A stretch of 62,926 nucleotides of DNA, filler included, from Trichosphaerium sp. ATCC 40318 (Eukaryota; Protista; Tubulinea), in the NCBI GenBank assembly GCA_038496445.1. It is 3 parts of 3 records of this genome, joined end to end, with 100 filler letters (N's around TTAATTAATTAA, not from the genome) between each part and the next. Parts side by side here need not be neighbours in the genome. Positions count along the whole stretch, not along the records: positions 23,052 to 49,331 come from JALMLS010000261.1; 2 more parts are not named here. One strand, written 5' to 3'. The notes beneath the pieces were generated by a model. It did not search any database, had not been told where the DNA came from, and was given only the letters and a program-made list of their open reading frames with translations. Shown in pieces: positions 1 to 62,926 of this stretch (the stretch's first letter is position 1; the number at the start of each line of letters is the position of its first letter). A program made the position numbers and the translations under genes.

Positions 1-720
1 GGGCTTTCGAAAGCACCCATTTAGCATTCAGTGCTTTTTTACAACTCTTTTTTGTTGCAAAAATTTTTGTTTTTCCAAACAACTAAATAGGTCTCGGTAA
101 GTAACCATGTTATTGTATCTCTTTTTTGCACATACTTTTTAATAGCTTACTTTTTCTTTTTTTTCTTCTATGATGAGGGTCATTTCGTCTGCACTACCAA
201 AGTAATTGGAAACGTTTGTTATTGGCAGTGTACGATTCATTGCTTGCACTTCAAATTTAACAGACTTAAAGAGTGTTCAGATATCAGACATCACTTACGG
301 CTAAATTGTCTCCAGAGAGATAAACAAAAAAGAGAATGCTCAGCAAATTCAGCTTCAAAAAAAAGCGAAATTTTGCTAAAAGCACAGTTCACGTGCTCTG
401 GTGACCGAAATAAGCCAACTTTTCTTGATTTCGAGTTGTCCTTGTTCGTAATTAGCTCCAACAAGTGTCAACCAACCCCACGTGTACCCCAGTGCTGTGT
501 GGCTTTTCTGTAAATTACACCAACAGCAAAAATCTCGTTATAAAAGCTGAGTAGCAACAAATAGTTTAAAGCCTTTCGTTTTTGCTGCGCTGAAAGCCAC
601 AACTTAGTGTTTTTATTTGAATACGTGATCTAGAACGCAAATTAACCTAGCGAAAACTATTGAAGTAAATCTACAATCTGTGTCACGTGAATAAGTCAAT
701 GCCATAAACACAGACAAGTA

Positions 721-2608
721 ATGGAAGCATACAACGTCTTGGTATTGCGAAAGGTTGATTTGGCACTTTTGACTAGCATCTAAGCCGTTTGTTTAGAAAA
801 AACAGATTCTTGAAGATATATTGGCTTGGCAGATCAGAAAACAACCTAGTTTCGCGTCTACATCAATATTGGAAGCATGTCAACAGTACGTGAAACTTAT
901 CGCTCTTCATTTGTTCTCAAAGCTACAACAAACGATTTACAGTTCTTGCGACAGCCTAACAAAAACGTTTAACTTTTAGTGTGCATCAATACATCGTCTC
1001 TCACAATGATCCATTCATATCACTCCGATACAAGAAGCGTGGATCCAATTCTACCAATACCATCAGTTCCATAAACGCCAAGGGGATGACATTCACTAAC
1101 TTCACAGGTAGTAATGAATCAGAGATTCCAACAACTTCTATTGTTTGAAATAACCTTGTTCCTTTGTTCTTTAGAGCTACCAACTGAGATTGTGTGGCAC
1201 GTGATAAGCTTTCTAGATGACAAATGTATTCTCGCGATATCACAAACAGCAAAGCCGTATGCGAAGTATTGCCAAAGTCAATTCACATGGCTCTTTGAAG
1301 TCAGTAGAGTAAGTAGGGCTATTTTTTATACTCTGTACTATTATCTGTTTATGACTTACTATTGATTTATCAAGAGCAGAGCTAGAACATACGTATTCTT
1401 AAACAAGTATTACAAAGCTGGTTTGAATCCATACACGGTTCAGAAGACACTCTCCAAACTAAAATACACAAACCGCATGAAGAAAAGAATGAAACAACAA
1501 AACTTAACTGACCGAACAATCTATGCTCACCTTAAAAAACAGCAGTATATACAGAATATCGTTTTCCTTGGCGACAATGTACACATGTGCATGGGAGGAT
1601 TTGCAAGGTCGATAGTGACACCAGACTTTTCTCCATTCAAGAAATGTATTCAAAAGTACACACTGTCTGTTACTTTGAAGGCATCAAAACACAATCCTCA
1701 GGTATCGAACAACACCTTTTTAAACTTACACCACAACTTACACGTGATATCTAGAGTAAATGTGCAAAGGCAATCAAATCTTCAGTTGCTCAAAAACTGA
1801 TTGCTGAAGGCCTTGATACAATTGATGTTGAGGATGATGAGCGAGCCAAATAGTACGGGTTTTCTGTTTTTTCTTGGATGCCATGGTGTTTGTACTAACA
1901 ATGTGATAGTTTCGAAGAAGCTGCTTCAACGATACTGGATAAAGAATACATAGTGATACCAGAACATATTGAAAACATGCCTTGTACACTCCTGCATACT
2001 GATAAGCCCGTTGAATACATTAGCTATATGGAAAGAACTAGCTATCGGTAAGAACAAAAGCTGATATTGATAGGGTTTATATTTTGTAGATTTAAAATGT
2101 ACCCTTCAATATCTCGCACACTATTCGAAAAGCTTTCCATGTTGTACAAGATTGTTGCTTAATATTCTACAACATTGTACTTGGTGAATACCGTGTACCT
2201 GATCCTATCTTTGGCACAAAACTACACAAATCAATACATGAGTTCTCGCTGTGGTGTAATCCTTGATAAAACTCAAATTTTTAGGATCGCTATATTTATC
2301 TATAAAGACGACATTTAATACCTAGTGAGTTCTGTGAGAAGTTCCAGATTGCCCTCAAGGTAATCATATACTCCTCGTTTTGGGAATGGAACTAACACTT
2401 TCTTTCTAGCCACAACGGAGTCTATTTTTGAGTACCTACTGGCGTTATTCACTTCATATGATAAAAGGAGCACACTTAGATGATGATACCCATATATTGA
2501 CTACAGTAAACTCATATTTCATTACTACTCATTCTTGACTTCAAAGACAACTGTGATAAAGCTATCAGACAAATGCTGCTTTCCTCAGCTTTAGGCTATT
2601 AGGATAAA
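721..2608 (+). pseudogene. Multi-exon F-box-containing gene, tandem copy 1 (frameshifted)
   Basis: F-box-like motif LPTEIVWHVISFLDDKCILAISQTAK in ORF 1114-1365, with GT..AG introns between ORF fragments. Near-identical to copy 2, but has small indels (e.g. near 2125 and 2258) that break the ORF seen intact at 5703-6035. Confidence 0.55.
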
Positions 2609-3003
2609 TGGAATTAATTGTTACGAAGTTAAAACCAATATTAATAAAGACTTATGCTTACTCATATTTTGACATCTTGAGCGTTTAAATTGATCAGCAC
2701 TTCTAGAAGTTTATAAAAGTTTGTAACAGCAGAGCCCATATTTACTATTGACGCCATGCTAGCAATATACCTGCGACAAAAAGTTAAGCATTAGGACATA
2801 CCAAGTACAATAGCAGTCGAGTACTACGTGCAACTTTGTTCTTCTGTGGGTCATTATTGATGACCTACTTTCTCAAGAAAATTGCCAAGCCAGGTCTCTC
2901 CCCCTTGTCTTGAGCTTGGGGCGAGAAGTAGTATTACAGTGCGCTAGTTCTATCAAAACTGACAAGTCTAGGTCTAAATAGAAATAGAAACTGGCAAAAC
3001 TTC

Positions 3004-3465
3004 TATTGTCTGGTTCATTCAAGTTTTGAGACAGACTGACTTTTAGCAAAAAAAATCCAGTTTCTGCCCGATCTGTCAGATCTGACGGATTTGACACTTC
3101 TGACAGATCTTGCAAATTGTCATTTTTTAAATGTGAACTCGCCTGTCGAGTGAATCCAACCTTTCAAACCCACGTGATTTAACAAACCCCATAGCAAAAA
3201 ATTTTATTTACATATTTGACACCTAGCGGCGTTTACAAAGCCTACAGCAACGCTGGTGGTGTTTTGGGGCGGTTTTGACTTTGTTAAACCTTCATTGCTA
3301 TTTGGATGCTACCACAGCCCTCTTTTTAGCGTGGGGTAGGCCTAGCGTAGCGTTAGTAAGTTATACACGTACGTTGATTTTTGAAGTAAAACATACAGTA
3401 AACAGTGTTTGAGGCATTCATACCGTGTTTGGCGGTAATGCGATAGCTTTGTAGGACATCATACA
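3004..3465 (+). repeat. Left arm of ~460 bp inverted repeat (pairs with 7732-8202)
   Basis: TATTGTCTGGTTCATTCAAGTTTTGAGACAGACTGAC..GTAGGACATCATAC is the reverse complement of 7732-8202, with few differences. Confidence 0.9.
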
Positions 3466-3513
3466 ATCAAGCAATTCACACTTTGCACGGGGAAACCCAA
3501 ATATGTAGAACTT

Positions 3514-3706
3514 TGTCAAAAAAAAGTCGAAAATTCGGCACACTAACTATCCTATATTATGCCATAGGAACTATTTAGAAAGCCCCCTTCAGGGGGGGGT
3601 TGGGGGGGCAGAGCCTAGCGGCGACTGAGCGCCATAACCCAGTTGTCTCCCTTTGTGGCGAACAGTTCAATATCACTTTGACATTTTTTCGACTTTTTTT
3701 TCGACA
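3514..3706. mobile_element. Small MITE-like element with G/C-rich core
   Basis: TGTCAAAAAAAAGTCGAAAA (3514-3533) is inverted to TTTTCGACTTTTTTTTCGACA (3686-3706). Core is CCCCCTTCAGGGGGGGGTTGGGGGGGCAGAGCC. Confidence 0.45.
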
Positions 3707-4290
3707 TTTTAGTACACACCTTTGCATGTAATAATAACATTGCGCTTCCGTTGTCTTTTGTTATACCATTTTATGGATTCTAACTAGGCCAACAACTCAG
3801 GCTCCAATAGCGTCAACCAACAAACCCGCCACCACAACAAACCAACCGATGACAAGGGACCGATATCCGTGCCATCGCTAACTTCATCAGCCAACAGCCT
3901 CGAGTGTACACGTTGTATCTACTGTTGTATTCCGTCATCTTTTATTGCACATGGAGTTCAGGTCCAAAGACCAAGTAGATGTAAGAAGAATTTCGTTACT
4001 AGCATAAAAGCTGATTAGCAACAAATATTTTACAGCTTTTCGTTTTTGCTGCGCTGAAAGCCCACAACTTACTGTGTTTTTATATGAATACGCGAAAAAA
4101 TTTAGCGAACAAACTTATCACGTGATCTAGAACGCAAATATCCGAAAGAGAAAACTAAAATTGGAGTAAAAGTGCAGCAAATCTACAAAGGGACGCAAAT
4201 ACCAAAAGAGAATTAAATTGAAGTAAAAGTGCAGTAAATCTACAATCTTGTGTGTACAAATAAAGTCAATACCACAAACCACAGTCAAGT

Positions 4291-6241
4291 AATGGAAGCA
4301 TACGACATCTTGGTTTTGCGAAAGGTTGTTTTTGATGTACTTGAGACATGGATCTAAGCCGTTTGTTTAGAAAAAACAGATTCTTGAAGATATATTGGCT
4401 TGGCAGGTCAAAAAACAACCTAGTTTCGCGTCTACATCGATATTGGAAGCATGTCAACAGTACGTAACGCTTGTTCGTTATTCAATCTCAAAGATATACC
4501 GCATACACATTAATATGCGTGTTTTATACTATTTACAGTTCTTGCGACAGCCTAACAAAAACGTTTAACTTTTAGTGTGCATCAATACATCGTCTCTCAC
4601 AATGATCCATTCATATCACTCCGATACAAGAAGCGCATACACAATTCCACCAATACCATCAGTTCCATAAACGCCAAGGGGATGACATTCACTAACTTCA
4701 CAGGTAGTAATGAATCAGAGATTCCAACAACTTCTATTGTTTGAAATAACTTTGATATGTAGAGCTACCAACTGAGATTGTATGGCATGTGATAAGCTTT
4801 CTAGATGACAAATGTATTCTCACGATATCACAAACAGCAAAGCCGTATGCGAAGTATTGCCAGAGTCAATTCACATGGCTCTTAGAAGTCAGTAGAGTAA
4901 GTAGGGCTATTTTTTTGATACTCTGTACTATTATTTGTTTATGACTTACTGTTGATTTATCAAGAGCAGATCTAGAACATATACATTTTTAAACAAGTAT
5001 TATAAAGCTGGTTTGAATCCATACACGGTTCAGAAGACACTTCCCAAACTAAAGTACACAAACCACATGAAGAAAAGAATGAAACAACAAAACTTAACTG
5101 ACCGAACAATCCACAAACAACTTAAATCAGTAAACAAGCAGATAGATCACACTCTAGATGTCATTTTCCTTGGCAACGTGCACATGTGTCTTGGAGGATT
5201 TGCAAGGTCGATAGTGACACCAGACTTTTCTCCATTCAAGAAATGTATTCAAAAGTACACACTTTCTGTTGCTTTGAAGGCATCAAAACACAATCCTCAG
5301 GTATCGAACAACACCTTTTTTTAACTTACACCACAACTTACACGTGACATCTAGAGTAAATGTGCAAAGGCAATCAAATCTTCAGTTGCTCAAGAACTGA
5401 TTGCTGAAGGCCTTGATACAATTGATGTTGAGGATGATGAGCGAGCCAAATAGTACAGTTTTCTGTTTTTTCTTTGATTGCTATGTGTTTGTCTCACTAA
5501 CAATGTGATAGTTTCGAAGAAGCTGCTTCAACGATACTGGATAAAGAATACATAGTGTTACCAGAACATATTGAAAACATGCCTTGTACACTCCTGCATA
5601 CTGATAAGCCCATTGAATATATTAGTAAAATCAAATTTACTAGCTATCGGTAAGAACAAAAGCTGATATTGATAGGACTTTATACCTTTTTATAGATTTA
5701 CAATGTACCCTTCAATATCTCGCACACTATTCCGAAAAGCTTCCCATGTTGTACAAGATTGTTGCTCAATATTCTACAACATTGTACTTGGTGAATACCG
5801 TGTACTTGATCCTATCTTTGGCACAAAACTACACAAATCAATACATGAGTTCTCGTTGTGGTGTAACATCCTTGATAAAACTCAAATTTGTAGGATGGCT
5901 ATATTTATCTACAAAGACGACCATTTCATACCTACTGAGTTCTATGAGAAGTTCCCAGATTGCCCTCAAGGTAATCACTTACTCCTTAACCCCTTTTGGA
6001 TTCACACACTTGTTTCACTTACGCTTTCTTTGTAGTCACAATCAAGTCAATATTTAATTATCTAGTAAGATTATTCACTTCTCATATGATAAAAGGAGCA
6101 TACTTAGATGATGATAGAGATATATTGAGTAAAGCAAACTCATATTTTCATTACTACTCAATTCTTGACTTCAATGACAACTGTGATAAAGCTTGCAGAG
6201 AAGTGATGGTTTCCTTAGCTTTCTTAGCTTCAGGGTGGTAA
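4291..6241 (+). CDS. Multi-exon F-box-containing gene, tandem copy 2
   Basis: Exons ELPTEIVWHVISFLDDK.., NPYTVQKTLPKLKY.., YPSISRTLFRKASH.. and MIKGAYLDDDRDIL..GW*, separated by GT-AG introns. Exon boundaries are approximate. Confidence 0.55.
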
Positions 6242-6669
6242 TTGTTACGAAGTTAAAACCAATATTAATAAAGACTTATGCTTACTCATATTTTGACATC
6301 TTGAGCGTTTAAATTGATCAGCACTTCTAGAAGTTTATAAAAGTTTGTAACAGCAGAGCCCATATTTACTATTGACGCCATGCTAGCAATATACCTGCGA
6401 CGAAAAGGTAAGCATTAGTACGTACCAAGTACAATAGCAGTCGAGTACTTAACGTGCAACTATGTTCTTCTGTGGGTCACTGTCGATGGCTTACTTTCTC
6501 AAGAAAATTGCCAAGCCAGGTCTCACCCTTGTCTTGAGCTTGGGGGAAGAAGTAGTGTTACACTGTGCTAGTCCTAGGTCTGATAAACATTTAATTTGAT
6601 AGGCAAAACTTCTAATTGGTGCCCAAACAATGTATAACTTATGTTTTAACAGGAACACGTGCGATATAA

Positions 6670-7340
6670 TCTACACTAAAGCCTATCACGTGATAAAGCA
6701 TTTACAAAGGGACGCAAATACCCGAAAGAGAGAAAACTAAAATTGAAGTAAATCGACAATCTTGTTTTTGATGCACTTGAGACTAGCTGTTTGTGAAGAA
6801 AAAACAGATTCTTGAAGATATATTGGCTTGGCAGGTTAGTACACGACCTAATTTTGCGTCTACATCGATATTGGAAGCATGTCAACAGTATGTGAAGCTT
6901 ATCGCGCTTTATTTGCTCTCAAAGCTACAACAAACGATTTATTGCGTGTTTCGCCTTTACAGTTTTCTTGCGAATAAGCAAATTAAACCGTTTATTTTAG
7001 TGTTCATCAATACATCATCTCTCACAACGATCCATTCATATCACTCCGATCCAAAAAGCGTGTACATAATTCCACCAGTTCCATAAACGCCAAGGGGACG
7101 ACATTCACTAACTTCACAGGTAATGAATCAGAGATTCCAACAACTTCTGCTGTTTGAAGACGACTCAAGGTACATATACCTTTTGAATGGAACTAACACT
7201 TTCTTTCTAGCCACAACGGACTCTAGTTTTGAGTACCTATGTTCACTTCATATGATAAAAGGAGCATACTTAGATGATGATACCAGTACATTGACTACAG
7301 CAAACTCATATTTTCATTACTACTCAATTTTGACTTCAAT
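6670..7340 (+). pseudogene. Third, internally deleted copy of the same gene
   Basis: Same 5' exons (KKQILEDILAWQ, MNQRFQQLLLFE) joined directly to 3' exon sequence (MIKGAYLDDD..YFHYYSIL). The F-box and middle exons are absent. Confidence 0.6.
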
Positions 7341-7731
7341 GTCAACTTTTCTGTTTTCAACACGCAATGTTGTACAGAGCCTAGATGTGGCTGGTTAGGA
7401 CAGAAATGTATTGGTAATTATTTATTACATTATTGTCTGCCTCATCAAGTTTTTACTAATATTTTCTAGAAAGTGAGTTTTTAACACTTTAGCATCTAGC
7501 AAGATCTGACACTTCTGTCAAATGGTGTAGATCTATCACAATGTGAACTATTTGTGTTATAATGTTGTCCTTCATTGTATGACTTAGGTACCTTACGGTA
7601 AGTGATAGCAAAATTTTCAATGTAAGTTTCAACAGACCATGGAAGGTGATCGCAGTATTTTACCTACGCCAACTGTACACGGTACGATCAAACCACAGAG
7701 GTGTTCAATGCGCTAAAAGCGAATTAAAAAG

Positions 7732-8202
7732 GTATGATGTCCTACAAAGCTATCGTATTACCGCCAAACACGGTATGAATGCCTCAAACACTGTTTGCTG
7801 TATGTTTTGCTTCAAAAAATCAACGTACGTGTGTAACTTACTAGCGTACGCTAGCGCCTACCCCACGCTAACAGAAGCGCTATGGTAGCATCCAGGCAGC
7901 AATGAAGGTGTAACAACGTCAAAACCGCCCCAAAACACCACCAGCGTTGCTGTAGGCTTTGTAAACGCCGCTAGGCGTCAAATATGTAAATAAAAAAGTT
8001 TGCTCTGGGGTTTGTTAAATCACGTGGGTTTGAAACGGTTGGATTCACTGGACAGGCGTGAGGGTAGATCACATTTTAAAAAATGACAATTTGCAAGATC
8101 TGTCAGAAGTGTCAAATCCGTCAGATCTGACAGATCGGGCAGAAACTGGATTTTTTTTGCTAAAAGTCAGTCTGTCTCAAAACTTGAATGAAACAGACAA
8201 TA
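7732..8202 (-). repeat. Right arm of ~460 bp inverted repeat (pairs with 3004-3465); probable non-autonomous DNA transposon sequence
   Basis: Reverse-complement match to the left arm. Both outer ends abut TA. Contains internal palindromic GATCTGTCAGATCTGAC motifs. Confidence 0.85.
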
Positions 8203-8989
8203 CTTGTTTCGATTTGAGTCGGTTTTAGTTTTCACATGTACTGGCAGTACCTGTAATCTTTTTCCATGTTGTGTATCAGGACTAAATATCCCAACCATTA
8301 ATATCCACCAGGTCTTGATTCTGCGTATAATGGAGAACAAAAACAACCAAATGAAAGCCTTAGCCGTCGTTTGTATGTCTTCTTTTTGAGTCGTTTTCGA
8401 AAACATGCCACAAAGCCTTTACAGATCACATAGTTAAGTTGAATGTTTACGACTATCGCTTATTTTTAAGGCACGAAGGCCGACACCAAAATGTTGAGTT
8501 AGCGTTTATCATTTGTGCACTTTTGTTTTGGTTTATAAAACGCGCCTCTCATAGCATATCTATCACACGTGAGAGATGCTTTTCCGAGAATTTTTAAGAT
8601 GTTTTGCCCTAAGTTGGTAGTCACAACGAATGTAACTAATTCCAACCACTACTGAGTTAACCACTCATGGCAATAAGTGTCGCGATATTCGTAATGTGCT
8701 TAACTACAACTCGTACCTCGCACCTTTTCTCGTAACATAATTGGCGACTTGAAAGGATATTTGAACCATAAATATAAGTTAAAACAAAAGCCTGTGTTCC
8801 TGTTTAGTAATCTGCGAAACGACGCTTGCTACAAAAACACGTGTTTTTAGCGAATCTGCTTGACCGAGGCTGTTTGAAGATTACGCGGTATTTAATGTGC
8901 ATTTATAAACCCACACATCACGACAGCAAAAAGAAAGGTATTATTTTATTTTTAACACCACACACCTCGTTAACGAAAATACAAAAGAT

Positions 8990-9586
8990 AAATAGCATTC
9001 CAGAAGGCCATCTTTGCTTATTAAACATCCCAGTTGAGCTACATTATTGTATCATCTATTTGGACTTTGAAGTTTATCTAAAGTGGCCACTGTTATCAAA
9101 ATACAGTGCTACAACAACACGATTCAATGATGACCTTAACAAACATGGTAAATGGTTACAACAAAGAAATTTTGGAAATCCTTACAAAACAAGCAAAAGA
9201 AGTCAAGTTTTTGTGAATGGTATCAAAGAAGGAGTGTACGAGGGTTGGTATAACGGCCAGTTATATGAACAAGGTAACTACTCAAACAATAAACTACATG
9301 GTGAATACAGTGGTACCGTAATGGTCAATTAAAGGCAGTATCACACTACACTGATGGTGAAAAGAATGGGGAACACAAGGAGTGGTACAGCAATGGTCAG
9401 CTATTTGTAAAATATGGGTTTGTCAGTGATAGAATAGAAGGAGAGTATAAATGTTGGCATGATAATGGTCAATTGTATTTCCATTATACTCAAATCAATG
9501 ATATGTTGCATGGGGAGTATAAAAAATGGAAAAAAAATGGTAAATTAGAAGATCATTGTCATTTTTTTTATGGTAAGAGAGAATGA
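8990..9586 (+). pseudogene. F-box-like + MORN-variant repeat protein, frameshifted
   Basis: LLNIPVELHYCII.. then GIKEGVYEGWYNGQLYEQGNYSNNKLHGEY. After a frameshift at ~9310 it reads WYRNGQLKAVSHYTDGEKNGEHKEWYSNGQL..IEGEYKCWHDNGQL..LHGEYKKWKKNGKL..GKRE*. No introns seen. Confidence 0.8.
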
Positions 9587-10010
9587 GAATATGCTCAGTG
9601 ATTACACTGGTCAAATAGTGAAACATTGTAATACATCTAAGGCAAAAGGCAGCGACAATAAATCAACCCTGATAACCATACTAGAGAATGCGTTTACACC
9701 TTTAGTGTGCTTTTTAGTTCATAATCTCAAGTGAACCGCTGAAAGTTTATGCAAAACCAAATTATGCTCAGTAAGTTAAGAACAAAACAACAAAGCAGCA
9801 GTCTAAGCATTTTTTACTTTTCCTTGGTACAACTCGAATAAATCACAAAACAACCTATACTAAAATACAAGTATAGCATCATACTAATAGTTACAAATAG
9901 CAAGTGAAATGCAAGATGGTTTTGAGGTGAGTAAAAACGTTTAAATATTCTGAAAATACAATGCTACATTAGGATTATTTTACTTTACAATGATGTACTT
10001 TGCTTATTAA

Positions 10011-11560
10011 TTATAAGGCATTTTCAACTCTACCTAATGAATCTGCAGTGTTTGTAATAGATAGATTCTTTGATGTACGTTTTGTGGTATGTCTCTTCTT
10101 TGGTACATTGAAACTAGCAACAATTGTAACGCCCAAAATATTGCCAGCAAACATCATGTTAAACAAACTGAACCTGACAGCAATACCACTTTCAAATAGA
10201 GAAACTACTGCTTGTGCTATCAAAGATAATAGAAGATAAGCTATACAACCTGCTGCTACTGATGTTCTCCTCCGTATTTTAAGTAGAAACTCTGATTGTG
10301 TTTCATCTTTTTTAAAGTATTTTTTTACAGCGCTAAGCACTTTCATACTTGTTGTGATACAATAAACAAAGTTTGCTATAAGTATAATAAAGTAGAAGAA
10401 ACTAACTACAATTTGAAATTGTGCGTTTAGTGTTAATCCAGATAGAATAGAGACAATCAAGTCCAAAACAATGATAACTCCACATGTGATAAAAAACGGT
10501 ATTTTCAGTTTCGTCAAAAAAGGAGCTGTTTGCACTGATTTGATAAGTAACGTTTCATGCCAATAGATAACTATGAGTAAGTTTGTTGCAAGAGAAAAAG
10601 GAATATGAAATGTTCCAAGAGTTCGAGAAACAACAAGTGGAACAGCCATTTTAAGAGTTACAAATAAAGGGTATGCAATTATACGAATAACAGCTGCTAC
10701 GATTTCTAGAAATATAGCCTAAAACTCATTAGATATGTACATTATATACGAAGTAAAAGTATACAAAAGTGTCACGTGGATACAAAGTGTTAAAGATGAT
10801 AATTTTGGTTTGTTGTTTTCGGTTCGACTAAAACGTACTACATTTGAGAGTGATTTACACGGCTGGTGCCTAAACTCATACAATCTGTAAACAAAGTATA
10901 TGATGGATATAATATTGGCAATAGCGTTTAAAACTTCGAGAGTACGTGCAATAGGACTCTACATTAAAAAGTTTAGAAACACTGAGCGTCCAAGTAAAAA
11001 AAAAACTTGGTTCAAACAAAATGTATACAAAGCACGTGTCAACCACGTGTTGTCAATACAAAACAACCTTAATTATTCTAACAAACACGTACACGCATAA
11101 AAGGCCGTAGCCTATTATGATCAGCAGTAACATTGACTTGAACTTCGTATTCGCTATTCTCTTCAATAAGATTTCCAACTTCTCTGCCAACAACAACTCC
11201 AGGAATATAAGCCTTTGTATCACCAAATCTAGTATTAGTCCCTGCTTCATCTATCCAAGGTGACAAGCCATTGCTTATTATGATTATAGCAAGTGCTCCT
11301 TCATCCTCAATCCATCTATGAAGCGTATTTCTCATCGCACGTACTCCTGAAACGAAGACAACGCGGTTTGTTTTGTTTGGACACGATTCGTGCACTGCTG
11401 TTAAATTTGTTCCCGAATATAGTGTTTCTTGAAAGTTAGAGCCGTATAGAAGCGCTGGAGAGAAGTATTGTCGTTCTGAACCCGATATAGATACAAAACA
11501 ATTCGTAAAGCATAAGAAGCATCCAACAATGATCAATGCGCGTATGCAGTTGGTATACAT
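10011..11560 (-). CDS. Signal peptide + PA (protease-associated) domain + multi-pass (7TM-like) membrane protein, multi-exon
   Basis: Hydrophobic N-terminus, then PA-like GALAIIIIS..IPGVVVGREVGNLI. At least 5 TM helices in ORF 10011-10649, plus hydrophobic exons between introns. Confidence 0.65.
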
Positions 11561-12456
11561 TCGCTTTAAGCTTCTACCGCTTGAGTTATTTCTAAAAATG
11601 GCGCTAGCGCTTAAAATGGCTTAAAACTATTTTATCCGTAAACAATCGTTAGCGAAGGACATGATAGGCGGTATAGGTTGCACTGGAACTCCAGTTTCAA
11701 AATAACGTTAACGAACACACGCATAACTTCGCGCCAAGTTGAAACAAAAAGTGAGCATTCACTGAAGTGTAAAGCATGACCACTTTATTTCAAGCGCCTC
11801 TCGCACTTTTGTAGACGTTTTTGTGTTTGCTTTTTTGAAAGCTGCTTTTACACTTTTGTACAAATGTGTAAAGAGGTACGTACCTTGCCAGGATTCTCTA
11901 TACTTGTTAGTACACAATAAACTGGGCCGCAAAGTTCAGCCTGTGAAGGGGTCTTATTGACGTGATCGTCATCATTGCAAACAACATCGTTTATTTATAA
12001 TCACTAGAAGAAATCAAAGTAACATAAATTATAAGTAAGCTAGCAACAGAAATTCAAAGTTTATTTAATGAATGAAGATGTGGAACATTTCAAGCGTTTG
12101 GTTGGACTGAACAAGACTGTCAATATCGAAGGACACAATAGGCAACAACAACAACAATGGCGAGTAGCAATCAAAACATCCCCTCGCCCTCCCTAAAATC
12201 CTTTTCTTTTTCTTGTTAAAATTATTTCTTTATTTTTCCTTCAAACACATTTGCAATTCACACGAGTGTTCTTAAATGTAGAATAAATCCGCTCGTGTGG
12301 CTACGCTAGAGCCACCAAAGACTGAGCGTCTTTCCTCCCAAGCGCGTCTCCCTTATATTGACAATGTTGTCCAATCTAACACCAGAATATCAATGACCAA
12401 TTGAGGATTTTCTTTTTTACGAAGGCCAACTCCTAAAAACACGTGTTGTATCAATA

Positions 12457-15014
12457 ATGCTTAGGGTTGTATCAATTATTTTACGTACGTGATTAGAGTT
12501 CGTATTATTATTTCATAACCGTTTATTTTCGAAAGTTTTTTGTTTGTTTTCTTCAAACGCGTTACCATGCAGTACATACGTTAGCACTAAAGGATCTGAT
12601 GATACTGGAAACGGGACATACATTTCTCCCTTCTACAGCCTATCAAAAGCCGTGTCTACAGTAGATGGAGCAAACAACACGTTTGTTGTTTGTATTGAAG
12701 GTACAATACGACAATCTGTTTACCCTGACTGAGCCTTTTCTTGTTTTTCTTAGGCGGCTCATACAATGACACGAAGTATAGCGTTAAAGTGAATACGAGC
12801 GGTTTAGCTGTCTTTCGTGGTATTCAAACACAAAATACATCAATGCCTTCTAACTCACCTGGTTGGGTATGTTATTAATTCCAACTGCTTGTTTAATTGA
12901 TTTTTCAGCTATTAAACGCAACACATGGCTCAGTTGAGGTCGAAGGTTCGTTTTATTTTTCGTATTCGCCAAATCATGGTTTGTTTTCTAAAACTCACGT
13001 GACGTTAATTTTGTACTAAGTTGGAAGTTTCTTGGTAAAAGTAAAAACCATTTTTGGTTCAATCGCTTTTCTAAAATAGCCTGCATTTCTCTTGTCTTTC
13101 TTCTAACTATAGGATTCAAGGATTATCTACTACGCTTGAACTCTTGGCGGTAGAAGAAATTATGATACACAACTGCGTATTCACTGGACCGGGAGTAGGA
13201 TGTATGTTTTTATTGATATTTTACCTGAAAAAAATTGAATGATTTAACAGCGCAATAGTGTCAGTTGCTGGGAATCGCGTATTCATTAACTCTACATCAT
13301 TTCATTCATCAACATTACACGCTAACACTGGAGAAATACATATAACAGACAGCCATTTGGTTAAAACCGCACCATACATTCTATGTTCGTTGTTAACTTT
13401 CTCACAATTTTCACATTTAAACCCTCAATCTTGACATCTTTTTTAGCGACTAAGGTTAACTTTGAAAGTGTTGAAGTATCTCAACTGACCAGAAATATTG
13501 ATATAACTAGTGTTTATACAACCTTAGACTCGTGTACTTTCAGTAACAACACAAACACGGTTCGGGTTTTTTCAACATTCTGCACCTTGTTTTAACATAA
13601 TTTGTGAACTTATAGGCTAATGCTGGCATGTTTAAATTTGTTATACTTGAAGGTTTGCATCCTATCCCTGGTGTATTTCCTGGTGTTCGAGTGAAAAATA
13701 GCACTTTCAAGAACACAAAAACGTACACAACAAAAATACACTCATCTGATCATTATACAATTAGCTATGTCACTCCTGTTGTGAGCACTCTTTTTATGAT
13801 TCTCACTGCCCTGTATATATTATAGTAACATGAAATTAGGTATATTCATTAAAAGGTTTTCCGTTCGAACTTGAAGTCACCGAGTCTACTTTTCAAAACA
13901 ACATCGTGGTGTTTAATGTAAGAAATCTCTATTGCTACTTTCTTTTTTTTTAAAAATAAAAGTGCTCATATTGCAATAGAATACTAATCTCAATGCTCCT
14001 CCTTTTGGAGTTTATGTACCTGATAGTACATTCTATCCAGATTCAAAGTTCTACAATTCGTTCATTAACAACAACGTTGATGAAAAAGGTAAGCTTGAGG
14101 CTTTTTCTCTAAAGGGAAATCGCCACTTGTTTTTTTTTTGAAACCTTTTATTTGGCTATTTCTACGAACCTACTACACTAACCCTTCAAATAAGTGTCAT
14201 GTTCAAAGGGACAAGCGAGTGATAGTCATATTCTTGCATGTGAAAGCTGCGATAAAGGAAGTTATTCAAACTCTACAAGAGCAACATCATGTGACCTTTG
14301 CCCTCCTGGTTAGTTTCAAAAAGAGCTATTTTATTCATTGAATACACCTTAGGTCTGCATGCTCCTGATTACGGCATGGAAATGTGTATTCCTTGTGACA
14401 ACGGTTACTATACTCCAAAGTAAGTATATTTCAGTTTTTGAATATCTTTTGAGAATGTTTGACTAACTTTCTCTAGTAATGGAACAGTACAGTGTGATAT
14501 GTGTTATATTGGTAACATAATATCAAGCAATGGATCAATGTGTACTCCATGTAGTGCTGGTAAGTAGTCACAAAAATATTAGCACTTGTAACTAAGACGT
14601 ATTGTTTAAGGTACATACCAAAGTGGAAATGAATGCAAGAAATGTGTTTGGATGACTTCAGAAGCTGGTGCAACTCTATGTTCTAAGCGTATGTCTTGAC
14701 GTTCGGTATGAATCATTTTAATGCAATGTCTAGCTGGTGGTTTGTGGTTTTTTGTCTTTGTTGGTTGTTGTGGTGGTGTTGCATTGTTGTTTGTTGGTAC
14801 GAGATGGTTTTTTGTTCATGAACTCTGACACGTGATTTTTTGATTACGGAAACTCTTTGAGAAAGTTCTTTTTTTTTTTCTTTTTTTTCGAGCATGGGCC
14901 TTCTCTTTGTTTTGACATTTTGTATTTGTAGCGTGCTCTGTTATTGGTTGTTGCACTAAAAAGAAGAAAAAAGGATATTCTCAAATACCAGACCCAATAA
15001 ATACGACTGACTAA
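12457..15014 (+). CDS. Type I membrane protein: DUF1565-like/beta-helix N-terminus, Cys-rich (GCC2/GCC3-like) repeats, TM, short tail; many introns
   Basis: YVSTKGSDDTGNGTYISPFYSLSKAV; CIPCDNGYY, CTPCSAG and TYQSGNECKKC; TM GGLWFFVFVGCCGGVALLFV; tail KKKKGYSQIPDPINTTD*. Confidence 0.7.
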
Positions 15015-15217
15015 TTACAATAAATAATTGTGCAAATTATCTTTAATCAAGTTGATACACGAAAATAATCAAGAAATGAGTGAAAGGCTCTATCCAGTGA
15101 TTTTGTTTAAAAAAACAACTTTTCGGGGCCTGTTTTTTCCAATTTTGATCATGATCTGTACACGTGTTGTGGTATGTGTTCGGTATAAAAAGCAGAAACA
15201 CCATCTGGTTTGAGGAG

Positions 15218-15399
15218 TTGACCTGAAATAGCGCTATTCCGATTTAGCGTCCGAGGATTTTGCGGATTTTAGGGCTGGCCAACGCTAGAAATACGCGAAC
15301 TGAGGTACGTTCCCACATACTTAAAACAAATAAGTTGTTTTCATTGATGGCTTAACACAGTTCTAATGAGTAGCAAAAAATAGCGTTATTTCAGGTCAA
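15218..15399. repeat. Short inverted-repeat-bounded element (MITE-like)
   Basis: TTGACCTGAAATAGCGCTATT (15218-15238) vs AATAGCGTTATTTCAGGTCAA (15379-15399), 20/21 complementary. Confidence 0.5.
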
Positions 15400-15825
15400 A
15401 CCCTTGAGATTGAGTTCGGTAAAAAAAGGTTAGGCTTTTCAAACCTGCAACAACAGTGCACATACTGATGTGCACACAAGAGGTCAATAGATAAAGGTTA
15501 TGAGATTTTACGACAGCTGACTGTTTGGAACGTTTACGAAGTGACCACGTGTTTGTACCCCACATTTTACTTAAGTAAATGTTATGAATAATCGATTACT
15601 ACAAGATGGTGTCAATATCCATGTACACAGTAGTACTATACATTCAATTACTTAACCCGTGATCGAATAAAAGAGTGCAATAGTGAAAAAAGTTTGTGGT
15701 TTTATTTTGTAATTGTTGTTTGACAGGTTCTGATCGAGAATTTCAAAGCAATGATGGGAAAGGTTCTGTCGTACAAATCTGTGGTTGCTATAGACGGAAT
15801 AATAGAGTAGCTATGGAACATGAAT

Positions 15826-17163
15826 CTATTCTGCGTCCTTAATTCGCTGTATATTAATTGCGCCAGTCAATGCCTTGATAACTTCGTCATCTGATGCGAG
15901 TGATTCAGATAAAACAATAGTGTGCACACCTGCCAGCGCATTTAGACCTGAATCTGTTACTCCAGTATTAGATATGTCGATGCTATATACACCCGCTAAT
16001 GCCTTCAAGCCTTCATCTGTTATATTTGTAAATGACAAATTAATCGTGTGTACACCTGCTAGCGCTTGTAGACCTGCATCTGTTATCTCTATACAATCAA
16101 GCAAGTTGATAGTATGTACACCCGCCAACTCATACAAACCTTCATCTGTTACATCCGTGTGTGACAAATCAATCGTGTGTACACCTGCTAGCGCTTGTAG
16201 ACCTGAACCTGTTATCATGCTACAACAATTCAAGCTGATAGTGTGTACACCCGCCAACACATTCAAACCTTTATCTGTTACAGTTGTGCATGCCAAATCA
16301 ATCTTGTGTACGCCGGCCAACCCTTGTATACCTGCGTCTGTTACTCTGGTACTAGATAAGCTGATATCATGTACACCTGCCAATGCCCCAATACTTGAAT
16401 CTGATACTCCGTAACAGCACCACAGTTTGATAGTGTGTACACCCGCCAATGCCCTCAAACAACTGCCGGTTACATATGTACGTGACAAATCAATCTTGTG
16501 TACACCTGCTAAAGCCTTAATACCTTCATCTGTTATTTCATCACAATGATACAAGACAATAGTATGTACACCCGCCAACGCCTGCAAACCTTTATCTGTT
16601 ATTGTTGCGTATGATAAATCAACAGTGTGTACACCCGCCAACAGTTGCAAATCTCTGTCTGTTACGTTTGTGCATGATAAATCAATCTTGTGTACACCTG
16701 CCAAAGCCTTTATACCTTCATATGTTACTTGGATTTCAGACAAACTAATATCATGTACACCCGCCAATGCCTTCAAACCTTCCTCTGTTACATTTGTGCA
16801 TGACAAATCAATCGTGTGTACACCTGCCAACGCTTGTAGACCTGAATCTGTCACTTTGGTATTAGATAAGTCGATATCATATACACCTGCCAATGCTTGA
16901 AGATCTGAATCCGGTATTGATCCGTAACTCAACTTAATGGTCGTATTCTTGAGTAATGGACTACCAGAAAGCGCCTGAACTTCCTTTTCTCTTTTAATAA
17001 CGATACGGCCATATCCGAAGTGGTTATGAACAATATCGCGCAAAAAGTGGCACGTTTGGGCTGAACGGAGCGTATAAGTCCCTTGTTTCACAATATGCAC
17101 TACTACTTCAATTGGTAGCGCTGTAAGGGTTAATATGTGCTTATGCGTGTCTTTCTGTTCCAT
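15826..17163 (-). CDS. F-box + 16 short (21-22 aa) LRR protein, intronless
   Basis: F-box LTALPIEVVVHIV..AQTCHFLRDIV, followed by repeats with consensus LxALAGVHTIDLSxTxVTDxG. Confidence 0.9.
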   Translation of the reverse strand: MEQKDTHKHILTLTALPIEVVVHIVKQGTYTLRSAQTCHFLRDIVHNHFGYGRIVIKREKEVQALSGSPLLKNTTIKLSYGSIPDSDLQALAGVYDIDLSNTKVTDSGLQALAGVHTIDLSCTNVTEEGLKALAGVHDISLSEIQVTYEGIKALAGVHKIDLSCTNVTDRDLQLLAGVHTVDLSYATITDKGLQALAGVHTIVLYHCDEITDEGIKALAGVHKIDLSRTYVTGSCLRALAGVHTIKLWCCYGVSDSSIGALAGVHDISLSSTRVTDAGIQGLAGVHKIDLACTTVTDKGLNVLAGVHTISLNCCSMITGSGLQALAGVHTIDLSHTDVTDEGLYELAGVHTINLLDCIEITDAGLQALAGVHTINLSFTNITDEGLKALAGVYSIDISNTGVTDSGLNALAGVHTIVLSESLASDDEVIKALTGAINIQRIKDAE

Positions 17164-18237
17164 TTTATACGAATCGCTATAAATACTTTTGTGTATTAGG
17201 TTTGTCGTATAGGGGTTAGTGCCCTATAGAGTAGTTGTGAACGTAGAGAGAAAGGAGAATCTAGTTAGTTTATTTGTGTTGACTCAGGAAGACTAAAAAG
17301 GAAATCTCTCATGAACTCATTCAAGGAACGGAGAATAGACATCTAAGGTGATGCGACAGTTTTCTTCAGTTTATAGAAATATAAGTGCATTAGTCTAGCA
17401 AGTGAATTAATTACTACAAATAGAATTCTATAAATACTGTTTTTTTTTCCCCACGCCACAGAATGAGCTTACTGTCGCATATTATAAACCACTACGCCAA
17501 AAGCGTATTATCACTGTCGTAGTGCACTGTGAACTTTATCTACAATACGTTTCATTGACGATTACTATACATTTACAACGTTTAACATGTGATCGCTCTG
17601 AGAACAGAAAATTGTACTCAACGCTGATAATGATGTTGTTATGCATTTTGAACCATAAACACTTTTTTTTTTTGAGTCAGTTTATTGACACGACAGTACA
17701 TTCCACACATGCCTAGGCATGTAGCACAGCAATTACTAATGGTTACAATCCCTTTGCTGTTAAATGATTGGTACAAGCAGGTGAACCACACCCGCTGTAA
17801 TTACAGTGGTTGTTTTTCAAAAGGGTTGATGGGTGTTGGGTGTTGGGTTGTTGGATTCCCATCCTGTAGGTTTGATGAGGTGCCCGTCTGGTTTGACAGC
17901 AGCCTGTAAAACATCGTCATGTCCTCAATGTCCATACCAGACAAGTTTAGAGAGTGGCGTCAGGTGGGCTTTGGACCAATGCTGAAAATTGTGCTGTTGT
18001 GTGATTTTACCATTTGGCTACAGGGTCTTCCCCAACCATAAACACATTTTTATCAACCACATTAATACTCTAAGTAGCATGTGAACATAGCCTACATAGA
18101 TTGGTGATTAATTTATCTTTTAAAGTACCTAATCTTTTGCAAGCTGTCATTTTTATCAAAACACATTTTGAAAAAAGAAATAAAATTATTTACTACAATA
18201 AGCTATGTCCACTCAAACGTGTTTTGGTTCATTAATA

Positions 18238-19100
18238 TCTAGCTCAATCATGGCAAATTTTTGGCTCAGCCATGGCAAGTATTTTAAGTATTAGTATGTG
18301 TCTAAAGCACATAATCCAATAAAAATTTACTACCATATAAGCAAGCATAGTGTATATATCATGTGATTATAACAGCATAATTCAGTGAACACAAAGCATA
18401 CATTGTGTTCACCAGTAAAATATTAATTTTTAAGAAAAAGCTTTCCCAGCCCTTAAAACTAAACCAATAAAGCTGTGATTTTAGGTATTACATCAAAATA
18501 GTTTGTATATGTAGTGTGAAAGGCAGAGTTACAAATGAAACTTGGAATCAGAAATAATGGATGATATTTTTTTAATTTTTTTTGAATATTGTTTTTTTAC
18601 AATCAAGTTTTTGAAGTCATAAATCGATTATTGTGTGTTTAATCTCATTGATGGTAGGAGCGGTTATGTTAATTCTAAAGTAAAAACCTTAGATGCATTA
18701 TCATTAAGATCAATACATTACATTTCATTACATAGCACATTATTTTTTTTGCACAAGCTATTTTTTTCTTGTTAAAAAAAATAATACCACAACCATGAAG
18801 GCTTCAAACATTAGTCACATTTTTATGTAGTATACCAATCATACTAGACTATACATGGTATAAAAGGTATTGGGAACAATCTGTTTAGTTGGTGCCTGTG
18901 TACTAACAAATAAAATGTAAGAGTTTTCACCAATTGCCTTATATTTCTACATGTAAGGACTTTAATTGACTAATATTCCGCGAAATTATTGCCTTGAACA
19001 TTGGTAATGTTGTAATTTTTTAATTGAAAGTAACTTATGGTACTCAATAATAAACAGAAACTGCCATGGCTGACCAAAAATATGCCATGGCTGAGCCAGA
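18238..19100. mobile_element. Non-autonomous TIR element flanked by TA
   Basis: TCTAGCTCAATCATGGCAAATTTTTGGCTCAGCCATGGCA (~18238-18278) is an imperfect inverted match to TGCCATGGCTGACCAAAAATATGCCATGGCTGAGCCAGA (~19062-19100). TA lies outside both ends. Confidence 0.6.
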
Positions 19101-20581
19101 TAAGTATTAAGATGATTTGTGTATAAATATATTATGGTCAGTGTTAACTAGCTGTTTTGACTTCTTTTCTATTGTTGGCTACAACAACTTTTGATACTTT
19201 ATATTAAATAATGGACTTGAATGACTGCCTTTCACACTAACATATACAACACTATTTTGATGTAATACCTAAAATCAACAGCTTTATTGGTTTAGTTTTA
19301 AGGGCTGGGAAAGCTTTTTCTTAAAATTAAATATTTACTGTGAACACAATGTATCTTGTGTTCACTGAAATATGCTGTTATAATCACATGATATATACAC
19401 TATGCTTGCTTATATGGTAGTAAATTTTTATTGGATTATGTGCTTTAGACACATACTAAACTTAAAATACTTGCCATGGCTGACCAAAAATTTGCCATGA
19501 TTGACTAGATATTAATGAACCAAAACACGTTTGAGTGGACATAGCTTATTGTAGTAAATAATTTTATTTCTTTTTTCAAATGTGTTTTGATAAAAATGAC
19601 AGCTTGCAAAAGATTAGGTACTTTAAAAGATAAATTAATCACCAATCTATGTAGGCTATGTTCACATGCTACTTAGAGTATTAATGTGGTTGATAAAAAT
19701 GTGTTTATGGTTGGGGAAGACCCTGTAGCCAAATGGTAAAATCACACAACAGCACAATTTTCAGCATTGGTCCAAAGCCCACCTGACGCCACTCTCTAAA
19801 CTTGTCTGGTATGGACATTGAGGACATGACGATGTTTTACAGGCTGCTGTCAAACCAGACGGGCACCTCATCAAACCTACAGGATGGGAATCCAACAACC
19901 CAACACCCAACACCCATCAACCCTTTGAAAAACAACCACTGTAATTACAGCGGGTGTGGTTCACCTGCTTGTACCAATCATTTAACAGCAAAGGGATTGT
20001 AACCATTAGTAATTGCTGTGCTACATGCCTAGGCATGTGTGGAATGTACTGTCGTGTCAATAAACTGACTCAAAAAAAAAAAGTGTTTATGGTTCAAAAT
20101 GCATAACAACATCATTATCAGCGTTGAGTACAATTTTCTGTTCTCAGAGCGATCACATGTTAAACGTTGTAAATGTATAGTAATCGTCAATGAAACGTAT
20201 TGTAGATAAAGTTCACAGTGCACTACGACAGTGATAATACGCTTTTGGCGTAGTGGTTTATAATATGCGACAGTAAGCTCATTCTGTGGCGTGGGGAAAA
20301 AAAAACAGTATTTATAGAATTCTATTTGTAGTAATTAATTCACTTGCTAGACTAATGCACTTATATTTCTATAAACTGAAGAAAACTGTCGCATCACCTT
20401 AGATGTCTATTCTCCGTTCCTTGAATGAGTTCATGAGAGATTTCCTTTTTAGTCTTCCTGAGTCAACACAAATAAACTAACTAGATTCTCCTTTCTCTCT
20501 ACGTTCACAACTACTCTATAGGGCACTAACCCCTATACGACAAACCTAATACACAAAAGTATTTATAGCGATTCGTATAAA

Positions 20582-21918
20582 ATGGAACAGAAAGACACGC
20601 ATAAGCACATATTAACCCTTACAGCGCTACCAATTGAAGTAGTAGTGCATATTGTGAAACAAGGGACTTATACGCTCCGTTCAGCCCAAACGTGCCACTT
20701 TTTGCGCGATATTGTTCATAACCACTTCGGATATGGCCGTATCGTTATTAAAAGAGAAAAGGAAGTTCAGGCGCTTTCTGGTAGTCCATTACTCAAGAAT
20801 ACGACCATTAAGTTGAGTTACGGATCAATACCGGATTCAGATCTTCAAGCATTGGCAGGTGTATATGATATCGACTTATCTAATACCAAAGTGACAGATT
20901 CAGGTCTACAAGCGTTGGCAGGTGTACACACGATTGATTTGTCATGCACAAATGTAACAGAGGAAGGTTTGAAGGCATTGGCGGGTGTACATGATATTAG
21001 TTTGTCTGAAATCCAAGTAACATATGAAGGTATAAAGGCTTTGGCAGGTGTACACAAGATTGATTTATCATGCACAAACGTAACAGACAGAGATTTGCAA
21101 CTGTTGGCGGGTGTACACACTGTTGATTTATCATACGCAACAATAACAGATAAAGGTTTGCAGGCGTTGGCGGGTGTACATACTATTGTCTTGTATCATT
21201 GTGATGAAATAACAGATGAAGGTATTAAGGCTTTAGCAGGTGTACACAAGATTGATTTGTCACGTACATATGTAACCGGCAGTTGTTTGAGGGCATTGGC
21301 GGGTGTACACACTATCAAACTGTGGTGCTGTTACGGAGTATCAGATTCAAGTATTGGGGCATTGGCAGTGTACATGATATCAGCTTATCTAGTACCAGAG
21401 TAACAGACGCAGGTATACAAGGGTTGGCCGGCGTACACAAGATTGATTTGGCATGCACAACTGTAACAGATAAAGGTTTGAATGTGTTGGCGGGTGTACA
21501 CACTATCAGCTTGAATTGTTGTAGCATGATAACAGGTTCAGGTCTACAAGCGCTAGCAGGTGTACACACGATTGATTTGTCACACACGGATGTAACAGAT
21601 GAAGGTTTGTATGAGTTGGCGGGTGTACATACTATCAACTTGCTTGATTGTATAGAGATAACAGATGCAGGTCTACAAGCGCTAGCAGGTGTACACACGA
21701 TTAATTTGTCATTTACAAATATAACAGATGAAGGCTTGAAGGCATTAGCGGGTGTATATAGCATCGACATATCTAATACTGGAGTAACAGATTCAGGTCT
21801 AAATGCGCTGGCAGGTGTGCACACTATTGTTTTATCTGAATCACTCGCATCAGATGACGAAGTTATCAAGGCATTGACTGGCGCAATTAATATACAGCGA
21901 ATTAAGGACGCAGAATAG
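20582..21918 (+). pseudogene. Mirror copy of the F-box/LRR gene with a 1-bp frameshift at ~21367
   Basis: Identical to 15826-17163 except GGCAGTGT in place of GGCAGGTGT. Could be a consensus error. Confidence 0.7.
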
Positions 21919-22951
21919 ATTCATGTTCCATAGCTACTCTATTATTCCGTCTATAGCAACCACAGATTTGTACGACAGAACCTTTCCCATCATTGCTTTG
22001 AAATTCTCGATCAGAACCTGTCAAACAACAATTACAAAATAAAACCACAAACTTTTTTCACTATTGCACTCTTTTATTCGATCACGGGTTAAGTAATTGA
22101 ATGTATAGTACTACTGTGTACATGGATATTGACACCATCTTGTAGTAATCGATTATTCATAACATTTACTTAAGTAAAATGTGGGGTACAAACACGTGGT
22201 CACTTCGTAAACGTTCCAAACAGTCAGCTGTCGTAAAATCTCATAACCTTTATCTATTGACCTCTTGTGTGCACATCAGTATGTGCACTGTTGTTGCAGG
22301 TTTGAAAAGCCTAACCTTTTTTTACCGAACTCAATCTCAAGGGTTTGACCTGAATAACGCTATTTTTTCTACTCATTAGAACTGTGTTAAGCCATCAATG
22401 AAAACAACTTATTTGTTTTAAGTATGTGGGAACGTACCTCAGTTCGCGTATTTCTAGCGTTGGCCAGCCCTAAAATCCGCAAAATCCTCGGACGCTAAAT
22501 CGGAATAGCGCTATTTCAGGTCAACTCCTCAAACCAAATGGTGTTTCTGCTTTTTATACCGAACACATACCACAACACGTGTACAGATCATGATCAAAAT
22601 TGGAAAAAACAGGCCCCGAAAAGTTGTTTTTTTAAACAAAATCACTGGATAGAGCCTTTCACTCATTTCTTGATTATTTTCGTGTATCAACTTGATTAAA
22701 GATAATTTGCACAATTATTTATTGTAATTAGTCAGTCGTATTTATTGGGTCTGGTATTTGAGAATATCCTTTTTTCTTCTTTTTAGTGCAACAACCAATA
22801 ACAGAGCACGCTACAAATACAAAATGTCAAAACAAAGAGAAGGCCCATGCTCGAAAAAAAGAAAAAAAAAAAGAACTTTCTCAAAGAGTTTCCGTAATCA
22901 AAAAATCACGTGTCAGAGTTCATGAACAAAAAACCATCTCGTACCAACAAA

Positions 22952-23051
22952 NNNNNNNNNNNNNNNNNNNNNNNNNNNNNNNNNNNNNNNNNNNNTTAAT
23001 TAATTAANNNNNNNNNNNNNNNNNNNNNNNNNNNNNNNNNNNNNNNNNNNN
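22952..23051. other. Artificial contig linker (N-run, TTAATTAATTAA, N-run)
   Basis: Stop-in-all-six-frames spacer inside N runs. Confidence 0.98.
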
Positions 23052-23576
23052 AAAAAAAAAAGAATTCTTCACAACTATTCAGAGTTATCTTTAAAAGGAA
23101 AGAAGCGCGCTTACAAGGCTTTTGAAGTACACTTCCTGTTATATCAAACCCACGCAAGTATTCAATAAGTGACTCGCATGTTTCATCAACTGAAATCAGT
23201 TTTTTAAGTTCTGCTTCGTCAAAAGTAGGCAATTCAATGCCCTGTTCTTTAGCTAGCTCAATGATCGTTTTTGCGCTGATACTGCCGTCTAAGCGGAACG
23301 TTTAATAAGTAAGGTGTCATAACATGAGCTGGTATAAGCTTTTAAGGCACTTTGGCGCGTGTTGTAATTCTTTGAGGCAAATGCCGTTGAGAATACTTCG
23401 TTGCGTTCAAAAACTAACGTACCGAGGTGGCAATGTAACTCAGCCTTTGGTAGAGACTTTATTACGTTAAATGGTATTTTTTGCGCCATCGTTTGTCGTG
23501 TAGGTGAATAGGCACGCGTGGTGTTATTAGGTACGTGTCGCGTGCTGATATGCCGTTTAAACACTTTCCCTAGCAT
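23052..23576 (-). CDS. ADA: Adenosine deaminase, 5' part (truncated by contig end)
   Basis: LPKAELHCHL|intron|DGSISAKTIIELAKEQGIELP..SLIEYLRGFDIT matches the PKxELHxHLDGS metal-binding motif of adenosine/AMP deaminases. Confidence 0.88.
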
Positions 23577-23667
23577 ACAAAACGAAATGTGATGCTTTTA
23601 TTGAAATTGTGAGAATCTGCGTTGACTTTCTTATTGATCCCCAACACCTGTTAAAGCACTCTGAAGG

Positions 23668-24990
23668 ATGGACAATGTTATAAGTGGTCTCGCTATTCTA
23701 CCTGCAGTGAGTATAAGCTCTATTTAAGCACTTTTATTCGTATAAATCAAAAAGCCGGCTAAACATGTATAGATATACTTTGTACGTAGCCTAGATTTTG
23801 AAATTGGGGATAGAAAAGAATACGCGTACAATACATTTATTGTAGTGCAAAGCATTCTCGCACTGTGTATTGCGTACATATATTGGAGTATACGCAGTAC
23901 TAGGGATCAAAGAAGTGTTTCTCTCACTGTACGCATTGTCACATTATTGTACAATTTTTAAACTCAGTGCACGTCACTTGTTACGCCATGTGTACCACTA
24001 TACGGTACTTTCAACGCGAATTTAACTATGCCACGTCAGTCACTTGTAAACACCATCAAAACTTTCCCCAAATGACTTAAATATACCACCAGAGTACTAA
24101 TAAATACAATAGAAAAACATTTGGGGCCAACAAATAAAGAAAGAAATTATTACGGTTTTTGAGTATGACTCAAGAGAGTTTATGAAATTAGCCTTTGGGT
24201 ACGCCTATACAACATACTTTATTACTATTTTCACTACTTTCTTTCCTTTAAAATCCAAAAATCATCATCAGTCAGTTTTTGTTCAATTTTCAACTTTCGT
24301 CAACGAAGACACGTCAGTTTTGTATCTTTACGCGATTTATTGACTTTACATCAATATAATTTTTTTATACCTGGATTGATTATTGCTTTTTTATTATTTA
24401 CTAACTTGCTATTAGCTTTCTGTTATCTTTGGGTATGATTTTCTGGGGTACAGTAAAATGGCCTGAAGTTGTAGCTACCTTCGCAGCAACCCAGTGTGTT
24501 ATAAGTATGTCAAAACCTCGAAAAATCTAAACTACTACATGCCTCTATTGTAGAAGTAGTGACTACTGCTATCGCAGTACTGTTATTTCAAACAATTGCG
24601 CAATTAGAGCAAAAAAATCACAAACCCTTTTTTGCCTATTTTATATAATTTTTGACATTACTTGTAGTACCTTTCAGAACGTTTAAATCCAACCTCTTCA
24701 AATCGCATATACTTGGCTGGAACATACCTAGACCATTCCCTCAACCACCTTCACCTTTTAAGCAAATGTGGAGCGAGATGAAAAAGGAGTTACAATCTCT
24801 TGACCCTAACGCAAAAACGCCTCGTGGTAGTAAGAAAAAATCAGCAAAGAAGCCAAAAGCTGGTGATGTTGCTGCAATACGCAAAAGACAAAAACAAAAC
24901 CAAATAGCAGTTGAAGAAAAGGATAAAATAGACAGACAACTAAGAGCAGCAAAGGGACATAAAACGAGCAATCGTAAAAAAGTGAACTAA
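23668..24990 (+). CDS. Pho88/SND3-like ER membrane protein, multi-exon
   Basis: IAYIYWSIRSTRDQRSV, MTQESYE and NLFKSHILGWNIPRPF resemble the Pho88 family pattern (..HILG..RPF). Ends in a basic C-terminal tail. Confidence 0.5.
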
Positions 24991-25341
24991 TAACAAAAAT
25001 CTCGTGTGGGTACAAAAAAAAAGTATCCACAAAAAAAGAAAAAATAATCCAAAAAACACTGCATTAGAAAGTGTCAATAACGAATAAAAAAACCCCGCTA
25101 GCGCGTACCACACCAAAAACAGAGTTTTTCTGCGTAGTATTTTTTTTTTCTGAACTTTTAAAGGTTTTAATCATTAACCGGCACTATTGCACTTTTTGTA
25201 ACTTGTGGCTGTATAGCACTGTACTAAAGAGTGCTATGAGAGTGTATTGCCTTAATAATGCGCTGTCAAACCATTTTGGCAAAAAAAGTTGTCAAAATAC
25301 TTCAAACAACATTAAAGCGGACAAATAAGAACTACAACAAG

Positions 25342-28300
25342 ATGGAAAAGAAAAGTAAAGGGGTACCAAACAAACAGCGTACCCTAAAGTTGGAAAAAAG
25401 GGTTTCAGTAGAAGAAGGGTTAAATGGTGCTAATTCGCTGGAAAATCGTGGAAAGACATCAACAAAGTCTAAACGACCAAACACTAGCCGGTACAATCGA
25501 TTTTTTGCTCTATTTTGGTAGTAACGCTCTTTACGATACAGGAGACGTTCCAAGCGTATGGCTTCTTCTGATGGGACATTAAAAACTGATCTCGCCTCGT
25601 TCAGATTAGTTATAAAGACAGAATTCGCTTGCATCGCAGAGCAAATACGTGAAGAGAACAGGGAGCTTAAAGAATTAATTGTGAGCTTGACAGAAAAGGT
25701 AGTTGATGTAAAAATGTTACAAGGCAAGAAAATAACGTTTTATAGGTCGACCAACAATCACAATCAATACAGTTAATGAGCGACGAAATAATAGAAATGA
25801 GAAATAGTGCATTGTACGTTGTGCTCGCCTAAAAAGTAGTTTGACCTATTCGCTTGCTTATCCTACGCGTATAGAACAACTCCAGGTCGATCTAGACCAT
25901 CTAATGTCTCTTTTGAACGGCCGTCTCCACGAGACTCCAGAGGTAATCTAAAACCTTTGTCAGTTCCTCTTATAACCATGTTAACCCTCTTTTAGTCGTA
26001 AAATCGCAATCAACGACATTCAGCCCACTCAAAAAAACAAAGACTGTTAAACCAAAGAAAGAGAACAAGAAACCTTAGTAAGTACTGATGAGCATTAAGC
26101 ATGAAAACAAAGGTTTTCTATTTTTTATGAAATTAAACGAAACTAAAGGCTAATCTCTCGGCTTACACATTTTGATAGCGCCTTACGTAAAACCCACTCA
26201 AGTACTCCATCAATTAATGTGAGTAAAAAATCTAAAAAGAAGAAAAAAGATGATCAAGGTTACTCAAGGTACGCACCTGTTTGTGACACGTGCAAAAAAA
26301 AAGTCTTTTAGATTTTTTGTATTGTTGTTTTTGACGGCTTGCTTCTATGTCTATCATTTGTTCTACAACACTACGCATTCATTTTAACAAAGGCATTAAT
26401 ACTAATGAAGTCAACAATAGCGAACCTCCAAAGACAAGAAAGAATAGCTCTGATGCGACTTTCTTTAAAAAAGTAAGTATTAAATTGATGTTGTTTGTCT
26501 GTTTGTTTATTGGTTTTAATTGGTATACAGCTCATGCGTGGTATGTCAAGTAAAGAGAAAAAAGTACTAGATAATCTACACGAGAAACTAGAAGCACATC
26601 GAAAGCAATCAATTTCAGGTAAGAACGAAAGAGCTCTTTCAGTTCTTTATTACTTTCTCTTTTTGTATCTTTGATTATTAACTTTTCTTATAGAGGATAG
26701 ATCACCTTTCGCAATTGGGCATTTACATCCTAATTCGCCTAGAAGCCCTTCTCCTCTATCACCTGATGCTTCACTTACGGTTACTGCTAAGATAAACAAC
26801 AGCCAACTTAACATGGAGTGTACGCTCTGCTCTTAACCTACCTTTCTTCTTTTTCTTTAAAACTAACATTTTCTTAACAGCGCATGGGCTTTCTTTTATA
26901 CCAGCAACAGTACTGGTTAAATCACAAGATATACAAAGCTTACAACTAGCAAAAAATAAGTTTGTTAAGTTCCCAAACTTAACATCTTTCAACTTTCTCA
27001 CAGAGCTTGATCTATCTCATAATATGATAGAAGTCGCTACTGGTTCTATATCAAGTCTAAGTAACCTCACAAGTCTTAAGTAAGTACACTAAAGAAAGCA
27101 AAGAAATCGAAGAAACCCAATAACTTGCTTTATTTTCTCAAAATCTCATTTTTTGTTAGGTTGGAAGACAACTCTCTTTACGCACTCTCTGCAGATATTA
27201 AAAACTTGAAACAGTTGAGAAGACTATTTCTGGGGGATAATGACTTAGGACCAAATATACCAGATGTCATTCTTCACTTAACAGCGTTGACAGAGTTAGA
27301 ATTGTTGTAAGTGGTTTTTTTTTTCCATTTTTTTTCTTTTCTGATGTACATCTTTTTTAGCGCCAATTCTCTTCGTATGATACCTGCTGGTATCTCACAA
27401 TTATCCAATTTGGAGTTCTTGAATATGTCACAAAACCACTTGGAACACCTTGGCGGTGGTGTTGCTAACTTAACCCAATTGCGGCGCCTTGATGTTAGAG
27501 AAAATAGGCTAGTGCAGTTACCTTCAAAAATAAGTAACCTCTCCTTGTACGTTATTTGATCATTACTTCCGAGCTTCCTATAACCTTTCTGTGGTTCTTA
27601 CTCTCAATCCTAGATTAAAGACACTTAATGTGTCAAACAATAACTTGACACTGCTGCCTTCATCTCTATCTGAGTGTAATCATGTTTTCAAAGGACTTGA
27701 TATTTCTGATAATCCATTCGTGGATCCAATGATAGTAGAGCAATATAATGCAAGTCCAATGGCTTTATTGACTTATTTGCGTATCTTGCATAAGAGTACG
27801 TACTCTACTTGTTGGTGTTGTCTTTAAGCAAAGTCTTTTTTACTTTGGTTGTCTAATGTTAATTTTTTTTTAGAGAATGCTGAGCAACCACCATCTCATG
27901 GCGAGTATACTTTATCAGCATACTCTTCAGGTCTTGATACTGATGTTGCAGATGATATGAAGATACACACTGATTCTAATGATAACAGTGAGGATGACAG
28001 TGGTACTGATACTGTACGTACAATGCTTGTGTAATTTTTTCCGATTTTTTATTGCTTTCTCGTCTTGTTGTGTATGAAGGACTGTCATATTTTAACCTTC
28101 AACTGTGTAAAGTCTATAGCATGGTGTTACATACTTTCACAAGCTGTATTTGTTTATGTTGTAGTGTTTTTGACTAATATTTGCTCTGTTTAGAGTATTA
28201 TAGATAATCCCAGTTACAATAATAAATTACGATCTCTTGTTGTATGGACAAGAGAGGCTTTAGAGAATAACTTACAACCAGTTATTAAAACTTTATCTCA

Positions 28301-28719
28301 AAGTGTATTTAAGAGTAAGACAAAACGTCAAGCAGTAGTATCAACAATACAAAACATCGGCAGGGTACACAAACACATAAGGACAACATTCGCTTTTTTG
28401 TTTGTGCATGGGGTTTCTTTTCTGATTTTTTTCTTAGATTTTTGTTAACAACTCAAGTTTGATTCCTGGAGAGAAAAGTCGTTGTGAAGTGCTTCTTGGT
28501 ATTGAGTCTGTTGATAAGAGTGCTCAGACACATCATATATATAGATGTTGGGAGATTATTGATGATATTATGGAGAGTATGGGTGAGTTACTTGACGAAC
28601 CTATAACAAGTGATGCAAAAGTTGAACAAACTCTAAAGTTAATTAATGCAACAAAAGAGATTTTGGACTTATTAGCTGAATGTGCTACTACGACAGGAAT
28701 TAATGCTTTTGATAATTGA
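25342..28719 (+). CDS. Multi-exon leucine-rich repeat protein (typical LRR) with coiled-coil/low-complexity N-terminus
   Basis: LTELDLSHNMI, LRRLFLGDNDL, LEFLNMSQNHL, LRRLDVRENRL, LKTLNVSNNNL, LDISDNPF; GT-AG introns between exons. Could be two genes. Confidence 0.75.
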
Positions 28720-29655
28720 GAGAGAAAAATATACCCTTTATATTGATATCAAGGATTGAAATCAAAAGTGTAAAATAGTGAAATAAAGATAACATTAGAT
28801 AAAAAAAAACCATGTTGTTTTTTTCCAGTAGTTCACTCTTGTTCAATATCTTCCTTAGTGTATTCATAAAGAACTCTATTAAAATCCTGACAGCTAGAGG
28901 ATATTGGAAGTACAATAACAAGTTTGTTTTGAAATGATATTGCTCAAAGGTGGGCCTATGGTCACCCTTAAAAGAGCATGCCTAAATCTACATTTCCGTT
29001 GACATTGTGTTTGTTTTACCTGGTGCAACGCTGTCAACAACAGCTATCCTGTATAAACTTAAACTAACTGTTTTGTTAATGCCGTTGATAGGAACATGTT
29101 AATAAAACATTGTAAAGGAAGTGTCAGTTTTTATTGAGTGTTCTTTTTTACAGCACTACTTTGTCTGCACCATGCGAGTTTGAAGTGCTACTTTTTCAGG
29201 TTATGTACCTATGTTTGAGATTAGGTAAACAATCAATGCTATCCTTTGATATCTGAGGACGTTTTTCGATTGTGAGAAAGAAAACAGATTCCAACTGCTC
29301 GACGTCTTTAGAACTAATCATAGGGCAATTAATAAATTAACATCAATAGCACCTGACATTGCTTTAATGCATTCATATGTAATATTATTCCCTGAACATT
29401 CAATAGTGTAACCCAGTGATTGCTTGTATACCTTCTACTGTAACTGACTTACATCTCACCAACAGTTTCTGGTTTTTCCAAGTATAAAGTCATATTTCAA
29501 AAAAACAACTATTTATTTAGACTTAATTTCGAAAGGGTACGCTGTATTGAAAAAAAGAGCTTGTTGGGTAAATAATAGTCCATTGGTTTAATGGTAGATA
29601 GATGTGGAGAGTTGTATTGAGTGTTTTGAGATCGCTCTTTTTGTAGTCAAACAAA

Positions 29656-31167
29656 TCACCAAGAAAAAGCTCGCTTGTTCATTAAGGTTTCAGATATGTT
29701 TTTACAACGCTTTAGGCTTATCCTTTTAACATCACCCAAACTATTAATGGCACCTTCAGTAATATTATCATTGCCAACAAGGCTTAATTTATGTGCATCC
29801 ATAAAAACTTTAATCCCTTCATCAGTTACTAAAGGACATCCTCGGAGACATACATTCCTTGCTCCACCGAGATACTTAACGCCTTCATCAGTAATTAGAT
29901 TACATCCTCTCAATGATATGGTTTTGACGCCTCCAAGAGCCTTGATGCCTTCGTCAGTGACTTTCAAACATCCGTATAAACAAATAGAGTTGACACCTCC
30001 GAGATGCTTTATACCTTCACTAGAAACATTAACACATCCTTTGAGATTAATCTCTTGGACTCCAGAAAGTGATTTAATAGCCTCATCACTCACAAATATC
30101 CTATTCTTTAAGTTGATAATCTTAACACCACTCAAAGCCTTGATACCTTCATTTATGTCAATAGTATTCGTATGTTTAAAACTCAAATCGATTGAATGAA
30201 CACCAGCAAGTGCAGCAATACCAACACTAGTTATCTTTTTACAATTTGGTAGACTTATAGTGTGAACGCCAGAAAGAGCTTCAAGTCCGTAATCAGTAAT
30301 ATGCCTAGGTGGGTACATTTTCTGTACACCTTTGAACGCTCTTATACCTTCGTCAGTAACATTCTTCAAAGCGCTCATCTCGACAACTCTAGCTCCTTTA
30401 AAAGCCATCATACATCTATCAGTTAACTTTGTATTGCATCCAAAATAAATAACACTCGCTCCACCAAGAGGTATCAAATCATCATCTGAGAATCTATTTG
30501 AGCCTGTAATGAACTCATCTACTCCAGCCAACTGTTTATAAGCAGAAATTGGTCCCTGTAGCTGAGGTAATGCTAATTTCTTTGCGCCCTTTAAATACTG
30601 TAGTATTCTAGTTGAAAGACCGTAACACCTTAGTATAAGGCTCTCAATACACTTTAAGTAAGAGATACCTTTATCTGTAATTTTATAACTTGATACGCTC
30701 AAACACTTGACACGTGGAATATGCTTCAACCCTTCATCTGAGATATATTTGCAACGCATCAGGTTAATTGTATGTACGTTTGATAAGTGACATAGATGGT
30801 CATTTGTTACTGATGTACCACTCAAGTCAATAGTATGTAGATTAGACATAAGGCGAAAAGAGTCACTTGAAGGTATGGAGTAACATGCAAAGTTTAAGGA
30901 GTTTGCTTTCGCTAATATTTTTGCAGCATCTTCTCCATAATAGCTGTAAAGTTCAATCTCTACTTTGAAATGTGCGTTCTTAAGTGTCTTGAAATACTTC
31001 TCTATGCAATCTATTTGTGAAAGGCTGGTTATAGACGCTGTTACGTATCCCATAGAGTTACGCATAAAGTTTGTCATTTTCCAGCACGTTTTAGTTAATA
31101 AACCCCATTCATAGCGTTGAAGGAACGTAAGAATGTGTTCTAGAATATCGGGGAAGAGGTTGATCAA
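29656..31167 (-). CDS. F-box + short LRR protein (paralog)
   Basis: LFPDILEHILTFL..TCWKM, then repeats LSGVHTISLPNCKKITSVG and LGGVKTISLRGCNLITDEG. Coding body is intronless. True start probably lies in an upstream exon (ACTAAC..TAG near 31210). Confidence 0.88.
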   Translation of the reverse strand: MINLFPDILEHILTFLQRYEWGLLTKTCWKMTNFMRNSMGYVTASITSLSQIDCIEKYFKTLKNAHFKVEIELYSYYGEDAAKILAKANSLNFACYSIPSSDSFRLMSNLHTIDLSGTSVTNDHLCHLSNVHTINLMRCKYISDEGLKHIPRVKCLSVSSYKITDKGISYLKCIESLILRCYGLSTRILQYLKGAKKLALPQLQGPISAYKQLAGVDEFITGSNRFSDDDLIPLGGASVIYFGCNTKLTDRCMMAFKGARVVEMSALKNVTDEGIRAFKGVQKMYPPRHITDYGLEALSGVHTISLPNCKKITSVGIAALAGVHSIDLSFKHTNTIDINEGIKALSGVKIINLKNRIFVSDEAIKSLSGVQEINLKGCVNVSSEGIKHLGGVNSICLYGCLKVTDEGIKALGGVKTISLRGCNLITDEGVKYLGGARNVCLRGCPLVTDEGIKVFMDAHKLSLVGNDNITEGAINSLGDVKRISLKRCKNISETLMNKRAFSW

Positions 31168-31606
31168 GTTTTGATTGTCATTTGCTTCATTTTGATCTGA
31201 CGCGTCTCTATAAGTGCGTTAGTGGCGTATGGGAGCGATAAAAGATGCTGGCGAAGGTAAGTAAGCGAACCAGAACAAACACAAGTAATGTTGCTAAAAT
31301 TAGCAGCTGGCAGCATAACATGCGACAAGGAACGTTAAATAAGATACAAAGCGGAATGCGGTCGACGGTAAAGGTCTTTTCCCAAAAAATCTCCGTGCCT
31401 GTTAGTTTGGTTGCTTGATAGCTCCGCCATTTCTGGAAAGCAATAAAATCGGGATTAGAAGCACACTTGCGATTTTATTCCTAAGTTGTCACACAGCATC
31501 CAAAAACGCGTTTCGAAGTCAACCTCGGTCACGAGGTAAGAAAACACGTGCCTTCTTAGGGTGCTTTATAATCATTAATTGCGCACCTATACTATGTGAC
31601 CTGTTA

Positions 31607-31891
31607 AGAGATGTTTAGATATCTACAATATCTAGATAATCTAGATAATTTCGCCAAAACTAGATAATTCACAAGTATCTAGATAATTTAAAATATCTAG
31701 ATATTATAAAACGTGGTTTCAAATCCCACTTCCTATGGTACAACGTGGTATTTGAAACCATATATGAAGGTGCCTTATTTTCGAATATCTAGATAATTTG
31801 TAATATCTAGATATTTTTCGCAAAACTAGATATTTCACAAATATCTAGATACTGTAAAATATCTAGATATCTCAGATATCTAAACATCTCT
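31607..31891. mobile_element. MITE with TTA target-site duplication (PIF/Harbinger-type)
   Basis: Perfect TIR AGAGATGTTTAGATATCT / AGATATCTAAACATCTCT, TTA at 31604-31606 and 31892-31894, and multiple internal TATCTAGATA palindromes. Confidence 0.85.
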
Positions 31892-31906
31892 TTAGCAGCA
31901 ATTTAA

Positions 31907-32975
31907 ATGGATTTTGTAAACCTTACTATACTTCCAGCAGCGCTACAGTTAGAAGTTACAATATGGCCACTTATAAAAATACGTGGCAACTGCAACAAGG
32001 TTTTATTGCAATATAAAAGAACATGGCATCATGTAAATGGTAACGCACATGGTGAATGCAAGCGTTGGAGCGATAATGGTCAACTGTTAGAACATTGTAC
32101 ATATGGAGCAACTTTTGTTAAGCAGTTCCCGTTCATAGAAAAATTCAATACACTAAGCCATGTGCTTGTACATCAAAAATAGTGTTATGTCTTGTAGCTA
32201 CATGGTTGTAGGTGTGTTATGCCAGAAGTTTGGTGCCAGATGCCAAAATATGTTTGTAGACGTACATTTGTAACAACAATGCCGTAAAACTGTTCCGCTA
32301 ATGTGTTAATTGCAAAAAAAGAAGTGACAGTTGTAATAATTGCTTTTAGTCAGCGTAATTGGTTGCTTTTAAAGCTTTTCCAATAAGGACGACAAATCAA
32401 GCAACGGCAGCCAAACATAGCTGAAAGGATATAATCTTATGTGATCTGTAAAATGGTACGTTTAGGCAGCCGTTGGTTCATTTGTCTTGAAATAGTAGAG
32501 TTTTTTTATTAAACAGTCACAAAAATCCGTGTAAGTATCTACAAACCAGTACCTGCGCGTAGGGTAGTACATACATACAATATTTGTATGCTAAAGCTAA
32601 AATACACTTGTGACGCTTTTGTAAGCCTTGGTATTCAAATAACAAGTACTGTGATCTTTTGTGCAATAGATGCCTTAATTTCAAGGCTGTGTATAGGTGT
32701 CAAACAGAGAAAAATGATTAAATATGGAACAGAAAAAAAATTTTCAGTGATTATGAGCTTGTTTAATTTTTCTTGACGCTACAACTCCACAAACAACAAA
32801 AAGACAAGGAACTGCTTAACAAAAGTTGCTCTGTTTATGGTGCCTACAAAGAAGAATGGAAAGTTAGGTACGAGGATGTTTTTAAGAGCATAGAAGTGGT
32901 GAGCTGTACAAGCGCAACTATAAAATGTAAAGCTTGAAGGAAAGTACGAGATGTGGTATCTCAATTGGCAAAATA
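31907..32975 (+). pseudogene. MORN-variant repeat pseudogene interrupted by a TIR element
   Basis: HVNGNAHGECKRWSDNGQLLEHCTY lies before the insertion; decayed SGELYKRNYK..EGKYEMWYLN lies after it. Confidence 0.65.
32106..32831. mobile_element. 726-bp non-autonomous DNA transposon with perfect 24-bp TIRs
   Basis: GAGCAACTTTTGTTAAGCAGTTCC (32106-32129) and GGAACTGCTTAACAAAAGTTGCTC (32808-32831). Confidence 0.85.
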
Positions 32976-34542
32976 GGCCGTTGAAATTAAGGAAATAGCA
33001 AAGTAGAAGGAACAGCAAGAGATAGTATTCATTTCAGTTTCTTTATACTACTTGTCTAACAAAGTAGAAGGTATACTTTGTCTAAGCCGAGGTGGAGCCC
33101 CAAAGTACTGCAAACACTTCACCTTCACCTCATTTCGCAGCAGAAATAGATAGCTTATTGTTGATATTACTTGGTATAGGGACTATTTTTGTAAGCGGTT
33201 CACACCTCTTATATCAAAGCTTTAGCATGTGTTAATGTATCTCTAGAACGAATGGCTCTATTGTTATGTTCTAAGTGTGAAATAAATTATTTATTTTTTT
33301 ACATGTTTTTTGGCGTATTTTTTTAATACACAGCTAAAAAAGCTTCAATCGAGCTTCATTGAGAATAAAGCAGATGATTAGAGCCTGGAATCATCATAAA
33401 TGGCTCTTGCAAATAAATGGATGCGTTATGGGCTAAAATAAAGCTTATGGTACCACAATATGAACGTGTATGTACAATGTACCTTTAAACGACGTTTATC
33501 GCTCGGAAAACGCTTAAAACGTTGGTTTGCTGTGTTAATATTCTAGTCAAATCGAGTTCCCCAATACCGATGTAGGGCAAGCGTGTACAAGCTTTTAAAC
33601 GGTGTACATACATTTAACAGCTATTTGACATATGTTAATAAGGGTTTCAAGTCTGTACAGCCTTGCGTAATCTGTAAATTCCAATATTCCGCCCTCTGTT
33701 ACCATAAGCAATTTTACATTTTATGAAATACCATGAGTAATTGAAGGTCCCTTACTCTTTGAAAGTACAGTCCACACACTGCATATGATACAGCATAACT
33801 TTCAGCAATAGTTAAACAATTGTAGCAGCATAGTTTCAAAGAAACTGTTTTTGGCAAGTACTGAAGTATCTCCATGTAAAAAGTAAGTTCTGTCTCTGAA
33901 ACTTCTGTAGTGGTAAAACAAAACTACAGCAAGCTTTGTGGACCTCTGATTCAATAAACTACCAAGCAAGAGTGAGTATTTCGACATTTTGATTTAAATA
34001 TTATGTTCATCAACTTCTATGAAAAAGTAACCTCCGTGTTTTGATACCTAAATTATTAAATACTCTATAACTGTGCATAGGTACACAATGGTTTATTGAG
34101 CACCTGCCGCCAAAAGGAAAGATTTGAAAAAGGTATCTGTGGGTTAGAATGATTGTTCAAAAGAATGACCAATTTACAGCAATCAGGTATAGAGACGGGT
34201 GATGATAGCTTTATGTGGAACACTGAAAGTGATAAAAAATGCAAGAAACGACATAATGTAATCCTTAATCACTATGTTGTAAAAGAATTGCCTGTAAAAC
34301 ATGGTGGTGTTAGAGGAGAAGAATATGATCCAAAGCAGAAAAAACTCCTTTTTAGATTCAATGAAATAGTTTATTGAAGTACACTATTAATTACCAGCAA
34401 GTTCTGGTTCGGCCAAATTGTAGACACAAATGTGCTCTGAAGCATACCCAAAATTTGGCCAAAAATAACGTTTTTGAGGTGTGCTAGACTTTTTTTGAAA
34501 GTGTGAACTGCTTACAAAAATCGTCCCTAGTTAAACTTGAAG

Positions 34543-35403
34543 TCAAGCGTTGCTACCACCATTGCGTTTGGTGTACTTTAACCCCAATTCTTGAAGCGCT
34601 CCTATTGTTATCTGGGAATACAACCTAATGTCAATTTGCTTAAGAGACAACATATGCTTTAAGCAGTCATCTGTAACGTTATAACAATCCCAAAGTTTCA
34701 AGTATTCCAGGTTAACCAAGTTCTTTAAACCATAGTCTGTTACACTGTCAACACCTAAACGCAATCTTTCGACATTTACAAGTGACCTTATTCCATCATC
34801 TGTTATTGCCTCGCCATGAAAAATTAAAACTGTGTTTACATTTGCAAGATGCTTTAGCCATGAGTCAGTTACTGCTTTACCACCGATTGAAATTTTATGT
34901 ACATCTTTCAAACGCTTGATCCCTTCAGCAGTAATTTTCCTACAGCCGTAAATGTCAATTGTGTGAACACCTTTGAGAGCCGCTAATGAGACATCTGTTA
35001 TATTTGTGAGTTGCAAATTAACAGTATGTAGTCCTCCACATGCTAGTGCATGAATACCATCAAGTGTAACAAATGAATGGTCCAAAGAAATGGTATGAAC
35101 ACCAACAAGGTATTTAAGGTCATTGGTAGATGGACGCTTTCCAATGCATTCAATCCTAGTATTTCTAAGCAATGGAGAACCTGTTAGAACTTTGAACTCT
35201 TTATTGTGTTTAATTTTAATGTGTTCAAAGCCAATATTCCGCCGAATGATGTTATAAAACAGGTGACAAACTGTGGTTGTCTTAATACGCTGGTTTCTCT
35301 TTAAATTAACAAGTACAAGCGTTATTATCTCTGGAGGCAAGTCATACACATATCTTATAGGTTGTACCCGAGTGTGTGATGTATCACTGCAGCCTTGATC
35401 CAT
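34543..35403 (-). CDS. F-box + short LRR protein (paralog), intronless
   Basis: DLPPEIITLVLVNL..TVCHLFYNII, linker LTGSPLLRNTRI (shared with the 15826 gene), and repeats such as LKGVHTIDIYGCRKITAEG. Likely ATG at 35403. Confidence 0.88.
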   Translation of the reverse strand: MDQGCSDTSHTRVQPIRYVYDLPPEIITLVLVNLKRNQRIKTTTVCHLFYNIIRRNIGFEHIKIKHNKEFKVLTGSPLLRNTRIECIGKRPSTNDLKYLVGVHTISLDHSFVTLDGIHALACGGLHTVNLQLTNITDVSLAALKGVHTIDIYGCRKITAEGIKRLKDVHKISIGGKAVTDSWLKHLANVNTVLIFHGEAITDDGIRSLVNVERLRLGVDSVTDYGLKNLVNLEYLKLWDCYNVTDDCLKHMLSLKQIDIRLYSQITIGALQELGLKYTKRNGGSNA

Positions 35404-35590
35404 TTGTAGAGCGAATATGTCCGAATAAAGTTGGTATATTACGCACGTGACATTTTTTCGGTAGTTTTTTAGTGTTACTTTTACTGACCGTACTACGGAT
35501 TGATGTCTTGGCGTGTACGTGACGCAAACGTTACAGCTGTAATCAAATAAAAAACATGTATGTCGAAGTAACAAACGTTTAGTCCTTATA

Positions 35591-37647
35591 ATGTCATTGG
35601 CTGTGCGCTTTATCGCTCTAATTGTTATTTTCGCTTGTTGTGACAGTATTGGAGGGCTTCTGACTTCTTATTCTAAATGTGACTACTTTATAGCTCCAGA
35701 TGGAAGCAATTCTGTGCGTTGGCTTCACCATATAGTTCTATCACGTGAAAATATAAGTACTAACGTTTTTTTCGTTTAGAATGGTAATGGATCTCAAGTA
35801 GCTCCGTACAAGAGTTTGCAAGCTGTCTCGGAAGCAACTGGCGATAACCGATGCCAGAATACGTCGAATTGTACACTATGCTTCAAAGGTAAACAACCGG
35901 TTGAGTGTTTAACTTGGAACGACGTAAACAACTGTAGGTGGTACGTACGATTGCTCTCCGAGCGTTGCAAAATGGAATACTACTCAAAGAGGTGTTCTAA
36001 ATATACAACACTTCGACTGGGATAATGTCAAAAGATCTAGGCCAACCTGTCTGATTGATTATTTGTTTGTGAGCAAAAGTCTCCTTACTTTTGTTTTGCA
36101 TAACTCTTTGTTTTAGCATTTGAAAGGCAATCCAAAAGTCACAGCATACATCGACCATTTTTATGCGAGCATTGCTCTCACGGACGGAGACTTTTTCATC
36201 TCTAATTCTGAGTTTCATCAACGCAAGCAACGTACGTAGTCCATCCAATCTATGAAATGAAATGTATTGCGGATGTTATGAATCAATTTTTAAACTCCAA
36301 TTTAAGTCAATGTAAACTATTCAATTAGTTTTACCTTGCGGAAGTTAATTGTTTGTTTTTTAGTTGATGTTACACACACTACAACAACAAGTGTTACACT
36401 TACTTCATGCATATTTGATCAAATAGCCTTGAACCTAGACCTCATAGATTCATTTACAATGGATAAATGTAAATGGACGTTTCCTAACGGACTCATAAAT
36501 GGTACAAAGTTTACCATATATCAAGTTTTGTTCTTATTTTTTTCCAATAGCGAAAGTAGTTAGATTATCCAACAACGTCTTTGATTTCCAGAATGGTGCT
36601 CAATCAATTGTTGAAGTAGGTAACTATGTTAAAACACTTGAATTTCTGGGCAATAAAATTAGCGATTGTGGGCGAGAAACAGTACAAATACCTCTTTGCT
36701 TTAAACAGTTTTGTTTACGCACTTTCTGTAAAAAACTAGCCTTGCTTGAAAGTTGTATCAAAACACAGACCATCCATATCAATGAAATTAGACAATAATA
36801 TATTTGGTGGCGTTGGTCCGTTCATATGGCCTCGATGGGATAACGGAATAGTTGTTACATTAAACATCACTTCAAACAACTTTGGAGTTTCAGTTACGTT
36901 TTGTTTTTGGTTCCTTTCTCTTGCAGCTTGTTTATTATTTTTAGAGTCTTCCATCGGTGTATTTAGATAATGCATTCCAGTACCCTAAACACTTACACAT
37001 TGAAAATAATACCATCACAGAAATACGTTAGTTAAGTTTTTTGTTCCATGTTCTAACTTATTGTAGCAAAATGTAAAATAGGAGAGTTTTCTTACAAGCA
37101 TATATTATTGTGCTTATGGTGCAACGAGGGTACTTTCTCAAACTCCACTACACTTTCAGAATGCTATAAATGCACGAATGGGACTGTTACCAAATATAAA
37201 AGGAGCACAAGCTGTACTACATGCCCAGCAGGAACATATGCAAAGTACATACAAAACACACTTTCTTATCAATAACCTTCAATTTTAGTAGTGCTAACAC
37301 AAACTGTAATCCTTGCCTGGAGTCTTTCTTCTCTCTTCCAGGGTCATCAAAGTGTATAGAATGTAGTGAAGGATTTAAATCAAGCACAAACAAAGATAGA
37401 TGTATAAAGGCACGTGCTACTAAAAAAATAGATAAGAGGACTTATCACGTATTTAGATAAAGGATTATACTTGGGTTATTGGTGTAGTTGTACTTGGATT
37501 AGCAGGTTAGTATTTATATTAATGAGGCCTACAACAAACATTTAATGTTTTATAAAAGGCGTTGGGATGCTTGTTGTTGTTTTAATAGTGTGGCGGAATC
37601 GAAAGCAAACTATACGTGTTTATAGTAGTATAAATGACGATTTGTAA
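35591..37647 (+). CDS. Type I membrane protein, paralog of 12457-15014 (DUF1565-like, beta-helix, Cys-rich repeats, TM)
   Basis: Signal peptide; YFIAPDGSNS|NGNGSQVAPYKSLQAV; CNEGTFS, CPAGTYA, CSEGFKS; TM WVIGVVVLGLAGVGMLVVVLIVW; tail ..VYSSINDDL*. Confidence 0.75.
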
Positions 37648-38724
37648 ATACAACTAATTCTTTAGTACTTCATTAAGAACAGTTTTCCTTCCTAGTTAAG
37701 GGTGCGGTGCTAAGTCATTACTCTACTCAAAACGCATGTCAGACACTCAGACTGCTTGTGGCAGTATCGCACATGCGTAGAGAATGTATTTATGGAATAA
37801 AGACCACTTTTTGGTACAAAAAAGCCTTAAACTTCCTCACCTGGTACCAAAGTATTCGAAACAGTAATTTAATGAACTGTTACATGTTAAAAACATAGAA
37901 ACAAGTGTGTTAAAAGAAACAATTATGATTCGTTGAATTTTAGCAAACATAACGTACAAAGTAAACTTTACAAGGCAGCAAAATTACAAGCATAGTTTTG
38001 ATATGCTTTTCAAGAGTTTTCATTGACATTCTGAGTTGTACAACTACAAACTTAGCATTGTTCTGCTATATGGCTTAATAATACCATTCATACGTGTTGG
38101 TAGTACTATAAGTTCACTACCTGTGTGTTAACCGAAAATTGTACAGAAAGTGGTAAAAATGGTATGTAGCTCACTAACTAAACAAATAAATGCGTATGAG
38201 GGTCCTTGCAACAGAAATTGAAAGTTTTCATCTATTTCACAAACAGTACCTATGTTTTTCACAAACTAGTGCTTGGAATAACTCTAAATGCTGAAGTAGA
38301 TACATAGAAATACAAAACCTAGCTTGTAGAAAAAAAAACCAAAAAGTGACAGTTTTTCACAAAAATTTGGCAGTTTTTATGATCTCCTGGAGTGTGAAGT
38401 TCACGAAAGTTCCCCAAAGCTAACTAAAACGCGTTGATAGGGTAGTGCCATGGCAGCCATACCCATGTGCGCTTGGTAATTTCTGGTATTGGCGAGATCA
38501 GCAAAAAAAAAATTTCATTTAACGAATCAGCGAACTGTTTACGCCATTTAAATAGCGCAGTTGGAAGGACTTTCAGCGTAAATGTCAATACCACAGGTAC
38601 AAGGGGAGGGAAGGAGCACAAAGTGCGAAAAAACAATTTACTTTTAGTAAAAAGAAATCAAAAAACCGCATAATAATAATGTTAGCATACCTATACCAAA
38701 GACTTGACTTTGACTTTTATTTTA

Positions 38725-39425
38725 TTACAAAATACAATCTCTTAACTTTATTCCATTGTATCGGTGTCCAGTACAGTAACCATTAACAACACAAGAATTT
38801 CTCATGATATTAACCCTTGAAGGTTCAAATATGATGTGGTCATACTCAAAGCATTCTTTGTTGTGGCACAAGTGGCTACAATCAACCATGCTTCTATTCA
38901 TACCAGGCCAAACCAAATATTTATCATCTCCAGAGTACCAACCAGAAGAATACTCAGTGTAAATAGTAATGCCAGCACGACAATACTTTGACAAATGATG
39001 TAGCTTAAAATTTTTTTCACCTATCAAAGCCCTGGGATAATCAGAGTGGTCCAAGTTCTTGTTAGCAGTCAAAATAAGGCATCCTGTATCTAGTAATAAT
39101 AAAAAAATAATGAGTCAACAACAGTAAATAGTTAGGATACCCATACACAAAAAAATTGTCGGGCTACAAAAAAAAATTTACCTAATCTTTTTGAATTACG
39201 CATAAGTAGACCAAGTTTAAACCTAGCAACCTCCAAAGGTACAATTCTTAAATCATTAGCAATAACACGGTTCATATCTGCCCATGAGTAGTCTGGCTGC
39301 CTGAAAATCTTGCGCCTTTGGTCCATGATTGAGGTGAGAGTTTGATCCACACCTTGATATTGGAAAATTCTCAGCATTCTTTTGAAATCGGGTAATCTTG
39401 CTAGAAGTTCTCCTGGGTTGTCCAT
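38725..39425 (-). CDS. His-Cys box (I-PpoI-like, His-Me finger) endonuclease, two exons, free-standing
   Basis: SHLCHNKECFEYDHIIFEPSRVNIMRNSC..CTGH..C has the same spacing as I-PpoI [29 protein letters not shown]. A GT-AG intron at 39181-39090 joins ..NSKRL to DTGCLILTANK.. in frame. Confidence 0.85.
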
Positions 39426-39753
39426 TGTTGGTGTTAGTGTGGTAAAATGATGATTATGAAGTATTACAACGTACACAGAAACGAATTCAAACTGGATAGC
39501 GTAAATAAGCGTCATCACGCCACCTAAAATACCGCAGTCAACAACATTAAATAGTTAACGTACCTATACCAAATTGCGTGGGATAAATAAATAGTATCGC
39601 GCCAATTTCTCCACGTGTTAACGTATTCGCTGTTGGAGAAATAGGCGGTATTATTATTATACCGCTTATTACCCCGCTATTGTCGCTATGTACACGTGCT
39701 GAAATCAAATACGTTACCAATGGTCAATTCTAGAGTTAGAGCACCCTTAATTA

Positions 39754-41726
39754 GTGAAAAGTATAAAATGTCCCAATTCTAGGTAAAATGTCCCCACTTT
39801 TCAATTTTTAAAATGCCTCGCAGAAGTGCCGTAAAGGCTAAAAACATGGCAGAGGCCACAAAGGAAGTACTTTAAACTAAAGAAGCGTAAACCTTCACAA
39901 ACACTCTCAATTCGTCAAATTTGCATCACAGTGGCTAAAAAACACTGTGTTAAATCAGAATCGCTACGAAAGCGTGTTCAGAGGGCATTTGCAAAGGAGA
40001 ATTCAGAGAATTTCAAATCTCATGGCAACCAACTTTTTACGGATTTTAAAGAAGAAATGTTGGTTGGCTACTGTTTGAGTTTTAGCGGGCATCATATGCC
40101 TCTATCATGTGCAGCCTTGATATCTATGGCACAAAGTCTGTATAAGAAGAAGAAGTCAACCAGTATGGAAGCTTGGTGTGATGGCTTCACTGAAAGACAC
40201 AATATTGAACTCAAAGCCACTGTTTCGAAGACAATTCGCCGCTGCCGTGTATCTCCTGTCACTCTGCCACGTGTAGAAGCTTGGTGTGATGGTTTTGAGC
40301 AATTCTCAGAGATGTATTATATGAACCCAGATTTGATGTTCAATTGTGACGAAAAGTTGATAACAGCATCAAGTGACGAGTATCAACACATTACCTTTCA
40401 AGATAGAACGATGAAAATTGCTGGGCGGCTGAACAATAACACAAGCAGCCCTCTCACGTTGATTCCGTTTGTTTCAGCCTCTGGATGCGTACTGGTGTCA
40501 ATTTATATAATGGCAGCAAAAAACAAAGGTGATGAACAAAAAGTGCATCAAATGACAGTACCCAGACCAACAAATACCCGCTCTTCATGGCCTAGATACT
40601 ATATATTTCATGGTAAAGGGTATGTGACCAACGAAATTTGGCCAAAAATTCTTGATGTGTTCTTAAAGCACTTGAAAATTTTTCAAGGGGACAGGGTTGC
40701 ATTTTTATTCCTTGATAGATTGGCCAGCCACATTAAAACAGAATCGTTACAAAAATGCCTTGAACAGCATGTACACACTATCACATGGGTGCCTCATACC
40801 TCACATTTCACGCAACCCTTAGATGACAAGCCATTTGCTACCCTAGCTCAGGCATATAAATTAAACAGGAAAATTACAATTGAAAGTGGCACAGAGATCA
40901 AACATAAAACACGACGTTATGACATAATGGCTGTTGCAGCTGCAGAGACCAAAGCACTGTCTTCCAAAATCTTAAAATCGGCATGGAAGTCCGTGGGCAT
41001 TGTACCCTACAACAGAAAGTTGATCTTAAATCATGCTTCAAAAAATGTAGGGGTCCAACCTAAACAATCACCTTCCTTCATCACCGATACTGCTAGAAAA
41101 GCCAAAAACGCTATGGATGAGCTACACAGCCACAGCAATCAAGTAAATGCCCTAACAATCGGTCCAATGACAGTACCAAAAGGGGATGCTTATATTGCTA
41201 CCCAAATGGTTGAATTAGCAAAAAAAAAAAAGATAGATAAAGAACAAGAAATTAAACACAAGGCAAAGCTAAGGCAACTCAAGAGAGATGCTAAACAAAA
41301 AAAAATTGAGGAGGAGAATGTTCGTAGAGAGGAGACAAGACAGAAAAAAGAAAAAAAAAAACAGGAAAAAAAACTTGCCGCTGCTAAGAAGAAGTACAAA
41401 AATGAATGTGAGACCTGTCAGATATGTGGTGAGCGCATATGGAGGGGAGGATCTATGTGGGTGTGGTGTGAAGTCTGTGATCAGTATGGGTCATGCCCAT
41501 GCTGCTTAAAAGAATTTGATGGAAAAAAAATGGTTGAAATGCACAAAGAAGAATGTACAGGAGGGCGATCTTTTGGTAACTGGTACTCAACACAAATGGA
41601 CACATCATGTTAAAATCAGAATAAAAAAGTATTTTTTTTAAGAGCGTAGCATCAATTTTTTGTTCAAAAAAAGTGTTGAAAAGTGGGGACATTTTACCTG
41701 TGGTTGGGACATTTTATACTTTTCAC
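39754..41726 (+). mobile_element. pogo-like (Tc1/mariner superfamily) DNA transposon
   Basis: ~51-bp TIRs GTGAAAAGTATAAAATGTCCCAA..GTCCCCACTTTTCAA / TTGAAAAGTGGGGAC..TTTTATACTTTTCAC, flanked by TA on both sides. Confidence 0.92.
39813..41613 (+). CDS. DDE_1 (DD35D) transposase with C-terminal PHD-like Cys cluster; 5' end disrupted
   Basis: FNCDEK, FLFLDRLASH and PHTSHFTQPLD (35 aa between the 2nd and 3rd Asp); CQICG..WVWCEVC. The likely ATG at 39813 meets a TAA at ~39872, upstream of the long ORF 39931-41613. Confidence 0.85.
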
Positions 41727-41864
41727 TAAATAGGTTATTTCGCAAAAAGATATTCAGCTCTTTCATACTTTTGTTGGCTTTAAACTGAAATCTCAATTGT
41801 GAGGTATGAGAATTGAGCAAACTTTCTTCGCAGTGAAATATTAAAAAGATAGGTGAAGTCCAGT

Positions 41865-42344
41865 TTATTCGTATTTAATGAGCAGTGCAGATAGAATTGC
41901 TTGTTTTCCATTTACAGCCGACTTCTCTACGTACTTCTCAATCTGATATCCTTCATTAAGCAATTGTTGAAGTTTTGTTTGCGCAGCGAAAACATCGTTA
42001 ATAGTGCTAACAGAAATCTTTTTCTTGCGAAAGATGATATTGAGTATGGTGGCATCTAAACAAAAAAAGGAAAATTCATCAGCTAGTTTGTTCTTCAAAG
42101 CACTATTATTCTCTTCATAAGATAAGTGTATCGTCCTTGTGCGTAAGAAAGCAAGTATATACTTGAATAAATCGCCATCACGATCAATAAAATACTTTTT
42201 CTTTAATTTGAAGTTTCCGCTCAATAATCCTGTAAAATAGTTTCGCTCGCCATTAGATGTTAAAGTGGCTTTTGTTGTTTTGTAAACGACACCACCGACG
42301 TTTAGGGTAATACAACATGTATCTGTTTCATTAGCGTCTGCCAT
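41865..42344 (-). CDS. BTB/POZ (KCTD/T1-type) domain protein, intronless
   Basis: ITLNVGGVVYKTTKATLT..YFTGLLSG..YFIDRDGDLFKYILAFLRT. Confidence 0.92.
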   Translation of the reverse strand: MADANETDTCCITLNVGGVVYKTTKATLTSNGERNYFTGLLSGNFKLKKKYFIDRDGDLFKYILAFLRTRTIHLSYEENNSALKNKLADEFSFFCLDATILNIIFRKKKISVSTINDVFAAQTKLQQLLNEGYQIEKYVEKSAVNGKQAILSALLIKYE

Positions 42345-42592
42345 ATTAATTTTGAGACCTTGCCACTACCGCGGTGTTCACTGGTTAAAATGACTGTCGG
42401 TGACCAACAACTTCAGTTAAATTCTGTTGCTGTGCACCATGCAAAACAAGACATCTACCGCTTATATAAATAGTCTCAGTCTTTAATATCCTAGCTAACG
42501 GTAGTTGCTAAAGACGCTGAAACATTACATAGTCAAGCGGAGTCTTTTGAGAAAAAAGTTCTACATTATCGATTATCACGTGATTACGAAGC

Positions 42593-43534
42593 ATGTTTTC
42601 TGTCAGTAGTTTGACATTTATTGTTATCATTTCATGTACAGCCTCACTAGCATTAAAAGGTAAGATTTTTTATTAAGAACACGACAGCGCGTTTTCTAAA
42701 GAGTATAGATTGCGCTATGACATCTTTTGAAGATGATTTTAGTGCTTTCAACGCTGAACGATGGCAAAACTCCTCACTAAGCGGTATCGGACACGAATGC
42801 ACCATGATGCTACCAGAAAACCTTGAATTCAACTCAGCGCTGCCGAATAATAGCGGTCACGGCTTAAAGGCGAAGTTAACGCAAGAGCCATGCAAATCAG
42901 ACCCGAGCACATGTTGTACAGGCGTACGACTTGTTTTCTTTTTAAAGTGTGCTGCCTTTTCTTACGAATCTTCAAGTCTCATTGTACTTGTTGGAGTGGT
43001 TCACATATGTCGTCATCCTGTACAGCACTGTACGGTACCCTTTCGATAAACATGCGTGTAAATATTCCAGCGTCAGCGGGGGGCGTATTCTATCTTGCTT
43101 TCTACACAGACACCCCGATTCACAACGAAGTAACCCTTGGTTTTTATCAAAAAGAAGATAAAACGGAGCACGTGTCAACGAAGAGTTTTTCGTTTTCTCT
43201 GTTCAATGATAGACATTAATGATACTTTCTTAGATACCACAATGCAGTATTCTGGGGCTCAGAATCGAGGATTATTAGTCACAGTTTAGCTGTTGATTTT
43301 TTTAAGGACTATCACGAGTACAGCTTTGATTGGAAAGAGAAGGAGATAAACTTTATGCTTGATGATAAAATAGTATTCACAGCTTCAGCTGCAACGAATA
43401 TTACTGTTCCATCTCATCCAAGTGAAATCCGTTTTATTTTCAGAACAGAAACACATTCAAACTGTTCTGATGGTTGTAATACCGCTCCTACAGCGTATGT
43501 TGATGTCAAAAATGTCAAATACTCGTCGCTTTAA
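42593..43534 (+). CDS. Secreted GH16-fold protein with degenerate catalytic motif, multi-exon
   Basis: Signal peptide; FEDDFSAFNAERW; YGTLSINMR; HNEVTLGF in place of ExDxE; DYHEYSFDWKEKEINFMLDDK. Confidence 0.75.
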
Positions 43535-43913
43535 ATCTAAAATTTGTATCAAGCGCACTAATAAACAAAAACAAGTTTGATTCCATAAGGTCATACAGCA
43601 ACTTTATTTGATTTGGTCATTCGTGCATTATCATTTCTTAGTAACTGTCTTCACCGTAAAGCTAAGTTTTCATGTCACGCGCTTTCTAGGAACCAATAGA
43701 TCACGTGAATTATCTGAATGTTGACATTTCAATTGTGCAACACAACATTGGCTTAGGAAGTAGTAGATACATGGCAATCATGTTGTCAAACTGCTCAGTA
43801 GTCTCGTAGCCGAAGTCTAACCCAATGAAAATTCAACAGTTAGTTAAGTACGTTTAGCACTTCCTTGACATTAAATAAATCAGCAACAAACAAGCGTAGC
43901 ACCATTTGTTACA

Positions 43914-45713
43914 ATGCATACAATTCTATTGATTATGATGATCGTAACTTTCTGGCAGATTTCAACAGTGCTAGCGCTAACAAGATTACCATCGATGATT
44001 TCTAGGAACAGAACACTTGGACTTGAACAAAGTCCTTACTTCATTGGTCAACAAGTCGTTGTTAGAAACGCAACGATTTCAGTAATGCCTGGTGTTGTAA
44101 TTAACGCTGAAGCTGAATATGCAAGCATTTTTTCTTTCCAATACAACTCAGCGCTGGTTTTGGTTGGAAACGTATCACACCCAATAGTATTCTCGTGCAC
44201 TGGTGGGTGTTACATCTCTTTCGAATATTCTTGGATAAAATCACCAACCTGGAAGCACGTGATATTTAAACACTTCGTTATCTCCAAACCACCGAACATT
44301 GAAAGATGTCATTTCGAACATGCTGCACTATCCGGCTGCGCTGGTGAGTGTCATTACAACAACATCACTGCAAATGTATCATCCATACAAACAGTATCAA
44401 ATGATAATTACACGTCTGTTCGGGTTACAAACTCTCGTTTGGAAAACTTAAACATGCGAAATTGGGGATCCTTTGAACAAGACAAACAACTTATTGTTTC
44501 TGACTCTATTGTGTCTTGTATTCGATGTTCTTCTGTGATATTCCTCAACTCCAAGGTAGACGTAGATGAATATATCAGTTTATATGGAGCCGTAAATACA
44601 ACGTTTGAAGGTCCTGGAGAGGGAAAAATAATGGCTAGATACCCCGTTGAATATACAAAATGGAATTTGAACAAAACAATATGGGTTACTGCTAACAAAC
44701 ATGGTATCAATGACAATTACATAAAATCAAACAAAGACATTATATTTCGAATGTTCTATTCCAACACCTTTCCCATCACAAGGAACAGATTCTACGCCCC
44801 TGGTATATTCGCCAAAGCTGGGAACCTCTCCTATAACCTGTTGCATGGAGAAGAATATATCACTTTCAGCACAGACTCATTCTACAACCGGTTTATTACA
44901 CCAACTCTGTATTGTTTTTATATATTTGAAGCATCAAGACAACCACGAGAAATAAGGTTCAACGATATCTCTAATGTGACAACTCTTGCTCTTAGGAGCA
45001 TACGCATGTCTATTGACTTTACAAATAATTACGTGGGTGCAGAAAGCGTTGAGAATATTTCCATAATATTTCAAGGCACAAACCGCACGGCGTTTGATCC
45101 AGTACTGCTATCTCCTCCATTGGATATACCACATCCTATCGCCGTCCCTCTTCAACCATCTACAACGTTACCACCAACAATATTGCCAACAACACTACCT
45201 CCAATAACGTTAGCTCCTACCACTTCTTCACCTACAGCGCTTCCAACAACACTACCTCCAACAACATTACCTCCAACCAAAGCACCAACTCATAATCCTA
45301 CACTGCCAATACTAACGACATCGCCAACAACAAATACTCCCTCAACAAAGGCACCGACCTCAGCTCCTACAGGGACTCCTGTAGACGAAACACCAGCACC
45401 AACTACACTAGGTACTGTAATATATTTAGTTTCTTGTACTAACAATGCACAAGTTCCAACTGAAGAACCTACCAATACAGAACCTATTGCACCAGAAGGA
45501 GTAAATGAACCAATTGATGACGCTCCTGTTCAGGCATCAAATGCAAACTTGAAATTAAGCAAAGGAAAAATAATTGCTGCTATCATTATTCCACTTTGTG
45601 TTTGTGCTCTACTTTTTATTATTCTCATAATTTTCTGGATGAAAAAAAGAAACGAGGATCCAAGCAGAAATACAGACTACTGGATAGATTTAACCGATAC
45701 TGTATCAATATAG
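43914..45713 (+). CDS. Type I membrane glycoprotein: beta-helix-like ectodomain, Pro/Thr mucin stalk, TM; intronless
   Basis: Signal peptide; SPYFIGQQVVV..VMPGVVI..GNVSHPIVFS; PTTLPPT repeats; TM IIAAIIIPLCVCALLFIILIIFW followed by KKR. Confidence 0.85.
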   Translation: MHTILLIMMIVTFWQISTVLALTRLPSMISRNRTLGLEQSPYFIGQQVVVRNATISVMPGVVINAEAEYASIFSFQYNSALVLVGNVSHPIVFSCTGGCYISFEYSWIKSPTWKHVIFKHFVISKPPNIERCHFEHAALSGCAGECHYNNITANVSSIQTVSNDNYTSVRVTNSRLENLNMRNWGSFEQDKQLIVSDSIVSCIRCSSVIFLNSKVDVDEYISLYGAVNTTFEGPGEGKIMARYPVEYTKWNLNKTIWVTANKHGINDNYIKSNKDIIFRMFYSNTFPITRNRFYAPGIFAKAGNLSYNLLHGEEYITFSTDSFYNRFITPTLYCFYIFEASRQPREIRFNDISNVTTLALRSIRMSIDFTNNYVGAESVENISIIFQGTNRTAFDPVLLSPPLDIPHPIAVPLQPSTTLPPTILPTTLPPITLAPTTSSPTALPTTLPPTTLPPTKAPTHNPTLPILTTSPTTNTPSTKAPTSAPTGTPVDETPAPTTLGTVIYLVSCTNNAQVPTEEPTNTEPIAPEGVNEPIDDAPVQASNANLKLSKGKIIAAIIIPLCVCALLFIILIIFWMKKRNEDPSRNTDYWIDLTDTVSI

Positions 45714-46035
45714 TACAATAAACAGAGATACCACATTTAGCCTAGTGTTCGTTAATAAACTGCTAAACAATAAATAAACTAGCACTAGTGTTGAACAACG
45801 AGATGAACACTGGCGCACAAACATTAGCATGATGGGAATGAATACTGGAGAGTACGATAGAAAGGTAATTGCGAACCTTAGAAAAGGTAATATCGGTGCT
45901 GCTTCAGGCATTGCTATTTTTTAAATGAGTACAAATTGAACCTGAATTTGCCTTCAAACTCACTAGAAACCACGTACAAATAACCTTTATCAGTGTACAT
46001 CTTTACACATGAACTACTTTTTTATTGGTTTTTTT

Positions 46036-46561
46036 TCAATCTTCTTCTTTTGGACTTGCGTAGCGCTTAGTCCACACCTTTGCTGTATTTTCAAAAGCAT
46101 CATAGTCATGCTCCATTTGATGCGCTACTGCAGGGTCCATCGGATATTCAGTGTCCGGTTCGTTTAACACAGTCTTTATGGTAGCAACAACGTCAGAAAA
46201 TAGAAACCTTGGCGACCAACGGTCTCGGTTTAAAATGTTTAAAGAATGACTGAAATGCCCTGAACTGTTGTGTATATTAGGATGATAGACTTTTGTATTA
46301 AAAACCGCTTTTGGAGGTCTAAACGGGTAATCAGAAGGGTAGTTAAGCGTTACGTAGAATTCACCGCCTATTTACGTTTGTTAGTTGCGTCGTTAACGTA
46401 TTTTGATAATAAATACCTTTGTAAGGCCCCTTGTTGTCTCGGAGTATTAGAATCCACGTAAATATGTCTTTTTCATCCTTTATGCTCATATAACACCCAT
46501 CTATCTTACATCGTTGATTTTTACACAGCTCGTATTCTCTCATTACCCTACGAATGGCCAT
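46036..46561 (-). CDS. Ubiquitin-conjugating enzyme (E2) fold protein lacking the active-site Cys
   Basis: Spliced translation: [76 protein letters not shown]. Confidence 0.85.
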
Positions 46562-46926
46562 AATTACTAAACAGTACTTTTAGGACGGAAGGAACTCAGC
46601 AAAGACGAAACAAGACTTTTTACACATCATTTCGCGCTTTTATCATCCATGTGCAAGACAGCAGGTGTAAAAGCGATTAATCTCACATATTGATACAGTT
46701 CTAGAGGCACTTACTGGAGTACATTTGGTTTTTTTTTCAATTTTATTTTTTTTTTTCTGTTTACAAGTACATTTATGTTTTCTGTTGTACACGATAGTGT
46801 ACCAACCTTCTTAGGCGGGCAACAATTATAGGCAACGCCAAAATGTGGGTTTACACTAAAAAAAAAAGTTAATCACAAGGAAGAAAGCGACAATCTATCA
46901 AAAAATAAATTCTTCAAAAAAAAAAA

Positions 46927-49331
46927 CTAAAACGTACTGCCATGTCTTTTGTGTTTAGATATTTGCATCTCCCCCTCACTTTCTGTAGTACCACGCTTTA
47001 GCGTGAGAGAAGGTGCACTAAAACTACGGCGGTATTGTCGTCTATTTTCAGCAGTTGACCGACGCTCTGTTGATCGTTTCCCTGAAGCTACTAGAGGTGG
47101 TGTATAACCCTTTGAAGCTTTCCTTCCACCCAAGAATTTCTTTCTTATTGTTTTAAGCTTCGACGTCTTGCGCTTCTTGCCCTTTGAGTCTTCTTTGCTA
47201 TCTCCACTACCTTTACGATCAGGTGGGAAAGAAGGTGCGTAGGCAATAGGTCGCCCAGGAGAGGTTCTTTGAGAGTCAGACATAGTATAACTTCTTTGCA
47301 CTGGACTATTTGAAGTGCTCTGGCTTGGTGACGAATCACTTGATGTTACTTGCTGCGCTGTACGTATAGGTTCGTGATTGATCGGAGGAAGTATAGGTAC
47401 TGCTGCTATCGACTGTTTTGGAGAGGTAGAGGTATCCTCAGAACCACCAGTGGAACTCGTTTGAATCTGTTGCATTAGCATGTCACATTCAGATTGATTT
47501 AGTGAGCTTCCTGTATCACTGTGTCCTTCTTTAAGTATGTCTTCAACATTGAAACCCTCTTGTTTGAAAGATTCTTTTTGTTTCGTGGTGTTATGTGGTT
47601 TAGGCAGGGACCCCATGGAAGGGCTCCTTGGTAGGTTCTCAAACTCGTCATACACGATACAAAAGGAATCACACTCAGATAAACGCCTTGAATCTCGACT
47701 ACTTGAAGCAACGCGTAGTACTGTTTTGTTTACCAGTTCCATTTGAGGGATGTAGTCTTCTGGAAGCTTAGTGCTTTTTTTTGAGTTCTGTAGTAGAACA
47801 CGAAGCTTTGCTTGATCTCCAATACTTAGAGGCTCTTTTGAGTAGTCAAGCCTTCCTGTGATATTAACAGGACGCTCTTTTGTTACTTCAGGTAACATTC
47901 TAACATGTAACGGTTGTTTATAGCCCTTTGGTACCTAGTTATGAAGTTAGAATGCGACTTTGGTATTAATTACCACTACTACGTACTGCCGGTATAAAAT
48001 TATGTGAAGGTGATTCCAATATGGAGGCTGTAGCTGTAGGTACTTGTCTTTTTAAAATCTAAAACAAACGTAAGGAACAGACTCCAAAAAAGGAAAAAAA
48101 AATCAAAAAAAGAAAAGTCTGCTTTGCAAAGTACGCACTTGGTCTTTTGTTCTCACTTTAATATTTCCAGTTCTAGTAGTACTACCAGAACCCTAGTAAA
48201 ACCTTGCTTAGCCAAGAAAGAAAAATATTGTAGAATCCAGTACGTACTAGTTCCCTATTCAAAAAACTCTGATTAGACCCGTATCTATCTCTAGATATCG
48301 AGCTAGTAAACCCACTAATATTAGAAGAAAGGCGGTCTCTAGAAATGCCGCTATTATTCGATAGAAATCTATTTCTATTAGACGCTATGCTATTAGCAAA
48401 GCCTGTAGAAGCAGAACCAAGGCTTCTATCAGTAGTAGGTGCAGATTCTGCAGGTATACTAAAGCTTAATAGGCCTTGTACGTCCTCATCTAATCCATTA
48501 GCTGTTCTATCCAACTCCCTCACATCTAGCTCAAAGTTTAATTGAGTTTCGCCAGTACTACCCGTTGTGACCACAGCTATAATAAGTATGAGCCAACTAG
48601 TTGTTTGTAGTATGATGGGTGTTGTGTTTAAGAGGAAAGAGAAAGTGTTAGTGTTTTGCTACGTACAAGCGCCCAATGATGATTCAGAAAGTCCTTCAAT
48701 GTCTGTGAAAGAGAGCTAGAAAGTTTTAATTAGAGAGAACTACAACCAAGTATATGCACATCGTTAACAATACGTACATCTGGTGGGCTGTTATTACGTC
48801 TGGTAAATCAGTAATACTAATTGGAGAGAGAAGGAAGAGCTGTTTTCTTTACTAAAGATGTATAACATAGCTTGGATGAATGAGACTGAGAAATAATATT
48901 TTGGTGACGATGGTTGGTATGGTTCTAATCACGAAAGAAAGAGGTTAGACTAAAACCAATGGGAAATTTTATCGAAAAAAAAGCAAAAACCGTACGCCAC
49001 TTAGAGTCTCCTGGTTGTCTTAAAACAGCAAAACTAGGCGATGACTCTGATTCAGAGATACCACTGCTTGTTGTAGGTGCACTAGAGCTTTGATCATTAC
49101 CAGCTTTTTCTATTAATCTTTCTGCTGTCTATTTACATTTTTGTTAGTTCTGTGTTTACTGCTATTGGTTTTTGTACGATAAAAAGAATCCAAGATAAGA
49201 AGAAGAATTAAAAATAGATTTTCAAGAACCGAAAAAAAAGGTTAGTGTACCGTAAGAATGTCTTCAAAATCATCTGGAACTGGCATAGGCTTCCGCTTGA
49301 ATTCACAGATGCTAGTTCGAGGCAGAGGCGA
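46927..49331 (-). CDS. 3' part of a multi-exon Ser-rich low-complexity protein, function unknown
   Basis: ORFs 46927-47898 and 48182-48574 plus small exons with GT-AG introns. The 5' end is lost at the gap. Confidence 0.6.
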
Positions 49332-49431
49332 NNNNNNNNNNNNNNNNNNNNNNNNNNNNNNNNNNNNNNNNNNNNTTAATTAATTAANNNNNNNNNNNNN
49401 NNNNNNNNNNNNNNNNNNNNNNNNNNNNNNN
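49332..49431. other. Artificial contig linker (N-run, TTAATTAATTAA, N-run)
   Basis: Same spacer as 22952-23051. Confidence 0.98.
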
Positions 49432-50979
49432 CTGTATAAATTTTTTTCGACTTTGTTAATAAACCTGCCTGTTCTAAGCATAGAATGCGCATTTTTGTCT
49501 GTGACCACCAGTTTTGTGGTAATTACAAGCGTTATGAAATATCACTTGTCAGCAAAGCGTTAGCGACTAAAGTACGTTTTTGTTGGATTGTATACCATAG
49601 AATGGGCGGGACAGTTTATTTTTTTTTAATTGGGCGGGGCGCTTGCGGGAGATAGTCAATGCAAATTCGTCGGCGACAGAAAAGGCGAAACAGCGATACC
49701 AAAGGGAACAACGGAGGTAAAAAGCAACTACAGAGACTGAAATAAGAGAAAATAAAGCGATTTTGATGAGCTCGAAAGTTTTGTTTTTTTTTTTGATCAA
49801 AAATATCCACAAAAAAAGAAACCGTACAGACGCTACAAACTGAGAAAGGGCGCACCAAAGGGGTTAAAAAACCCAACCGCGAGTGGTTTATGACAAAAAA
49901 AGGGTGGTACAAAGCGCGCGGGCGGGTAGAACGCGGCAAACAAACCTTCGAAAAGTTTTTTTTTTACCCACTGTGGATATTTGTACCGGCTTTGAAGTGA
50001 GTAATAACGGTGTTGAACCAAGCCAGGACCACGAAAACTCGATATTTTCGGGAAAGGGAGCCAGTCTTTCAACCGTGTAGCCTAATGGAGGCGTAAATGG
50101 AGAAAAGACTATGAGGCATAAACCAAAATCAGATTCCCCCAAAAACGCTAGGCGATTTACCTGCGCGGAAGGACAAGGAAAAATTTTGAGTGAAATGCGC
50201 CTGCAGAAATCGCATCTCTTTCCCTTGGCATAATCGAGAAAACAAAAAAGAATCGGTCGAACGCATAAAAAAGTGCATTTGAAGAAAATGCAGCAAAACG
50301 CGACGTCCGAAAGCCCTTTTGTTGTACCCGATGAACGAGCCCACAGGGAGTGCACGGTGACCATGGGTTCCGCCCATCGTGCAGCACATTTACGGTGACT
50401 GACTATCACGCCTGAGCAACACTCCCAAAATACAGGAGTGCGCTCAAGTGTGACGGTTAAGCACGAGGACCTAGGATGCTGTCGTCTTCTACCATATAAG
50501 CCCCCTATGAAACATGCGTACAAACATAGCAACATAGCAACATAGGCATTGGTAATCGACTTGTGGCTCCAACACAACCTTTCGTCTGAGGTGATGACAA
50601 TGTGTGTTCTGTAACTACAGAACACTGTTTATCAAGGCATAACGAAAAGGGTAGTCTGTATTCTTCTATCGCAAGAAAAGACACTTTTGGACCAAACACG
50701 TGGTTCTATTGAGTTTTTGAGCGTTTTTGAGCACATGACTGTAAGTCCTCTTTGCTATGCGATCCCTCTTACTTCCTACTGGAAAGTAGACATGAGCATT
50801 TTAGTTGCGCTTACGCACACACACACAAAAACCACGAGTATGGCTACTCTAGCTTTCTTATGTGATAGAAAAGGCCGAGTTAAGCTCGTCTCTTAGTATA
50901 TCCATCGATGACGATGCCAGTTGGTTGTTGTTGTGTGTGGTAATTGCAGCTTTAATACTTGTCCACTCCCAGAATGAAG

Positions 50980-51720
50980 AGTTCTCTTCTATCATTATAA
51001 CGCACGTTTTAGTACGGAGCGTAGAAATGTTAATCGAGTTCTTGGGTTACGAGACTGTACTCTCAAAGATACAGCAACACAACCACTTCAATAGTGTGTG
51101 ATGTTAGTGACACAAAATACTCTCAAGTACTTTGTATCATTAGAACGCAGACATTGTTACAATACAATATTGTCCTGAGTGGATCAATGTTTATTGTACA
51201 ACGTGGACACCTGTACTCCTCCTTCATCTTATCTCTGTCATATGAAACGACAGATTGATAAAGAGATGTCGATCGAGTCATTGTCAATTAGACATGTTGA
51301 AAATTGAGCTTGTAGCCCTGAGTGGGCAAACAGTTCAATACAACATGAGTTGAAGCCCTGAGTGGGCAACAACTACTTGTGTACAAAACCACATGTTCTC
51401 TTCTAGCATTAGAACACTCGTTTGAAGTGTAGAAATGCTAATCGAGTCATGGTCAGCCGAAACTTGGCTCCCTCTTCTAGCATTAGAACACTTTATCACA
51501 ATGTGTAGAAATGCTAATCGAGTAGCAAGATTTGGCAAATTCACGGTTCCTAGTATGTGCAAGTCACATCACCAAGAGCACGTGAATAAAAGTTGAAGCC
51601 CTTAGTGGGCAACAACTACCAATATAAACACATGTTCTCTTCTAACATTATAACACCTCCAAAAAAGGTGTAGAAATGCTAATCGAGTCCAGAGTTATAC
51701 AGCTCTAAGTATGTGCAAAG
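50980..51720 (+). repeat. rDNA IGS/5'ETS subrepeats
   Basis: Repeated TGAAGCCCTGAGTGGGCAACAACTAC (~51311, 51351, 51594) and CTCTTCTAGCATTAGAACAC..GTGTAGAAATGCTAATCGAGT (~51398, 51472, 51637; degenerate at ~50985). Confidence 0.75.
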
Positions 51721-52428
51721 TCACATGCTTAGGTTGAGAGAAAGGAATCAAAGTGTTCCAATATTTCAACAGAAGCTGTAACAACATATCCAAAACACCC
51801 AATGGAAAGATAAAGTATCAAGTACTTGGGTAATAATAGATGTGAGCCTGAAGCAGAAATGTGAAAGGCAAATTGACGGAAAGGCACACAAGCCAAGTAC
51901 ATCAATAAAAGCAAGTGTAGCAAATTGCTACAACTTGAAGGCTTAACAAGGAAAGGCACAGTTCAAGTACTTGAATAAGTAAAGAAAAACCAAAAAAAAA
52001 AAAAAAAAAAAAAAAAAGAGTGTATGAAAAATGATGCAGTTGCAAGCTATTACCGACGATGCCTCAAGGGCTACTCAGTAAAAAATAGGCATGACTCATC
52101 AAGAAAAGTAGTCCTTTAAAAAGACACAACCCTATGCTGTTGTGGCAATGTGCTCTATGAGCATCTCTTGCCATAAAAACCATAACCAAGACACATCAGC
52201 TTCTTCTCCAACAAGAAAGGCTGGTGTTGTCCGGCACCAGGTATTTGTGATGTTCATCAAAAAGACCTTCGTCTATATATCCTCCTTGAAAGAGAATAGG
52301 AATAAAGATTGAATGGTTTCTTATGAAGTTCATTCTTCAAAAAACCACCTAAAAACCTCAACCACCTTTGGTCTGATGAGAATTTATTTTAAATGCAGCT
52401 ATCTGCTTTAAAACTCTGATGCAAAAGG

Positions 52429-55079
52429 TACCTGGTTGAGCCTGCCAGGAGTGATAAGCTTTCTCGAAGGATTAAGCCATGCAAGCTCAGCAAAGAGGTA
52501 TCCTCGGAGCCGCAAACGGCTCCTTAAAACGGTCGTAACCCACCCGACAAGACTAATAATGGTCACGTCATTTTGCACACAGGAACTTGTTTCCTAAACG
52601 CACTATAACCAAAACTCGTGGCCTCCCCCGCGGATAACCGGGATTAAAGGAAACCTGCGGCTAATACGTAATGCGCCTAGCGCTGCCGATGGGCCCCTCT
52701 GCTGCAAGGACCCATCGGTCGCATCCAACGCTCAGGAGCGGACGATCACCCGATCCCATCTTGGTTCGCCAAGGGAAGCAGCCTCCCCTTAGGAAGCGGC
52801 GTCCGTACTCCGTCGGGAAGAGCGGCGTTGGGGCATGCGATGGAGTTATGAGGAGTTCTCTCTGACTAGACATGTTTCTAAAAAAATTGTTAAAGTTTAC
52901 ATAAGTGAAACTAGGTGAAAGAAAAATGAACACTGTTCAAATCTCGATCCTTCGCTGAATGTGCTTCTTCATAAAGATCATATCGATATAAAGTTGAGAG
53001 TTCTCCCCCTCCACGAGTCGGAAGGGCGGCCGACCTATCAGCCAGGCGGTAGGGTAACGGCCTACCGCGGCAGTGACGGGTAACGGGGAACTAGGGTTCG
53101 GTTCCCGGAGAAGGGGCATTAGATACGGCCCCTGTACTTACGGGTAACAGCAGGCGCGTAACTTGGCCATTGATTGCAAATCGAGCCAGCGACTGAGTGT
53201 AACGAGGCCGGCATTTAAACCGGTCGTCGCAATGAGGGGCAACTGAATGTCGCCCTGAGAAACTATTGGAGGACAAGTTGGGTGCCAGCACCCGCGGTAA
53301 CACCCACTCCGAAAGCTTATACTTTTGCTGTTGCTGTTAAAGCGCTCGCAGTCCAAACAACGACACAGCTGAGAGGGACAAGGTTTAGATATAAGAATTT
53401 ATTCTTTTGAACAAACCCCCCGACTCTTTTTCATCGCCCGACCAGGCATAAATGGCTTCGCTCAAACGCAAGGTCAGTTTAGGCTTCGGCCGCTATGCCA
53501 CCCACCAGCATCCTGGAATTGGGCTTTAAAAAAACAAAAAACAACACTTTACCAAGTGCGACGCTCAAGTCTCATTTTAACTAAGTATGAACAATATCCT
53601 GATATGCAAGTCTGAGTGAAAACTCATGTTCTTCATTAAGGGAATAAAAACATTGTGAATTACAAAAAGTACTTTGAGGAAAAACTTGAGTTAGTCTTCA
53701 CACTAATAAAGAACACACGATTACTAGGTGCGTACGGGGTAGAGAGTGTGGTATCAGCGAGGAGTGAAATCTTTTGACCTGATCCAAACTACCCGAAGCG
53801 AAGGCGCTCTGCAAGGGCGTGGCCGGTGATCTAGAACGATGGTGGAGGGAGCGAAGCGGATTAGAGACCCGTGTAGTCTCCACAGTAAACGATGCCGACT
53901 GAATGGGCGCCGGGCAAACCAAGGCTCGGGGCCCGTTCCCACGGGAAACCGAAGTAATCGGGCCCAGGGGGGAAGTATGGTCGCAAGGCTGAAACTTAAA
54001 GGCATTGACGGAGCAACACCACCAGGCTCTGGAGGCTGCGGCTCAATTTGACTCAACGCGCGACAACTTACCGGGATCGGACGCTCTAAGGGGACGAACA
54101 GACTGAAGGGTCTTTTCCGAGTTAGCTAACGGTGGTGCATGGTCGTTTTAGGCTCGTGGACTTATCTGTCAGGTTTATTCCGATAACGGGCGAGATCGCT
54201 ACTGTCACATTGATTCCCCCGCCTCGTGCGGGACCCCTGTGCAGGACTGACGGCGAAAAGTCGTAAGAAGCGGCGGCTATAACAGATCCGGGATGCCCCC
54301 AGATATTCCGGGCCGCACGCGGCCTACACTGCTTAGTTCAACGGGTTCCTGGGCCGAACAGGCATCCGGGCAAGCCCTGAAACCGCCAGAACACTTCTTC
54401 ACGACAGCGAGTTAAACCTCAGATTTTATTATCTAAATACGACTACACTTAAACGCACCTTCGGAAACTACCACCTTCATAACAAAAGTCTGTCCTGAAC
54501 CTAATATAAAGAGTTAACCCCCTCGTCGAGGCTTTTTAGGAAGTTAAATTCCTTTAATGTTAAGATGAGAAGCGCTGTTAGATGAAAACTTACATCTTTG
54601 GACTTGTTCCTTAGTGTAAACATTGAAAGAGCTGTGGATCGTTTCAAATTAACAAACAAGGTTTCTTCTTCACTTAAATGCTTTGACTTGGAAGATTATA
54701 TCTTTACCAAGGCAAACTTTATTATGAAGCAAGTTTCTGCAATGTTCATAAAAAATACATGAAAGCGCACCGTGTGGTCGATTTGGATGTTAAGTGTGCT
54801 CAATGCTGCTTCTTCGAAAAGACACATGCGTGCTTAGGGACTGGTTGCTGTAACTGTAGCCACGAACGCGGAATGCCTCGTACAGGTGTGTCATCAACGC
54901 ACCTGGAATCTGTCCCTGTTGCTTGTACACACCGCCCGTCGCATCGACCGATGTGGGTGCGAGTGAGACCAGGGGGGACGACCGGCTTGCCGGTTATCGA
55001 ACCTGCTCGAACTTGCGCTCATAAAGGATGATGAAGTCGTAACAAGGTTTCAGTAGGTGAACCTGCTGAAGGATCAATA
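52429..55079 (+). rRNA. 18S (SSU) rRNA, ~2.65 kb, highly divergent
   Basis: 5' TACCTGGTTGAGCCTGCCAG; GTGCCAGCACCCGCGGTAA; AAACTTAAAGGCATTGACGG; GTACACACCGCCCGTC; 3' AAGTCGTAACAAGGTTTCAGTAGGTGAACCTGCTGAAGGATCA. Confidence 0.97.
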
Positions 55080-55317
55080 CTATTGGTATTAAACCCTTAG
55101 AAGCAATTAAACCAACTTTTAACCAAGTTTAAAAGAAAAAATTGGAGTATCAGCTCTGGTTTGGTAAATCTAATCTTACCTCGGTAAGTGAAGATGCAAT
55201 CATCCTCTGCTGTGGTGATATCTTGCATATCTGCCAGCTCCACAACCGCCATTTTGGCAAACCAAAACACAGTCGTGGCACGACTATAAAGAACGTCAAG
55301 ATTTTCGAAAGAAACCA

Positions 55318-55482
55318 AACCTTGTCGGTGAACGGTTAGGCACCTCCCCCGAAGAAGGCCATGGATCACTATGAAACCAGCCACCGGAATCGCTCTCATC
55401 TGAAGGTGGCATTGCCGAATGCCTCAGGCCGCGTTCTGTATTCTCACGAATCACAGGCAAAGGAGCGTGACTCAGCGACGCC
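55318..55482 (+). rRNA. 5.8S rRNA, highly divergent
   Basis: Lies between ITS1 and ITS2, with weak core GAAGAAGGCC..CCGAATGC. Its 3' GTGACTCAGCGACGC pairs with LSU 5' GCGTCCTGAGTTAC. Confidence 0.75.
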
Positions 55483-55685
55483 AGCAAAACAAACACTAAA
55501 TTTATTTGGTGCTGCGTATGGTGTACACACTTAATCTTCTAAAAAAAGAAAGTGGTTGCCACAACTAATTAATAAATTGCCGGAAGTGATGTTCCTCCAG
55601 AACTCATGCCTAGCTTACTTAAGCGAAGCTTTAGAGCGAAGGTTGGTTTACATACTGAACTGAAAGCATTAAAAAAACACAACTT

Positions 55686-58301
55686 GCGTCCTGAGTTACA
55701 CTTGGCGACCTGCCTAAGTTAAGCATATCATTGGGGCAGAGGAAAGGAAACCAAAAGGGACTCCCTGAGTAGCGGCGAGCGAAAGGGGACAAGCTCAAGC
55801 CTGAATCCGAGCCTAGCATCGGAGTTGTGGGCTAAGGCGTGGTGGCTCTTCCAGACGTTGACGGGAATTACGCACGAGTCGTAGCCGTAGAGGGTGCGAG
55901 CCCCGTACGCTGTCAACCGAGGAAATAGAGTCCCATCGTCCAGGAGTAGTATGGTTTGGCCGTGCCATACGAAGTTACCGGGAGGTTACCCGGCAAGGCT
56001 AAGTATCGGGAGGTGGCCGATAGCGCACCAGTACCGTGAGGGAAGACTGAAACAGCACTCCTCGATAGAGGGTTAAAAGACCCGAAGCCGGCAAGGGTAC
56101 AAATGGCACGGAGTACGTAGGTGCCCTGCACCTAATCTGCACATGGCAGACGCTCTTGTAGCGAGGGAAAAGCGACCGGGGCCTTGTGCCCTGGAAGATT
56201 ATAATGAAACAAAACGTCGAGGGGAAGGTAACATAGAAGTGACTAACACAAAAAAGTCATACTGGCTAACTGTGCTGTCCACACCATCCTACAAGCTGAA
56301 AAGCATAAAAACGTGGGTTTGGTTGAAAGGACATCAAAAAGCACTTTTAAACCTTTAAATGGCGTTGGTTCACTGAAATTACTGAAACCTCCGAATGTAC
56401 GTCTTCTTCCGAAAGGAACGAAGTTCGTCATTCATCGTCCACAACCTCAATGAGGCTCTATGCCCTTATTGGGCCATGGCCTCCGTGTATCCCGTCTTGA
56501 AACACGGATCAAGGAGTTCGCCGAGCGTGCGAGGGTGAGAGATCAAACCTCCAACCCGCACAGAAATGAAGCCAAGGATAAGCTCCTAGGCCGTCAAGTT
56601 CTTTATATAAAAACAAACGTATTGCAGTCACATGTATAAGTTTGCAAAGATCGACATAAAAAACCGACTATGCTATTATCATGTTTTTGTTACGCAAGTA
56701 ATTAAAAACACGTCACACCAAAGTAGATACACTTTGCCATCTCCGGCGTTGTTCTCTTGGCAGGCGATAGTACGTTGGGCGATACCCGAAAGGTAGCGAT
56801 CTATACCCGAAAAGGGGGAAGGCGGGAGAAATCCCGCTGGACGCCCGTAGCGTTGCTGACGTGCAAATCGCTCGCCGGACATTGGGTATAGGGGCGAGAG
56901 ACCAAACGAGCTGCCAACGTAGCTGGTACCGTTCGAAGTATCCCTAAGGATAGAGGGGGTCCGTGACGCCGGTCTCGTCTCGTAGAGCCACTGGAAAGAG
57001 GTATCGGAGGCCAAAGTTGCCATCGACCTATTATCAAACACATAAGAGGCGACCGACTACAGGCCGAATGGCTGTAGTCACCGAGACGGTGGACCCCTAT
57101 TGGGCCGGTCTTGATAAGCAGGACTGACGAGACGGTTTTAAACGCGAGCAGCAGCAAAGGCGCCCGAATAGGCAGTAACCAAGACAACGAAGGCGGTGTT
57201 CCAGTTTAGACAGCTGGAAGGTGGACATGGAAGTCGTCATCCTCTAAGGAGTGAGTAACTTCTCACCAGCCGAATTGGGACGCGCCGAAAATGGATGGCG
57301 CTAAACTGCCTTAGCCGCCGCTGCGCGATCGCCCCGGCTCGGCCCAGGGTGCGGTAGGACGGCGTGCTGGTGGCGTAGAAGGGGGGCGGTGGCGTCCACC
57401 CGGAGCCACCAGCAGTGATGATCTTGGTGGTAGTAGCAATTGGAGCCTGGTGAAACAGTGTTTATCACAGCCAGGTCGCCCAAGTGGGGAAGGGTTTCGC
57501 GGTGATGGCATTCAGCTGCGAGTTAGCCGGTCCTAAGCCAGCTCCTAATAGAGTATACTGTTTGATGCTGGCAGACGACACCTTGTTCGGATGAACTTTA
57601 CTGTTTTCTGAAGACTGGTGGAAGTCTGCGATGCTTTCAACTCGGCGAAAGGCAACCTGGTGAGTAATCCAGGGCATGGGTAAGGAGGATGCATTTGCTT
57701 TAGAAGTGGCAACACTGAGAGAGAGAGCGCACGCGAGCAACCACACTTCTGCGGGGCCTTCTCCCGCGCCTAAGCTATTCGAGGGAAACTCCCCGGAGCC
57801 ACGTAAAGCGGCGAAGGGAAAGAGTCGAGGGTAGCTAATGGGAAAGCACTTTTGCTTTCTAGGGGTGTTGGTGAGCTCGTTCTCACGAGGCTGCTCCTCT
57901 CCGAAGCCGACACTTTCGGGTGTTCAGTGTCCTCCAGGCTCATACCGTACCGAAAACCGCATCAGGTCCCCTAGGTTAGTCACCTCTGGCGCTGCACGGT
58001 GTAAACGGCGTAAGGGAAGTCGGCATACGCGGCCCGTAACTTCGGGAAAAGGGCTGGCTCTGCTGACCGGGACCCGGGACGACGTGCGTCTGCGCTACTT
58101 CAGTGTAGCCCCTTCGGGAACGGCGCACAGTCCCTGCAAAGAGGTCCACAAGCGGATCATGGCGGAACTCTCAGAAGCTTAGAGAACCCAACTGTTTACT
58201 TAAAACTTAGCCCTTTGATACCTCCTCTGAGGTCTGACAAAGGGTGACTCCTGCCCAGTGCTTTGAAAGTTGCGGTGCTTAATTTCACCCAAGCACGGGT
58301 T

Positions 58302-58351
<50 letters not shown>

Positions 58352-59068
58352 GTAACTAATGACGCGCATGAATGGATGAATGAGGTTCTCGCTGTCCCTA
58401 CGCCGACCGTGGCGAAACCACAGAGTCGCGAACGGGCGACTTTTCTACCAGCGGGGAAAGAAGACCCTGTTGAGTTTGACTCTCACCACGCTTAGGGGCT
58501 TGGCACTGGAGGTATAGGGTAGGAAGTAGTTTTTTACGAAAGGTGTAACACTTCTACTCCGGAGGTCGGGCCCCAGACGCATTCAAAACGGGCGAAAGCG
58601 CCTGCCTCTTCGGAGGACGTGGCGCTGCTCGAACCATACAAGTCGGTCTTTAGGTTGAGGCGGGCCCAATCGAAAGTGCGGATTACCTTCCGATTCCGAG
58701 ACTTTGACAAGCATTAAGGCGGACAGCGCGTGGCCGGGAGTTTGGCTGGGGCGGCACATCCGCTATAGGGTAACACGGATGACCTAAGGGGAGCTCAGTG
58801 GGGACAGAAACCCCACGTAGAGGCCAAGGCTAAAAGCCCCCTTGAGCAAGAGTGGAGCCATCGCTCTTGCACCCTAACGGGAGGCCTAGAGATCCCTCGT
58901 GACTAGTCATGTAACCTGACACTGGGGTGACAGAAAAATTACCATAGGGATAACTGGCTTGTGGTCGCCAAGCGCTCAGAGCGACGCGACTTTTTGATTC
59001 TTCGATGTCGGCTCTTCCTATCCAGGTGTAGCAGAATGCTCCAAGGGTTGGATTGTTCACCCACTTAC

Positions 59069-59112
<44 letters not shown>

Positions 59113-59518
59113 TTACCCTACTGGTGGGCCTATTTTATTAACATGCGCGTCGTCGGTAGCGATGCCTCAGTACGAGAGGAACGGGCATCGGTGGCCTCTA
59201 GTGTCCGCGGACGTCCGAGAGGGCGGTTCGCGAAGCCACGCCATTGGGAGTACGGCTGAAGGCCTCTAAAGTCGGAAACCCAGCCGCCAAGAGCCGCGCG
59301 GCGACATTGTCGTTGCTGCGCCTCCTCGAACGAAAGGCTTCGGCCCGCAAAGGTTCTACACTATGGCACAAGTAGCACGTCTTAGCAAACGCCCGCAGGG
59401 GCCCCGTAAACCACGGGAACTCGAACAGGGTCTTAGGGCATTTACTGTTGTAAGCTAGGGAGTCGCTCAAGCCTTCGGGTGCGACGACCTGCTGAGGCAG
59501 AGGCCCGACTAAATTGTA
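55686..59518 (+). rRNA. 28S (LSU) rRNA, ~3.8 kb
   Basis: TTAAGCATATCA; CCCGTCTTGAAACACGGA; GACTCTCTTAAGGTAGCCAAATGCC; PTC TCGATGTCGGCTCTTCC; sarcin-ricin loop AGTACGAGAGGAAC. Confidence 0.97.
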
Positions 59519-59949
59519 TTCAGAAATCTTCAATGTTACTCATTCTTCTCCTTTTTTCATCCTCCATGCGCTGAGATGTGATTTTTGATCTGCCCAAAGA
59601 CAAAGCAATAGTTCACCATCACAAGCCTCCTTCTTCAAATGATATTGCTATTTTTTTCTACTTGAAAAGTATTTAATAGCCCAAATATGTGGCTGTCAGA
59701 TGCATGAATATAGAACCAATTCTCCTTTTTTGTTTATTACATATCAATATGCTGCAACAACAAACCTAATTATTCATTAAATATTAAATTAAATAAAGTG
59801 TCTGTATTGTGCTTAGAGATGTTACAAAAATGTCTTTGACTTGTAATGACTTTTAGGTATGCAAACAGTTAAACTGGAAAAAAACCATTTATTTGGAAAA
59901 AAGGTTACATGTTCTTTATTTGTGTTGGTTTTTGATGTATGTTGCATTA

Positions 59950-61150
59950 GATTCACAAATAACTTCAACAGTGGTTGAGCTTGTTGGAATACTCAAATAC
60001 ACTTTAGCAAGCATTGCTAGGTTTGAGTAATGTATAGCGTTATTACACCACCATTTAAGTGGTCACTGCATCTATTCAATGGCAGGAGTAGGGCAGTATA
60101 CTTCAATCTCTTTGAAAACCTAATAGTGTGTTTCAGTAATAATTAAAAAAAAGGTTCTGTTTAACATATAGTTTTGATTGAATTAACATCTTATCCGCTA
60201 ACAAAGCTTGCAGCTGTACTTCATTGGTTGAAGCTGGATTTAATACAGTTATTGCTTTTGATTAAAATTCTCCAAAAGATCAGTTATATGTGTCCAAACA
60301 ATCAAGCGGTCAGCTAAATTCAAAAATAATAAATCTTTGGTATGAGGATCCAAAGCTGAGGCAATATAGCCAATAAGTACATATGAGTCATAACCAACAC
60401 ACAGTGGCCATACTATACATTGTTTTAATTTTGAAAGATTTTTTTTTAAGCATGTGACAATGGTAGACAAGAATCCTGCTTTTTTGGTTTCATCATGCAA
60501 AAAAAAAGTGGTGGTGTGGTATTTTTAAGACTGATAGCAAGTGTTTGTACTAATGATAAAATAAGATACTTATCACCTTCCAGCTGTGCAATCATGAATG
60601 CAATGGACTCTAAAACTCATTTAATGGTGTTAAGAACATTGAGCTTTTTGCAAAAAAGCACATTACTAAGGTAATCAAACAAACCAATTTCTTCCTTATC
60701 TTTTGCTTTTTGCCAATAGTGCTGATGCACTAATGTGAGCATATCACTGTTCTTTAAAAAGTGGTTGAGCATTTTATATGTAAAACTCCATCTGTAGATG
60801 AAATTTAGTAGATGAAGACAAAAGAAAGTAAAAAGAATATACTTGGTCTGGCCTCAGTGTTCAAGTTAAGCAAAAACATTTGAGTTGATAACTCAGGTAT
60901 TTTTACATCACACCATTCTACCAACAACTTATTAGCAGCCTTCATGTTACTGGCATTGTTGGCAACAAAGCATTTTGGCACTAGTGAGTACTTTTCAAAT
61001 ATTTCACACACCACAGCCTGAAAAGTATATTAGTTAACTGTAAAATACAAATTAAATTGTTTTGTTAAAAAAAAAGCTTACTGTGATGTTAATGGCAGTG
61101 TGAGAGACATCAATTTGTTTCACTGCAAGGCATACAGACCACATGTGCTG
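59950..61150 (-). pseudogene. Decayed hAT (Ac-like) transposase
   Basis: Fragments SHTAINI, ANNASNMKAA, RWSFTYKML, LEGDKY, ASALDP and the dimerization domain PLKWW..YSNLAMLAKVYLSIPTSSTTVE, with stops and frameshifts. Confidence 0.85.
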
Positions 61151-62579
61151 TAAAAAAGAGAGTTTATGGTATGTTGTAACAGAAAAAACAGTATCAACTA
61201 TCCTTTTGAGAATGGCAGCATTGTTTTAGCAGCATAGGCATCTGCCAATTACATTGTTCCTAAAGTATACGTTATTAGAGCATATGTTAGCTAGAGTAAC
61301 CAAGTACTGTTTTTAGAATTGATTCACTTTTTGTAAAGTTTATCATCCAGAAAAGACTTCTATATTCCCTCTTTAAGTGGATTTTGTGAAGAAATGGATT
61401 GTTACACTAACAAAAAGGTGTGTAGGCCATTTGAATACCAAATCAAAGTGTTAAACACATTTTTAAGAACAAAAACTAAAAAAGAGTTTCTGCTGTTCAA
61501 ATTGCTCAGTGGTGTCATGGTGTACAAAATTTAAATTATTAAAACTAGTTTTTTGTGATTTTTTTTTATGACAGCAAAAATACCCATATTTTACTGGAAC
61601 AAGGGCATTTTAACTGTGATAGAAACAACATGGCCATTGCAGCAGTTTGAAACAGATTTCCAGAAATTTTCACAAAAGCATTTTATACTGCTGTAATTAC
61701 CACACCATTACAATATAATGAAAATTGCTGTAATTCTGGTATATTTGCAGCATTTATGCTGACAAAGACCAACAAAAAAATTAAGTGTGTTGGACAATGT
61801 ACCATAGCTCCAATGTATCAACACTGATTTGTGGCTCTTGGGTTTGAAGAAATTTCATGAGATTTTTTTTTAACCTATTAATACATTTAGTGTAAGTTGT
61901 TTGGTAAATTATATGAAACAACTAAATACAAAGTTGAAATAGCTATTAGATTGGCAAAAAACAATCAAAACCTCATGGTCTCATTAGTACCACAAAATAC
62001 CTTTGTTAAAAAAATGAGCAAATATGAGGCATTGTCTTGTAATTTTGGGCTTTAAAGCCTCATATTTGGACCAAATAGCAAGCAACTGGTTCACTAATTA
62101 GCTTTAAAAAAGCCTGCATTGTTGGTTCAAAAATGCCTCATTTTTAGTGCAACAATAAAGCATTTTTGCCCTCAATTTTTGGGCATAACTCAGGCACCAT
62201 ATACTCATAAAACAAGGCTTTATATAAGCATACAATAGTGATTCATTTATTAAAGTACAGTACACAAAACACAAAAAACTTCAATGTCCTCCATGTGAAA
62301 AAAAACCTGTAGCTAGAAAAAAAAATTAACAAATTATTGGTATAATTTTCGCGGACTGGAAAAATGGTTTAAAGTACCTGTACTCCTGTTGTAGGTGCAC
62401 TTGGGTGCTGCGGTTCGAATGGCGGCGGTTTCATTAGAATCCATAAAATACTAAGCGCATGGTGATACTGTCTATATAAAATGTCAGCAGTAAATGGAAA
62501 AAAATGTTTAGGAAGTGTTGGTGTGGTGGAGACTTACCTTAAACCAATGCATCCTTAATGTACAATGTGTACACAACCA

Positions 62580-62842
62580 ATGCCTAATTATTGCCTGTAA
62601 ATTTAAGACTGGCAATGCATAAAAAAAATAGGGCAGGCATTGTCTAAAAAAAACAAGGCTTTGCAATAATTAAGGCAATGCCCAACAAAGCCTTATTTCA
62701 ATGCCTGATTTTTGTCTTTGTTGCCACTGCCTTTGCAAGATCAGGCATTGTCATTTTTAAATGCCTGATTTTTGCCATCAATGCCTGATTTTAAAAAAAT
62801 GCCTTCATATTTAAGGCAAAGCCTTGTTTAGTTTCAGCCCTG
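62580..62842 (-). mobile_element. Probable hAT 5' terminus with subterminal repeats
   Basis: Minus strand starts CAGGGCTGAAAC at 62842 (hAT-type CAGGG). Many AATGCCT/AGGCA(A/T)TG repeats occur in both orientations. The matching TIR was not found. Confidence 0.6.
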
Positions 62843-62926
62843 AACATCATAAATCTACCAAAACTGAATTGTTTTGCATGAATTACTGATTATATAGTAA
62901 TTGTTGATTATTTAAACCAATATATA

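Follow-up and report, generated by a model that had tools for sequence, protein, structure and literature searches.

A putative free-standing His-Cys box endonuclease gene with a predicted spliceosomal-type intron, outside rDNA, in Trichosphaerium sp. ATCC 40318

His-Cys box endonucleases are the textbook inhabitants of nuclear rDNA group I introns, as exemplified by I-PpoI, I-DirI and I-NjaI. I-PpoI binds zinc through C41, C100, C105 and H110 at site 1 and through C125, C132, H134 and C138 at site 2. Kojima and Bao define the I-PpoI group by the signature S97/H98/E114/N119 together with the zinc ligands (PMC9587614). The I-DirI gene carries a spliceosomal intron, according to the part of PMC3679873 that cites Vader et al. 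1999. I-PpoI-like nucleases are also carried by KolobokP transposons, which have been reported from seven animal phyla (Kojima and Bao 2022, PMC9587614). A KolobokP element pairs a Kolobok DDD/E transposase with the nuclease in convergent orientation inside long terminal direct repeats of 450 or 660 bp (PMC9587614). PF05551 ORFs are carried by Naegleria rDNA plasmids as well (PMC12482156).

The window is a stretch of Trichosphaerium sp. ATCC 40318 DNA (62,926 nucleotides including filler; assembly GCA_038496445.1), and the analysis covered its 26-kb piece at 23052-49331 (JALMLS010000261.1), in which the nuclease gene lies. The gene is on the minus strand with its ATG at 39425-39423, and the joined frame of 609 nt encodes 202 amino acids plus the stop. 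The features of the locus are as follows.

39750-41730: intact pogo/Tc5-like transposon, with a DDE_1 / HTH_Tnp_Tc5 transposase ORF at 39931-41613.
39605-39665: upstream hairpins, a 9-bp stem (39605-39613/39634-39642) and a 7-bp stem (39645-39651/39659-39665).
39536-39573: repeat copy A, upstream, 110-150 nt before the ATG; gene-strand sequence TTTGGTATAGGTACGTTAAC with an 18-nt extension that copy B also has.
39182-39425, minus strand: coding exon 1, 81 codons plus 1 base; lineage-specific N-terminal region, predicted helical.
39113-39150: repeat copy B, intronic; it matches copy A at 29/34 positions and copy C at 16/20.
39090-39181, minus strand: predicted intron of 92 nt, spliceosomal-type, phase 1 (GTAAAT...CTAAC...polypyrimidine...CTAG).
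38725-39089, minus strand: coding exon 2, 120 aa, the entire His-Cys box / His-Me finger domain; TAA at 38727-38725.
38734-38877, minus strand: catalytic and zinc core, exon-2 numbering S71, H72, C74, C79, H84, E88, N93, R96, C99, C105, H108 and C118.
38681-38700: repeat copy C, 25 nt past the stop codon; 18/20 identical to copy A.

Joining 39182 to 39089 gives a single open frame with one terminal stop only. Left unspliced, the exon-1 frame terminates within the intron, and in the exon-2 frame no ATG precedes the conserved domain, which starts with the opening residues of exon 2. The exon 1 ORF is open from 39518, and its start codon has a strong, Kozak-like context (ACAATGG). A further in-frame ATG at 39515 could lengthen the N-terminus by 30 hydrophobic residues. 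The first-pass annotation had proposed an in-frame 92-nt GT-AG intron, and the splice signals place it at 39181-39090 with the frame kept. We infer that this intron is spliced, placing the nuclease after an N-terminal region that is lineage-specific and predicted to be helical. An alternative acceptor (ACAG, 6 nt downstream of CTAG) is likewise frame-preserving, and an alternative donor within the intron (GTATCC) was ruled out because it breaks the frame. Two AATAAA hexamers lie between the stop codon and repeat copy C.

Pfam searches, database searches and folding were performed on each exon separately, and the joined exons were used for length, frame and stops. Exon 2 scored 39.8 bits against Pfam PF05551 (zf-His_Me_endon; E 6.2e-10), above the gathering threshold of 27, and did not match Pfam HNH_3. 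A phmmer search of the PDB aligned SHLCHNKECFEYDHIIFEPSRVNIMRNSC to a 29-residue segment of I-PpoI with identical motif spacing. The His-Cys motif SHLCHNKEC-x4-H-x8-N-x5-C reproduces the I-PpoI spacing exactly for H98, C100, C105, H110 and N119, as the first-pass annotation had read it, and also for C125. The second Cys/His cluster that it reported is present as C-x5-C-x2-H-x9-C. A profile of the family matched I-PpoI as its sole PDB entry (E 1.8e-7) and did not match I-HmuI, and 31 of the 32 aligned relatives also match PF05551.

The core residues are invariant or nearly so in the 32-sequence family alignment and match I-PpoI residue for residue. S71, H72, C74, C79, E88, N93 and R96 are invariant, and H31, D69, H75, H84, C99, C105 and C118 are almost invariant. 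By alignment, H72 is the predicted equivalent of the I-PpoI general base H98 and N93 that of the metal ligand N119. The invariant S71 and E88 correspond to S97 and E114 of the I-PpoI group signature. C3 (39081-39079) corresponds to C41, the first zinc ligand of I-PpoI, as judged from the range of the structural alignment. All eight predicted zinc ligands are kept, C3, C74, C79 and H84 at one site and C99, C105, H108 and C118 at the other.

The AF2 model of exon 2, built with 32 relatives, has a pLDDT of 93.9. Foldseek ranked I-PpoI first (E 0.02, probability 0.93) and I-HmuI next. VIA-align superposed the model (residues 1-120) on the I-PpoI chain (39-140) with Z = 6.1 and an rmsd of 3.3 Å over 90 residues, the best match to a solved structure; I-HmuI gave Z = 5.3 (72 aa) and Smad MH1 about 3.5. 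The I-PpoI match is moderate (TM 0.39, Z 6.1) and its margin over I-HmuI is small. Phage HNH nucleases in BFVD fit about equally (TM about 0.5, E 2e-5), and the fold is therefore called a 'His-Me finger of the I-PpoI/I-HmuI kind'. I-PpoI is the better fit once the signature residues and the Cys/His cluster near the C-terminus are considered. Exon 2 encodes a complete beta-beta-alpha-metal domain, predicted to fold like I-PpoI 39-140. By analogy with I-PpoI, the enzyme would cleave DNA using a His-activated water and a single Mg2+ held by Asn, with a β-sheet placed in the major groove.

Rfam searches gave no match to any family, group I introns and rRNA included, at the gathering score across 23052-49331, and none at E<=1 across 37500-40500. 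The first-pass annotation saw no group I core or rRNA flank and described a free-standing His-Cys box gene outside rDNA; the confirmed domain and the empty covariance searches of the 26 kb and of the 3 kb around the gene agree with it on both points. GC content is even (35-40%), the nuclease gene being like its surroundings. Its neighbors are two F-box/LRR genes, one BTB_2 gene, several orphan ORFs and the transposase gene, and the 159-aa product of the BTB neighbor is an exact MMETSP sequence, which makes the source a marine microbial eukaryote. The pogo/Tc5-like transposon begins 320 bp upstream of the nuclease ATG. Its inverted ends of about 55-57 nt (39750-39804 / 41676-41730) are flanked by TA duplications at 39748-39749 and 41731-41732, and the nuclease gene is outside these ends. 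Neither rDNA nor a group I intron nor the neighboring transposon contains the nuclease gene.

When 1.84 billion cluster representatives were searched exhaustively with HMMER, 224 matched at E<=1e-3, the closest just 41% identical (E 4.9e-16). There was no self-match, so the gene is not in that collection. A word-index protein search with exon 2 gave no match, and a profile word search returned unnamed PF05551 proteins only. The top relatives, 80-340 aa long and drawn from Logan, ENA, JGI and NCBI, are singletons without names, and the ESM Atlas holds clusters of free-standing eukaryotic PF05551 proteins from Ascomycota and Rotifera. Motif-limited scans found no relative in the prokaryote genomes of 185,579 species or in IMG/VR. 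One relative, the 197-aa metagenomic ORF L003, adjoins a group I intron that Rfam confirms (94.6 bits) and aligns to the family profile with an hhalign probability of 98.1% (E 8e-14). Another, at locus L001, is convergent with an adjacent Mutator-like transposase. The phylogeny is poorly resolved, with no well-supported sister to the query. The nuclease protein is not in the MMETSP-derived peptide set, whereas the product of the adjoining BTB gene is.

We put the probability at about 0.7 that this is an intact nuclear gene for a 202-aa free-standing His-Cys box endonuclease (I-PpoI-type, His-Me finger group 12), spliced and probably of a selfish lineage. The gene would most likely be a remnant or an active member of that lineage, either a free-standing homing-type nuclease or a transposon-derived one. 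The leaning toward a selfish or transposon-derived origin is drawn from the patchy, fast-evolving and unnamed character of the family, from the empty motif-limited prokaryote scan, and from relatives that adjoin a group I ribozyme (L003) or a Mutator-like transposase (L001). The KolobokP precedent (PMC9587614), the pogo-like transposon just 320 bp from the gene and the absence of the protein from MMETSP-derived data that contain its neighbor lean the same way. A housekeeping role is less likely than a selfish lineage. The reading has points against it: 15 billion predicted proteins do not include this one, exon 1 has no relative, the structural match to I-PpoI is moderate, and the lack of I-PpoI residues 1-38 and the swap tail weakens the case for dimerization and long-site specificity. 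The nuclease locus, a single locus in the 26-kb piece, shows no sign of mobility.

It is possible but unlikely that the host has instead domesticated the gene, once a homing or transposon nuclease and now kept as a single, vertically inherited copy for repair, recombination, defense or sequence-specific DNA binding. An intact ORF that keeps all the catalytic and zinc residues is what such a gene would have, and the ordinary Pol II features (predicted spliceosomal-type intron, Kozak-like ATG, AATAAA past the stop), the GC content like that of the surroundings, and the lack of element boundaries or a paralog in 26 kb fit it too. There is also a precedent in the Smad MH1 domain, which derives from the same fold (PMC3384342). 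The distribution of the family is harder to accommodate, since a conserved host function would usually come with a close orthologue and none exists among 15 billion proteins (best 41%). The family consists of patchily distributed singletons, and the gene is missing from the MMETSP peptides, unlike its neighbor.

A non-functional relic is improbable. Exon 2 would then be a stranded domain fragment without a start, and exon 1 and the intron a chance ORF beside a chance GT-AG pair. Exon 1 is where this explanation finds its footing. It has no Pfam match, no Atlas match and nothing resembling the N-termini of 150 relatives, its single-sequence AF2 model is all-helical and weak (pLDDT 55), and the databases hold no transcript-derived protein for the gene. 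Because no relative was found, the coding status of exon 1 comes down to its ORF, codon usage and splice signals. The codon-usage score of 0.121 bits per codon in the proposed frame is the top of the six frames; exon 2 scores 0.132 and the neighboring transposase 0.137, and only 2.5% of intergenic windows attain the exon 1 level. Against a relic, exon 1 is coding-like in the correct frame only, and the donor, branch-like site, pyrimidine tract and acceptor all occur in the sole arrangement that keeps the frame. The invariant residues are all intact, and no frameshift or stop interrupts the 120 codons of exon 2.

The triple repeat is the sole unexplained feature of the locus. The first-pass annotation described 18/20-identical direct repeats bracketing the gene. 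The 18/20 repeat (38681-38700 and 39554-39573) is real and beyond chance, with shuffles yielding a mean of 0.01 matches, and the bracketing fails on the third copy in the intron. The 20-nt core of this copy B is at 39131-39150, and all three copies have the same orientation. Copies A and B are alike over about 34-39 nt (39536-39573 and 39113-39150), and copy B contains the likely branch site of the intron, CTAAC, about 40 nt before the acceptor AG. Each copy on the gene strand has a branch-point-like TAYSYTAAC, then a pyrimidine-rich run, then AG. In their sequence the copies resemble variants of one intron 3' module, with A and B each preceding an exon and C following the final exon. The three short repeats would be local sequence modules rather than insertion boundaries. 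Beyond the repeats, the 430- and 385-nt segments between them have no similarity to each other (local alignment score 20, shuffle mean 20.3), and tandem duplication was ruled out as the source of the repeats because these inter-repeat units are dissimilar. The semi-palindromy of copy A (6/8 symmetric pairs) is not significant given the choice of center and is absent from copies B and C.

Upstream of copy A, the long hairpin of the first-pass annotation is present as a fold of -15.3 kcal/mol (z = -3.3; 1 of 200 shuffles as good). It is modest, consisting of the two short stems of 9 and 7 bp. The hairpin loop carries the 9-mer GTTAACGTA, which also occurs in copy A.

The presence of the third copy inside the intron means that the repeat is no cassette marker and no simple bracket around the gene. 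A small mobile cassette that ends in the 20-nt direct repeats, as target-site duplications or recombination sites, and uses the nuclease as its mobility enzyme is very unlikely. The 18/20 repeat is far above chance, its outer copies are just beyond the transcription unit, and a weak inverted repeat lies just outside them (38660-38680 / 39650-39670, 81%). That inverted repeat is ATT/AAT low complexity, however, and the copy most similar to the upstream copy is the intronic one. No duplications arise when homing proceeds by break repair, and a length of 20 nt is unlike that of DNA-transposon duplications. The absence of a poly(A) tail and the predicted intron indicate that the gene is not a retrocopy. 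Paralogs with the same flanking repeats did not appear within the 26-kb piece, which has no second nuclease copy and no further copy of the repeat. With three copies, one of them intronic, no terminal inverted repeats and no larger flanking repeat, the direct-repeat-bounded cassette of the first-pass annotation is not supported.

There is a similarly slim chance that the three repeats are the recognition sites of the enzyme itself. The locus would then be a self-targeting unit, spread or rearranged by nuclease-induced recombination between the repeats. By analogy, such a unit might be a minimal protist counterpart of the terminal-repeat mechanism of KolobokP, which is itself proposed only, and we consider this parallel just as doubtful.

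Last, a single composite element made of the nuclease and the adjacent pogo/Tc5-like transposase is highly improbable: the genes are divergent and 500 bp apart and such pairings exist in KolobokP (PMC9587614) and at locus L001, but the KolobokP pairing is convergent, the inverted ends and TA duplications of the transposon enclose the transposase alone, and the 26-kb piece lacks long terminal direct repeats as well as any long repeat, direct or inverted, that encloses both genes. A candidate third pogo end past the nuclease (38580-38602) was rejected as a chance 10-mer (E 1.4), leaving no copy of the inverted end on that side.

We return to the free-standing, probably selfish endonuclease and compare it with the described systems. 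It is like the I-PpoI group in its core spacing, S-H-L-C-H-N-x2-C-x4-H-x3-E-x4-N-x5-C, and in its two Cys/His zinc clusters, and it differs in that its gene lies outside both rDNA and group I introns. At the N-terminus is an unrelated region of 81 aa, predicted helical; the first 38 residues of I-PpoI and its C-terminal domain-swap tail are missing. The spacing of the second zinc cluster is also unlike that of I-PpoI, and identity over the domain is about 20%. Its predicted spliceosomal-type intron is like the one in the I-DirI gene. Phage HNH_3 / I-HmuI-type nucleases (His-Me finger group 2) have the compact fold and Pfam family PF05551 in common with it, but the Cys/His cluster at its C-terminus belongs to the I-PpoI type.

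KolobokP offers the parallel of a small eukaryotic nuclear nuclease outside rDNA with the signature S97/H98/H110/E114/N119 and an adjacent DDE-type transposase. The host here is a protist, the 26 kb have no terminal direct repeats of 450 or 660 bp, and the neighbor is a pogo/Tc5 DDE_1 transposon in divergent orientation whose own ends exclude the nuclease. The free-standing PF05551 proteins (ESM Atlas; Logan/ENA/JGI P0002-P0009) resemble the query in being proteins of 80-340 aa without annotation that have a common architecture, GC[WL]I ... GYP ... H..K ... SHLCHN..C...H..FEP...N..RN.C.....C.GH.....PDC[IL]. The best of them is 41% identical, the exon-1 region is unique to the query, and the query is without the basic C-terminal tail and ILKY motif of some relatives.

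The locus presents a protist His-Cys box endonuclease in the form of a nuclear gene that looks ordinary and has a predicted intron. It also draws attention to a large unnamed clade, with 224 representatives at E<=1e-3 and none in the scanned prokaryotes, which may connect the intron-borne, transposon-borne and free-standing forms and could provide new long-site specificities for genome engineering. The novelty implied by the first-pass annotation was overstated, since I-PpoI-like nucleases outside rDNA were published in 2022 (PMC9587614) and free-standing PF05551 proteins fill the databases. The general picture is unchanged by the locus because KolobokP and the database entries already show the family outside rDNA. 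The locus is a divergent addition to a nuclease family already known outside rDNA.

The nuclease gene lies beside a DNA transposon, and a smaller palindromic element is present on the same record:

39748-41732, pogo/Tc5-like DNA transposon of 1981 bp, with inverted ends, TA duplications and a transposase ORF
31606-31892, MITE-like palindromic element of ~290 bp, with inverted ends

The pogo/Tc5-like transposon is apparently intact. Its inverted ends span ~55 nt and are 91-93% matched, and TA target-site duplications flank both of them. The 560-aa ORF within the element encodes a DDE_1 domain, a weak HTH_Tnp_Tc5 match and a lysine-rich region, and terminates in a Cys-rich, zinc-finger-like tail. 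The inverted ends of the MITE-like element are shorter (38 nt, 87%), and ATATCTAGATA is present many times inside it. The 9-mer GTTAACGTA of the repeat copy upstream of the nuclease ATG (39556-39564) is found again 62 nt away, within the loop formed by the hairpin upstream of the gene (39618-39626). This second occurrence may represent a fourth copy of the repeat core, though a partial one.

Three further genes and an orphan ORF were noted in the window:

29656-31167, minus strand, intron-less F-box/leucine-rich-repeat gene (RNI-like, LRR_6/LRR_4)
34543-35574, minus strand, intron-less F-box/leucine-rich-repeat gene (RNI-like, LRR_6/LRR_4)
41865-42344, minus strand, single-exon gene for a 159-aa BTB_2 protein (potassium-channel tetramerisation type)
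43914-45713, plus strand, orphan ORF of 599 aa

GVHTISL...ITDEGI units are repeated in both F-box/leucine-rich-repeat genes, which probably belong to a family that has expanded. The exact sequence of the BTB_2 protein is contained in an MMETSP-derived protein set. The orphan ORF has no Pfam match; it encodes an N-terminal hydrophobic segment, a C-terminal membrane anchor and a Pro/Thr-rich mucin-like stretch, the last of these specified by degenerate 15-nt tandem units (45160-45354).

Contigs outside the window carry the following features, L001 and L003 being metagenome contigs:

L004:7037-7789, plus strand, 251-aa protein containing a pair of His-Me finger domains
L004:8998-9819, minus strand, YqaJ-like recombinase/exonuclease
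L004:9819-10481, minus strand, SET-domain protein
L003:75-410, minus strand, group I intron (Rfam RF00028, 94.6 bits)
L003:474-1064, plus strand, classical His-Cys box endonuclease ORF of 197 aa
L001:3-179, plus strand, His-Cys box nuclease gene, truncated where the contig ends
L001:565-1683, minus strand, Mutator-like transposase (PF20700, E 2.8e-13)

L004 is GC-rich, and its YqaJ-like and SET-domain genes adjoin the His-Me finger protein gene in a setting that could be viral or mobile-element. The endonuclease ORF and group I intron of L003 are on opposite strands, and a close relative of this endonuclease is encoded on contig L002. The nuclease and transposase genes of L001 are arranged tail-to-tail, as described for KolobokP, the animal transposons that pair a Kolobok transposase with an I-PpoI-like nuclease (PMC9587614).
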